This document shows, in pieces, positions 1 to 64,000 of a stretch of 64,000 nt of DNA. The DNA comes from Callorhinchus milii (Eukaryota). The stretch covers positions 15,128,001-15,192,000 of the forward strand of contig NW_024704751.1 in the NCBI RefSeq assembly GCF_018977255.1, given 5' to 3'. Below the pieces are notes generated by a model. The model was not told the origin of the DNA, did not search any database, and saw only the letters and a list, made by a program, of their open reading frames with translations. How positions within the stretch are numbered: the first letter of the stretch is position 1; each line of letters starts with the position of its first letter. The translations under genes were made by a program, and so were the position numbers.

Positions 1-19
1 CTTTTTTTTTAAGTGGCAC

Positions 20-120
20 CGTGGGATATTTAATATCCTCGTTCATGTGACTGCCCGGACGGTGGAAGGCAAACTGGCTGGACTTTCTTCTTTTGCCTCG
101 TAAATTCTTACGTTCTTATA
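20..120 (+). mobile_element. CR1 LINE 3' UTR fragment
   Basis: aaggcaaactggctggac...aaattcttacgttcttata tail, the same tail type as the copies at 18055 and 37310. Confidence 0.6.
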
Positions 121-800
121 GATTGGGACGTGCTGGGGGAGGAAGGGAGGAATCGGTGGGGGTGGGGGGGCGGGGTGTGTGTGTTGTGTGTGTGGTGACT
201 GAGACACAGACACAAGAAGCCAGCATCAGCTCGGGAATTGGTCGGAAGGGTCACGGATGGAAAACCGGTTAGTTGTGATTAAGGAAAGCAGCCGCACTTT
301 AGCTTTCGAGTTAATAAGCTTATATTTACATTGCAAAATCTCTTCTTTCTATTCTGTAAGACCTCTTCAAAGCCAGCCGCGGGATTCTGCAAGCGATCTG
401 CTTGCACTGATATCACTTATCTCTCTCAGTCAGCCCAAAGATCCTCTTGGGATTTGGGGGAGGGGAACGAGTGAGGGGTGGGGGGGGTAGAACGGTTTAT
501 TAGCATTTATAAGATATTTCATTCTCGGTCTCTATTCTTTGAGATTTTATATCTTACACAGATTAGTGACTAACCCCAACCAACCTCTCTCTCTCCCCAC
601 AAACACACATCTAGAGACTAATCCGGATTGCGTTCAGTTGCCTGTGTAAAGCCATTTATCACCGTCTTTGGGAAGCAAAAAAATTGTCAGTTTCAGGTTG
701 TGTAAAGATACAACACGTCCATTTCACTGTCAGCGCTCATCCTTGCTCGCCAAAAAAACCAACACAATGAGGCCTTTGCTTTCGTTAGTCAATTCATTAG

Positions 801-1211
801 TCGAATCCCATAGGGTGGTGGTTAGAGCACTCGCCTCGCAAGTGAGAGGACCTGGGTTCGATTCCCAGGGTGGTGGTAAACTTTAGGCAAGTTTCCTTAC
901 ATGACATGTCTTGGTTTACCGAGCAGTAATTGGAACCCCGGTTGTTAATCGAATGGCGGATCGCTTTCCGGGGGTAATAATGACCCCAAAAGAAAAAATG
1001 ATGATAATTTGGTCACTCAATCCACGACTGAGATTGTCAGGTGTCAGATTGTGTACGAGATTGTCTGCTGAGTTTCCCCCACAAAATACACAGTCAATTA
1101 ATTCACCTTACAGTATATCCTGTGAAGCGTTTTGAGATGCCTCAACGACATGATAAGGCGCTCGAGGGATGGAGGGAGAGGGAAGAGAAATGCAAGTAGC
1201 TGTTGTTGTTC
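801..1211 (+). mobile_element. SINE family A (tRNA-Ala head + CORE-like domain + L2-type tail), near full length
   Basis: A box/D-arm gtggttagagc, anticodon arm ctcgcctcgcaagtgag, B box gggttcgattccc, CORE-like ggcaagtttccttac...gtttaccgagcagtaa, tail gtgaagcgttttgaga...aaggcgct...aaatgcaag. Confidence 0.9.
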
Positions 1212-1898
1212 TGGTGGTTCCAATCTGTTTCCAAAATCACACAGATAATTTTGACACTTTTGCATTTGGAGAGACTTGGCATGTTCATCAAGTGACTGTA
1301 CGTTAGAGGATCGAGACCGTGCTGTCCTTTTAAGATAACCCAGTGACTTACCCACCCGGCCACTAATACGTAATTGTGAATAAAGCTGCTTAAAGTTTTA
1401 GCTGACAGTTTTATTTGCATTTTAACTACCTATGATGAACGTTGCAGTCTGTAACTAAATGTGTAAATTAGATCCGCATCGGGAATCACACCAGTTATGG
1501 ATTTTGAATGGGCAATAATGTGTGAAGTTCAAGTGCTTCTGCACTGCTCCCCATATGAATCATGCTTAGTAAGGCACAATGTACAAATAGCCACAGAGAG
1601 AGACACTGCTTTAGGGAATCTACTGATCTACTGGTTGACCCTTTGATTGGCAACCAAAGGGTCAACCAGTAGTGAGCGGGATCCCCTTGGAGCTGAAGTG
1701 GCTCCAAGGTGACACATTTGGCCACGGAATGTCGGAATCGAGCCAGCCCTCTATGGCGGTTTCGGTTGTCCGGTTCTTGAGCCATTTGAGTCTGCAGTAT
1801 TCCAGGTCATTCCTGGTGATGGCACAGGCAGCCTGGCTCATCGGCAGGACCTGGGAGAGCAGATCAGTCACTGCGCCAGGGAATCCTTCATGTCTTCT

Positions 1899-1985
1899 AG
1901 ACGTCTCAAAGCGCTTCGCAGAGCATACTGTAAAGTCAATTGACTTTATATTTGTGGGCGAAAGGCGGCAGTCGATTGGGCACAT
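1899..1985 (-). mobile_element. SINE 3' fragment
   Basis: Reverse complement of the shared tail (agacgtctcaaagcgcttc...actgtaaag...gcggcag). Confidence 0.75.
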
Positions 1986-3276
1986 AAAGCTACGTGGTTT
2001 TAGCTGGTTCGATCAACTGAAGGGTTACCAGTGTGGTGTTCGTGATTAAAAGAGTAATTTGCCTCCCATTGTTCTCAACGAGAAGTGGGTCACTGTGGTG
2101 GGACCCCTCACACTTCAGCAAACGTCTACAACGGATTTGTCACCAAAAGGTCCGATTGTGTAACAACGCTGGAAATCTAAGGGCCGGCTCAGAGAGGTCT
2201 TTGCTATTATCAAACCACCGCTGAATAATAAAGGCTCGATCACCATGAGCTGTCAGGAGCATTTGATGATGAGATTTATTTTAAAGAAAAATTCAGCTTT
2301 GATCCCCAGAAGGGCCAAGGCTGAATGTGCTGGAGAAACAAAACAAGAATAAACTGTTTTGAGTTTACTGATGCCTCGAAGGTACATTTTCTCTCCCTCT
2401 CTGTCTCTCCCTTCTTCCCAATTGATCTGTGGAGGAAACTGTCATTGACTTGTTTGTGTCCAAATCGTGATGGTTTCTGTATTTTCTCTATCTCTGAAAG
2501 TAAGTCAACACAAAGAGGATGGACTGACCTCAAAGCCACATCTGTGGATTCTAAGTGGGATTGAGAAGGGTGGGAAGCTGTCTCTGAATAATGCTCTGAC
2601 TCCTACCTCTTCAACAACAACAACAATTTACATTTCTGCAGCGCCTTTCGCGTCGTGAGGGACGTCCCAAGGCGCTGACGTCCCAATGGTCACACTAACG
2701 GTCTACCCACTTGCTTGGCCTACAACCCCACCTCTGTACGGTGCCCTGAGACACTAGCCATTGCAAGTTATTGCATCCTTTTCTATTTCCCAGCTTAGTG
2801 GCTGTGGGCAGATAATTGGTATCCAAGCCTCTGCTCAAAATGCGCTTGAATCGGGAATGCCTTCCTGCTCAGCACAGCCTTCCTGCCCATTGTCCCATCC
2901 GCAGCGTTCCACCGGTCCGAATGAAAGACATCCCGACCTTGAACATTTGTCCGTGCAGCAGAACAGAGCAGCGGTTATATAATGGCAACAGTTATCTCAG
3001 CTGCTGCACATTATCACAGGTTGGCTCAAACAACACAATTGTACTCTCAGCAACTTTGGACAATCCCCGAGTAACAACATCTTGTCACTTCATTCAGTGA
3101 AGCCTGAAATTGCAGCCGGTGAAAGGAAGTGGGAGCTGATCATTTTCTTTGCAAGCAGAGTTGAAGACGCTTTCGATTGCAGTCTTGCACCCTTGTCCCA
3201 TTGCTGCCAGTGTGTCTGTCTGCTCCGAACTGACATCATGTCCATCATTCATGCTTTGAACAATTTAGCCGTGTCT

Positions 3277-3460
3277 TATAGAATCAGAGAATTTGGGAAT
3301 CTTACAGCACAGAAGGAGGCCATTCGGCCCATCGTGCCTGTGCCAGCCCTTTGGAAGAGCTATCCAACAAGTCCCACTCCCTTACTATAACCCCATAGCC
3401 CAGCAAATGTGTCCATTCCAAATGCCTATCCAATTCCCTTTTGAAAGCTACTAGCGAGTC
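3277..3460 (-). mobile_element. CR1 LINE 3' end
   Basis: cagcacagaaggaggccattcggcccatcgtgcctgtgcc...ctatccaattcccttttgaaag, the typical shark CR1 3' UTR and ORF2 end. Confidence 0.85.
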
Positions 3461-3765
3461 TTGCGATTTGGACAGTGGTAAGTAGAGTCACCCCCACTCC
3501 ACCACCCCTGCTTTTGTTATTTCAAAGAAACGTGGAGAGCTTATATTTATATCCCCCTACCACCACCCATCAAATTCACATTAACTGGCTACTGATATAT
3601 GCTCAGCTCTTTATATGGCATCGCTGCTGAGATTTGCCCTCACCCTTGCCTGCATGAAACACTCATTTCACATTATATTTGCGCAATGCTTCGAAAACTT
3701 GTTTATTATTACTGATGCAGAAAATTATTTATTTACATAGTTACTCAGAAAGCAGTCATAATATT

Positions 3766-3926
3766 GATAATAACCCTTGCATTTGATCTAGGGCCTTATC
3801 ACGTCGTCGAGATGTCTCAGAGCGCTTCACTGAGAAGTGGATTGACGGTGTATTTTATGGGCCAAACGCGACAGCCAATTGCGCACAGCAGCGTCCCCGC
3901 AAACAGTCGTGGGTCGAGGGACCAAA
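3766..3926 (-). mobile_element. SINE family A 3' half
   Basis: ataataacccttgcatttgat...cagccaattgcgcacagcagcgtccc...aaacagtcgtgg. Confidence 0.88.
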
Positions 3927-5014
3927 TGCAATATATATGCAGTACGTACCGTACACAGTAAATTCTTGATAACTCGGCACTGCAAGGGGAAAGGGTTCAG
4001 CGACGAGGTGCCCCGAGTGGCGAGTTAGGCGCACGTGTAAGTACGTAGATAATTGCAGCCGGGATATTGACAGCAATGAGGACTCAAGTGTAATGACAAG
4101 TTAAGATGGGGTAGAGTTATCCGCGTACTGCATAAATGCAAGTCGATGCAACTTTGACTGCACGTGTTTCAGTGTGCCAGTGACTTGCAACAGCAACAAG
4201 AGAGATTTCAACATGAGTAGAGAGGGAAGTGGGGGGTGGGAGCTGATCAGCTTATGGCAAAGTCCACATCCGACTGATTAATGGGCCTTTGATTGCTGTA
4301 TTTGACCATCTAAATATTTAACTGCTGGACCCAGCCTTGCCTTGGCACCGGGTCATGTTTTTTTTTGCGTGAGGGGTAAACATTGATGGATTTAAAGAAC
4401 AAAACGGGAGCTTGTTTGAGTCATTAATCTCAATCGGCAAGCCAGATGACTTGTTACGTCCGAGCGAGCTGCCGAATTCGGCAAGGTGTCGCGAACCTGC
4501 AACTCCAAGCAAACAGATTCGGCCCTAGTTACGATCCTGCCCTCGGGTGGGGGTTGTGGGGAGGGGGAGGGGGAGAGGGAGAAGGGAGGAAGGTCAGGTT
4601 TCGGGGTTCAGCCACAAACCCTCCCTCGGAAACAGCCTTGCTAATTGAGGTCCTTTAATTCAGAGCATGCGCACCCAGTGTTTATGAGCTGCAGGCGGAA
4701 GGCAAACGGTAGCTGAAGAACTGAATAATTCCGTTTCATCAGGGCCCCTCATTATAGTCCGGTTTGCATGGTGACCGCTGCTGTAACATCCATTATTTAT
4801 GAACCTCTCATTACTGGAAAAACTGGGCGCGTAAAACACCCCGACTATAACAGGGTGTTCCCCTGGCTCTCAAGACACGCCTGACAGATGTACAAAGTGC
4901 CACACAAGCTGTTCCAATTCTTTTGTTCTCCTCTCCTCCTTTCTCCCTTTCCCTCTCTCTTCACTCACCCCCCCCCCAACCCCCCCCACCCCCCCATTCT
5001 CGAGCCGACACTGG

Positions 5015-5305
5015 CCTTTGTAAGCACCTATAACATCGAAACGTCACCCAGCGCTTCAGAGGTAACTGCGGTCAAGTGTGGTGACTGTAGATTTGTACGC
5101 AAGAGCCTATTTGCGCACGCAGCCAGGAAGTTAGACGATCAACTGTACCTGGAGGATTGTTGGCCACGACAATCGGGAGAAACTCCCTTCACTTCCATGG
5201 AATTTTTACTGTTCAGGCGCGGACTGGACCTCGGGTTAAAAGTCCCATACGATGATGGCACCTCTGACAATGAAGGGCTTCCCCAGCACTGCACCGGGAT
5301 GTGTA
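5015..5305 (-). mobile_element. Degenerate DeuSINE
   Basis: Reverse complement shows the Deu-domain order (cattgtcagaggtgccatc...ggagtttctccc...gtggccaacaatcc) followed by the shared tail. Confidence 0.65.
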
Positions 5306-5916
5306 GGATCGAGCTCAGCACGAACTGGCTGGGCCGAGTGTACTGTTTCTGCACTGTGCCTTCATTGTAAATTCTCCCCAACGGTTGTGTGAGTTAATGT
5401 ACCCCCTACTTTAGCTGGGAGACGAAGCAAAGGAGTGATTGGGATGCTCAAGTGCTCTGGGACGTTACCCTGCGTGGGAGGCGCTATATAAATACAAGTT
5501 GTTGCTATTTGGAAGAGGTTCGCAATTCTCATGACCAAATAAAAGCTGAATTATCACCACTCCTGATAAGGTCTGATGTTTCCAGGCAGTTTTCTATTCC
5601 TTCACTAAAAGCATCAACACAGTCCTTAACTGTTACAATTCTCAATCTGAAACGTTGGTTTCGGATTAGTGTCCGTCACTAATGTTCATTCCAGTAATTC
5701 CCAACGCTACATCGACTGATCGTATTGATTGATATAAAACGTGGGGCTTTTATTGTGTATAAATTGCTGGAAATGACACAGCAAAAGTCCAGTCAATCGT
5801 GCATCTCTTTATCGAATTCCTTTATCATTTTAAGCGCCTCAATTAGTTCACTCCCTCAACCTTTTAAGCTCAAGAGAATAAAGGCCAAGTTTATGCAACT
5901 TGTCTTCATAATTTAA

Positions 5917-6030
5917 CAAATATACAGTCAATTCACTTTACAGTATATTCTGTGAACCGCTTTGAGACGTCTAGAAGATGTGAAAAAGCGCTATATCAAA
6001 TGCAAGGGTTGTTATTAAATGCAAGGATTA
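5917..6030 (+). mobile_element. SINE 3' tail fragment
   Basis: cagtcaattcactttacagtatattctgtgaaccgctttgagacgtc...gcgctatatcaaatgcaagg. Confidence 0.85.
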
Positions 6031-6200
6031 ACTCTTTAAGCCCTGGTATCATTCTGGTATCTCTGCGGCCTGGGTGCGAAGCAGAGACACAGAGTTCGGT
6101 CACCTCGCTCCCAGCTGAGGCATCATTCGCTCAGAAGCCTCAGGTGAAGACACAGAGATCTTACAACAGGTTTGCAAGGCACGGAAACAAATTGCTGTGT

Positions 6201-6520
6201 AGGAGTCCTGTAGCGTTGCGGTTAGCGCACTCGCCTCGCAAGTGAGAGGACTCGGGGCTCGATTCCCTGGCAGGGCCGAAACCTTAGGCAAGTATTAATA
6301 ATAATAATAATAATAATCCTTGCAGTAAATAAATAAATTGTTCGGTCACTCAATCCACGATTGCTTGTGGGACGCTGCTGTGTGCAATCGACTTTCGCGT
6401 TTCTCCCACAAAATACACAGTCAATTCACTTTGCAGCAGATTCCGTGAAGCACGTCGAGCCCTCTCACCGACGCGATGAGGCGCTATATATCAAATGCAA
6501 GGATTATTCAGATTATTATC
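6201..6520 (+). mobile_element. SINE family A with rearranged middle
   Basis: tRNA head ggagtcctgtagcg...ctcgattccc, then (AAT)n-ccttgca in place of the CORE body, then a complete 3' half ending atcaaatgcaaggattatt. Confidence 0.9.
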
Positions 6521-7319
6521 ATCACATCAAATCGTTTAAACGCTTTGAGTGGAGTATTGCCGGGGTGGCTTGGAGGGAATTGGGTTACCCCATGCCAGCC
6601 AGCCTCATTGCTGTCTGAAAAAGGGTAGAGCTTCTCTAAGCGGTTATAATAATCATTCACCTCTGTTCCCTCTGCAAAGGAATGACACTGGTCCTTTAAT
6701 CAAATCCCTTCAAATATTAATACCATGCCCTCAAGGTGGTCATGTCTTGGGAAGGCAGCTGTGGATAGAATCTCTCTCTCTCTCTCGCTCTGTTTTTAAT
6801 CTCGTCTTTTAAGCTCAGCACTGAGGCTAAGCGTGGATTCACCAGGCAACTCTGCATTCAGTCTATTTCAGGGGTTCACCAATAAATAATAATGTAATAA
6901 TTATTATTATTACTAGACACAAGAAAAGCATTGCCAGCATTTCCTGTGGAGGTTGTCAAGTCTTATCTGAAGAATGGAGGCAAATGACCTTCCCCCCCAG
7001 GGCTGCACTGAATCAAGGCATACCTTTTTGACCGTGTTTTCAGTCATCTTTCCCCTCCCCACCTCCTTCTCCTTCTCCTCCATCTCGGCTGCCCAGTGTC
7101 AAACACTTGTGACGTACTCCCGATGTGAAAGGCACTAGCTACATCAACGTAACTTGTATTGCATCGGAGCATTGGCTTAGACTGTGAGCTCAAAGTCCCT
7201 AACATGGGGCTTGAAGCCACAACCTTCTGACCCACGATGAGATAGATCCACAGCACAGAAGATTGGGTAGGTTACTGAAGATCTCCTGAAACATTTGCTT
7301 TGTGCCTGCTGCAAAATCC

Positions 7320-7572
7320 CTCACGGGTGGAAACTTGGAAGCCAATTGCGCACAACAGAGTCCCACAAACAGTCGTGGATTGAGAGACCAATTTTTTTCC
7401 CCAGGCAAGTGCTCCGCCGATCGACTAACAACCGGGTTCCTACTTACTTTTCCCTATAAAAGAGGCGTGTGGAGTAAGACGACTTGCCAAAGGTTTTGCC
7501 CTGCCCGGTAATCGAACCTGGGTCCTCTTGCATGCGAGGCGAGCGCACTAACCACTAAGCTACAAGACTCCA
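7320..7572 (-). mobile_element. SINE family A (head, CORE and part of 3' half)
   Basis: Ends ...aatcgaacctgggtcctcttgcatgcgaggcgagcgcactaaccactaagctacaagactcca, the reverse complement of the head. Confidence 0.88.
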
Positions 7573-8119
7573 TTGGAGTCAGAGTTGTAGAGAGATGCTC
7601 AGGAGCCTGGGACAGGTAGGAAGCAAACAGTAAGAACCCATAATACTTAATTAAACCAACCAATGCTGGCTGGAGCTTTCCAATTAAGCTCTGCCTCTCT
7701 ATCTGGGCAGCTTGGAGTACAAGCCCTCGCAGCTCCTGGATGAGAGAGAGTAAAGGGAAGCTCAAATTTAACCATAGATGTAATCTATTGGGAAATCCAT
7801 CCTTGATGTCTATTCATCATGGTTTGAGGCAGGTAATACAGTCATTCAGATGTGTCTCACTTGTCCAGGCACTGACCTAAAGGGCGAATGCTAATTTAGA
7901 TCAGGCACTAAGCCCTGAGTAACAAGGAGAAATACACATTTGGTGGAAGTGATATATAAAAAAAATGCGGCAATATGACATAAGGGATCAGATAACTGAG
8001 CCAACACGTGCACAATGTCGCGGATAAAATGCTGCGATTTCTAAGCTTGTGAGCGTTTTCGCACTGGCAGCTTGTCAAGGCTGGAAATTGGCACTGCCTA
8101 ATTCGATTAAACCCATCCG

Positions 8120-8290
8120 TCTACCCCTCTCCCACCACCACTTAAAAACATGTTTTAAGGGCCGCTTTCTTCGGCTGTGCTTTCGGCAGCCTTCCTCAAC
8201 CCCTACACCCTCAGCTCCCAATATATTACATGCTTTTGAGACACGGTCCCGACGTGAAAGCTGCTGTATAAATAGAAATTGTTGTTGTTA
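8120..8290 (+). mobile_element. L2 LINE 3' end, degenerate
   Basis: ...gcttttgagacacggtcccgacgtgaaagctgctgtataaatagaaattgttgttgtt tail. Confidence 0.6.
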
Positions 8291-8504
8291 ATCATCAAGT
8301 TGAGCGGTCGCCGAACAGAATTTTGTTGCTTTCATTTCCCCCTCTTCCTCCAAAAGAAGTCCTCTGTCCATTTGACTCGGTCCTTAAAAAAGTAAGGCTC
8401 ACGTTTTAGCCGTCAATTTGGTAGTCGGTCTTTTGCGATTCCAAAATGGTCTGACGTGTTGAGATGGGGTAGAATTTGGGGGCTTATACCCAGGCTTTAC
8501 AGTA

Positions 8505-8803
8505 CAGGGTGTTTACAAAGTCCTGTTTAAAGCCCCTGTGTGTTTTTTTTCTTAGAATGAATTTTTATTTTCTGTTGCAGATGAGTAGAGTGTAATAATG
8601 TCTGATACCAGTAATTTCCTCTTCCGTTACTCCACCCGTGTTACGGAAAATGTCTAAATACCGTACAGTTAACCATTTGTAATGAATACAATGCGGTACT
8701 TCTGAATACCATTGTCATCGTTCTTCCACATGTTTCAGCTGTTGGGTCAGTGCACTGCAGAAAAAATACAACATGGGGGTAACAGGACTTTGTGAACGCG
8801 CTG
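8505..8803. mobile_element. Tc1/mariner-type MITE (~300 bp)
   Basis: Left end TA|CAGGGTGTTTACAAAGTCCTGTT; right end reverse complement TA|CAGCGCGTTCACAAAGTCCTGTT. TA flanks at 8503-8504 and 8804-8805; AT-rich non-coding interior. Confidence 0.8.
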
Positions 8804-9978
8804 TAGAACACAAGGTGGGTCTGGATGAAAAAGTCCCTTCAGCCCATTGGATCTCATTCTCTGCAGAACACCCAGAGAATCCATCCAACCCATCAAGGCA
8901 TCAAGCTGGTTTTTAAACAAACACTGGAGAGAAATCAGACCTGAAATAACTCCCACCCCCACCCCCCCACCCACCACCGTCCAAACCACTGTAATTAAAA
9001 GACTTATTCCAGCAAAGAGCATCTCTAGCTCTGAGGGTGAAACGTGCACAAGTGATGCAGCGCTAAAAGGAAGAATTTAGTGTCTGCAAACTGGTTCCAC
9101 ACTGAATGCCGTATACAAAGGTTTCCCAGGAAACTGACTGCTCTGTGCTGCCATCAGCGCTGCCTTGCACTGACTTCGCAGGTGTTGTTTTTGCTAGAAA
9201 ACCGTCTTAAAGGAGCACTTATCTTAAAGGTGGTTTGAGTTGAAGAGAAGCCAGGTGACCGCGCAGCAGTGATGTGAAGCGAATGTCGCAGCTCTGTCCT
9301 GCACCCAATAGGTCCATGGGGAGAGTGCCTGAAATTCCACGCAGTCTTAGCCTGCGAGACCATTTGGTCTTAAAATTTAAGGGGGTGGGGGGGGGGAATT
9401 GTCGGCCAGGACGCTGGGAGAGAGAAACTCTTTTCTCTTTTCGAATGGGATCTAATGTCCAACTGATCAGAAGGGAATTCTGTCTCATCTGAAGGCCGGT
9501 GCCTCGGACAATGCAGTACTCACACAACACTGCATTGGAGCGTTAGCCTGTGAGCCGTAAGCCCAATGCGGAGCTTGGAACCATAACCCTCTGACCAAGA
9601 GGAGAGCGTGCAAGCAACTGAGCCAATGTATAATTTTGAAAACCTCCGTCACATCCACTTAACGTGCTGCGCTCCAGTGTAGCAAAGGCCAACATTTAAT
9701 GTCTCTGCAAATAACTATAGCCTCTCATCTTTGGCATATATCAAATGCAAGTATTATTATTATTATTACTATCATTATCAATCTCTTGAGTGCTCAGCAA
9801 AGTGAAGTCAGCCCTAATGGATAGTACTTAGTCAGTTTCAGCCAACCTCCCTGAAAACGTACGTTAGTTTCAATCTTGTTTAAGCAAAAACCCGGAGTTT
9901 TTTTTCCCACCCCAAAAATCTAAAGTTTTAAAACTTCGAGCCGTGTAACGCTTTGTCTCTCTCTCTCTCTCTCTCTCA

Positions 9979-10194
<216 letters not shown>

Positions 10195-10839
10195 TTAGAC
10201 GTTGCAAAAACCTCAGAAATTGCAGTGATGTACAATAATGATCATCATCCTTACAACAACAAAATATTGCATTTATATAGCGCCTTTCACATAGGGATGA
10301 TGTTCAAAGGGACTGGACAGTCAAGGATTTGCACCAGAGCCTACATTTGATAGAGAGCCTTTTCGACAGGAAGCCATCCCAAAGTGCCTCCCAGGATGTA
10401 GACTGTAAAATGCAGTGACTGTGTGTTTTGAGGACGAGTGTAAATTGGCCTCATCCACTCTACAGTCTTCCCACGATACCATCAAGTTGTTTCTTAAAGC
10501 GTTCCCAATGGATACCCGTCACTGTGCTCAGGAGTCTCCAAACCAGACAGACTATAAATCCACAGTCACTGTAACTGACAGAAATACCTACGAGATACCA
10601 CTGTTGAATACAAAGGATTTTTTTTTAAGGTTTAGATTGGGTAGCATCAGGATGGGAGGTAAGTACTGCCCTGGAATTAACCTCTGGACTTGTCTTCGTG
10701 GTTTACGAGGAGAGCTTGGAAGCTTGGAAGAGATTGAAATCCAGGTGAAAGCTGTAATTCAGCCTGTCGTGGAGCTGGTCTCAGGATTGGCGGGTGAATA
10801 AGTCTTGTTGCAAGTGACTGGGTGATACGTTACAGGGAA

Positions 10840-11033
10840 AAGAGAGAGAGAGAGAGACAGAGAGAGGGAGGAAGACAGAGAGAGAAAAAGATAGAGAGAG
10901 AGTGAGAAAGACAGATAGCGAGAAAGTCAGTGAGAGAAAGAGAGTGAGAGTCAGTGAGTGAGATGGGGGAATGTGAAAGGGGTAAAGTGAGACGGGGAAA
11001 GTGAGACAGTGAGTGAGAGAAAAAGACATAGAG
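10840..11033. repeat. GA-rich low-complexity repeat
   Basis: Imperfect (GA)n/(GAGT)n tract. Confidence 0.9.
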
Positions 11034-11254
11034 ACAGCCTTGCTTGCTCACTCGCTCTCTAAAAACTGACAAGTGGAGCCCCATGTGTCCATCTATTGAG
11101 GACTGAAGGGACTCTTGTACTTGGAGTGCGAGCGGGACTAAGCTATTTCAAGACTACTTTAAGTCCATTCCTAATGTAATGAGGTTTAAAAGCTGCACAA
11201 GGCTTTGGAATATAGGAGACATCCCTTAAATTCTGCAGTGTGGTTCTCAGCTGC

Positions 11255-11650
11255 TGTTAACCCTGCAAGCCAAAGCCCCAATGGGTATAGTGGTCCTGGC
11301 TGGACAAGCACACAGTGCTTTCAAGTGGCAAACCATCCAGTTTGAGTTGGTTACAACTACAGCAATCACCACCTCCCCTCAACCACCAACCAATGCTCTG
11401 AGGCCCCCAAGCCTTGTCTCTCGCCAACCTGCTGCTAATACTCTCCAGGAATAGGTAAGCCAGGGTGCGTTCGTGCAGAGAGAGATCAATAGAAAGAGAG
11501 AAAGAGAGAGAGAGAGAGCACATTGCCTTCCAGACATGGGGAAATTTCCACGGGTGAGTGGCATGCATAAGTGGAATTCTCAGTCTGGTTTAGTTACTCA
11601 TAAGCATGGCGATTGGTTTCTGCTGGTGTCAGACACCTGGCTGACGTCCT
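11255..11650 (+). repeat. Unclassified interspersed repeat family C, copy 1
   Basis: Homologous to 36494-36592 (opposite strand), 53590-53885 and 61804-62088. Shared blocks: tgttaaccctgcaa, cagtgctttcaa..ggcaaac, internal (GA)n, tctcagtctggttt. Confidence 0.75.
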
Positions 11651-12754
11651 CGGTAATGTAATTGCAAAGCAATAGTGCTTTCTATTTGACAGCAGAGGAA
11701 AACACTCCACAGACAAAAAGCACGCTGGAACAGAAGATTAGTGGTCTCGATTTTCACGATCGCTGATGCTCATCTGCTATCGAAATGGATCTCTTCATAA
11801 CTTCTAGACAGTGTAACCGTTGGGCCGGACTCCCTTCTCTTTCATGAGATGTTTAACGTTCACCTGATCAGACAGACGGGACTTTAGTTTGAACGTTTGA
11901 AGGTCAATATCTTTGACAATGCACACGTTTGACATTTGGCGCCTTATCACGTTGTCTCGAGACGTCTCAAAGCACTTCACAGGATATACCGCAAAGTGGA
12001 CGGATTGCCTGGTTCGTGGACAAAACGGGGCCCCGGGGCGAGAGAAAGTCCCTTCTTTTTTCCAATAGCTCCCCCTGGACCTTTAGCGTCCACCTGAAAA
12101 GGCACAGACGGGGAACACCTCATCCAAAGCACGGTACCACCGACATTGTGGTCTTCCCCATCCCAGCAATGAGTCAGAGCCTCAGCCCAGATAAACCCTT
12201 CATTACTAAAAATTTCACAAGGGCAACAAAAGAACAAAACAGCCATTTAAGCCGAGACTCAGAACAAACAGTAAACTCTTTGAAGAGAGGCAGAAAGATC
12301 TACAAATAATGAACATAATTCCCGAATAGTCAAAGGCCTGAAAGTAATTTACTGCTTTTGAGGCTTGATACGATTGAGTGTATTTTTTTTGTCAGAGCTC
12401 AAAATATAATTTCCTTCATATCTAAAATTGCCTCAACGTGGTTTATATTCAAGACATTAAGCTTCAGGAATGCCGAATGTTAATAACACAAGCGATTGTC
12501 ATGACATTTCTCCCCACACACCCCCAGCCCCACTGATTGAAAGGAGCAAATTATATCCCCGAGCCCCATCTTCATGCAAAAAATGTTAATGACGGCAAAG
12601 GCAAGAAGATTAAATTAATTCAAAAATATTCTCAAACCGAAATTATCTACTGTAACTAAACACAACAATAATAATAATCTTTTCACATGACACAGCACCT
12701 TTCGCGTCAGGAGGACGTCTCAAAGCGCTTCACGGGACACACTCTACTCAGCTA

Positions 12755-13045
<291 letters not shown>

Positions 13046-13120
13046 TCATGGATGACACAGGGCAGATTAATTGAACATGGGGGTTCAAAGTGGGGGCTTG
13101 GGGGAGGGGGATGTTGGGGG

Positions 13121-13430
13121 AGGATAATATAATAAAAATTCTTGCATTTGGCCTTGTGCCTTTCACGTTAACGACTTCTCCAAGCGCTTCACAGGATACA
13201 CTGTAAAGCCTAGAGACGATGTGTTTTGTACGCCCACAGGAAGCCATTGGATGTGCTTGCAAATGCTACCATAATAATAACAATCCTTGCATTTGACACA
13301 GCGCCTTATCGCATCATTGTGACGTCTCAAAACGCTTCACAGCATATATTACAAAGTGAATCGACTGTGTATTCTGTGGGCGAAACGTGGAAGCTAATTG
13401 CGCACAGCAGTGTCCCACGAACAGTCGTGA
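13121..13430 (-). mobile_element. Two tandem SINE 3' halves just upstream of the exon 2 acceptor
   Basis: Two successive (AAT)n-cttgcatttg...gcgcttcacag...cagccaattg-like units starting at ~13125 and ~13271. Confidence 0.85.
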
Positions 13431-13909
13431 TAAATGCTGCCAGTGTTCCAGGCTGGGGTTGGAGCCCAGGATGAAGGAAGTATTATTAAAGGCTGAAATT
13501 ACAACCAAAATAAGGGTTGCAGCTGGTTTCAAGTGTTCATTAATGATCAGTCTTTCACTCCACTGATTTGCGCGAATCCCCGGCCACAGCGGTGTAATGT
13601 CATTTCAGTGGCTTCAACCTAATCATCATTATATTAATAGAAGCAGAATCCCGAAACTGCACAAATAAATACTTTGAAATGCCTCATGTGGATCACTGGG
13701 CTTCGCACCAAACTGCTCCAACCGCTCGGGGTGGGGGAGGGGAGTGAGCAAACGATACCAGAGTCGGCTTTTTATTGCGGGGGTTTGGCCCCATAAAAAT
13801 ATCCTCCATCCAGCTGACATCACCGCCTGCATGCTGCGCAGGGACAACACGAGACATCAGGAGGCACACCCTATTGCTTGTTCCGCTAGAAGCTCGCGCC
13901 ATAAATGGC

Positions 13910-14190
13910 GATACAACGCAAACTTACGTCTATATAACACCTTCACATCACGAGGACATCCCAAAGGGCTTAGCAGTATTGGCTGAGGGTGGGATCCTAA
14001 ATGCGGAGAGTTAACTGAAAGCGCCGTCGAAGAGGTAGGTCTTGAGATGGATCTTGAACAAGGTGAGGGAGGGAGGGAGGGAGGGAGGGAGCGAGCGAAA
14101 TCAGAGATACTTCAGGCAGAGAGAGTGGGCAGCATGGCTGCCGATGGTGGGATGGGTCGGGTGTGAAGTGGGCAGAATTGAGGGGTACAC
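13910..14190 (-). mobile_element. L2 LINE 3' end
   Basis: Reverse complement has ccaccatcggcagccatgc...caagatccatctcaagacctacctcttcgac (KIHLKTYLFD), then the tail. Confidence 0.7.
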
Positions 14191-16234
14191 CGGGGGCAAG
14201 ACCGTGGAGGATTTAAAAGCTGAATGTACGGTAATACCAAAGCACGATAGAATGGGACCCCCAACTGTAGCAGAAATATCAATATTGAATAAAGTTGAAT
14301 TTATTCCCTTTAATTACGGAGACTCAACGTTTAAGCCCAACCGCGTGAGCAGAACTATGAGAGCAGGAGATGTGCAGGGCTGATCGGAAAGCCTGCTCTT
14401 TGTGTTATAATGAGCCCTGGGAAATTCAACATGATGAAACACCTCATTTAGTTAAAAGCAACTCATTGAGCCACTCGAAGCCTTGTTTACTTCGCAGCAA
14501 ACTAACTCGCCCAGCTGCTTAACCGCTCCTGCAATAAATCCAGTTAGAATCAATAAAAGTGCAGCGTCGTAAAATTACCAGCATAACACTGCTCCTGTCA
14601 TTTATTATTCATCCTCTAAATCTAAAAGATTTAAGGCGAATTTGTAACCGTTTTTGATGCCTGTACTCCGGAGAGTTGGCATTGTTTTTCCAAAGTGTAA
14701 ATAAGGCTCTGTGTTGGGAAGGTTCACACGGATTGCGATGGGATTCTGATAACTTTATCTGAGTGGCCATTTCACTGTAAATAATAACAGTGAGAATAAC
14801 CCTTGCGACCAGTGTAGCACCTTTCACGGCTGGAGGAAGTCTCTCGATATTCCCAAAGGAATGACGGGATCCATTTGATCCCAGGCTCTTGCTTTGTTTG
14901 AACCCTTGTCCCACTCTCGTTCGTCAAATCTCGTAAGCAAATTCTACTCAAGTGATAACAGCTCATCCAAGGCTTACAACTTATCTTACATTGCAGCCTC
15001 CAATGGCCTGTAGTGGGCAAAGGACAAAGTGCAGAATAGCCTCTTACCCAGGTTCTGTGCGCTCTGAGATGATGCAGCGAGCGGAGAACCCATTGAGGTT
15101 TCTCATGTCAATACACAGAATCGCTGCCTCATTGACAGACTTATTCCTTGCACTGATCAATGCTGAATCCTCTATAAACTGGTGAGTTGAAAGAACAACC
15201 AATTTATTGACCACAAGTGAAATAGGCAGACGTTTAGTTAATACACGACAGCAGGGCTCTGAGCTGAGTATTCAAAATACTGATGTTCTGGCGACAATCC
15301 CAACCCCCGCCCCCACCCACACACCCGATAAATCTGGTAATTTGTTTCACGGCTCTTCATTATGCATTACCCACAAATACGCAGTCACTACACTTTACAG
15401 GACCCTCTGAAGCACTTGAGACATTTCCATGTGATAAGGCAGTATGTGAAATGCGAGGATTATTGTCATTTAATTTATGAATGTGGGTATGGCAAAAGCA
15501 AGCGGGCTAATCCACACACCTGTATGGGCTTTCATACTGGATGATCTAAGTTGGTGAGAGTTATTAATTATTAATAATAAAATCCATGAATGTACAAAGA
15601 CAACAAGGAATTCAGGCTGGAAGCTTGGGATCTGTGGGCAGAGTCTTTTCACGGTTCATTAAATACAAGCAACAGCGGCAGATTGAGAAACAGCTACTGT
15701 TTCAATTAAATAAAAGTTAGGACCGCAATCCTGGGAATTATTAGTCTGCTTCCCGCGCTACAGATGTCAGATTAACATCAGGGAGTCTTGGAAAAGGAGC
15801 ATTGAGGGCCCATTTAAAAACAGTAAAGGCAATGATTCCAAGGTGGATGGATAGCAGATGATGCCTGGCAAATTTATGACAATTCCTTGGGATGTAACAA
15901 AATTGATGGATGATGTTAATGTAGATCCTGCTATGAACTGCGATTTTCAGGAGGTATATAAGATGCTGCCTCTTTAATAAAATATTATTGGACACTAAAG
16001 GCAACGATAAAAACACTTACAATTCTAATTGAGAGCTTGTGCACCAAAGTACCCTTTGGGATAATCTATTTTGGGGAGAAATTCTGTCTGGGCCGAGACT
16101 GATTCTATTTATGTAGCACTTTAGAGTGACCAGGATTTGGACAATTCCTAAATGCGGTTTTAATTTCATATCCGTTTTTCTGCGAGATTCTGAGCGGAAA
16201 CAAGTTTAGTCTGAAACTATTTCCATTGCTAGGA

Positions 16235-16527
16235 GAGAGTGACTAGAGGAGACGGGTTTAAGACAGTCACAAGAAAAGCGAAAGGAGAGTTTAGGAGAAT
16301 GTTTTTCACCCAGGGAGTTGATGGGATGCGAGAAGCCCTGCCGAGTAAAGGGGTAGCGCGCAGTCCATTATGGGTTCCAAGAGGGAAGTAGACCAGTATA
16401 TGAATGATAGACGTTTGAAGGGGTGTGAGGAAAGGATGGAGCATTGAATGAACAATTTGAATGAGATCAGGGGCAGTCTCAACGGGCTGAATGGCCTCCT
16501 TCAGGATTGTAATTGCTTTGATTCTAC
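16235..16527 (+). mobile_element. CR1 LINE 3' end (ORF2 C-terminus remnant)
   Basis: Translates TRGDGFKTVTRKAKGEFRRMFFTQGV...; tail gggctgaatggcctcct...tttgattcta. Confidence 0.8.
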
Positions 16528-18054
16528 AAAGTTACATCCTCCATTTATCATTGCAACATAACCATTTTCTCGCTTTTCCATTGGAGACACCATTAACGTC
16601 ACTGTCAATAAATTGGACTTGTTGGCATCCAGATTCAAGTCTGAATGATTGACTGGAGGCACTGAAAGATAGATTTAGGCATTCCAGATTCGGAGTCACT
16701 ATTCCGAGGCTCTTCTCATTGAAAAAATACTCAGCTTTGCTCCACCAAGTTGCTATGCCCAAAGGAAACCCACGATATTAATGTCTCCTGAATTTCCTGT
16801 TATATTAATGTTCGTTGCCAATGAAAACAATCCTGTATTGATCAGCCAAGGAGACTTCAGCTCCTGCTGCGTATTAAAAGGTTACTATTTTATCGACCTC
16901 CATGATATACTCCGGGGTTCTCTGTCCTGAATGTACATCAACACGGTTGTTTGTTGAGGTTAAATCTCCAGTGTTTGAGTGCTAACTCCACTTGTAAATC
17001 CGCTGGCTGGACAGAATAACCCAATGCTAACGAACTAATTTACACTGGTGTAATGAACCCCAGTTACAAATTTGACACTGGATTCTTTTGCTATTTACAA
17101 TCGCTTTAGTCTTCCAAGAGACTCAGAGGTTAAGTGCCCGTTGAGATTGCAGTTATTAAAATTAGACTATAGAGTGCCCGAAATTCTCGGAATTCCAACA
17201 GCAAAACCATTACCATCTCGCCAAGGCAGAGAGGTGTCACAGCCATCAACCGTCCCAGTCTCTGATTGTTGGGGTCTGGAATCATCTGTAGGAGATCTCC
17301 TTAAGGGACCTGTGTGTCCCAGCACTCTCTCACTCAGCAATAACCCAAGCACTGAACAGCCTAGAGCCATCATGCTGGGTTGGCTGAACCAGGACACGGA
17401 GGGGGGGGGGGGCACGGCGAGATTACAAATTACCTTGGGATAGTAATAAGGGTAAAACCAGCCACATCAGCACAAAGAAACGGTAGCAAAAGAGGCAACC
17501 TCATGCCACCAGCTTATGGAGTTACATGGAACAGACTGTTGACATGATTGGAGCGGATGAGTCAGAGGTTAACTGCCAGGGAGCAACACACACCACCACT
17601 GAAAGTCTCGTCATGACGAGAGAGCCTCAAATCCAAACTTCTCTTCCTTCAGTATTATTCCAGTAACCTCCGTTCCCTCTTTCTCCTCCCCGCCTCACAA
17701 TTTTGCTCATCCCGTGCGCTTACGTGTGTTAACTTGCCAATGGCGATATTTCATCAAAAATTTATGCTGAATTCATTTCATCGTAACAACTCCAATTTAT
17801 TATTAACAAAAACAAAATCAGCTTCCAATTCGCCCAATTCGCCCCTTAATTGCTCAAATACCAACAGCAGACTGGGGCTTGTTTACATCAGGAGTGACTA
17901 GTCAGCCACATAATTGTCAGCTACTCTGTGGCCCATCAGATAAATTGACTTGATGGGTCTAAAGATAACCAAATTTATCGGCGAAAGAGCCCAAGAATTA
18001 GATTGAGAGTTTAGTAATAATTTAGAAAAAAATCAAACAAAAGAGACAGCAAAA

Positions 18055-18210
18055 GCAAATTAGATAGATTTATTTTAGGAATTAATATCTTGGGATACAG
18101 TATAAAGTTTGGGACATGATAATTGCTTGCGACTGATTGCCAGGATGCTGGAAGGTGAACTGGATGGACTTTGATCTTCTATCGTCCAGGAATTCTTATG
18201 CTCTTATGCC
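18055..18210 (+). mobile_element. CR1 LINE 3' end
   Basis: KLDRFILGINILGYS-like terminus followed by ggtgaactggatggac...aattcttatgctcttatg. Confidence 0.75.
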
Positions 18211-21199
18211 GAAACAATATTTTGACTTCTGTGTCATTTCTGAAAACTTGCTTCTATTTAAAAAACAACGATTGCTCCTCGTGCAAGTTTGCTTGTGGGG
18301 AGATTGATTCAAAATACGATCTGGACTTGTGCTTTAACGGCATTGGATTCCCCGTGTCCTCCTTCAAGTCACCAACCGATGGACCAAAAAGGACTGTGTA
18401 AACCAGGGGTCCATTCCTCACTCCACTCCGCAGGGAAAAATACCTAGTCAGAGGGGTTCCCAAGATTAGTTTGGATGAAAAAGGCCCTTTGGCTCAACAA
18501 CTACAACAAATTACACTTGTATAATGGTCTTCATGCTGGAAAGACGTCCCAGGGCTCAGCGAAGGGAACTGGATAAGTGCCTGAACCGTTAAAAAATATA
18601 TTTTAGGGGGAAACAGCTAGAAAGTTGCATTAATAAATCAAGAGGATCTTGGAAAGACAGGCAGCTGTGGTGGGACATGATGGGCCGAATGTCCATTTCT
18701 CTGCTGGTAGATCTTTATCTACAATGTGGTGCTTCCATCCCCCTTTAGTGTGTTACAGTATCATAGAATCTGTGTCTTTGAGGCCAGTCCCTGAGAGATA
18801 CTTGGTGCAGAGCACATCCATTAGCATCTTTACCACTCGTGTGACCAACCTTTGCCAAGTCCAAAGTAGAGAAGGTGAAATACTGGCAAAGGCATTGTCC
18901 CCAAAGACTATTGTGGAGTGTGTGTGTGTCTGCGTGTATGTGTGGGTATACTCACAAGATCAGTCTTGCTCCCTCTTCTAGGACAGTTTCCTAATGCTTT
19001 CAATGAAAGAAAATCAAGAGAGACTTTCTTGTTCCATCAATGCGAGGATCGAAAGAAGAGCACTGAAGGCAATACAAGGCTCAATACTGGAGCTGATCTG
19101 GCTTTGCTGCAGTTTCTTGCTTGATGCAGCTCCACTTAACTCAGTCAAGTTAGCAACTTGAACTAGTTGCTAACACAAGGGTAAAAGGATGGCAGTTTCT
19201 TCACTAATTGTGCCCAAGTCAAGATCCGTGCGGAGTAATGCACACTTTCTGCTTCATTACTGTCTAATTATCTTCCTCCACGCTGCTCTTATCTCTAATT
19301 CTTTGAGCAAACAGTGAGACTTTAATTGACTGCGATTCCATTGTTGCATTGTCTGTGTTAACGTCTTCAAAAATAAATCCCCACCTTTTCCCTCCCTATT
19401 TTAACTTTGCAATATTAATAATTAATGGCACAAAAAAAGCTTCACAAAAATCCTTTTCTGTATCCATAGATTATATCAAGATCAAAAATATGTAAACATC
19501 AGTTGCAGTAAAGTTGCCAGGGATATTTATATTGCAATTCTTGTTTTCCATTTAGAGTAATTAAAGTATTGTTTTTTTTTCAATGGGAACAATATTGCAA
19601 ACAGTTAATAAACTGAGCGCTACTTTGCTTGTTCCTGTTTTGAAGAAAGGTTTCCTGCTTAATTACCTGTGAAGTGACAGCGTGAATTTCTAAAATATCA
19701 GTATTGTTTCTGCCAACAAAAGCAAATCGAGTTCCCCTAACCCTAACCTCAAAATAATGAGTCTCAGCCTCTTTCTGACTGTCTTTAACCCGTGTCAAAA
19801 TGCCAGCACAGGTACAAAACAGTCAGAAAGTGGGCAAAGTATGCCAACATGTAGTCTTACTAGTCAGATGCCTTCACTTGTTCAGTTGCTAGGTTGTGCC
19901 CACCATTGCTATCAAGCGCTGTCCATCTTTGATCTGAAAAAGTACAGGAAGGCTTTTTCTAAAACTCCGTCAGTTGAGAAGGTCTCACGAGACCAATCCT
20001 TCACTCAACCAAATCATCACTGAGGTGAGCAATCAGTCAGTCAGGACCGCTGAACTAGAGCCACTATGAATGGTAAGTGCCACACCTTTCCTATAATTTG
20101 TGTATCCGTTATCCACGCTGCTGATATCACAAAAAAAGTACATTTCAGCTCCTTTGCGCCCGTGAAATAACTCATCACATACTTCCTTGCAAGCCAAGAA
20201 ATGCATTAACCGTGTCTGTTTACTCAGCCGCTTCCCCCACCCAAAGATATCCAATGATTGTGTTGGCTATAACCTGCCTTTCATGGTGTCACATTGGCTT
20301 CGATTTAGCATCTTCACCTTAACCTAGATACTTTGGAATTTCCTCCTATATGAATGATTTTAAAAATCTCCCCCCCCACCACCAACATCAACCATCGACA
20401 TCAAAGCTAACAAGTCTACAATTGTTTTTAACAATAATTTGACTTTGCCCACAAATTACAGTCAATCCATATGCCGTCCTTCAGATGAGAGCAAAGTTAT
20501 TGGGAAATGCAGAGGGAAGTGAGTGAATAGAGAAGAGAATAGAGAATAAGAGAAACTTATCCTCGTTTCTCACCACCTGTGAAAGAATTCCTTTTTCTGC
20601 TCATTTCTACACTTTGATTTTTTAGTTTTTTGCAGGTGGTTGTGGAATGGCCAATATCCTCAGTATGATTGGGCTCCATTAATTAACATTTCAGTCCTGC
20701 AGGCATCCCTCGAAATGACGAAGAGAGAAAGACCTAAGTAAGATCCTCAAGGAGTTGCCTGAGCTAAACCCAAGGCTGCCGCTGTTCAACAGTCAGTCAG
20801 TCATTCAATGCAATTGAAAGGCAGAAGGTGTTGGTTACCGGGTAACATCTCATGACAGGTGCAATGATAAATCATGTACGTTCATATGTGCGTCAAAGGT
20901 AACAGTACCAGGCGTTGAGTGTTGGTTATGCATTTTGTGCTCAGAAACGAACATTAGATGCTCCCTGATGGTGCACATGGCTTAGAGCCAAAGCAAAACC
21001 CTCTCTGCGCAATGCACATCAACCCAAAGCCCAACAGCACTCTCCAAGGTGTGACGTTTCCACTCCTCTGTCGTCGCTCGATTGTGTACTCAGAGTTTAA
21101 TTGGCAAATTAAGCACCAATTAGTCCTGATTCCCACTTGGCGTTAGCCTCAGCTGACTGACTTTGATCACCGGCAAAGCTCAGTCTGGAGCTGTGAGCC

Positions 21200-21485
21200 T
21201 TATTCTATTACCTCTTTCCACCTTCCTCGTCGACTCTGCTCCACCATCGGTGGCCGTGCCTTCAGCCACTACGGCCCAAACTCTGGAACTCTCTCCCCCG
21301 ATCCCTCCACCATGCCCCCTCCCCAGTTTTAAATCCCACCTAAAGACCTTCCTTCTTGATTCGTGCTCATGGCCACCTCCCCATTCCCTCTCCCCCTGGT
21401 TTGGGGTCAGACTCCGCCACTGTTAAGCGCTCCTGGACATTACCCCCCGTGAAGGGCACTGTATAAATGCAAATTGTTGTTGTTG
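21200..21485 (+). mobile_element. L2 LINE 3' end
   Basis: Frameshifted STIGGRAFSHYGP/LWNSLP/SFKSHLKTFLL, the L2 ORF2 C-terminus; tail gtgaagggcactgtataaatgcaaa(ttg)n. Confidence 0.85.
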
Positions 21486-21917
21486 GTTGGAATTCAAGAT
21501 CTTTTTGGTGCTGCTAACCTCAACCTATTATATGTGCATCGTCACAATTCTAGTTCAGGAATTAAGTGCGGTCATTATCAGGAGCGGGAAACTGATCACT
21601 ATTTTGTTTAAGGATCGATTGGGCCAATTTGTGCTAGGAACTGATGTGTTACACCAGACAAACTGTCTGCCACGCACATTAAAACAACGCAACACAAATC
21701 CTCATGTTCCACCCCTCCCAAAAGAGAAAGGAAAAAGTATTGTCCAGGGCAGGGCATTGGCAATCAAATGGTTTACATTCGACAAACATCGCACTCTGGG
21801 TAAGAGGGACAATGACTGAAAAGACCAGCAGAGAAGATTGGGTCAACAGAAACAGCGGCCCTCGACTCGGTTTGTAAAAGGCTGCAAATTGCGGGAAGTC
21901 ATGTCAATCTGAAATAA

Positions 21918-22098
21918 AATCTGGAACGCACTGCCTGAAAGGAGTTTGAAAGTAGATTCGATAATAACTTTCATAAAGGGATTGGATATATGGCGAAAGA
22001 GCGGGGGAGTGGGACGAATTGGATAGTCCTTTCAAAGCGGGCACAGGCACGGTGGGCTGAATGGGCTCCTTCTGTGCTGTACGTTTCTATGATTCTAC
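21918..22098 (+). mobile_element. CR1 LINE 3' end
   Basis: IWNALPER...; tail gtgggctgaatgggctccttctgtgctgta..tttctatgattcta. Confidence 0.8.
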
Positions 22099-22929
22099 GC
22101 CTTCATCTTATAAACCAAGAAATTGTTGGACATTCTATCCTCTGGGTCAGGGAGGGGGCTGTGGGTTCAAGTCCCACATCAGCGCTGTAATTTGTCATCA
22201 AAAACAATAATAGCGTAGCAATTACTGCAAAGAGACAGACGCGATTCAAAAAAAAGGTGGTGTGAAAACGCAAGCTCCTGATTTCTCTTAAATCTCCATC
22301 CAGCGGCAAACATTCACTCCCGATAGATTTATCAGAATAAAAAACATGTTGCCCCTTGCTTCAAAGTAGACAGGAAGCAGTTTACTCATGCGGATATTTG
22401 GGACATGAAGCTAACCCTCTTTTGTGATAAGACTGGGTCTGGAATCTATGATGTTCATCACATTGCGAGAGAACATTATTTTCCCCGCCCTTAAATGCGA
22501 ATAAATTTACATGTCTAATAACCTACAACACTTTCCCCCGAAATGCATTAATAACTCACTGGGAGCAGATTGCACACAGAGACTGTAATTTGTTTTGCAG
22601 GTCTTAAACCCTGTCAGTTTCATCGCCTTGGAGGGCTAATTTGTTAATTATTCAATGTTGCAGGGAAGAGATCCACAGAGTTTCAGATTTAATAATAATA
22701 CTCTGATGAGCTATTTTCCCTCCATTGAACAATTCCATTTCTCTGCCCACATGTCTTCTGTCCACGGGGAAGCCCCCTTTGCATCTTACCAGGATGGATT
22801 TTCCATAGGAAATTCTCCCGAGACACAAAGGCGGGGAAGAGAGATATTAGAGGGAGGGGGGCGGGAAAAGCTCTTGCTCGTCATTTATTGACCTGGCGTT
22901 TAGAAAAGACAAAATAAATCATTGGGTCC

Positions 22930-23148
22930 TGACGTGGAGCAAACTACTACTTCTTTCTGTAACCAGGGATCTTTAACGTCAACCAGAACATGGCACGGAA
23001 TGGGAGCTCGGTTTAATATCATCCAAAGATGCCACTTCCAACAATGTAGCGTTCCCCAGTAATGTATTGAGCTCAAAGTCCCGACGTGGAGCTTGAACCT
23101 AAGACCTTCTGACTCAGAGGCGACAGTGGATGCCAACTGAGCCAGGTT
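22930..23148 (-). mobile_element. DeuSINE 5' part
   Basis: Reverse complement: ctggctcagttgg...ctctgagtcagaaggt...ggttcaagctccac...gatgatattaaaccgag...gacgttaaagatccc. Confidence 0.8.
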
Positions 23149-23514
23149 GTCACCAATGTTCCGGATAGACTGGGAACAGAACCTGCCACCTTCTGGCATG
23201 CAAGGAAGGTATAAAGGCACACGTGGGAATAGCAAGCGAGGACAGACTGGGTTGACGGATTTATGCTCCACAGGAGAGCTGGCTGACGAGGGGAGAAGGG
23301 GCTCTGGGATGATGTGTCAGAGACCTCTGAACACTTGGAGAGCGTGTGTGTCAGCATGAGTCACAGGTACAGGTGAGAAGGAGAAAATTGTATGAGATCA
23401 GAGAGCAATATAGCCTCAGAGCTCTTGACGACTGACTGATCATGCTGGTGGATCCTTCCTTTCACACAGCATCGCCGAGGTCCGAAAACCACTGATGATA
23501 AAAAGTTCACGGCA

Positions 23515-23722
23515 ATTAATAATCCCTCAAAAAAAATAATAATAATTTGGTGGCTTGATCCACGACTATTTGTGGAGCGCTGGCTGTGCGCTATTGGCTG
23601 CCGCGTTCCGCCCACAAAACATTAAGTCAATTCACTTTATGGTGTATTCTGTGAAGCGCTTTGAGACGTCTCGAAGGCGTGATAAGACGCTATATCAAAA
23701 GCAAGCATTATTATTATCATTA
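23515..23722 (+). mobile_element. SINE family A 3' half
   Basis: Starts at the internal aataatccctcaaaaaaa linker and ends gctatatcaaaagcaagcattattattatc. Confidence 0.9.
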
Positions 23723-23744
23723 AGGATGCAGTGGAGGCGTTTTT

Positions 23745-24096
23745 GCAGTAAATGCTCAGTCTGTAGCACTCTCTGTCCTGACACCAAAGGTTGCGGGTTC
23801 AAGCAGTCAGGAATTCGAGCTCACTCTCGAGCTCTGCATTGTCCCTCGGATGAGATGTTAAACCAAAGTTCTGGTGGATATCAAGATCCCACAGCGACGC
23901 GATTCGAAGGGAGAAGGAAGTTTCACCCAGTGCCCTGATCGACATTCCTCCCCATAAAAATCGTCATGGCTGCTTGTGGGACATCACTGTGTTGGCTGCT
24001 GTGTTTTCCTACAAATACACAGTCACTACATTTTACAGTAAATGGAGATGTTCCGACATGATAAACCACCACATCAAATGCAAGCATCATTATTAT
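23745..24096 (+). mobile_element. DeuSINE, degenerate near full length
   Basis: gctcagtctgtagcactc...gggttcaagc...ggatgagatgttaaacc...aagatcccac...tcaaatgcaagcatcattatt. Confidence 0.75.
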
Positions 24097-24692
24097 ACGG
24101 CGATTTGGTTACCGCTTGGGATGTTCTGTTGAAAGATGATTGGAATCAATCCTCAAAAAGGGTCAAGGGTGAGTGTAGGGTTTTGTTTCAACTTGTGGCC
24201 ATGTGTGAGTCAATATAAGTGCGGTTAAAATATTCAAGGGAATTCGGACAACATTAAATTATTGGCAATTATAGTCTTGCAGTGGAAAGCTGATGGAGTA
24301 GATCGGAATTGATTTTCTGTTTTAATCTCTTTAAGCTTATGCATTGATGTTACTGAGATGTAATACATCAAGAACAGTATGCCCGAGTGCCAGCTGGATT
24401 TCACCAGCGCTGTCGGTCACTGGGTAAATACCAGCAAGTAAGAGCTCACAGCAAACTGAGCCCCTGTGACTGACTAAACCAGCCCACTTGTGTCTCGTTC
24501 ACCCCTCAGCATCCTCACAAAGGCTGCATTCCACATATTATTTCCACTGTAAATGTCATTGTTTAACAACACAAAACCCTGACTTAGGAAAGTGCCATTT
24601 GGCTGTTCAAGTCTATTCCTAACACCGGTTAACACACAGCCTCAACCTGCTGTGAATTCCACCCACCCACCCACCCACCCACCCAAAAGCTA

Positions 24693-25092
24693 AATAATAA
24701 TAATCCTTGTATTTGATAATGCACCTTTCACGTCTCGAGGGCAACTGTAGGGACTACATATTTGTCGGTGAACGCAGCAGCTGATTTGCTCACAGCCACG
24801 TCCCACAAACAGCCATGGCGTGAATGGTTAATTTTATCTGGTGGGGGGGGATTGTTGACCAGGACATTGGGAGAAACTCTCTTCTCTATTCGAAACGTGC
24901 CACAGGATCTTTAACGTTCACCTGAACAGACACAGACAGGAGCTCAGTTGAATGTCTCGGCACCTTCTGGGATTACAATGGAGCACCAGCCTAGACTCAA
25001 AGTCCGTGACATGGTGGGGGTGGGTGGGGTGGGGGGGGGAAACTCGCGTTCACAACCTTCTGAATCCGAGGCGAGAGTGCTGCAAACCGAGT
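24693..25092 (-). mobile_element. DeuSINE, near full length
   Basis: Reverse complement shows a tRNA-like head (cactctcgcctcggattcagaaggttgtg), Deu domain (caggtgaacgttaaagatcctgtggcac...gagtttctccc) and a (TTA)n tail. Confidence 0.85.
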
Positions 25093-25484
25093 GGAGTTCA
25101 ACCTACAAAGAGAAAGATTTACAGGGCAGCTAATGTCCCAGCTGAACTAATTTGTGCTGTTTAATTAAGTTGTGCTAATTAGTATCACCACCACCAGCCT
25201 GACACTGGTCTTGGCAGGAAACTGCTGATGTAATATGCTTCCTGCTCACGGGCATCGTATGAATAAGCAACCTTATAGCTTTCGATCTTTGAACTCAATC
25301 CTGTACAAGAATCGTCAGGCAAAATAGGAAGATTCTGGGAGTTGGCTCACAAGGGAATAATGATCCCTGCTTCTGAATTGTACCAACTTATTCTTGGTTA
25401 CCTGCAGAACTGTTATTGGGTACATTGTCAATCCCACATGTATATCACCCATTGCTGCCCATAATCACACCCATTGGTGCCTTT

Positions 25485-25845
25485 TTGGAGATGCCTTTCC
25501 TTCAGATGAGATGGAAACCTGAACGTCCACCCATTCGTCTGGATGTCAAAGAACTCGTCCCACTACTGCTAACGAGAAGGAGTTTTGTCCTTGCTGACAA
25601 TCCCAGTTAAGTTGGTTGTTTACCTCGACTGTTTGGGGGGCACTGCTGTGTGAAAATTCACCTGCAAATACACTTAACCGTGTCCTGACGAAGGGTCGTG
25701 GACCCGAAACGTTGACTCACTTTCCTTTCTCCATAGATGCTGCCTGACCAGAGACTTCTATTTTTCTTCTCACACTTAACTGTGAGTCGCTTTGAGGCAT
25801 TTCAGTGCATTAAGACGCTATATCAAATGCAGGAGCTGTTATTAT
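25485..25845 (+). mobile_element. DeuSINE body and tail, interrupted by a Penelope-type insert
   Basis: ttcagatgagatggaaacc...ggatgtcaaaga...cactgctgtgtg [insert] gtgagtcgctttgagg...gacgctatatcaaatgcagg. Confidence 0.75.
25683..25771 (+). mobile_element. Penelope-like element fragment with minimal hammerhead ribozyme motif
   Basis: cctgacgaagggtcgtggacccgaaacgttgac...tctccatagatgctgcctgacc, flanked by the direct repeat acacttaac(c/t)gtg at 25670-25682 and 25772-25784. Confidence 0.78.
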
Positions 25846-26203
25846 CTTTTAGACGTTTCCAATTGAAGATTCTTAGCGAAATTTTCTCTCCCCGAGCTTT
25901 CTTCAGTCTTGTGAAAGCAGAATAATGGATAGCCAAAGGTTACGGAATGAAAGAGCATTTTTATAGCATCTCATCATTTGGAAACATCCCAAAATACTTC
26001 GCAATGACACTGCCTTTTCGTAGGTGAGCGCTGAAGCCATTTTGCACTCAGCAAGATCGCCATAACAGCCGTGAAGCAAATGACTAACTTTATCAGTTGG
26101 ATTGTCAGCCAGGATAGCAGGAGAAACTGCCTTCTCTTTTCCGATAGGGTCACGGGATTGTTAGTGTTCACGGGAAGATGGGACCTTATACAATGCCACC
26201 GTT

Positions 26204-26470
26204 CAACTACAACAACAACTTGCAGTTGTACAGCGCCCTTCACTCTGGGTAGAGTCCCAGAGTGCTTAACAGTGACGGAGTCTGACACTGAGCCAGGGGA
26301 GAGGGAGGGGGGGAGGTAAGGACGATCAAAAAGGAAGGTCTTTAGGCGGGATTTGAAGGTGGGGAGTGAGGGGGCAAGGCAGAGGGATAATGGGAGAGAG
26401 TTCCAGAGTTTTGGGGTGTAGCGGCTGAAGGCATGGCCACAGATGGTGGAACGCAGGGGACGAGGGACAG
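26204..26470 (-). mobile_element. L2 LINE 3' end
   Basis: Reverse-complement homolog of 21200-21485 (ggccatgccttcagc...aactctggaactctctccc...aaatcccgcctaaagaccttcc...(ttg)n). Confidence 0.85.
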
Positions 26471-27559
26471 ACTACTGAACAAAAGCTTTAACTTAATCGC
26501 AGTTCGCTTCACCACTGGAGCCGAGTGGGCCCAGAAATCTGTTTGTGTGAATTAATGTTCGCCTTGAATCCCCCATTTGTCATGCAGTCCCTGTGCATCA
26601 GCCGTTTTATCCAGCAAATTCAATACGAAACAGCTTGTTAAGTGTGTGTGTGTGTGTGCGTGTGGGGGGGTGGTGCGGCACGGGGGGGGTGGTGCGGCAC
26701 GGGGGTGGGGGGTGGGGAAGAGGGCATATGGTTAATGGATTGATAGAAATCTTGAAGTTGCTTTTAAGAAATAACAGGGACCCAAATGTTCATATCTATG
26801 GAGTGAATGTCAAATTTCTACAGCTGTGGCATAAATTGTGGCGTGTTGTCAGCAATAGATGGATGTGTAAGCCGTACTCCCCCCAAAATTGCAAAATTGG
26901 CTGACAAACTGCGTTATAATTAACACGGTTATTTGTTGCCAGCATTGATTCTGGTTTTATAACACGGGAAGAGAGGGTGGGGAGAAAGAGAGACGCACTC
27001 ACACAGTAAAGTTCAGGACACAAACCGTCCACTTTCCAATTCCTCGTTTGTACTGACAAGGGAAGAATTAATTGACCGAAGAAAAATAAATGCAGTATCC
27101 AATTCCCTTCTCCAACCTGAAATGAACCGAACGCGGGAGGAAGTGAAAGGAAATCTTTGGGGGTGAGATGTGCGAGTATTTGGATTAGTCAGACGGGGCG
27201 TTTTCTATAGCTGCTGGAAGATTCGCTTCTGAATTAACTGGGCTGAGCAACTCATTAGTTGCACAGGTCAATGTCACTCATTGTAACAGGTCACCAACCG
27301 TGAAGCACCAAATGTGCAGGGCCTCATTTGCAGTAACTACGTCCCCACAACCACCCAGATCCGTCGAGAGTGTGTGAAAGAGAGAGAAAGAATGAGAGAA
27401 AGAGACAGCATAATATGTGGTTTGCTCATATTCCCACTTTCAGCCCAATAGCAGGCCAGGGTTTAAAAAATCTGCACCCAATAAACGAGGCTACGAATGG
27501 CTCCTGGTACGATTGATGCAACGTTAAGAATTTCCTTCCCCATTTTCAGATCACAGCCC

Positions 27560-27695
27560 AAGGCCTTCCTCTTCGACCCTGCCTTCGGTCACCTCCCCTC
27601 TCCCACCGGTTCGGTGTCAGGCTCGGCCACTGTTAAAGGCTCTGAGACGCTAGCCTGGGTGAAGGGAGCTACATAAAGGCACGTTGTCATTATTT
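27560..27695 (+). mobile_element. L2 LINE 3' end
   Basis: aggccttcctcttcgacc...ggtgtcaggctcggccactgttaa...gtgaagggagctacataaa. Confidence 0.7.
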
Positions 27696-29451
27696 GGTTC
27701 ACCTTTACCTATCGTGATATCCTCCAATACTATCCTGAAGCAGATGCCTGAATTTGGAAGGAAAGCCAAGAGGAGGAACAAAAGCTCACTACATTTTACA
27801 GTCAGATCCTGTGAAGCGTTGTGAAACATCCTCCTGGTTTGATAACACATGCATCAAACTTAAAATTAGTATAAGCCATGTTACAGTTGTGTAACTCCTT
27901 GCTGCACGTTCATTATTCTTCTGAAGCTCTTTTGTTTCTCATTTGCTGATGAAACAAAACTTTAACAAAGTAAGAAGTAAGAAATGCCAACCTCCCCCTC
28001 ACCCCCCCCGCGCGCCAACCACCCCCACCCCCAACTTCCCGGTCTTTATTGGGCTCGAGGCAAACGTGGAGAATTTCAGCCACAATATATAAACTAAATC
28101 AGACGCCTGCGATATTCTGCTCCAGGGTCCAATATGGGTGGGTGTTATCGGTTCCTCGGCGGAACGACAGTCGCGACGAGGCTTTTGTCTTATCCAACAC
28201 AAAACGAAACGATGATAGATGGACCTCCTCTCCATTATCATTCGTTCGCTGTGCGAGCAGCAAACTGCTCAGCCTTGCCAAGCGCCTTGAACGAGGGTGT
28301 TTATTACATGAGCGGACTGCTCAGTGACGGCTGAAGAACAGACTTGTCTCCGATTAAATAACCAGCTTGCTTTCACGGGGGGATTGAAATCACTTTTCCT
28401 TCACCTGCCAATGGCTTGGTTACCCTGAGAACATTTCTTTTTTTTTAATGTTCTCGGTCACATAAGTGATTTGTGTGTGTGGGTGTGTGTGTGTGTAATT
28501 GTGGCTCGTACTCACAAGAAACGACATTACATCGGTGTTAAATTACTCCCCCACACCACTCCTTGGAGAACTAAACGGGTTATTATGGGCACTGAGAGGG
28601 TTATTCCTTGCAAGTGTCTCGTTATGTGCCCAGTGGAAACATGTTAAAATCAAATGACACGCGTGTAAAACATCGGGGAATTTCCCACTAATGTACCTCA
28701 CCCATACTGTGTCCAGTGACTATATCATCATATATCACTGAATGGGGAGTATTATCCCATACAGTGTATGTGGGATCCACCACTAACTCGCATTTATACC
28801 CGCAGGCTAGAAAAGGCAGTATGTGACACTTGCATCGTTATTGAGTGACGTCAGGGATGGGGGCACTTAACACCCCACCTCCCCCACCACCCACTGTCTA
28901 CTGCCTCTTACCCTCCCTCACCCCCCCCCCCCACACCCTGCCCCCTCTCACCCCTACCTCTGATCCCCTCTTCATCCATCCTGACAAACGACCCAGTGAA
29001 ATCCTCACCATTACAAGTGAAGGCAATTCAGAAGGAGCCAAGCTTTGGACCCCGCCTGCCCGTTTGCGTGAATGTCAGGACCTATAATCGGTCTTTGAAT
29101 CATTCGCAAACGTTGTGGAAAGGCGCACTGTCACAATTCCGTGCACAGAGCAGGGCTTTGTGAAATCTTACAAAGTGCTTTCCTGGATAATGAACAGCAA
29201 TGCTACAGAGGCCCCCTCTGTGCCTTTCATTGTTCAGTTGCTACAACCTCGCTGGTTAGCACAGTGGGGCTCCGCAGAACCTCAAGCGTACGTAGGAGTT
29301 GTTTTTCTCAAATGGAGTTTCTCTCCCGGCAAAGACAGGCTTTCCTCCTGTACAATGCGTTGCTTTTCTCACACGCAACAAAGCACTTTGCAGCTTTGCC
29401 ATAAAGTTCCCCTGCACAGTGGTTCACCAACCACTCCCCCAGTTGTAGTAA

Positions 29452-29801
29452 CAACAACAATAATCCTCGCATTTGATCCAGCGCCTCGTTGAGACGTCTC
29501 AAAGCCCTTCACAGAGTACACCGTAAAGCGAATTGACTGTGTGTATTGTGGGCGAGACGCGGCAGCCAAATGCGCACAGCAGCGTCCCCACAAACAGTCG
29601 TGGATTTTTTTTTCTGGAGGTATTATCAACCCTGGAAAGCGAGCCTCCAATCAACTAACAACAGGGTTCCTACTTACTGCTAGGTAAACAGAGACGTGTG
29701 GAGTAAGGAAACTTGTCTAAGGTTTCCCACTGCCTGGGAATGAAACCCGGGTCCTCTCGCTTGCAAGACGAATGCTCCAACAAATACGCTACAAGACTCC
29801 A
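29452..29801 (-). mobile_element. SINE family A, near full length
   Basis: Tail, then ggttcctacttactgctaggtaaacagagacgtgtggagtaaggaaacttg (CORE-like), then the head ending gctacaagactcca. Confidence 0.92.
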
Positions 29802-29854
29802 TATTAATGCTTACTCCCCACCATGACAGCAATCAGAAGCCTTGCCTTTACTGT

Positions 29855-30045
29855 TAACAACAAAAATTTGTATTTATATAGCGCCCCCTCGCACAGGGTA
29901 GCTTCCCAGAGCGCTGGACAGTGGCGGAGCATGAATACCAAGCCAGGGGGAGATGACCGTAGACACAAGTTGAAGAGGAAGGTCTTCTGGCGCGTCCTGA
30001 AGATGGCGAAGGAGGAGGGAGCGAGGTGGAGAGATAGGATAGGGA
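29855..30045 (-). mobile_element. L2 LINE 3' end
   Basis: aacaacaaaaatttgtatttatatagcgcc...gacagtggcggag...gaagaggaaggtctt. Confidence 0.75.
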
Positions 30046-31100
30046 GGATTAACCTCTCTTTAACCACAGGAGAGCTAATGCCAGCTGGAGCTCGCCAGTT
30101 CTGGAGACGGGGGTGGGGGGTGTGGAGGAGACAAGACTTGGGGATCAAATGCAACCTTTAAACATATGGCTTCCTTTTTCACTGGCTGAGCGAGTTGGGT
30201 GGAATAAGGCTGCAATAAAAAGGCCTGAAGGATTGACCTTTCCATCTGTAATCTCACGAGTGGGATTCATATTACAGCAATTTTCTCTCCGTAGCTGCTT
30301 AGTGGATCTTGCCCACAGAGGCACCTTTATGAGCATTAAATGCCTTGGGGAAATGTATCTTTAGGGCTTTTGACCTCAATACTGCATTGGATGCACCAGC
30401 TGGGTTTGTGCTGCACGGCTGTCTACTACACTGTTAAAACTCCACATTACTTCAATCCTACCACACGGTTACAACAACCTGCCTTTGCGTCCAAGTACCG
30501 AGCACTTGTCTGGCTATTTATTAAAATGGTTAAATCAATAAGCTGAGGTTAATGTGCTCAATTCGATATTACAGTATTAGCTCACATCCCAGCCAAGAAA
30601 GCTATTATCAGAATAAACCCGCTGGAATGCAGCTACAAATCATCTCTTACCAGTAAACCAGGTGCCTTGTTATCTTTGCAAATCTGTTTTCTATTTTATC
30701 TTCCTGATGTTACTGCTCATTTTCCTTTTTGACAATGACGTACATCAAATTAACGCAATCTTTCCATCCCCGAGATTGCTTCCTACGGCTCGGCGTCAGG
30801 CTCCGTCACCGTTAAGCGAGAGTCTGTCCCATGCGAAGGACCGCTATATAAATTCAATATTTATATAAAACGACTGAGCTAAGAAGAAAGAGCTTAATAA
30901 TTAAGAATTTGGGGCTGCTGTGGAGAAATTCCACCCGCGTCTTAAGCCGCAGTTTTCGTTCTGAACGTGCTTACCTTTTAAGAACTAGAGGCTTCAGAGT
31001 TGAGTCTGATTTTACAAATTTTTAAAGGCCTCACAATGAATAAGACCCGCGGCTAGACCAGGGTGGTCTAACTGGGTGAAAGGCGCTGTAATAATACAAC

Positions 31101-31243
31101 TAATAATAACCCTCGCTTTAGAGCGCTTTATCACGTCTTAAAGCGCTTCACAGGATATACTGTAAAGTGAGTGGACTGTATATTTTGTGAACGAAACGCG
31201 CACAGCGGCGTTCCACAAGCAGTCGTGGATTGAGTGACCAAAA
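31101..31243 (-). mobile_element. SINE family A 3' half
   Basis: gcgcttcacaggatatactgtaaagtga...cagtcgtggattgagtgacca. Confidence 0.85.
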
Positions 31244-32734
31244 AACCAAACTGTATCTAAAGGAAGGATCCTGGTTATATTGTTATTAAATGCATCAAAA
31301 TGTTCCTCATCACTTCATTCAGCACAGCATTACACATCGATTTCAGCACGACAGAGAGAGAGAGAGTAACCCCTTTTATCCTTTTGAAACGAAGAAAAAA
31401 ATAATCGCCGCAGCCAATCTTTCTGGGTTGGAATGGAGCCAGGATCCACGGCAAATAAAAAAGTAGAGTTTAACTACTTTGCAACTCCCAAGACTACCAA
31501 CCATCTCTTAATGAACATGATAGAAACACACACATTAAAGAGTTACATACCGCAGCTTTTTGATGACCTACGTTGAGATTTGAAAGAAGTTTTTTTTTGG
31601 GGGTCCGGGAGGAAAAAAAATAATAATCAGCAAACAAATTTGAGAGGGGAAGAACAAAAATCAAGAAAATGAAGCAAGTGACGAGAACGGATCTCAGGGG
31701 ACAATGAGAGTTGTACCGACCGTTTGAAAAGGAAAATTCCTTTGATCAGCTCGTGTATCAGAGCTGGGGAAAAAATCCCAAATCACCTGATCAAAAGGAA
31801 CGATGGCAAACCAAAACAGTCTTTGATGTTGGCAGACTTGCAGCCGCAAACATCAGAGAATGTGTGCAACTTAACAAGTCCCCAGAATAAATAATTAACT
31901 CTGATTAAAGCAAGTCTGAAGGTTCTTGAAGTTATCGCTTGGGGAGGGGAGTGGTGGGGAGAGAGGGGGCAATGGGGAGGGGGAAGAAGTGAAGGCGGGG
32001 GGGGGGGTGGGGGGAGAAAGGGTAGGGGAATGGGTAGCCATGCTCACAATATTTATGATGATTTTTTTGGTGTAGGCTTAATTAACCATGCTGGCTAGCC
32101 GTGCTTGGGATAATTAGACTTCCTTGAATTCCCATCGCTATTGGATTGGGAGGGAAGGGGGGGTGTGGGGGGGCGTGGGAGAAAAATAATGATCTTTCCA
32201 TTTGATCCAGCACCATTCACGTCAGGAGGACATCTTGAAGCACGTCACGGGATTCACTGTTAGGTTTAGGTTTAACAACCCGGGAAAGAAATTCACGGCC
32301 AGGAACACTTTGGAGCTTATGAAGTAGTTTATCTAATGTTCTCAGGTCAGGAGTGGGCACTTTGCATTCTGACCCAGCGCCCAACACCCACTCCTCCACC
32401 AACGCCCCCCACCCCAAAATCAGTTCAGTGTTGCTCAGCACTCCCGAGCACCTATCCTATGCGAGGGCGCAATGCAAATGCAAGTTGTCATCGTTGTTCT
32501 TAGCCGGGGATTCAACACGCTCCTCGTATCTGGCAACAACAAGTTGAATCTATACAGCGCTCTTCACGCGGGTAGTGTTTCGGAGGGCTTGAGCTGCCAG
32601 TGCAATTCCGAGGCAGACATAGCTAACCTGTCCAAACAGTGATCCCGTTCATGTTATTGAACAGATTTGCAGATGAGTCCAGTTTGAAACAAGTCTGATC
32701 CCAGAACTGAGAGGTCATACCTATCAGGAAAGGC

Positions 32735-33165
32735 TGAACATGCTTGGATTCTTTTCTCTTGAAAGGAGGAAGGTAAGGGGTGACCTGATAGAGGTCTTTA
32801 AAATAATGAAAGGTTTTGAGCGGGTCGACATAGGGAAGATGTTTCCACTTGTGGGGGAGACCAAAACCAGGGGCCATCAATATAAAATAGTCACCAATAG
32901 ATCAAATAGGGAAGTTAAAAAAAAATTCTGCACACAGAGAGTAATGGGAATGTGGAACATTCTACCAGAAGGAGTTGTTGAGGTAAATAGCATAGATGTA
33001 TTTAAGGTGAAGCAAGACAGGCACATGGGGGAGAAAGGAATAGAAGGTTATGCTTGAAGGCTTAGTTGAGGAAGGGCAGGAGGAGGCTCATGTGGAGCAT
33101 AAACACCGACACAGACCAGTTGGGCCGAATGGCCTGTTTCTGTGCTGTATATTCTAATGTAAACT
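32735..33165 (+). mobile_element. CR1 LINE 3' end, ORF2 C-terminus and 3' UTR
   Basis: LGFFSLERRKVRGDLIEVFKIMKGFERVD...TRGHQYKI...TQRVMGMWNILPEGVVEVNSIDVFK, the canonical CR1 terminus; UTR gttgggccgaatggcctgtttctgtgctgta. Confidence 0.93.
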
Positions 33166-35429
33166 GTAACCGGGTTTTTATTTGTGGTCCAGTTTTGACC
33201 GTGAGGTTCCAGACCAGGGTTATACGGTGGCACTTGGCTTCCATCTGGTGTTACTTTAATGTCTCATCAGTCAAGCTTTTTTTGTTTTAATGCCTCAGTT
33301 TTAGGTCTCACAGCGTTGGCTCCGAGATCAAAGCTCCCAGGGCTTGAGCCTCATCATTAATAACCATCAATTAACAGTGCATCTGCAACAATAATTAATG
33401 ACTGATCAATATCAACATTATTATTAACAATCCTTCTATTCCGTACATCACTTTATTATAATAATAATGAGAATCCTTGCATTTGATACATTGCCTGTCG
33501 GGCAGATGAGCAGCAAACGACACACAATGTAACCTATGCAACACCCTCTATTTGTAAGGGCACATTTTCACTTCATCACGGATGAGGCCATTCTGCCCAT
33601 TGAGCCCGACCCCGTCACATTATAGTCATTCTAATCACATCTCACCACCTTAGCTGGATTATCCCTGCCTGCAAACCCTCCCTTCTCTCCACGTGTACAC
33701 ATCCATCACACTCTTAAACACCTCAGCGTTTAAAGATTCTAATCAGCAGCGTCCCAGTTTGGGAAGCAATAGCCACAGCTACACCCAAAGCCTTTGATAA
33801 ATAGCCTCACATTAGGCTTAGCGATGCAGAACTGCCAAAGCTTCCTTTAGGGTCAATGTGGGGCATAGACACTTTCAGTACGATTCAATTCATGCACCGA
33901 TGGAAATAAAGCGCAGCCTCTCTGTAAAGAGATAAAAGTCAAGGTCAGATACAAAACATTGGTAGTTAAGTAGAAAAACAAATGAAGTTTTTTTTTAATA
34001 AACACGTGGATAACGTGACAGACAGCGCGGGTTGATTGACAAGATATATTTAAATCAAACGCTCCATTGACCTGCTGTGCACATATTCCACTGCCCGCCC
34101 GTTTGCTCATACAATATAAACAGCTCTGTGAAACCCAAATGGAAGCTGAGTTCAAGATGTCACCGTCTTGCTGTTAGTCTGCCGCTACGTGATTTGTTTC
34201 TCTAATAGGCAAACTCGGGAGGTGAATGGTGATGTTTCTTCTCTGGTGCTGACCAGTGCACACTCCCAGCTTCAGATTCCCATCAGCCAACAATAACAAG
34301 TTGTACTGAGATCTCTTTCTTTCTCTCTCTCTCACACACACACACACACTTGTCACTACCACACAGAGATCTTTTCTTTACAAACCCGATAAATAATAAT
34401 TCTCCAGCCAACATGTTTGCAGGACGTTACTGTGTGCAAATCGGCTGCCTCGTTCGCCTACAAAATACACAGACACAACACTTTACAGTTATCCGGTATA
34501 ACATCTCATCCAATGGACCGCACCTCCAAATATTACAGCGTAACTCCCCTCCCCCTGAGCACTCACCATTTTGATTGTCAGTCTAGACCGTGAGGTCTAA
34601 GTTTCTATTCCCTCCCCCACCCCCCCACACACACACCTATTTTAAAACACATCATGAAAAGATGGCTAGCAATCAACACGTGCCAAGACCCCCCCCACCC
34701 CCAACCACACACCATCACAAACTAGTCATAGTCTATTAGTGCATTAGTGTCTTACAGTGGTTAAGCAATCAAACTGTCCCAAAGCAAGTCGCGAAGCATC
34801 ATCACCTGTTGCATTAAATGAGTTAAATTCAGTCAGAATAGAGCAATGATCAAATGATCTGACACTGAGGACATTTCAGGGACCGGCAGGTTAATAACAG
34901 TTCGAGGCTCAACAAATTTACCGACAAACAATATTGCAGTGGAAGCAAATCATTAAGTTGCATGTTTCGCCGGGAACGAAACGATCTGAATTCCCCGGGA
35001 TCTTAAATCTTGACAAATTAGAGTCAATTACCGGTTTGAACGCGTAGTTTACAGTAATCCCAATTTATAGCGCTGATCCCGCAAAATTAAAGCATCGTTT
35101 GCCAGAATTAACGACTGGCTAGGGAACAATTAAGCCGGTCTCTCCTCAGTCATTATTGTTCCGAGACAGGCTTTCATTTTCGTGTGTAAACCTGTTCGAG
35201 GCTTGGCGCACTGTCACGGTTATGTGAATTCATCCAGGCTCTGGAATTAGATTCCAATCACTCCTGGGCTCTCATTATTGCTCGCCTCCTCTCTCGCAGG
35301 ATCCTATATTCATTGTGTCATCATGCCTGGGTGTCCTTCATTCTCTGTAAAATCACTTCTGCTATTACCTTCGGTGGCCTGGGAATATCACACATGCAAG
35401 TGCAAACTGCAAAGATTTAAGGTAGGTAA

Positions 35430-35680
35430 TAAGCAGAGAAAGACTCAAATGCACATAGAGAGAAAGAGAGACGGAAAGAGACAAGAGAGACTCGCACATG
35501 GACAGAAAGACACACACGCACGCGTGCAGGAAGAGAGAGACACACTCACACACAGAAAGAAACACACACATAAACAGAGAGAGAGATGGAGTGAGCGAGA
35601 CTCACACGCACTAACACAGAAAGAGAGAGAGACACACATACAGAGAGACTCACACAAGAGAGACACACACACAGAGTCAG
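35430..35680. repeat. Mixed (GA)n/(CA)n low-complexity tract
   Basis: About 250 bp of alternating GAGA and CACA runs. Confidence 0.9.
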
Positions 35681-36493
35681 ATGGGAGCTAATTTAGTCAC
35701 TTGGGATCAGAATATTACCCTATTATAGTGTTCACCAATTCCAAGGCAACCCAGGCTCCAATATTCAACTGAAAAACTTTTGTTGTAAAATATAAGATTG
35801 CTGTAAACTGGCTTCCAACTCAAGACTGAATTTAAGAAAATGCAATCCCAAGCGACTGTGAATTTGAGGAGAAAATAGACTCGCAGGGTGAGAGTGGGTT
35901 GCTCTTGTGAACCGAGGATTGGGAGGGGGAAGGGTCGGTGGTGGGCGCTGGGGGGGGGGGGGGGGGGGAAGAAGAGGATGAGTGATTAAGGGAAAAAAAG
36001 AGTTTAGCCCCCAACCTATCCACGCCATCCCTTAGAAATTCAGTGTCGATAAAATGGGTACGAACGGAGGGGGAAACGAAAAACCCGTCCGATATTTCAT
36101 TTCACTTTGATGGACCCAACGTGCGAAAGAAACAGCAGACAACAGAATTCGCTGAAAGCTAAAGCAGCCCCACTATCATTCATTACATCCATCGCCTGAC
36201 TTCCTCGAATCGCTGACTGCAAACGTATCCTCGGGGCGAATGCTACATTAAAGCCATTGCTCAAAGCCCCGGCCGTTTATTATTCCCAATTCAAGTCTTA
36301 AAATCAGTCAAGCCTAACCAGGCTTTGTGGGATGACATTTCTCTTGCCCCCCCCCCAGCCCACCACCCCCACCATTATTTTTTAAAATCCCGTTTCCTTT
36401 TCACTTGCGTGTACTTCCCAATACGATGGGTTATTGCGCTATTTAGCCGCAACCTCCCTTACGTTAAACAACCTACAGGGTGTTCACAAAGTC

Positions 36494-36592
36494 CTGACCG
36501 AGAGTTTCCGACCGACACTTGGAAAGGAAATTGCCGTGTTTCGGGAACGGAGGGTCGCACTCCTTACCTAATTCCGGAGAGGGTATTAGTTA
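36494..36592 (-). repeat. Family C partial copy, abutting a solo mariner-type TIR
   Basis: gaccgagagtttcc...ggaaattgccgtgttt...ggagggtcgcactccttacctaattccggag matches the reverse complement of 53700-53822. Confidence 0.65.
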
Positions 36593-37309
36593 CTCACCCT
36601 TAGTCAAGACCACTTGTATAATCTCAGATTTACGATTTAAGATCGTGCGGAGTTGCGGAAAGTTCTTAAAAGTCAGGCTCAACTTTGGAAGCCGCTTTCT
36701 TTTTATCAAGTACAGAAATCGGCCACGCGATCACTTTTCTTATGGGCAAACCTTGGAGGTAAGAAACCCAGAGACACTTGAAGCTCCTTCTAACGAGTCA
36801 AATGTGAAGAGGAGGAAATCTGGAGCCAACATTGGACCAAGAGACGCTGTGGAACTGGTGACAATACAACGCAGAAGAAGGACACTGATTAGAAATCCAT
36901 TTGAGGGCTGCTAAAATGCTATTTGGCAAAACAACTTTGATTGCAGTGTCAGCCTGGCTCAGTCAGAAGCATTCGCGCCTCAGAGTCAGAAGATTGTGGG
37001 TTTCTAGTTCCCACGTGGGGACTTTGCACTTAGTCTAGCCCGATGCTCCAATTGCAACACTGATGGGTGAGAGAGTCAAACACCTAAATAATGGTATTCT
37101 GTTCGTGACGGCCTGCAAACAGAATTCACCGGGAAACATGCGATAATAAAGCCTGCGATGGATTGAGGTTAAATCGTGTAAATCTCATTGAGATTCAGAA
37201 ACGCAGCACTCACTCATTCTGATCGCTGTGTTGGGAATATTATGGCACTTGTTCTGGATCATTGCCCAAAACACAGAGATAGAATGCGCAAGCGAGAGAG
37301 AGAGAGAGA

Positions 37310-37530
37310 GAGAACATATAAGAACATAAGAATTTGCAAGAAAGAAGACCAAGGTCTATCCAGTTTGCCTTCCTGGCAGTCACATATACTGTATCCTGAG
37401 ATATTATTTCCAAACAAAAATCTATCGTTCTGCTGCCACTGTGTCTCTAGGGAGCTTGTTCTATACATTTACTACTCGCTTACTGAAGTAGTGTTTCTGC
37501 AGATTTGTTTTGAATTTACCCCCCTTAGAG
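37310..37530 (-). mobile_element. CR1 LINE 3' end
   Basis: Reverse complement GGKFKTNLQKHYFSKRVVNV*NKLPRD..., tail ttcttatgttcttat. Confidence 0.82.
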
Positions 37531-40500
37531 GAGAAAAGAAAAGCAGAGACTCAGAGAGTTCCTGAATACATTTTCCTTCATCCAAGACGCTCTTCAATCC
37601 CATAATATTTTCTTTACCCGGGTAAAAAAGGCAAATCAAGTGCGCAATTGTTGCTAAAAGCTCATCGCTTTCCTTTGGAGTCTAACAGAAGTCTAACAAG
37701 GGCAAATTCATGCATAAAATTAAAGGATGTGGGGAAAGAACCGATTGCAGTCTGTGTGGCTGGGCCAAATTCCGAATTAGCTACGCTTACAAAGTCCCAG
37801 TGAATTACATCCATTTACATCACATAAAGCAGGAACAATGGAGCAAGCCACAAGATAGTGGGATCCTGCGTTCACAGTGAAGATAGGTTCAGGCTGTGCT
37901 TTTAGGAAAGCAAAGCCCAAAAGGAGGCTTGCAACATTGCTTGAGTCACTGCAAAAATTGAGTCAAATTCTCAACTCCAACGGCCTTACATTCCCAGCAC
38001 CCTGTGCGCTTGTATTTCAACACAAAAATCGTTATTCACTCAAGCCAAAAGGGCTTGAAACGGAATTATTTCAAGCTGTTTCTTTTCTGTGAGGTTGAAG
38101 TTTAAGACCTAATGACGGACGTGCAATGTTGTGCTACATACTCAATGACAGTTTTATCAATGAACCCTCCACTCTGACCTCAATCGTAAAGAATGCATTA
38201 GTCATACCAGGCAATAACTCAGTTTTAGTGCTCCAATTTTCCTATAATGGGACATTGCTTGCTCTGGCAACGGGGAAGGCTGAAAGAAATGAGATGGAGG
38301 TGACGAGGAATTCAAGGGCATATCCTTTGAGAAGCAAATCCTCCGTGGGAGGTAATTTCATGAACGCATCATTCAAACGCTGTCCATCTCGTGACTCCAG
38401 CCTACATGACATTGTGTGAAGACATTAGCCACAGAAGAGATAGCAGACTGATCCTGCACAAAGTAGATAAATGATCCATAAATGATACCAATCAACACAA
38501 CAGCATAATTTGTTGTCCTTCATTGGTTGTTTTTCTTTGCTCATTCATGGAAAATTATGTTTTCCATTTGACCAGAGTATTTGGCCTTCCAACCCTTGAC
38601 ACCATCCAAATAAAGCGTGAGATTTATCGAAAGGATACACTTCACTTGTATCCTTCCATGCATTTTTTCAGCCATGATTCTTTTTTTTTGCATTAAGGCA
38701 ACTTAATAATCCTTACATTTGATACAGCGCCTTTCACGTCGGGAGGACGCCCTAAAGCGCTTCACAGGATATACTGTAAAGTGTAGTGACTGGGTGTTTT
38801 GTGGGCAAACTTGGCTTCACATTGAGTAAAAAAAAACCTTGGATTTGATATATGTATATAGTACATATAGTAAGTGCATTAGCCCTGAAAATGAACACAC
38901 ACAGTTGCATCATTTTACAGTACGCTTTGGGATTGTTCAACGATGTGATGAGGGTTCATGAAATTCAAGGATTATTAGGTCATGGAACCGTTGTTCCACA
39001 TTAGTGCTGGGCTCTCAGTTTGCTCCATTGCCCATGCAGTTCGGTTCAATTCTGTTCAGGACGGGAGAGAGAGGAACGCAGGAAGATGCTAAAAGGAAAC
39101 ACTTCAAGTCACCCATCATCATTAGAATTCTTGCGCTGTAGCCTTGAACAAGACTTTCCATCATCTATTACAATTGCCATGCAGCGGGTGTTAAATCCCT
39201 TCATACTCATTTATCACTTAACATAAACAAGATGCTGGAGACTTGGTATCAACGACCCCCTTTTTGTTTGGCCCTTTTTTNATATTAAAAAAAACACACA
39301 TTACAGCAAGTCGGGGTCATTGCAAAACCCGCCAACATAGTTAAGATGACGGATGGGTTCAGGCGACCAATTTTCCTGACCACTGGACCAACCGTTCACA
39401 TTGAACTTGAGATTCCCAATTTGTTCGATTTTCAGTTGAACTTAACGTTCAATCAATTAATTAGACTTTTAGCTTGCTTGAAAGAAGGGGGTCGAATAAA
39501 AAGAAAAACGGGCTTCAAACCAAGCCAGGTTCCTAAAACAACTACCTTCAAGGTCTCACGCTCAAAGTTTCAGTAGGACAGATCGATAACCAGAAGCACA
39601 CATTTATTCCACATTGGGAAACTGACCTTTGCTCTTTGTCACCAACTCCCCTCCCAAACACAAGTCATAAATGTGAAGCCAGTTTTACCTTCTCAATAGC
39701 AATATTTGTTGAGAACGTGAAAAATTTACTGCAGAATCCAATCCCGCCTAGTCTTCGCCTCCGAGACCATTTTGTCTTCGCATTTAAGACAGTTATAATG
39801 CAGTTTAAGACAAAAAGAAAACGCTTTAGGCTAAAGGGGAAGCAGCGCTTCTCAAATGTTTTGACAACAAATTAAGGAAAAAAAAATAGCCTGGTATTAT
39901 TTGTCTGGTCCCTGAGGTGCGCGGGGAAGCGAGAGGAAGATAGACACATTAAAAGAGCGTGCACACAAACAGATCATCGCTGCAAATAAACACGGAATTT
40001 GTACCCTAATTTATTAAAACGAAAGCAACGTCAAACCTAAATCACGTTACGATTTGATTCTTCTCTCCCCGCGCCTCCCTCCCCTCCCCCCAAATAGGAT
40101 AAGATGTTTGGCCAAAGCCCTGGTCACAGAAACAATTTAATTACACGTGCAGGGCCACCGTGGCTCTGTGAATCTGCCGCTCTTTAATGAAACACAAATA
40201 GTGCCGGGGGCTTCAAGATCTGGAGAAACTGGCATGAATCATTAAAATGACTGACAACAGCAAGGAACTCTTTAAAGGGAGGCAGCCACAAAGGGAAGCT
40301 GGTTCGAGATGGGACAAATATCCCAGTGTTGGCTGAAGGTTTCTAGCTGTCAGGTTTTGGGACCGATGCCAGGCTACTGGCCTTTCAACGGCAAGCGGGG
40401 AACAAAACCGCCGATAGGAAGGTCAGAACTTCTGGCCCAGAGCCGAAGTCCAACATTTTTAAAGTTCATAAAAATCTCAGCGCCTTGAGCGGAGGATAAA

Positions 40501-41211
40501 GAACATTGGATCAGTTACAAGCTTGAAAATCTAGGGCGTGATGGAACATTAAATTGAAAAGCTCGAGGAGCGCTCGTGGTTTAAGGCGATGGCGACGCTC
40601 TTTTCTGGAACTTTCTCTTCCAACTTTCCGAGCAGCGATCTTTGTGAATTGTAGATGTTGTTTAGCCGCCTGTGCAAAATCCTCTGAGCGTGCATCTGGG
40701 ACGCTGGAAGTCCGCTATAGCCTGATATCAATTTGAAACTGTCAGGCAAACCCATTCTTCCATATCAGACCATTTCCATTTTGTCCAGGCGTGAGCTGAA
40801 TGCAGAGTTGCAAAGTCTTAGTCTGTACAGAGCCTTACCAGTGTGTTCTGGATGAGCGCACGGTGCACTGAGTACGAGTTTGGCATGGGGAAGTATGGCG
40901 AGGTTGGGAAGGATCGCTGATAATCATAGCTCCGTGCTCCTATCTATCGATCTATCTATCTCCAGCAAAGGTTTTAAAGTGATGGATGTCACTGTCTTGA
41001 TTGGTGTGTCACTAATCTAGAAAGAACCAGAGAAGTGCCATCTGGTTAACCACTTAATAATTCATTGCTCCAAAGGCAAAGGGGCTCGGTGACGAGTTAT
41101 CAAGAGCAGTGAGTTAGGCATAATACATAAACAAATGTGGCCGGGATATTGATAGCGATGATTAAGTGATAAGTGACAAGTGAAGCCAGGGTCGACTTGG
41201 ACTCTCAGTCT

Positions 41212-41400
41212 TAATAATAAATAATAATAATTGTTACATTTGATATTCCACATTATCACGTCTTTAAGACGTCTCAAAGTGCTTCACAGAATATACTGTA
41301 AAGTGACTTGACTGTATATTTGGTGGGGGAAACACAGCAGCCAATTGCGCACAGCAGTGTCCCACAAACAGTCGTGGATTGAGTGACCAAATTATTATTT
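41212..41400 (-). mobile_element. SINE family A 3' half
   Basis: (AAT)n...agacgtctcaaagtgcttcacagaatatactgtaaagtg...cagtcgtggattgagtgaccaa. Confidence 0.9.
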
Positions 41401-43196
41401 TTGCACTTTCCATGCTCATTTCTAACACTGCGAATGTTCCTTTTCAAACCACGTGGGTCCATAGCCGAATCCATCTGCCTCCTCCTCCGCATCCTCTCCA
41501 CCCACAGCCCACCCTAGCCAGACAATGTGCACCCCAGTGATCAGAGTGTCAGCAACTGGGAATGTCTCCGCTTAAAGCGAAATTAGGATTGTGAAAGGCA
41601 CAATCCATCACTGTCCAGAATGTAAGATGCGGGAACAATCCGGTTGCCAGCGGAATCTGGATAATTCATCATAAATCCAAAGCATCTCGAAAGGCCTTCT
41701 ATTGGCCCTGGCAATTGGACGCCCAATCTATTTTGGATGGCTGGTCAATGGTGTGGAGCAATGGATCCCGAAGATATGGCGGGAACGTTGGGATAGGAAG
41801 CGGCAGCTTTGAGAGAGGGGACTTGACCTCGGAGTGGGAGGGGGAGGGGGGTTGGGGAGAAAAAAATGTTGATTTCTGGAGAAGGTGATACAAGAGGGAT
41901 ATCAGCCGAAATCATGAGTGACAGTCCTGTATAATAAAGATGCCAATATTTTGTCACGGAAGAGTTAACATGCACGCCAGTTACCAATTGCATGGGAGCA
42001 CCATTGAGAATCATCGCAAAATGACATTGTAGCAAAAGCTTAATAAATTAATTAGCTAGTAGGCATCTGGCTGTTCACATACGCTGCTATAAATGGCTAA
42101 TTAGCAGTTATCAGCAACAGTATGGGCACAGCAAACTTGGAGCACCACTTTCCCATTAGGGATGTGATCCTCAGATACCAAGCATCTGGTATCTAACTAA
42201 TTTCACTGTCATTAGAAAGGAGGAGCATAAACACTGTGTGGAGATTAGAAAAGGTCACTTGATTTACAACAGATAAAATACAGAGGGTCTGGTTCCCTGG
42301 TAGGATTGAGAATTGGTTCCATTATGGATATTTCCTTCCCATCTCTGAAAGCCTTTAATTCCTCAATACCCAACCTTGGTTAAACCCTGACACGTGCATA
42401 GCAACGTGAGGACATCCCAACACACTGGACAGTCAGGGATTTGGATCTGAGCTGGAGATGGAGTTCCAAAGTGTGGGGAAGAGAGGCTGATCGGCCAACC
42501 GCCAATGGTGGGCGGGCAGGGCAGATGTGGAATAGACCGGAGCCCAGCGTTGTAGGCAAGACTTGTAGGGAATGAGAATCAGGTTTGCTGTTGGTTGCAG
42601 TATATTCTGTGTAGCCCTTGGAGATATCTCAACAGCGTGGTAAGGCATGATATCAAATGCAAGGATTATTATTATTATTCCCAACTGTGGGATGTGCTGA
42701 AAGAGTTCAAATCCACAATCTCGACCTCCCCCACTTCTCCGCCCCGAACAAAATCTGATTGATCAACGAACTGGGCTGCATTTTGTTGGCACGCATCTCT
42801 GTAAATCGATTGGACTTTTGGTAAATGTCAAACTGACGGCTATTTACAACTGGGAAGAGGAGCCCGCGGGGCAAGGTTGGTTCATTTTCTCCGATAAGGA
42901 ATTTAATTAGCAATTTCCTATTGAGAGGCAGCAATTACGAGAGCGTGAAGAGAAAAAGAAGCTTGGTCAGTGTCTGTGCCAATGAATAAATGTCCCATTA
43001 CGCCAGTCTCCCATGGCTTGTGGGCTAATGTGGCTCACATCAGATTCACAATCAATCCAATGGATCTGCGGCTTCATTTATTCCAAATGTTTGAGAAGCA
43101 GAGCAAACGTTACACCACTCAAGGCATCGCAGACCGTAGCAAATAAACACACGGTGGGAACCAGTGGGTGGGGAGTTACAACGCAGTAATTTAACT

Positions 43197-43455
43197 AAAC
43201 TTTAGGCAAGTTTCTTTACTCCACACACCTGTTTACCTCGCGGTAAGTAGGAAACCGGTTGATAATCGATTGCGGATGGATCCTTTTCCCAGAATAATAA
43301 TCCCTCAAAAAAAATCTTATATAGTGCCAATTCACATCGATGAGATGTCTCAAAGTGCTTCACAGAATAGATTGTTCAGTGAATTGATTGTGTATTTTTT
43401 TGGACGAAACAGGCAGCCAATTGCGCACGGCAGTGTCCCACAAACAGTCGTGGGA
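43197..43455. mobile_element. SINE family A: CORE part on +, followed by 3' half on -
   Basis: ggcaagtttctttactccacacacctgtttacc...aataataatccctcaaaaaaa, then the reverse-complement tail to ...cacaaacagtcgtgg. Confidence 0.82.
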
Positions 43456-44967
43456 CACAAACCCTAATTTCAATGGCAAGGACAGCGTTGGGAGGTATCA
43501 AAGATGCACAGAACCAACCAAGCTGCTTCCCTGAACAGGAGTCCAGACTCCTGAACAGGAGTCATTTAAAATAAAGCTCAACTTTGCTGTTGACCGGCCT
43601 GTAGGAAAGGGGTGGGGGCGAGAAAACCAGTACAACCCATTTCCTCAATCAATGCCCTGTTTCCACACAATCCCGAATTTCCCGATCAGAAATATTGACC
43701 GGACATCTATCCTAAACTGAAGTGAAACACTCATGTTCTCTCGCAAACCCAATTGCTCCTGAGAGGACATTACAGAATAAACAGGCTGCACGTTTCGCTG
43801 ATGTTAGACCGCTTTTAATTGCGAAGCATCACTGATAGCATAACAACCTCCGTCTGACCACAAGCAAATATACTGGGAGGGAGGGGGAAATGGAGGGTTG
43901 AGTTGCAATAACGACCGCTCAATCCAATAAAGGATATTGTGCATAATGCTTCGACAATTGAGTTGCAGAGCACCAAGGCCCTTTTTTTTGGCTTTCCTTC
44001 ATTGATTTAATGTTTTATCCAAGCTCTTACACGTCCCCTGTGGGATTTCCTCCCAGTTCCATTCCGTGCCCAGGCCAATGTGTCGTGAGTCCAACTCTCA
44101 GCCCCACAAGGGAGAAATGCCATCCTACTGACGACTAACCTACTGCAGAATAAAGGAACTGGGACTTTATCTTCATTGGCCAACGCAAATGGATTTTGTG
44201 TGCTTTTTTTGCCCATTTTCAGCCAAATCTCTCTCTCTCTCTCCATCCCCACCCCCCCGGGTCGTGGCCAACAACTGCCCTCAAAGAAATCGGTCATTCA
44301 CTTCCCGGCATTTCGTGAAATATTGCTGTGCCCAAATTGGCTGACATGTTTGCGTGATGGGGTGGCTGGGGGACACACGTGTGTCTGTGGAACAAATCCC
44401 ACATGTAGCTTTGAAATTTACATTTTATTCTCAAATTCATCCCCCCCCACCGCCCTCCCACACGCAAAGCTTAATTCCTTGTCACATGACTCAATACTCT
44501 GTGCAACCAGAAAATGCACACGCAATTTAATTCTAATAGCCAGAGTGAATCAGACCATTGCATTTGGGGGAAAAGCGTTTTAATGCTTTTTGATTTTGAC
44601 CATAATAAGTTAAGGTGAAGTCAGCCCTTTTTTAAAAAAAACGGAATCGTATTCTTTCATGTGCCGTGTTGAATTAAGTAAGGGTAAGCAATTAGTATCA
44701 GAACGAGTGGGCAGCTCGGTGCAGTGACTGGGAAGCCAAGACTGTCCCAAGCATTTGACATGGGGCCTTAATGAGCCTTCAAAAAGGTCCTCGGTGTGTG
44801 TCGGATTGGAATCCAGATCCCAGAGATGAAAGGGCTCGGAGCCTGAGAAACTTGCGCTCGATAATCAGCCGCACTAAAAAGGTAACCATGGTAATGCTCC
44901 CTATTATGTATTTCAGTTGCTGGGATCCAAGCGAGACTCTCTATACTAGCGTTAGATTCACTTTCTT

Positions 44968-45252
44968 CCATCCCTCGGATGAGACGTTAAACCGAGAACC
45001 CATCTCCCCGGCCAGGGTGGACATTAAAGATCCCGTGGCACTTTTCGAAAAGAGAAGGGGGTAGCTCTCTCCGGGTGTCCTGGCCAACAATCCCTCACAT
45101 ACAATTGGTCACTCACTCCATGGCTGTTTGTGGGAGATTGCTGTGCTCAAACTAGCTGCCGTGCTCCGCTCACAAAATACACAGTCACTCCACTTTACGT
45201 TATCCTGCAAAGCGCTTTGAGGCGCCTCAGCAACAAGTTAGTAAGGCGCTAC
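44968..45252 (+). mobile_element. DeuSINE Deu domain and tail
   Basis: cggatgagacgttaaaccgag...ggtggacattaaagatcccgtggcac...gtgtcctggccaac...gctgtttgtggga...aaagcgctttgag. Confidence 0.88.
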
Positions 45253-45859
45253 AACACGTGCCTGGATGTGTAATCCAAGCGCAATGGGTGCCGGTTCGTG
45301 TTGCTTCATCCAAATTGACCTGCAAAGTATTAAACACGGCAAGAAATGGGAAGAATGAGCAACACTAAATGGGAAAGGAGTGAGTGAAGGGGTGAGCTAC
45401 CTGATGTAGGCAGTTCTCAAGTACTCAGAAGTACAGAACAAGGGCAGATCTCACTCCTGTACAGACATGGTCGCACTCCTACTTCTCTTTGTTACAACGC
45501 ACAATTTCTCTCTGTGCTCAAGTATAGACATAATGAGGTATAGATTGAAATTGGACTGAACATGGATCGGATTCCCCAGTTGAAGATCAAATAACCTGTG
45601 TATTACAGAAAGAGAGGAGGAGAGAGAGAGAGGAGATGTTAGGTGTGGGTGGTGGAGTGTTACATATTCTAATCACAGTAAATCTCTGAAGAGCGATTAT
45701 TTGTTACAGAAAGTTCAATGATAGTCCTTTTTATCTCTGGAAGCTGGATTCAAAGTTATTGATTCTGTCGACGTGTGAAACACATGGTCATGACTGGTAA
45801 AGGTATACCAGAAAAGCACAGCTCTGACAGCGGAGAGGACAGAGCTGTATTTTTAAGTA

Positions 45860-46027
45860 GTTTGGTCACTCGATCCACAACTGTTGGTGGGACACTGCTG
45901 TGTGTGCAATTGGCTGCCACGTGTCACCCACAAAATACAATCACTACACGTTACACTATATTTTGTGAAGCACTTTGAGACATCTCAACAATGTGAGAAG
46001 ACACTATCTCAAATGCAAGGATTATTG
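45860..46027 (+). mobile_element. SINE family A 3' half
   Basis: tttggtcactcgatccacaactg...aaatgcaaggattatt. Confidence 0.88.
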
Positions 46028-46914
46028 AATTATATATCACCTCATAATATCCAAATTAGCTGCTATGTTCACATACAAATAGAAACACTACTGTTAACAG
46101 TAATTACCGGAAAGCACTTTCATGTTATATAGGCACTGGATCAAAAGTATTTTTCAATAATGAATTATTTATCCATAGTTATTATTATAATAATTATATT
46201 ATTAAGAGTTCAAGTGGTTATCTCCATAATTACGATGAAAGGAACCTCTCTACAAAGCCCCATCATTTTTTTCACCATTTCCGTTCTCCAAGCATGGGTG
46301 CCAATTTATTCAGCCGAATGCACGCGCGCACACACAAAATAATGGATCGAACGATATCAAAGGCTTTTGAAGAGTTAATATACAAAAGTCTGCAACAGGA
46401 TGTCTGCCATCTAATCCATTTCTTCAGATTAACTCGAAAATCTGCTCCGAATCCGAGACACACCATCTCATTAGTGCTTGCGGCAGGTCCTGTTCCAATA
46501 AACAGACTGATGTTTTATTCACCATCAACTTCATTTGCAGCATAAATATTTCTGTAATCAACAAAACAGATCTTACAGGGGAGGGGAAAGGGTTAGAGAA
46601 GATGGAGAGAATGCATAGACAGCCTGTGTTGACTGTCAATGCTGTAGGATGTCACTCAGTTACTATGGAAATAGCTAAAGAGCCTTGGACCATTCCTAGC
46701 TTCAATCCCCCCTAGAATATCTGGCGAGACGCTTAATTATTAAGATAATGCACAACTCGAAAAGGGGTTTCGATTGAGCGGTTTCATTGAGGGCTTTGAT
46801 ATTGTGGCTGTGATCTGCATTACAAGGCGAGGGCAACTCTGGGGAAAGCGATCAAAAACAAACAAGGTGAACATTTGCGGCACTTCTCAAGCCTGCGGTG
46901 CAAAGCAATATGTC

Positions 46915-47302
46915 GGGAAGATCTCTCAAAGCGCTTCGCAGGATTTTACTGTAAAGCGCAGTGGCTGTGTACTGCATAGACAAACACGACAGCGAATCTG
47001 CGCACAGTAACGCCCCACAAACAGTCATGAAGTGAATGGCTGATTTTAGCTCAGGGGATTATTAGCCAGGAACACCAGGAGAAAAACTCCTTCTAAAGCT
47101 TTTCCCCAGCACTGCAATGGAATCCATCTGTTAGTCTGTCTGGCAGATGTCTGTCTGTGGGACACCGCTGTGCATAATTGACTGCCACTTTTCGCCCACA
47201 AAATACTCAGTCGCTTCACAATATATACTGTGAAGCGCTTGAGATGTCTCAACAACCTGATAAGGCGCTAGATCAAGCACAGGGATTATTATTATTATTA
47301 TT
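46915..47302. mobile_element. Inverted pair of SINE 3' halves
   Basis: A minus copy at ~46915-47090 and a plus copy at ~47152-47302. Confidence 0.8.
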
Positions 47303-47597
47303 AAATGAGAAGCTGCCAGTCTCAGATGACCCTGAACCTCCTGTGGGTTGCATTTCCATCTGGACTGAGCAGCTTCCCTGGTACCCGACAGATCAAAGCC
47401 TTGCACACAGAGAGAGGCTGTCCTTTGTTTTAAATGCCATCTGAATGCACTGCAAAAATCATCAAGAGCTCATCTCATTAAGGAACAGAGACCAAGACTC
47501 CATCCTCAGCACTCAGCGAGACTGGCTGGACCGTGCGGCCTTCCCTCGTCTCGCCCAGAGAAGCCCCTGTGTAACACATCAGCTCACAGTCATTTAA

Positions 47598-47765
47598 GAG
47601 TCACCGTGGCGTAGTGGTTAGAGCACTCGTTTCGCTAGCGAGAGGACCCGGGTTCAATTCCCAGGCGAGGCGAAACCCTTCGGCCTCGGTTTACCTAGCA
47701 GTAAGTAGTAAGGCAGCCGGTTGTTAAGTCGATTTGGTCGATCACTTTCCAGAGGTAATAATTTT
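47598..47765 (+). mobile_element. SINE family A 5' half
   Basis: tggcgtagtggttagagcactcg...cccgggttcaattccc...gtttacctagcagtaagtag...ggtaataat. Confidence 0.88.
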
Positions 47766-48176
47766 TTATTTCAAAAAGTCCCCCCCAAGATAGATACCCA
47801 GGTGCATCAGCGGATCTGGCTGTACGAACAAGGCAGTCCGCAAAAGCACCTTTTGTCTTCAAAGACAAAAACCTTGCAGATAAGCAGACGAGTAGTGGTC
47901 GGGTTTTCAGTGCATCAATGAAAAGTTTGGGGTCACAGGGGAGCTGAACGTGATTATTATGGGTGCGAAAGGGAGGAGGATACATCATTGTAACTGCAAT
48001 ATGATGGGAAAGGAGAGGACGAAAGACAGCAATTAGTTTCCGTGGCCTGCGCACTTGCGATCGTTTTTCATGCTGCCTCTGTTAAGCAGGAGATTTCAAA
48101 TTGGGTTTGCAGTCATCTCTCTTCTGCTCGGCAGCCACCAGGATTGCAAGCGAACAGTGCAAAAACGTGAGGCCAA

Positions 48177-48211
<35 letters not shown>

Positions 48212-51200
48212 GGAAAAGAAAGACTACTCTATATCCGTCAGCTGCTGCCTGGGAAATCCTAGTCTCCTGAAGAGTTACGATTCATCAAATGTGTCAGTAA
48301 CCCAGTCGGCATTCTTCGGATGCTATTAACCTCAGATATTGTGAAGGATGGAGCTGGTACAGCCCAGTGCACGTATTTCTTCTCCCCCACCCCCATCCCC
48401 CAACTCTACGCTACAAGATTCCTTTAAACCCTTTGTTGAACAAAAAGCAGAAAAAGGATTTTTGTTAAAAAGACCTCCCCCCCCCACCCGACTCACACAC
48501 ATACATACAGGCAAGAGACTGTTCCCACCGCATCTAGTTTGCTTACCATGCACCAACATCTTGAGTTTAGAGTGGGGGTGGGGGGGTGATGGGAGTAGAC
48601 ATTTCAATACCATAGGTTCAGAGAGTGGGGGGGGGAGATGGGGAGAAAAAGGAGACGAGAAAAGAAGAAACACACACACACACACACACACACAGACAGA
48701 CACACAGACAGAGAATGCAATTAGAAGAAAATGAAAAGTTGACCTGAGTGATGGGCAAGGAGATGGATCTCGCTGCATCTGCAAATAGTCAGTCAATTTA
48801 TCCTCAGACTCCGAGCTGCACAACAATAATGAGGAGAAGCCCAGGTTGCCCTTCAACCCCTGATCTGTCTGAGCTGCTCAGGGCTGAACATGTCTATATC
48901 TCATGCCACGATTGGAATACTAAGAGCTCCGCAGACATTCCAGGATAACAAAGACAATAAGAGACAAGGAGAAGTCCAGACCCACTCAATATTACATTTC
49001 CTTTGTCACCGCATTAGTCACGGAGGTTAGAGGTTAGGAAGGATTGTAGAATGTCAGGCTATTACTCTCTCCTTTAATGGCATTATTCGAAAAGAGAACA
49101 GAGTTTTTCTCTCCCAGTGTCCTGGCCAACAACCAGCCCCCTCCCCCCCACCACGATAAAACTGGTCATGTCACTTCACAGAGAAGCCGGGAGTAAGGGG
49201 GACAGGGGCTGAGTTAGGTGGGGCTGTATAATGAATACCCTAAAAAGTGTTAACTGGGTTTCCCTCAATAAATATCAAACGATACTGTACTTGCATTTGA
49301 TATAGCGCCTTATCACATGGTTGAGATGTCTCAAAACACATCACAGAATATGCGGTAAAGTGGATTGACTGTGTATTTTTTGGCGAAAAGCACTTTATTT
49401 GCTCCCAACCCCCAACTGGGAATACATTAAATTGTATTTTCAAATTGCTTTGTCTCCCTGACTATTTTATAATGCGCTGCCCGGTTTGATAAAAGTTCTA
49501 GTCAACTTAAGGTTAATGTTTCGCGTACATGCCTTGGTTTACAAATCTGGACTGCACTGATCTTCCAAACGCAGAGCTGGAAAGTTACCGCAGCGAGACA
49601 GAGTGTGATTCAGAATCTCCCTCAGGGCCATGGGTGAGAAACCTCAAGTCTCGTGCTACGAAGCAAAGCTGATCTGGGGGAGCGGTGCCTTGGCGGAGAT
49701 GCTGTCCTTGGCGGAGACTTTTTTTCTTCTTGTTCAGGTGGACGTTAAACATCCCACAGGTGTCCTGCCCAACAATCTGCCCCCGCAGATAAAAATTGAT
49801 CGCTCACTCACATGCCTGCTTGCCATGAATGGACAATGCTGTGCACAAATTGACTATAGGGTTTGCCTACAAAAGGGCCACCACTACACTTTACAGGAAA
49901 GCCTAAGAAGAGCTTTGAAATGCCCTTCCGACGTGAAAGACCCCGAATCTCTGCAACACCTTTCCTCTATTGCCCCTGCCTTCCTCTATCCCCCTGAAAC
50001 AATGGAGTGAATGGCCTCTTTCTATGATTGTATGTCACTCAGCCAGAATTGACCATAGGATGTTTGGATGAAGGAGGCTCTCCAGCCTGGTTCTGAATCG
50101 CTCGACCTGTTGTGCTTGTTGACGGATCCTATTAGTGAGTTTCCTTTATTCTACACAATACACAGCTCAACAGGGACTTTCAACAGTAACGGATGCCTAC
50201 AAACCAGTAACAGGCACAGAAAAAGGTTGTCCATCCCTTTGGAACCCAAATTACAAATTGGAGCTGGTGCGGAAACGAAACCACAAGGTGAGCAGAAGTC
50301 ATTACAGTTCATATAAAAAGGCCCTTCGAGCTTCCTACATTAGACTCAAATGACATTTCCACATTACCGTTATTAAAGCAGACCGAGACTTTATTAGCGC
50401 ATCAAAAAGCTCGCAGCCTATTGGAATCGTATTGATTTTTCAAACGTTCCCACTCTGAAGGCAAATAAAAAGCAGATATAAAAAGGCTGATGGGCATGTG
50501 CACTGATTGACAGGCTGAGAATGCGAATCCAAAGGTTGTCAGGCTCGTGCCTGACAGAGAGATGTGATCCAACCCATCTATAATCCTAATTTCCTTGTGT
50601 CCGACAGACTAAATTACACACTTTTCACCTCAAGGCAATCCTTCAGCTCCTCACTACTAATCATCGTTATCCAATGCCATGTTCTCCCTTGGTCACGCTT
50701 CTCTCCTAATTTTTTTTTAAAAAATCAACATTATATTAGCGAAAATTTCCCCGATAATCTAAACCCAGAAAGATTCCCTTGAACACAAACCGGATCAATA
50801 TCCCTTCGAAGGAATGATCAAGTCACAATTTATATTTGTTTAGCGCCTTGCACGACGTCTTGAAACACGGCCTCACTAAAGACCTCTGCAAATTGTTTTT
50901 GAAAATTGCTCCCGGTTACTGCGAGAGACTGTCAGGGATTACTGAGCTCATTGTTCACAGCTCATCTCCAACTCGAGAAACGATCGGGGCGCTGCAGGTC
51001 TCAACAATCCTTGAATTTCATTCAACCAGCGTGTCAAAATGCTTCAGAGTTTGTCGTCAAGTGCTGTGCAGCAGACGTGTTATTTTGCGGGCGAGTGCAG
51101 CAGCCAATTTGTGCAAAGCAACGTCCAGCAAACAGCCAGGAAATTAATGACTATTTTTTTTAAAAAAATCTGTGGGAAATGTCAGCTAGGATGCCGGGAA

Positions 51201-51374
51201 AAACACCTGACTGTTTTCAAATAATGTCTCATCCTAAAGACGGGCTTCAGACAATGCAGTTCCTCAACCACCGAATGTCAGCCAGGATTATCCAGATCCC
51301 TCTGTGGGGCTTAACCCCTCGACCTTAACCGAGCCAGTTACAATCTTTGGGATCAGGTCTCCAGATAAAAATGG

Positions 51375-51540
51375 TAATAATAATAATAATAATAATCATC
51401 CTTGCATTTAATATAGCACCTTTCAAGTCAAGTGGACGCTGCAAAATGCTTCATAGGATTTTCTGCAAAGTGTAGCGACTGTGTGTTTTGCAGACGAACA
51501 TGGCAGCCAATTTGCTTGCAAAAGCAATCCTGCAAACAGC
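51375..51540 (-). mobile_element. SINE 3' half
   Basis: (AAT)n-catccttgcatttaatatagcacctttca...ggcagccaatttgc. Confidence 0.8.
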
Positions 51541-53589
51541 TAGGAACCCGTCATCAAGATTGATTCCGAGCAGATTTGCAATTACAACAAAGCAAACAGG
51601 TTAATTTACGATCAAAAAAAATAAATATTCCGTTGCCATTTCTAGATCCTATGCCTAGATCCAGCACTTTGAGACGTCCTCCCGACGTGAACAGCGCTAT
51701 ACAAATGAAGTTTGTATTGTATTGACCCAGTTACACATTTAATAAAAAAAATTTAATTTAATTTTCTACATAAAAGTTCTGTTGGAGACAGGCTCTTACT
51801 AACGCTTGACTACTTCAATTTGCCTCCGAATTATATTGCTATAACTCCACGGACTGAGCGTTGAAAACAGACAAGGTACTAGATTATGTCTCAGAACCTG
51901 CTGAAACATTTTTGGTGCCAGGAGAACTACAAAGGGAAGCTGAGACAGTGAGCCGATCATCAGCGAGTCTGTGAACAAGAATTGGAAATGAAACACCCTT
52001 TGGCAAAGATAACTCATTAAACAGGACACCGATCAACACCTCAGCCTGTCAATCAATTGAGATTACAGCCTCTCCACAGGAATTCTATTGAATGCGAGCG
52101 AGTATAAAAGGAGATCTCTGCTGAACCAATAGACTGCTTACATCGCAGAGTGCCTACAAGAAGACCAAAGCTCTCTGTTTAAATCCAATCTGCAACGGTT
52201 CATTTCAAATGAAGCGAATGCTGCATGTTAATGCTCAAACCTAAACTTGACCCTTTTTCAAGGATAGCGCTCGCACCAGGACACAGCGTTGGCAAGGCCA
52301 GAGCACTGGGAAACAGCAAGTGCCTGTGAGACAAACAGTAGCTCCGGATTTACAAACTACTTGAAATTAATGGGAATCGGGGCTAGTTTTCTTCTATTGA
52401 GACACACACACACGTTACATTTTGAAATGTTGTTCTCCGCACATTAAAAGGACAGTAACCATCATTTTAAATTAGCGAGGTCTGGTGCAAATAGTCAGTG
52501 GATTAAAATTGCAGTTGAAAATTGTGGCCAACTGGGACGAGTGAGATAAAATGGAAGAGTCTGACTGTACGAAGGATTGGTGACGGTGATTAAGACGAGT
52601 GTCACAAAGGCATTGTTACAGCCAAACCACTTTACAATATATCCTGTGATGTGCTTTGAGACAATTCAATGTGATAAGGCGCTATATCAAAAGGAGTATT
52701 ATTATTATTGTGGGGGGAGAGAAGAGATAGAAAGATTTGTTGGCTGGTTTGAATTTCAATTCTTTCAACGTAAAAAAAAAACGTTCATTAAAATATAACT
52801 TGCACATGCTCGTGGAAAATAATAAATGGGTTTAAAACAAAGAAAACTTTAGCAGAAATCAGGGAATAGAATGCAATGCTGTGCTGGAAATTGCAGCATT
52901 AAAAAAAAGTCACAAATTGCGAGTGTTATATTGCATCACAAAAGTTCTATTTTAAAGATGGGATTTAAAAAGAAAAAGAGAATATTGCCGGTTCAGCACT
53001 TGTTTATCTTCAACAAAGTAGATTCTCAAACCTATGTGCCCTGAAAGCTACTGTCTCTAACCCTTCACCTACATTTCACACCACAAACCCACTGACCCAG
53101 AAACTGAGCTTCAGCTGCTATAAATCTTAAGCTCCAACCATTCCAAAGGAGCAGTCACAGGCAGAAATCCCAGCGAGGCTTGTCAACCTATAGTAAAACC
53201 ATCTATGGGCTGTGTTTCCTCTCAGGCTCTTACTCACTTAGTCACAGAACATTGTACTGTATACCAACCCACTCATCAGCAGCACTCAGATCAATATTTT
53301 ACATCTTGAAGTACATTTGGCTTATAGTGTCTACAGTCTAGCAATGGCGGGGTGGTGGTGGGGGTGTGGGGGGGGGGGGTGGGGAGAGCTTTTACCGCAC
53401 AACCAAACACTCTCTTTCGCTTGGCTCAGTTGACAAAACACCCACTGTGGTGGGGGTTGTGGAGAGGGGTGGGGGGAGAAGAGAGGGGGTCAGGCTGCTG
53501 CTTTGTATTTGCAAACAAGACGGTGTATCCTGGAAGAGATGGGCAGCTCTTCAGATTTCACCCAACAAAAGTGAGTTCTTGCTCAGAAT

Positions 53590-53885
53590 GCACGTGCTGA
53601 GCACCGGTGAGTTCAGGTGCTATTAGGGTACCGCTGGTTAATCTCCAGCAATAATCCCCCCGCCCTCCACAACGCACACTCTGTGGTCCTCTCGCCAAAC
53701 TCCGGAATTAAGTAAGCAGGGCGTGTCCCTCCAGGGAGGGAGGGAGAGAGAGAGAGAGAGGGCATTCCATTCCAAATACGGGAATTTCCATGTGTAGGCA
53801 GCACACAGGGAACTCTCAGTCTGGTTTGGATACTGTTAAGTACGGTGATGGGTTTCCTAATGTGTCAGACACTCAGCTGACCCCA
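53590..53885 (+). repeat. Family C copy
   Basis: ctggttaatctccagcaat...(GA)n...ggaatttccatgtg...ctctcagtctggtttgga...gtgtcagacac. Confidence 0.72.
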
Positions 53886-54795
53886 AAAGAGACAATTTTT
53901 GCTCAGTGTGCGGAGTGTGTGGATGCTGAGCTCAGGTACTAGGAGAACCGCCAAACCCATTGACTTGGAAATATAGTGGCCAACAACGATCTTTTGCTAA
54001 GACGACACACTAAAAGCAAGTTTTGTTACAAGTATCTCTGTGTGCGAGTCTCATTATAGTTGTCAGCCACATTCCTCCCAAAAGCCCGTTTGCAGATTCC
54101 CGTGGGTAGGAAATTGAACGTTCTTCCAGACACTGATCTTGATGGTGAGGCACCAAGGTCACATGCTGATCCATAAAAAGAAATGCTTCAACAACTGAAG
54201 TTGCGCCTTGAGGCCAAAAGGGACTATTCCACCCACCGGTGACAGTTTGATCCATCGTTGCAGCTATGGTCCTGGTAAGATCAGTGGATAAAGATTTAAT
54301 GAGGAGATACTGGCAGATAAAGGCACAAAATTCATGAGAGCTTTCAACATATATATATATATATATATATTTTAAAAAAATGTCCCAGTGTCGGTTGTTG
54401 CAAAGGTTAAAAAAAAAAACTCAGTCAAGGTAGTTTGATCACCGACAAAATACATAGTGGCTGCACAGTGCAATAAATCTCTATGAAGTGCTTTGAGGTG
54501 TTTGGATGACATGATAAGATGCTATATCAAATGCAAGGACGATTCTACATCAGGAGAGCTTTGCTTTTCTGGACCAAACACTCTACGAAGGGTGAGCCAA
54601 ACTCTGACAGAGGAGTTCTATGGATAATAATATATTAACAATATATTTTTTTTAAAAAACATGTCAGAGGAGCGAGCATGAAAATGTGGCCGAGGCTGGG
54701 CAGGGAACAAATTGAACCTGCGGAGGAAAGGTTGGAGGAAAAAGAAAGTTTTCCCATTCAGACCAGGGATGCAAAGATTCAATATTTCCATCCAT

Positions 54796-54864
54796 TGTGG
54801 AGTCCTGTAGCTCAGTGGTTAGAGCATTCGCCTCGCAAGCGAGAGACCTAGGTTCGATTCCTGG
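54796..54864 (+). mobile_element. SINE family A head only (tRNA-Ala(CGC)-like)
   Basis: Intact A box TAGCTCAGTGG and B box GGTTCGATTCC, D arm and anticodon arm present, no acceptor stem. Confidence 0.85.
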
Positions 54865-55008
54865 ACCAAGCTCAAGGTGGGGGTAGGGGAAAAAGAGCAG
54901 AAGAACATGGTCGGAGGAGATCAGAAAGATTGGGAGGCGCTAGGACGTGAAGGGAAAAGGATATAAAGCTGACTCACATAGCACTGATTATGCTGAGCCT
55001 AGACATTG

Positions 55009-55327
55009 ATAATAATAATCCTTGCATTTGGTATAGCGCTTTTCACGTCAGGAGGACGTCCCAAAGCGCTTCACAGAACACACTGTAAAGTGAATTGACT
55101 GTATATTTGTGGGCGAACGCGGCAGCCAATTGCGCACAGCAATGTCCCACAAACAGTCGTAGATTGAAAATGACCAATTTATTATTGTCTTTGGTTTTGG
55201 AGGATTATTATTAGGCTCTGTGTGGAGTAAGGAAACTTGCCCAAGGTTTCGCCCTCTGCCTGGAATTGAACTCAGGTCTCTCACTTGCAAAGCGAGTGCT
55301 CTAACCACTGAGCTACAGGACTCCACA
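55009..55327 (-). mobile_element. SINE family A with internal deletion
   Basis: Complete tail and head (…ctctaaccactgagctacaggactccaca); part of the CORE region is missing. Confidence 0.92.
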
Positions 55328-57549
55328 GAACCCACTGCAGTCAGATCATGGCTCAATGCCCTTTCAGATACAACACAGGCAAGGAGCGAGATCAGGACTA
55401 GAAACCAGACTGAAAAAACAAAAAATAAAATAAAATTTTCCACCAGTGATGAAATTGTTTGCATCCCGTATTCCAGCTTCCTGGGCTTTTCAAATTGAAT
55501 AGACATCGCAAGCTTTTGTGATTAAGAAGACTTCAAACAACTAGTGAAAGTGGGGCTTAGTTCATTTTGGATTCTAATCCAAATACTTTTTTTTTTAAAT
55601 ATTTAATATAAAGCTTCTTATATAAAAAGCTAAGCCTCCTAAGGCTGAGGTGGGGGGACTTAGCACAGAAGACGGTTCAGGAGGGCGAAGGGAATTGCAA
55701 TGAAGAGAGGGATCTTGTGAAATCTTGTGGTGAGAGATGAATGGGCCACATTCTGCACAGAACCCGGTACAGGTAGAATTTCCATGCAGGTAGACCATCC
55801 ACACTGACCTCAATTAAGCACCAGCCTGGCAGGGATTAACAGTGCCTGGGTGGCATTTGTCCCAACCACAAGAAGCATTCATATAGTGCCCTTCACGAGG
55901 GGTAGACGACTCATCCCTTTGACACGGCATTTGATCATCTTTCCCTTCCCCACCCTCCGTTCCCCCAAGCTCGGGTGCTCAGCAGGCAGCGCCAAGCCCT
56001 TCGAGATATCCTCCCGATGTGAAAGTCGCTGCGTAAAATAGAAACCGTACTGTATTTTGGGGCTTTGCCTACAGTATAATAATGCACTCGCATTACCGTA
56101 CAGAACATTTGCACCTACCAAAACAGCTGAACCTAGTAAAAAGAAGCCCCCACCAAACCCACTTTAGTTTTCAAAGGACAATCTGATATTCCCCCCCACC
56201 CACCACCGCAATTTGACCAGATGATCGTCTACACAAATTTAAGCTGATCAGCCAGTCCATGGCAGACTTGCTGCCAAGCTGTTGCTGGGTATAGAGAGGT
56301 AACGAGACTACAATGCAATTAACAGGGTACAGAGAGCACGTATCACGCTGTAGCTTTGTAGTTCCAAGGTTGCTTTTTGCAACGTTAGAAATAATGTTGG
56401 CACTTGTCTCTTGCCAGAAGGGCCCTCAAAATCTACCTCTCTCCCCAGTAAATCGCCATCTTAGATTGGCAGAGCCCGACTGACTGGCTGGCAAATGTCC
56501 TGGTGACCCGGAAGCAGGAACAGCAACCATTTTTTGTGGGGTCTAATTTAAAACAACCACCACAACGTGGATTTATATAACGTCCCTCACACAGGGTACC
56601 ATCCCAGAGTTCTTGAAACACACCGCTCTATAAAGCAGGCTGCCCTTTGGTACTCAAAAGCAGTTCTCCTTAAGATCAACTCATTTTAAAAATACACTCT
56701 CTTCCATTTATTACATTGCGTTGTGAGTTCATATCCCAGTTAAGATAGTGCTTTTTTTTTTTGCTTTAAAGTCGTGAGATCTCATCAGATCTCCGCTACA
56801 ACAGCACGAGGCATTTTCAAATGGTTAATATTTACTTAATGCATCGCAAGTTGACCTCAAGATCACTTGACTGCTAATTCATCTGCTGTGTCTAACAGCG
56901 GAAAAGGGATAATTAATTGATCTGCGGCTCTGTTGGGAGCCCCATTATATTTTTTCTCAAAACAAAGGGGAAAAAAAAAAATGACACCAGCAAGGTGTTT
57001 AATTTGCAAGTAATCAGAACCTGGCAATTTTACTGTAAGGTTTTACTGGAGATTTGAAAAGCGCAGTCTACAGAATCCATTTTATTGATTAATCAAGCAC
57101 AAGCTTCCATTGATTTACGCCTAATCACACCTCCCCATTATATTTCACGTTGCATCACACGGCTTGGGACGTGAGGGGTGTTTTTTTGGGTAGAAATAAG
57201 CAGAAGCAGCAGAAAACCAACCGCTCGTGGCAGAGCAGGAAGGGAAATGGATCTTTTTTACGCCTTAATCAAACAGTCCGATGATTTGGCCGTTTAATTT
57301 CGAAAGGATGGTTTGTGTAAATACCGTTTACCAATCTGAGCCACATGAAACTCAGTCACCAAATGTTTTGTGTTACAACCGCCCCCAACCCCCCACCCCA
57401 CCGTCAATCTCAATACTTTTAGTCCACAAATCTCTATCCATCCCTTTTGTAAAACCCCCAACTCTTCTCATCTCCAGCTTTCTGGGGCCGTGCATTCCGC
57501 AAGATAGGAATTCCTGCTCAGTTCACACCTAAGAAGCCCGTTTTACCCT

Positions 57550-57845
57550 CAATTTTAAGGGATTGGAAGAAGTAAACCCAGACCAATACTTTAGGATACC
57601 ACAGGACAGTAGAACTAGAGGACCGGGTTTAGAATTGTAAAGGGCAATTTCAGGCCAGACATCAGGATTTTTNCCTTTACTCGGAGGCTAATCAACTACT
57701 GTAACAGGGTGTCAGGAAGGGTGGTTGAGGCCAGGGCACATTTAAAAAGCAGCTTGATGCTGTGAAGGGGGACAGGAACGGTAGGGTGGGTGTTAGGGTG
57801 GAGAGATGACATTGGATGGACCGAAGGGCCTTCTTCATCCGCACA
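57550..57845 (+). mobile_element. CR1 LINE 3' end, degenerate
   Basis: agaactagagga...gtggttgaggcc...tttaaaaagcagcttgatgct...ggatggaccgaagggccttcttc. Confidence 0.7.
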
Positions 57846-59524
57846 AATGACACGCTTGAACTCTGCAATGAGTCTGGAACCCGGCTGGGACATTACTCAA
57901 GAAACGGAGCCAAAGTCAATGTTTGTAAGTGGTAGGAGGATCTCGCAATTGAGAAAGAACAGCACAAACACAGCGCTAGGCATTTGCAGCCAAGACTGGT
58001 CTATTTTACAGTTAACTGGTTCACAAATAATTTTGGGAGACTTTTGGAGTATAAAAGAGCCAACCTGCAGTATCAAGCGAAATGTCAAACCTCCCACGCA
58101 TCAACAGCTCCCAAGCTCATTTATTTCGGAATGTGTCAAGAATAAATGCATCTTATCTTCCGCGTCCGTGCAGATTAAGAAGCTTTTGGGGATTGGAGGT
58201 TGAAGATAAATGGCGGTTTCCATTCCAAACAGTGAATAGAAGATGCCAATTATGGGAGAAACAGTTGGAGCCTTAGCACATGGACGCTGGCAGTGTAAAA
58301 TTGGTCATAGGAATAGCAATGCAGACTGTTTGGAAATGGGGTCAAGAGCAAGGTGCCTGTAGATATGTCTGAATTTATCAAAGATCAGTGTCAAGTGTTC
58401 CCAAGTAAAGTACACATTATTTAGGAGCAGAACTGAGAGGCTGGGTATCCTCGTGATTTGAGATGTTGTACTGATTCAACAACGACCACAACTTGCATTT
58501 ATCTAGTGCCTTTCCTGTGGGGTAGCGTCTCAAAGCTCACTTCCAACAGCCTTCTACAGACAGACGAACAGACAAGCACCGGAAATACGCAAACACCTGG
58601 AATATACGAACTGAGCTGCTCACCTGTGCCAATTTACACAGCATGTAACTGGTCAAAAGTGTTAGTTATCTGAATGGAGTGTAATCCACCAGGAAGGAGC
58701 CTAGAAAAAGGAATGAAATATACCCTTGTGTGTTTTTGGATTGCTAAGAGCGCAGAACAATTCAAAAGGAAGCGCAGAAGCAGCCGACCTTAAAAGTCAG
58801 CACTGAGAAGCCTCCAAAAGCCAAAATATCGAGAGCCATTCCTCATTTGTCACTGATTAGTCACCGGAAACACTGACCTTGATAGTCGGAGCACTTCAGG
58901 AAACAAAACAGTGTTCTTGAGATATATTTACACACACACACAAGCACAAACACACCCACCCACACACCCCCTTAATGAGAACAAAATCTTCAGCTAATTG
59001 TGTAGAATTTTTGAACTGCCGGCGCATTAGCCGAGAATGAACAGCCGCAAAATCTCCAGACAATATGCTTGGTTCAGCCAGCAGAGCTTCTAGTTTTCTT
59101 TTTGAAGAAGAACAGCTCGTCCAAAACCAAACAACTCAACCTTATCATCATCAAGCGCTACAGCCTGGAGCTGCAGTCTTCTGACCAGACATGGGGGTGA
59201 AAAAAAATTGGCATCAAATTGGAGAATAAATTCACTTGTCATAGCAGAATCGAGACAACCTTGTAGCACAAGCACACTTACAAATATGCCTCTCGCTGGA
59301 ATAATTAATGGCTTTGCAAATGATTTGTTGGCCGTTTCTAGGCGATGGTTTTGTAGCCGAGAAGGTGCTTCAATAAGGGTAACCAGCAACGACTTTATAA
59401 TGCTATTCCTACCCAAGCAGATACTCGGGTGGGGAAACATCCCAATCTCAGAAACGTGCTGAGGTTACAACCTGCTGGTAAATATTTTGCCCCCTCTCTC
59501 TTCCCCCACGAGATTAGGACATGC

Positions 59525-59964
59525 GTCAGCCCGGCTCAGCGGTAGCGCTCTTGCTTCCGAGTCAGAAGGTTGTGGCTTCAAGCCCCACATTAGGACTTGG
59601 AATTACATAGGTATAAGCTGACACTCCAATGCAGTGCTGGGGGAGGGGGTTTACATTGTCGAAGGTGCTGTGCTTCAGATAAGATGTTAAATTGAGGTCT
59701 CATCTGCCTGTTCAGGTGGACGTTAATGATCCCATGGCAGGATTCAAAAAGAGAAGGGAGTTTCTCTCTCCTAGTGTCCTAGTGGCCAAAAATCCCCAAA
59801 CTAAATTGGTCACTCACTCATTGTCGTTTGTGGCGCAAACCGGCTGCCACGTTTCACCCACAAAATACGTAGGCAAACCACTTTACAATATAGCCTGTGA
59901 AGCGCTTTGAGATGCCTCCATGACATGATAAGGTGCTGTGTCAAATACAAGGATTGTTATTATC
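59525..59964 (+). mobile_element. DeuSINE (SacSINE1/AmnSINE1-like), full length
   Basis: tRNA-like head ggctcagcggtagcgctcttgcttccgagtcagaaggttgtgg, Deu domain (gatgttaaattgaggtc...caggtggacgttaatgatcccatggca) and tail ending caaggattgttatt. Confidence 0.9.
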
Positions 59965-59968
59965 ATAC

Positions 59969-60213
59969 AAGTCAGAAGATTGTTAGTTCAAGCCTCACCT
60001 CAGGACTTCAACTCACATAGTCTAGGACTCACAGACTGCATTGCTGGGTGAGCGCTGCCTTATCAGAGGTGCTGTCCTGTGGACGAGACATTAAACTGAG
60101 GTCTTCTCCATATCCCCAGCCCAACTGCGCACGGCAATATCCCACAAGCAGCCCTGAAATGAATGCCCGATTTGACTTGGAGGATCGCTGGCCAGGACAC
60201 AGGGAGAAACTCC
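59969..60213. mobile_element. Second tandem DeuSINE with an inverted internal segment
   Basis: Head and start of the Deu domain on + to ~60105, then the next Deu segment on - (~60120-60213). Confidence 0.72.
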
Positions 60214-61803
60214 CAACATGCCGAATAGCCGAAAAATAAATACACGGCTCATAAATAAATTTGAGCAAGACAAATATTTAAAGTCACATCTGAGCGCATT
60301 TCATCCCCTTTCCCCCCCAGCCTTAAGCTTGTTAACAGACAAATCTAATTCAGGTCCAATCCATAAAACTAACAGAACAGAACCCAAAACACGGTTGCGC
60401 AGTGTAATATCCTCGCTCTCTTAGCTCCACTAAATCAATGGCGTGCTCCCAAATTATTTATCCACCTGACTATACACCAGCGTAATTTCCACAGCGCTAA
60501 TACAAGGTGACAGTGTGTTGAACTGGTTTGGTTTTGCTGTGCCAACATTCCAACGCCAGACCCGCAAACCTCAGAAGCAAAGAAGCCTTAAGATTCAGAC
60601 ATTCCTCTAAGGATTGCTTTAAAATGACATGATTATCATCTCATGCCATAGCACAAGATGACTCCACAAACCTGCAAGACATAAGGGCCACAGAAGCAAA
60701 ACGATTCCTTCAAGGCAACTTGGCTCCTCACTGCAAGAAGCAGATTGTGTGGGCTATTAAAATATTATCCACTCGAGCCCCTTGGGATGCAAGTTTGGAT
60801 ACCAGCAGAAGAATATAATGGATCACATCAACAATAGCTATTTGGGAGTCACAAAGTAGAACAGTTCCTGGGGTGCGACAAACAAAACAGTGCGAAAACG
60901 GATTGAATTCAACATTCAACCATTCGGTGGCTGCAAATGAGAGTGTGGGGAATAGGAAAACCCAATGCAATCAAAGCATGCAGCAATAGAATGGGGAACC
61001 GATTGCTTTAGCCGTTGCGCAGAGGACAGCACAACACAAAGCAGTCACCAATTATTATCAGTCAAGGCATCATTTGGGATTGGAAACCGGGGATTAGCCT
61101 AGACTAAATGGAGCTGAGGTTAGAACCCCATTTTGAGATGTATATTGAGCACGAAGGGCAATGGGCTGGAATGAGTAATGGAGTGTTGAAAAGAAATACT
61201 TCAGCTTTTGCCAAACACTCATTAGAATATGGGACAATTAAACAAGATGATCCATTGGAACGAAACTGATGTACAGATTTCCTTCCTCCCCAATAACAAA
61301 AGGCACTGTCTCTGGAATCTCCTGCGTATGAGATTCACCTCCGTAGTAAGTGTAAATGTAAAATGATCCACAAATTGGCCAGTAATGCCCAAACCTAGAC
61401 CACCGTTGTTTCCTTTTGCTCCACATATTCAAAGCATATTTGAATGCGATTAGAAGGTAATTTCTCTTGTCCTAGTTTCGCAGGCAGTAGTTTGAAGCTG
61501 GACAGAATGAATAATAAATTCCAACAGCCACAGTCTATAATTTTGGACGCGTGATGCCTGACATTGTATAGCTGCTAACCCCGTCAGGTTGCTTAGAGAA
61601 ATGACTGACATTACACATACAAAGACGTAGAGGTTCGTGCCTATATTAGGTTCCAACCATAATATGGTCTATGGAAAATCTTTGAACACACAATACCCTC
61701 ATTCTAAAATACCAGTTCAATTTGATTAAGCCGACGATAACCAAAGTCTGAAAGCAGTTGCCAGCACTGTTGGATTTTAAAAAGGTTCTTTCCACTCAGC
61801 TCC

Positions 61804-62088
61804 TGTTAACCCTGCAAATTAATAGGGAGGAAGTCTTTGCTGGATACGCAGCATGAAACTTGCCACGCAGTGCTTTCAACGGCAAACTATTTTAGCTGGT
61901 TTTAGCTGGTTAAACTCCAGCAGTTACCCCCAGCACACATGCTGGGTTCCAAGCCTTGGCTGGGGAGGGGGAGGGAGAGAGAGAGAGCACACACTCTATC
62001 CAGACACATGGAAAAATCTAGTTTAGTCGGAAGTCTCAGTCTGGTTTGGATAACTTTCAGCATCGTGATGAGTTTCTGCTTGCGACAG
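61804..62088 (+). repeat. Family C copy
   Basis: tgttaaccctgcaa...cagtgctttcaacggcaaac...ccaagccttg...(GA)n...tctcagtctggtttgga. Confidence 0.72.
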
Positions 62089-63279
62089 TTTTTTACAGTC
62101 TTTCCAAAAAAAAAGCAAACAGTCACATCCAATTTAGCATACGTAGACATCAAACTAATATACTCCCAGCATTTTCCTGCCTTAGACTGGATGCACAGTA
62201 CTGTTCCATAGAAGTGGGCTAATAAAATATTTAAAAGCATAATTTTTATTTGAACGCAAGGCAAAAGGTGTCATCAGGAGGGTGTTCTGAATCATGCATC
62301 ACCAATCTTATTCCGCAATTCCTAATAAATCAGACAAAAGCCATCTCCTACTGAAGGGAATTGCATTCCCCCCCACACCACCAACACCATATTACCTCTT
62401 CATTAGTGAATTCTCTGCAGAAACCGTGTGAAAGATACGGAAATTACATGTGCCTTCTCGAAACCCAGTTAGTTGCCTTAAGATAAAGGCTGATCGACTG
62501 GAAAAACGTATCAGCTCACTTGTATTTCCAATTGTGTGCGCTGCAAATCTGATCAATTATACTGTGGCGTTAGTACTTTGCATTAACGGCAAGGGGACCT
62601 TCAAGCCACCACTGACTGACCAACCACCCAAGTTTTTGTTTTAGACGTAGCTCCAAGGGTTTGGCTCAATTTTGCTCCTCGCCCTCCAGTTTCCGACACT
62701 CATACCTTAACTCAGCTGTAGATATGTGAAGGCACTCTCCATGGTTTAAAATAAAAGTTTTGCTTCTGGGCATTATATAATGAATACATTTTTACAAAAG
62801 CAATTTTTTGTTTCAAATAAAAGAATCCATCAGGATTAAACATGATTCACATCAGCTTTAATGCTAAAGAGTGGCGATCGCTCTTGGAAGACAGTTGTAT
62901 CAAACACTCGAATAGTGATGCATTTCATAATATAATTGGTCTTAAACCCCTAATAAAAGCTAACAACCACCCCCTCCCCCCCCACCCAAACACTGCATCA
63001 TCATTTCCAACCAGGCGATGGAAGGCAATTTCATACGAAATAAAAAGGATCTGGAATTTATGAGTTTTGTTTTAAAAAAAAGAGTGAAAATTAAGACTCA
63101 ATGAAACTGAATCAATCTTGCTCAAGGCACGAGAGTTTTGGCTGGTTTCTCTTCCTGTTATTTTTTGGCAGAGATCTTCATTGATCAGAGGCAAGAAAAG
63201 AGAGGAGACATAGCATCCGTCAGTCTACCGAATGCATTTGTCTCTCCAGAAACTTCGACAATGTGAGCAATGTGGTAGT

Positions 63280-63635
63280 TAATAATAATCCTTACATTTG
63301 ATATAGCGCCTTATTGTGTCATTAAGATGTCTCAAAGAGCTTCACAGAATATATTGTAAAGTGGATTGACTGTATTTTGTAGGCGAAATGAGGCAGCCAA
63401 TTGCACACAGCAGCGTCCCACAAACAGTTGTGAATTGTGTCACAAAATCATTCAGTTTTATTTTTTGAAGGGATTATTACCCCCGGAAAAGCGATCCTCC
63501 AATCGACTAACAACCAGGTTCCTACTTGCTGCTAGATAATCAGAGGCAGGCGGAATAAGGAAACTTGCCCAATGTTTCGCCCTGCCTGGGTATCAAACCC
63601 AGGTCCTCTAACTTGTGAGATTACAGGACTCCACA
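63280..63635 (-). mobile_element. SINE family A, near full length
   Basis: Tail, internal gggattattacccccggaaaagcgatcc, CORE-like part and head ending tacaggactccaca (D-arm region deleted). Confidence 0.92.
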
Positions 63636-64000
63636 TATGACAAGATCAGCAGTAAACATGAAACAGACAAAGACATTAACTTCAAAACAGCCTTGTTGTT
63701 GTTGTCCCAGAGACTACAGCATTTGAAACGCTGCCGTATGGAAATCCACAGGGACCAGGCTAATATCACATTTAAGAGACATCTGAAAAGCCTCAGACAT
63801 CTCTGGTCTCTTGGCCCTATTTATCGATGACAGTTTTAATCACAAGCAGGGACAAGGGGACTGGTTAGCCTCCCACTCTGCCCTTTTAATAGATTGAAAT
63901 AGTTGATGATGTGGAAACAGTTCAGATACAATACTGGCCTTACACAGCTAGAGACCCTGACTCGGAAGTCTGTTGTCTTGCTTTTGGGATTTCAACCCAT

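Follow-up and report, generated by a model that had tools for sequence, protein, structure and literature searches.

The window analysed here, a stretch of DNA of 64 kb, contains on its minus strand a coding exon of a gene of the NKAIN family, the candidate first exon of which lies beyond the end of the window (Table 1). Since the second exon and the candidate first exon bracket it, the insert described below is located within intron 1 in antisense orientation to the gene; the preliminary description of the motif, which gave the gene as NKAIN1, had the same orientation. The insert is a solo pseudo-LTR (pLTR) lying in the tail of a SINE between two copies of a 13-bp repeat, and its 5' part carries a minimal type I hammerhead motif.

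Table 1. Features of the insert, its hammerhead motif and its surroundings, in window coordinates
Feature	Position	Strand	Basis
Coding exon 2, NKAIN-family gene	12863-13024	-	
Candidate exon 1, NKAIN-family gene	~4.3 kb past window end	-	
Host SINE, portion 5' of insert, diverged (~70-85% to relatives)	25498-25682	+	
Left 13-bp target site duplication (TSD) copy, ACACTTAACCGTG	25670-25682	.	sequence; other runs; SINE copy comparison
Solo pLTR of EN+ Penelope-like element, 89 nt	25683-25771	+	family alignments
Minimal type I hammerhead motif	25682-25716	+	sequence; PMC4209133 features; pair counts
Stem I, 3 bp	GTC 25682-25684 / GAC 25714-25716	+	
CTGACGA core box; unpaired A at 25692	25685-25691	+	
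Stem II, 5 bp	GGGTC 25693-25697 / GACCC 25701-25705	+	
GAAA box	25706-25709	+	
ACGT palindrome (stem III position)	25709-25712	+	
GTT triplet	predicted cut 25713/25714	+	
14-nt internal deletion site, between short direct repeats	25747-25750	+	pairwise alignment vs L046
Right 13-bp TSD copy, ACACTTAACTGTG	25772-25784	.	sequence
Host SINE, 3' tail resuming past insert	25772-25850	+	SINE alignments

Family positions are numbered from C3 of the CUGA (25685 = 0). In this numbering the insert spans position -3 to the first of two 3' end sites of the family, and G25682, the last base of the left repeat, doubles as the first base of stem I and of the element. Alignment with a natural SINE copy places both halves of the host SINE on the two sides of the insert. 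The host, which we take to be a DeuSINE, belongs to a repeated SINE-like family. The window also contains a young SINE (approximately 54950-55300, minus strand), the head of which is tRNA-like and the tail of which it shares with the host SINE. The 13-mer, with up to 3 mismatches allowed, was looked for in 59 further copies of the host SINE (those anchored in the fetched loci and the window); it is present singly in 15 and doubled in none, which rules out that the flanking repeat is part of the SINE consensus. The repeat is therefore a genuine TSD and, with the SINE continuous around the insert, it bears out the earlier reading of a separate insertion event inside the SINE tail.

The two repeats had been described as differing by one CpG-type change. 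This is true of the assembly but the change is polymorphic and not fixed, as position 25679 is T in three of four other runs (all from one study), where the TSD is perfect over 13/13 positions. In the same runs, positions 25769 (4/4) and 25760 (at least 3/4) are nearer to the family sequence than the assembly is. The right junction of the insert is bridged in 4/4 of these runs; the left junction is bridged in 1/4 by a 31-letter rule and by 28-29 letters in the remaining three. No empty allele is seen among the matches listed for these four runs, and a 152-nt skip with a 21-nt side in the run data is probably another SINE copy. The runs also differ from the assembly by a CA inserted after 25603 (4/4) and by one base missing at 25958 (2/4).

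Hammerhead motif and covariation of stem II

The boxes, the 5-bp stem II, the ACGT palindrome and the GTC/GAC stem I of the preliminary description are all present, and every base of the hammerhead core is intact in the window copy. The motif agrees with the features of the minimal hammerheads (min-HHRs) given in PMC4209133. CUGANGA and GAAA boxes surround a paired stem II with an unpaired base after A9 and a G10.1-C11.1 pair, and the palindromic ACGU, the NUH triplet GUU and the closing stem I GUC/GAC are all present, so that the designation as a minimal type I hammerhead can be retained. Pair 2.1-1.1 is C-G in the window copy and U-G in the majority of the family.

Taken alone, the core boxes occur in the window at chance level (7 matches against 6.9, or 6.87, expected), and the folding energy of the 115-mer is no better than that of shuffles (z +0.5). 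In its lowest-energy fold the monomer pairs the core with the palindrome and does not adopt the hammerhead shape. Rfam hammerhead models give no match at E<=10, a negative of little weight, since min-HHRs are without stem III and are defined by RNAmotif descriptors. Although the Rfam check is negative, the motif is significant because of its family context: the 28-nt core pattern has 518 exact matches in genome G000 while its reversed control has 0, a looser core pattern has 1,544 matches against 12 in the control, and the 36 nt after the cut site have 1,570 exact matches against 0.

The triplet GUU, in place of GUC, had been regarded as a sign of a weak or inactive copy. However, GUU is present in 88 of 90 consecutive core matches on contig C1; it is the state of the family, a consensus with GUC is not what the copies give, and decay of the triplet is ruled out. 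GUU is also among the cleavable or active NUH sites (PMC3138052). Minimal hammerheads of Penelope-like elements (PLEs) cleave weakly, as dimers, or together with the element protein (PMC4209133; PMC11167929; PMC6765202), and by analogy the ribozyme here would act only in the RNA of the parent element, as a dimer or assisted by protein. As no second hammerhead copy is present within the 64-kb window and the insert lies antisense in intron 1, the lone window copy is likely inert, which upholds its earlier description as probably weak or inactive. Dimer cleavage of minimal hammerheads was reportedly described by Lunse et al. 2017 (as cited in PMC6765202). The single insert is of little weight in itself, being one among at least 1,500 similar copies, intronic, antisense and with no partner ribozyme nearby.

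Comparison of genomic copies reveals covariation in stem II. A sister PLE subfamily (L198-L208), with 393 exact pattern matches, has A-U in place of G10.1-C11.1, a pair that is usually conserved, and U-A at 2.1-1.1, with AUC, AUA or AUU as loop; U11.1 is present in 88 of the first 100 matches with A10.1. In an alignment of 58 copies, 10 of them taken from loci that had been selected for the A-type core, the pair at the base of stem II is G-C in 30, A-U in 12, G-U in 11 and other in 5, and the pair 2.1-1.1 is U-G in 40, U-A in 12, C-G in 4 and other in 2. Overall 90.5% of the cells are paired, a value reached by 2 of 500 shuffles. The compensatory change in stem II is one event between the two subfamilies.

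Parent element and anatomy of the copies

Long copies continue upstream into an open reading frame (ORF) in which a reverse transcriptase (RT) with YIDD is joined through a CX4CxxC linker to a GIY-YIG domain bearing CCHH. The linker is seen in L021 and L164, and in L148 its first Cys is replaced. The Pfam GIY-YIG match (E 4e-4) is under the model cut-off and the Pfam RT model has no match in L148, L021 or two L166 frames; a 430-aa piece of the element gives an Atlas value of 0.97 to RVT_1/HTH_animal/GIY-YIG clusters. Twenty ORF-bearing stretches were fetched, two of which overlap. As read from coordinates, pLTR sequence lies downstream of the ORF match in 17 of the 19 distinct stretches (L162 is without pLTR and L154 is cut short), and a pLTR precedes the ORF start in L164, L169, L170, L185 and L194. 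No fully intact element is present among the 20 stretches, and the longest stop-free element frame is 470 aa. The main ORF apparently begins about 170 nt after the core. Within the pLTR, in the region from +52 onward, an upstream ORF of 37 codons begins (L169, L177, L190); it stops a little short of the probable main ATG near +170, and multiple pyrimidine-tract/AG acceptor-like sites are present in the same region.

The insert is almost certainly a solo pLTR of this abundant EN+ PLE with RT and C-terminal GIY-YIG, and the Penelope origin proposed earlier is confirmed in that its sequence is the terminal repeat of such an element. Judged by its motifs, the parent element would be of the Neptune/Nematis type in the sense of PMC8557442; a GIY-YIG bearing CCHH at the C-terminus and a linker CX2-5CxxC are what it has in common with these clades.

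Anatomy of the copies was analysed in the first 90 of the 518 core matches, which are consecutive on contig C1. In 65 of the 90, similarity to the element ends no more than about 9 nt upstream of C3, most often at 3 nt; in the 25 long copies it extends to various points between 19 and 1000+ nt upstream. This split was made by eye, after the first alignments had been inspected. The 5' end almost at the ribozyme, first noticed in the window insert, is hence a trait of the whole family. The base of the element is kept in 63, 60 and 52 of the 65 short copies at -1, -2 and -3 and drops to 28, 28 and 13 at -4, -5 and -6, against a background of 0.2-0.3. A crude model based on the long copies expects 4% of ends within such an edge window. 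The sister subfamily has the same short 5' edge in 11/11 loci (10 independent; judged by eye). An apparent second 5' cluster at about -173 was traced to a repeat inside the reference and is artefactual.

A control sample was picked by the sequence 3' of the cut site (the first 30 of the 1,570 matches, 3 of them shared with the earlier samples and 2 being arms of a single insertion). Here 13 copies start at -9 to 0, 9 further upstream and 8 inside the core. None of these 30 copies, and none of 45 other arms, starts at the cleavage site. Because the copies retain the whole ribozyme and none of the 30 begins at the cut, cleaved RNA is not the usual template.

At the other side, 3' ends fall at +92 to +109 in 42 of the 90 copies, at +122 to +140 in 38 and elsewhere in 10. 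The two end sites are approximately 35 nt apart, which matches the known 30-40 bp tail of PLEs. A head-to-head inverted arm is present in 38 of the 65 short copies, and the inverted arms likewise terminate at -3/-4. A TSD of at least 10 bp flanks 37 of the 65 short copies (10/27 plain, 27/38 two-armed) against 1 of 216 mismatched control pairs; the strict search finds none in 17 of the 27 plain copies, and in the 10 plain copies that have one, it abuts the element within 0-8 nt. L185, which is ORF-bearing, starts at -4 and runs on into the ORF.

Several arrangements were observed beside these. In the head-to-head copies L064 and L104 the inverted arm reaches -3, and in L064 the arms are fused directly there. 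In L242, L059, L062 and L118 a pLTR starting at -3 to -6 is immediately preceded by an internal piece of the element (either its first 30-45 nt or the beginning of the ORF), which suggests template jumps following run-off. At least 10 PLE copies (L049, L052, L054, L056, L068, L077, L093, L098, L136, L156) are located in the tails of SINEs of the host family, often near a T/A-rich stretch or (ATT)n end; this location could be due to an ATT target preference or to the mere abundance of the SINE. Near-identical loci with common flanks (L153/L154, L207/L208, L173-L175, L176/L178/L179) are segmental or tandem duplications carrying pieces of the element.

The 89-mer had been described as a module retroposed as a unit of its own. 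However, it corresponds to the standard solo pLTR of about 103 nt (start at -3, first 3' site) minus 14 nt, and the same 14-nt deletion recurs in the ORF-linked copies L011 and L143/L160. To the question of the preliminary description, whether similarly bounded short copies with TSDs form a family, the answer is that such copies are abundant in the genome but do not make up a self-standing 89-bp family. As short and long copies share sub-variants, the short ones are best explained as side products of the autonomous element. It is quite improbable that the short unit is instead an independent non-autonomous element, SINE- or retrozyme-like, with masters of its own and moved in trans by the PLE protein. 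Such a unit would agree with the excess of short over long copies (65 vs 25), with their fixed ends and own TSDs, and with the report that non-LTR retrozymes are pLTR derivatives (bioRxiv 10.64898/2026.07.22.740005). The variants span both forms, however (GACTT in 32 short and 20 long copies, CTCTC in 22 and 3), the sister subfamily too has short and long forms, and the recurrence of the deletion in ORF-linked copies also argues against independence. Tandem hammerhead arrays, by which retrozymes are recognized, are found in none of the 90 copies, and the window holds a single copy. Moreover, the Anolis Poseidon element PAc requires ORF sequence downstream of its start sites (PMC11167929), and this is missing from the solo unit.

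Origin of the sharp 5' edge

In the mechanism that we propose, the element protein would nick the target, and reverse transcription would be primed about 100 or 135 nt inside the uncleaved element RNA. Synthesis of cDNA would then run off the likely 5' end of the RNA at -3/-4, 3 nt before the core. One such cDNA would give a solo pLTR such as the window insert, two cDNAs would give head-to-head arms, and priming in the downstream pLTR of a tandem transcript would give the long truncated copies. Target-primed reverse transcription with internal initiation at two sites is likely by analogy with PAc (PMC11167929). For the window insert, an origin as a solo pLTR placed in the SINE tail by an internal start on uncleaved RNA and 5' run-off is probable, and the run-off step, judged from the positions of the ends, is favoured with moderate confidence.

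That most copies start just before the ribozyme would follow if the element RNA likely begins there, and we infer from the edge that -3/-4 is the 5' end of this RNA. The CCAGTTC found at this place is initiator-like. The first bases of the element are re-copied directly before -3 in 3 clear (5 loose) cases of the 65, and in 2 of 650 control windows. Where a copy has both a pLTR reaching the 5' side of the ribozyme and the ORF start, 3 of 4 extend further upstream (-46, -133, -286); such copies fit tandem read-through and give no support for a start at -3.

The edge might alternatively reflect a hot spot of stalling or template switching, where the RT meets the base of stem I on an RNA that extends further upstream, a reading that we consider unlikely. 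The edge falls exactly on the first base of stem I and 25 of the 90 copies pass it, both as expected of a stall. Copying passes through the 3' strand of stem I before it comes to the 5' strand, though, so the stem should no longer be closed when the edge is reached, and in the one copy that was folded the pyrimidine-rich upstream sequence shows little structure (centroid, z +0.5). The re-copied first bases before -3 also resemble the behaviour of an RT at the end of a template, as run-off would have it.

A similarly low probability is assigned to the edge being cut by the GIY-YIG endonuclease of the element, or being the 3' end of a self-priming antisense template. The PAc enzyme cuts ATT in its own pLTR (PMC11167929), and the edge here reads GTT; antisense self-priming has been proposed for head-to-head PLE palindromes (PMC3846280), and 38 of the 65 short copies are of this head-to-head form. 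However, the 27 without an inverted arm have the same edge. In the head-to-head copies both outer ends coincide with the two tail sites, as would be expected if two sense-primed cDNAs had been made on the two nicked strands.

Run-off from an RNA starting at the edge has to be weighed against what is known in Drosophila. The start site of Penelope in D. virilis is separated by 46 bp from a downstream intron of 75 bp, the 3' end of which is at helix I (PMC2377424, PMC4209133). Transcription there starts about 120 nt before the ribozyme and not at its edge, and this counts against run-off. The D. virilis intron (PMC4209133) also lends itself to a reading of the edge as a 3' splice site (polypyrimidine tract, CAG|TTCTGA), with the short copies derived from spliced RNA. 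An acceptor-like sequence is present immediately upstream in the long copies. The base frequencies at -3 to -5 are like those of an exon end. Against this, the short copies have no upstream exon in common, matches being at background by -6, the TSDs of the 10 plain copies that have one lie 0-8 nt from the element, and a splice joint offers no cause for copying to stop. A spliced-exon origin of the edge is unsupported, since shared upstream sequence is lacking and TSDs abut the element, and we regard it as highly improbable.

Run-off from uncleaved RNA remains the preferred reading, and the family pattern, which bears on the role of hammerheads in PLEs, may be viewed as a fossil map. According to this map, Penelope RNA would start at stem I and be copied uncleaved, its commonest product being a strong-stop-like cDNA of 100/135 nt; we rate the chances of this as slightly better than even. 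If true, it would account for the very large number of minimal hammerheads found alone in animal genomes, and for long insertions coming only from tandem copies. The use of an uncleaved template agrees with the Anolis in vitro result (PMC11167929), and the sharp edge predicts a capped element RNA starting at -3/-4.

Comparison with known systems

Published accounts already cover min-HHRs in pLTRs as well as pLTRs that are solo or inverted, tails and TSDs (PMC4209133, PMC3846280, PMC8557442). With the min-HHRs in metazoan PLE pLTRs (PMC4209133), the motif shares the core boxes, the unpaired base between 9 and 10.1, the G10.1-C11.1 pair, the palindromic 15.2-16.2, a short stem I and an occurrence mostly as dispersed single motifs from truncated PLEs. 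It differs from them in the 5-bp stem II, the stem I of 3-4 bp, the GUU triplet and, in the sister subfamily, the A-U pair at 10.1-11.1. A fixed 5' edge at stem I is not described for min-HHRs in the available part of PMC4209133, and no published description of it was found in the part of the literature covered, which makes this a weak negative.

Insertions of EN+ PLEs (PMC3846280; PMC8557442) have the same head-to-head arms, optional tail of 30-40 bp, TSDs, partial tandems and solo pLTRs. Recombination or deletion was invoked there for several solo pLTRs that have no TSD. In the present family solo pLTRs predominate, carry TSDs of 10-19 bp, have a single 5' edge in common and are therefore insertion products.

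Animal non-LTR retrozymes (bioRxiv 10.64898/2026.07.22.740005) are likewise non-coding, related to pLTRs and provided with a type I hammerhead. They consist of tandemly repeated units, each with its own ribozyme, and are cut at the cleavage site; the insert, unlike them, is present once, between TSDs, and starts 32 nt upstream of the cut.

An experimental parallel to the origin proposed here is drawn from Anolis Poseidon PAc (PMC11167929). It has two internal RT start sites giving rise to the tail, and these, uncleaved RNA as main template, cutting of both strands and a hammerhead near the 5' region of the RNA would be alike in the two systems; a mapped point of 5' run-off is not given for PAc in the available part of PMC11167929. 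PAc belongs to a different clade, and the element here has an additional Zn-finger linker. The ORF of PAc starts in stem II, whereas that of the present element seems to start about 170 nt after the core.
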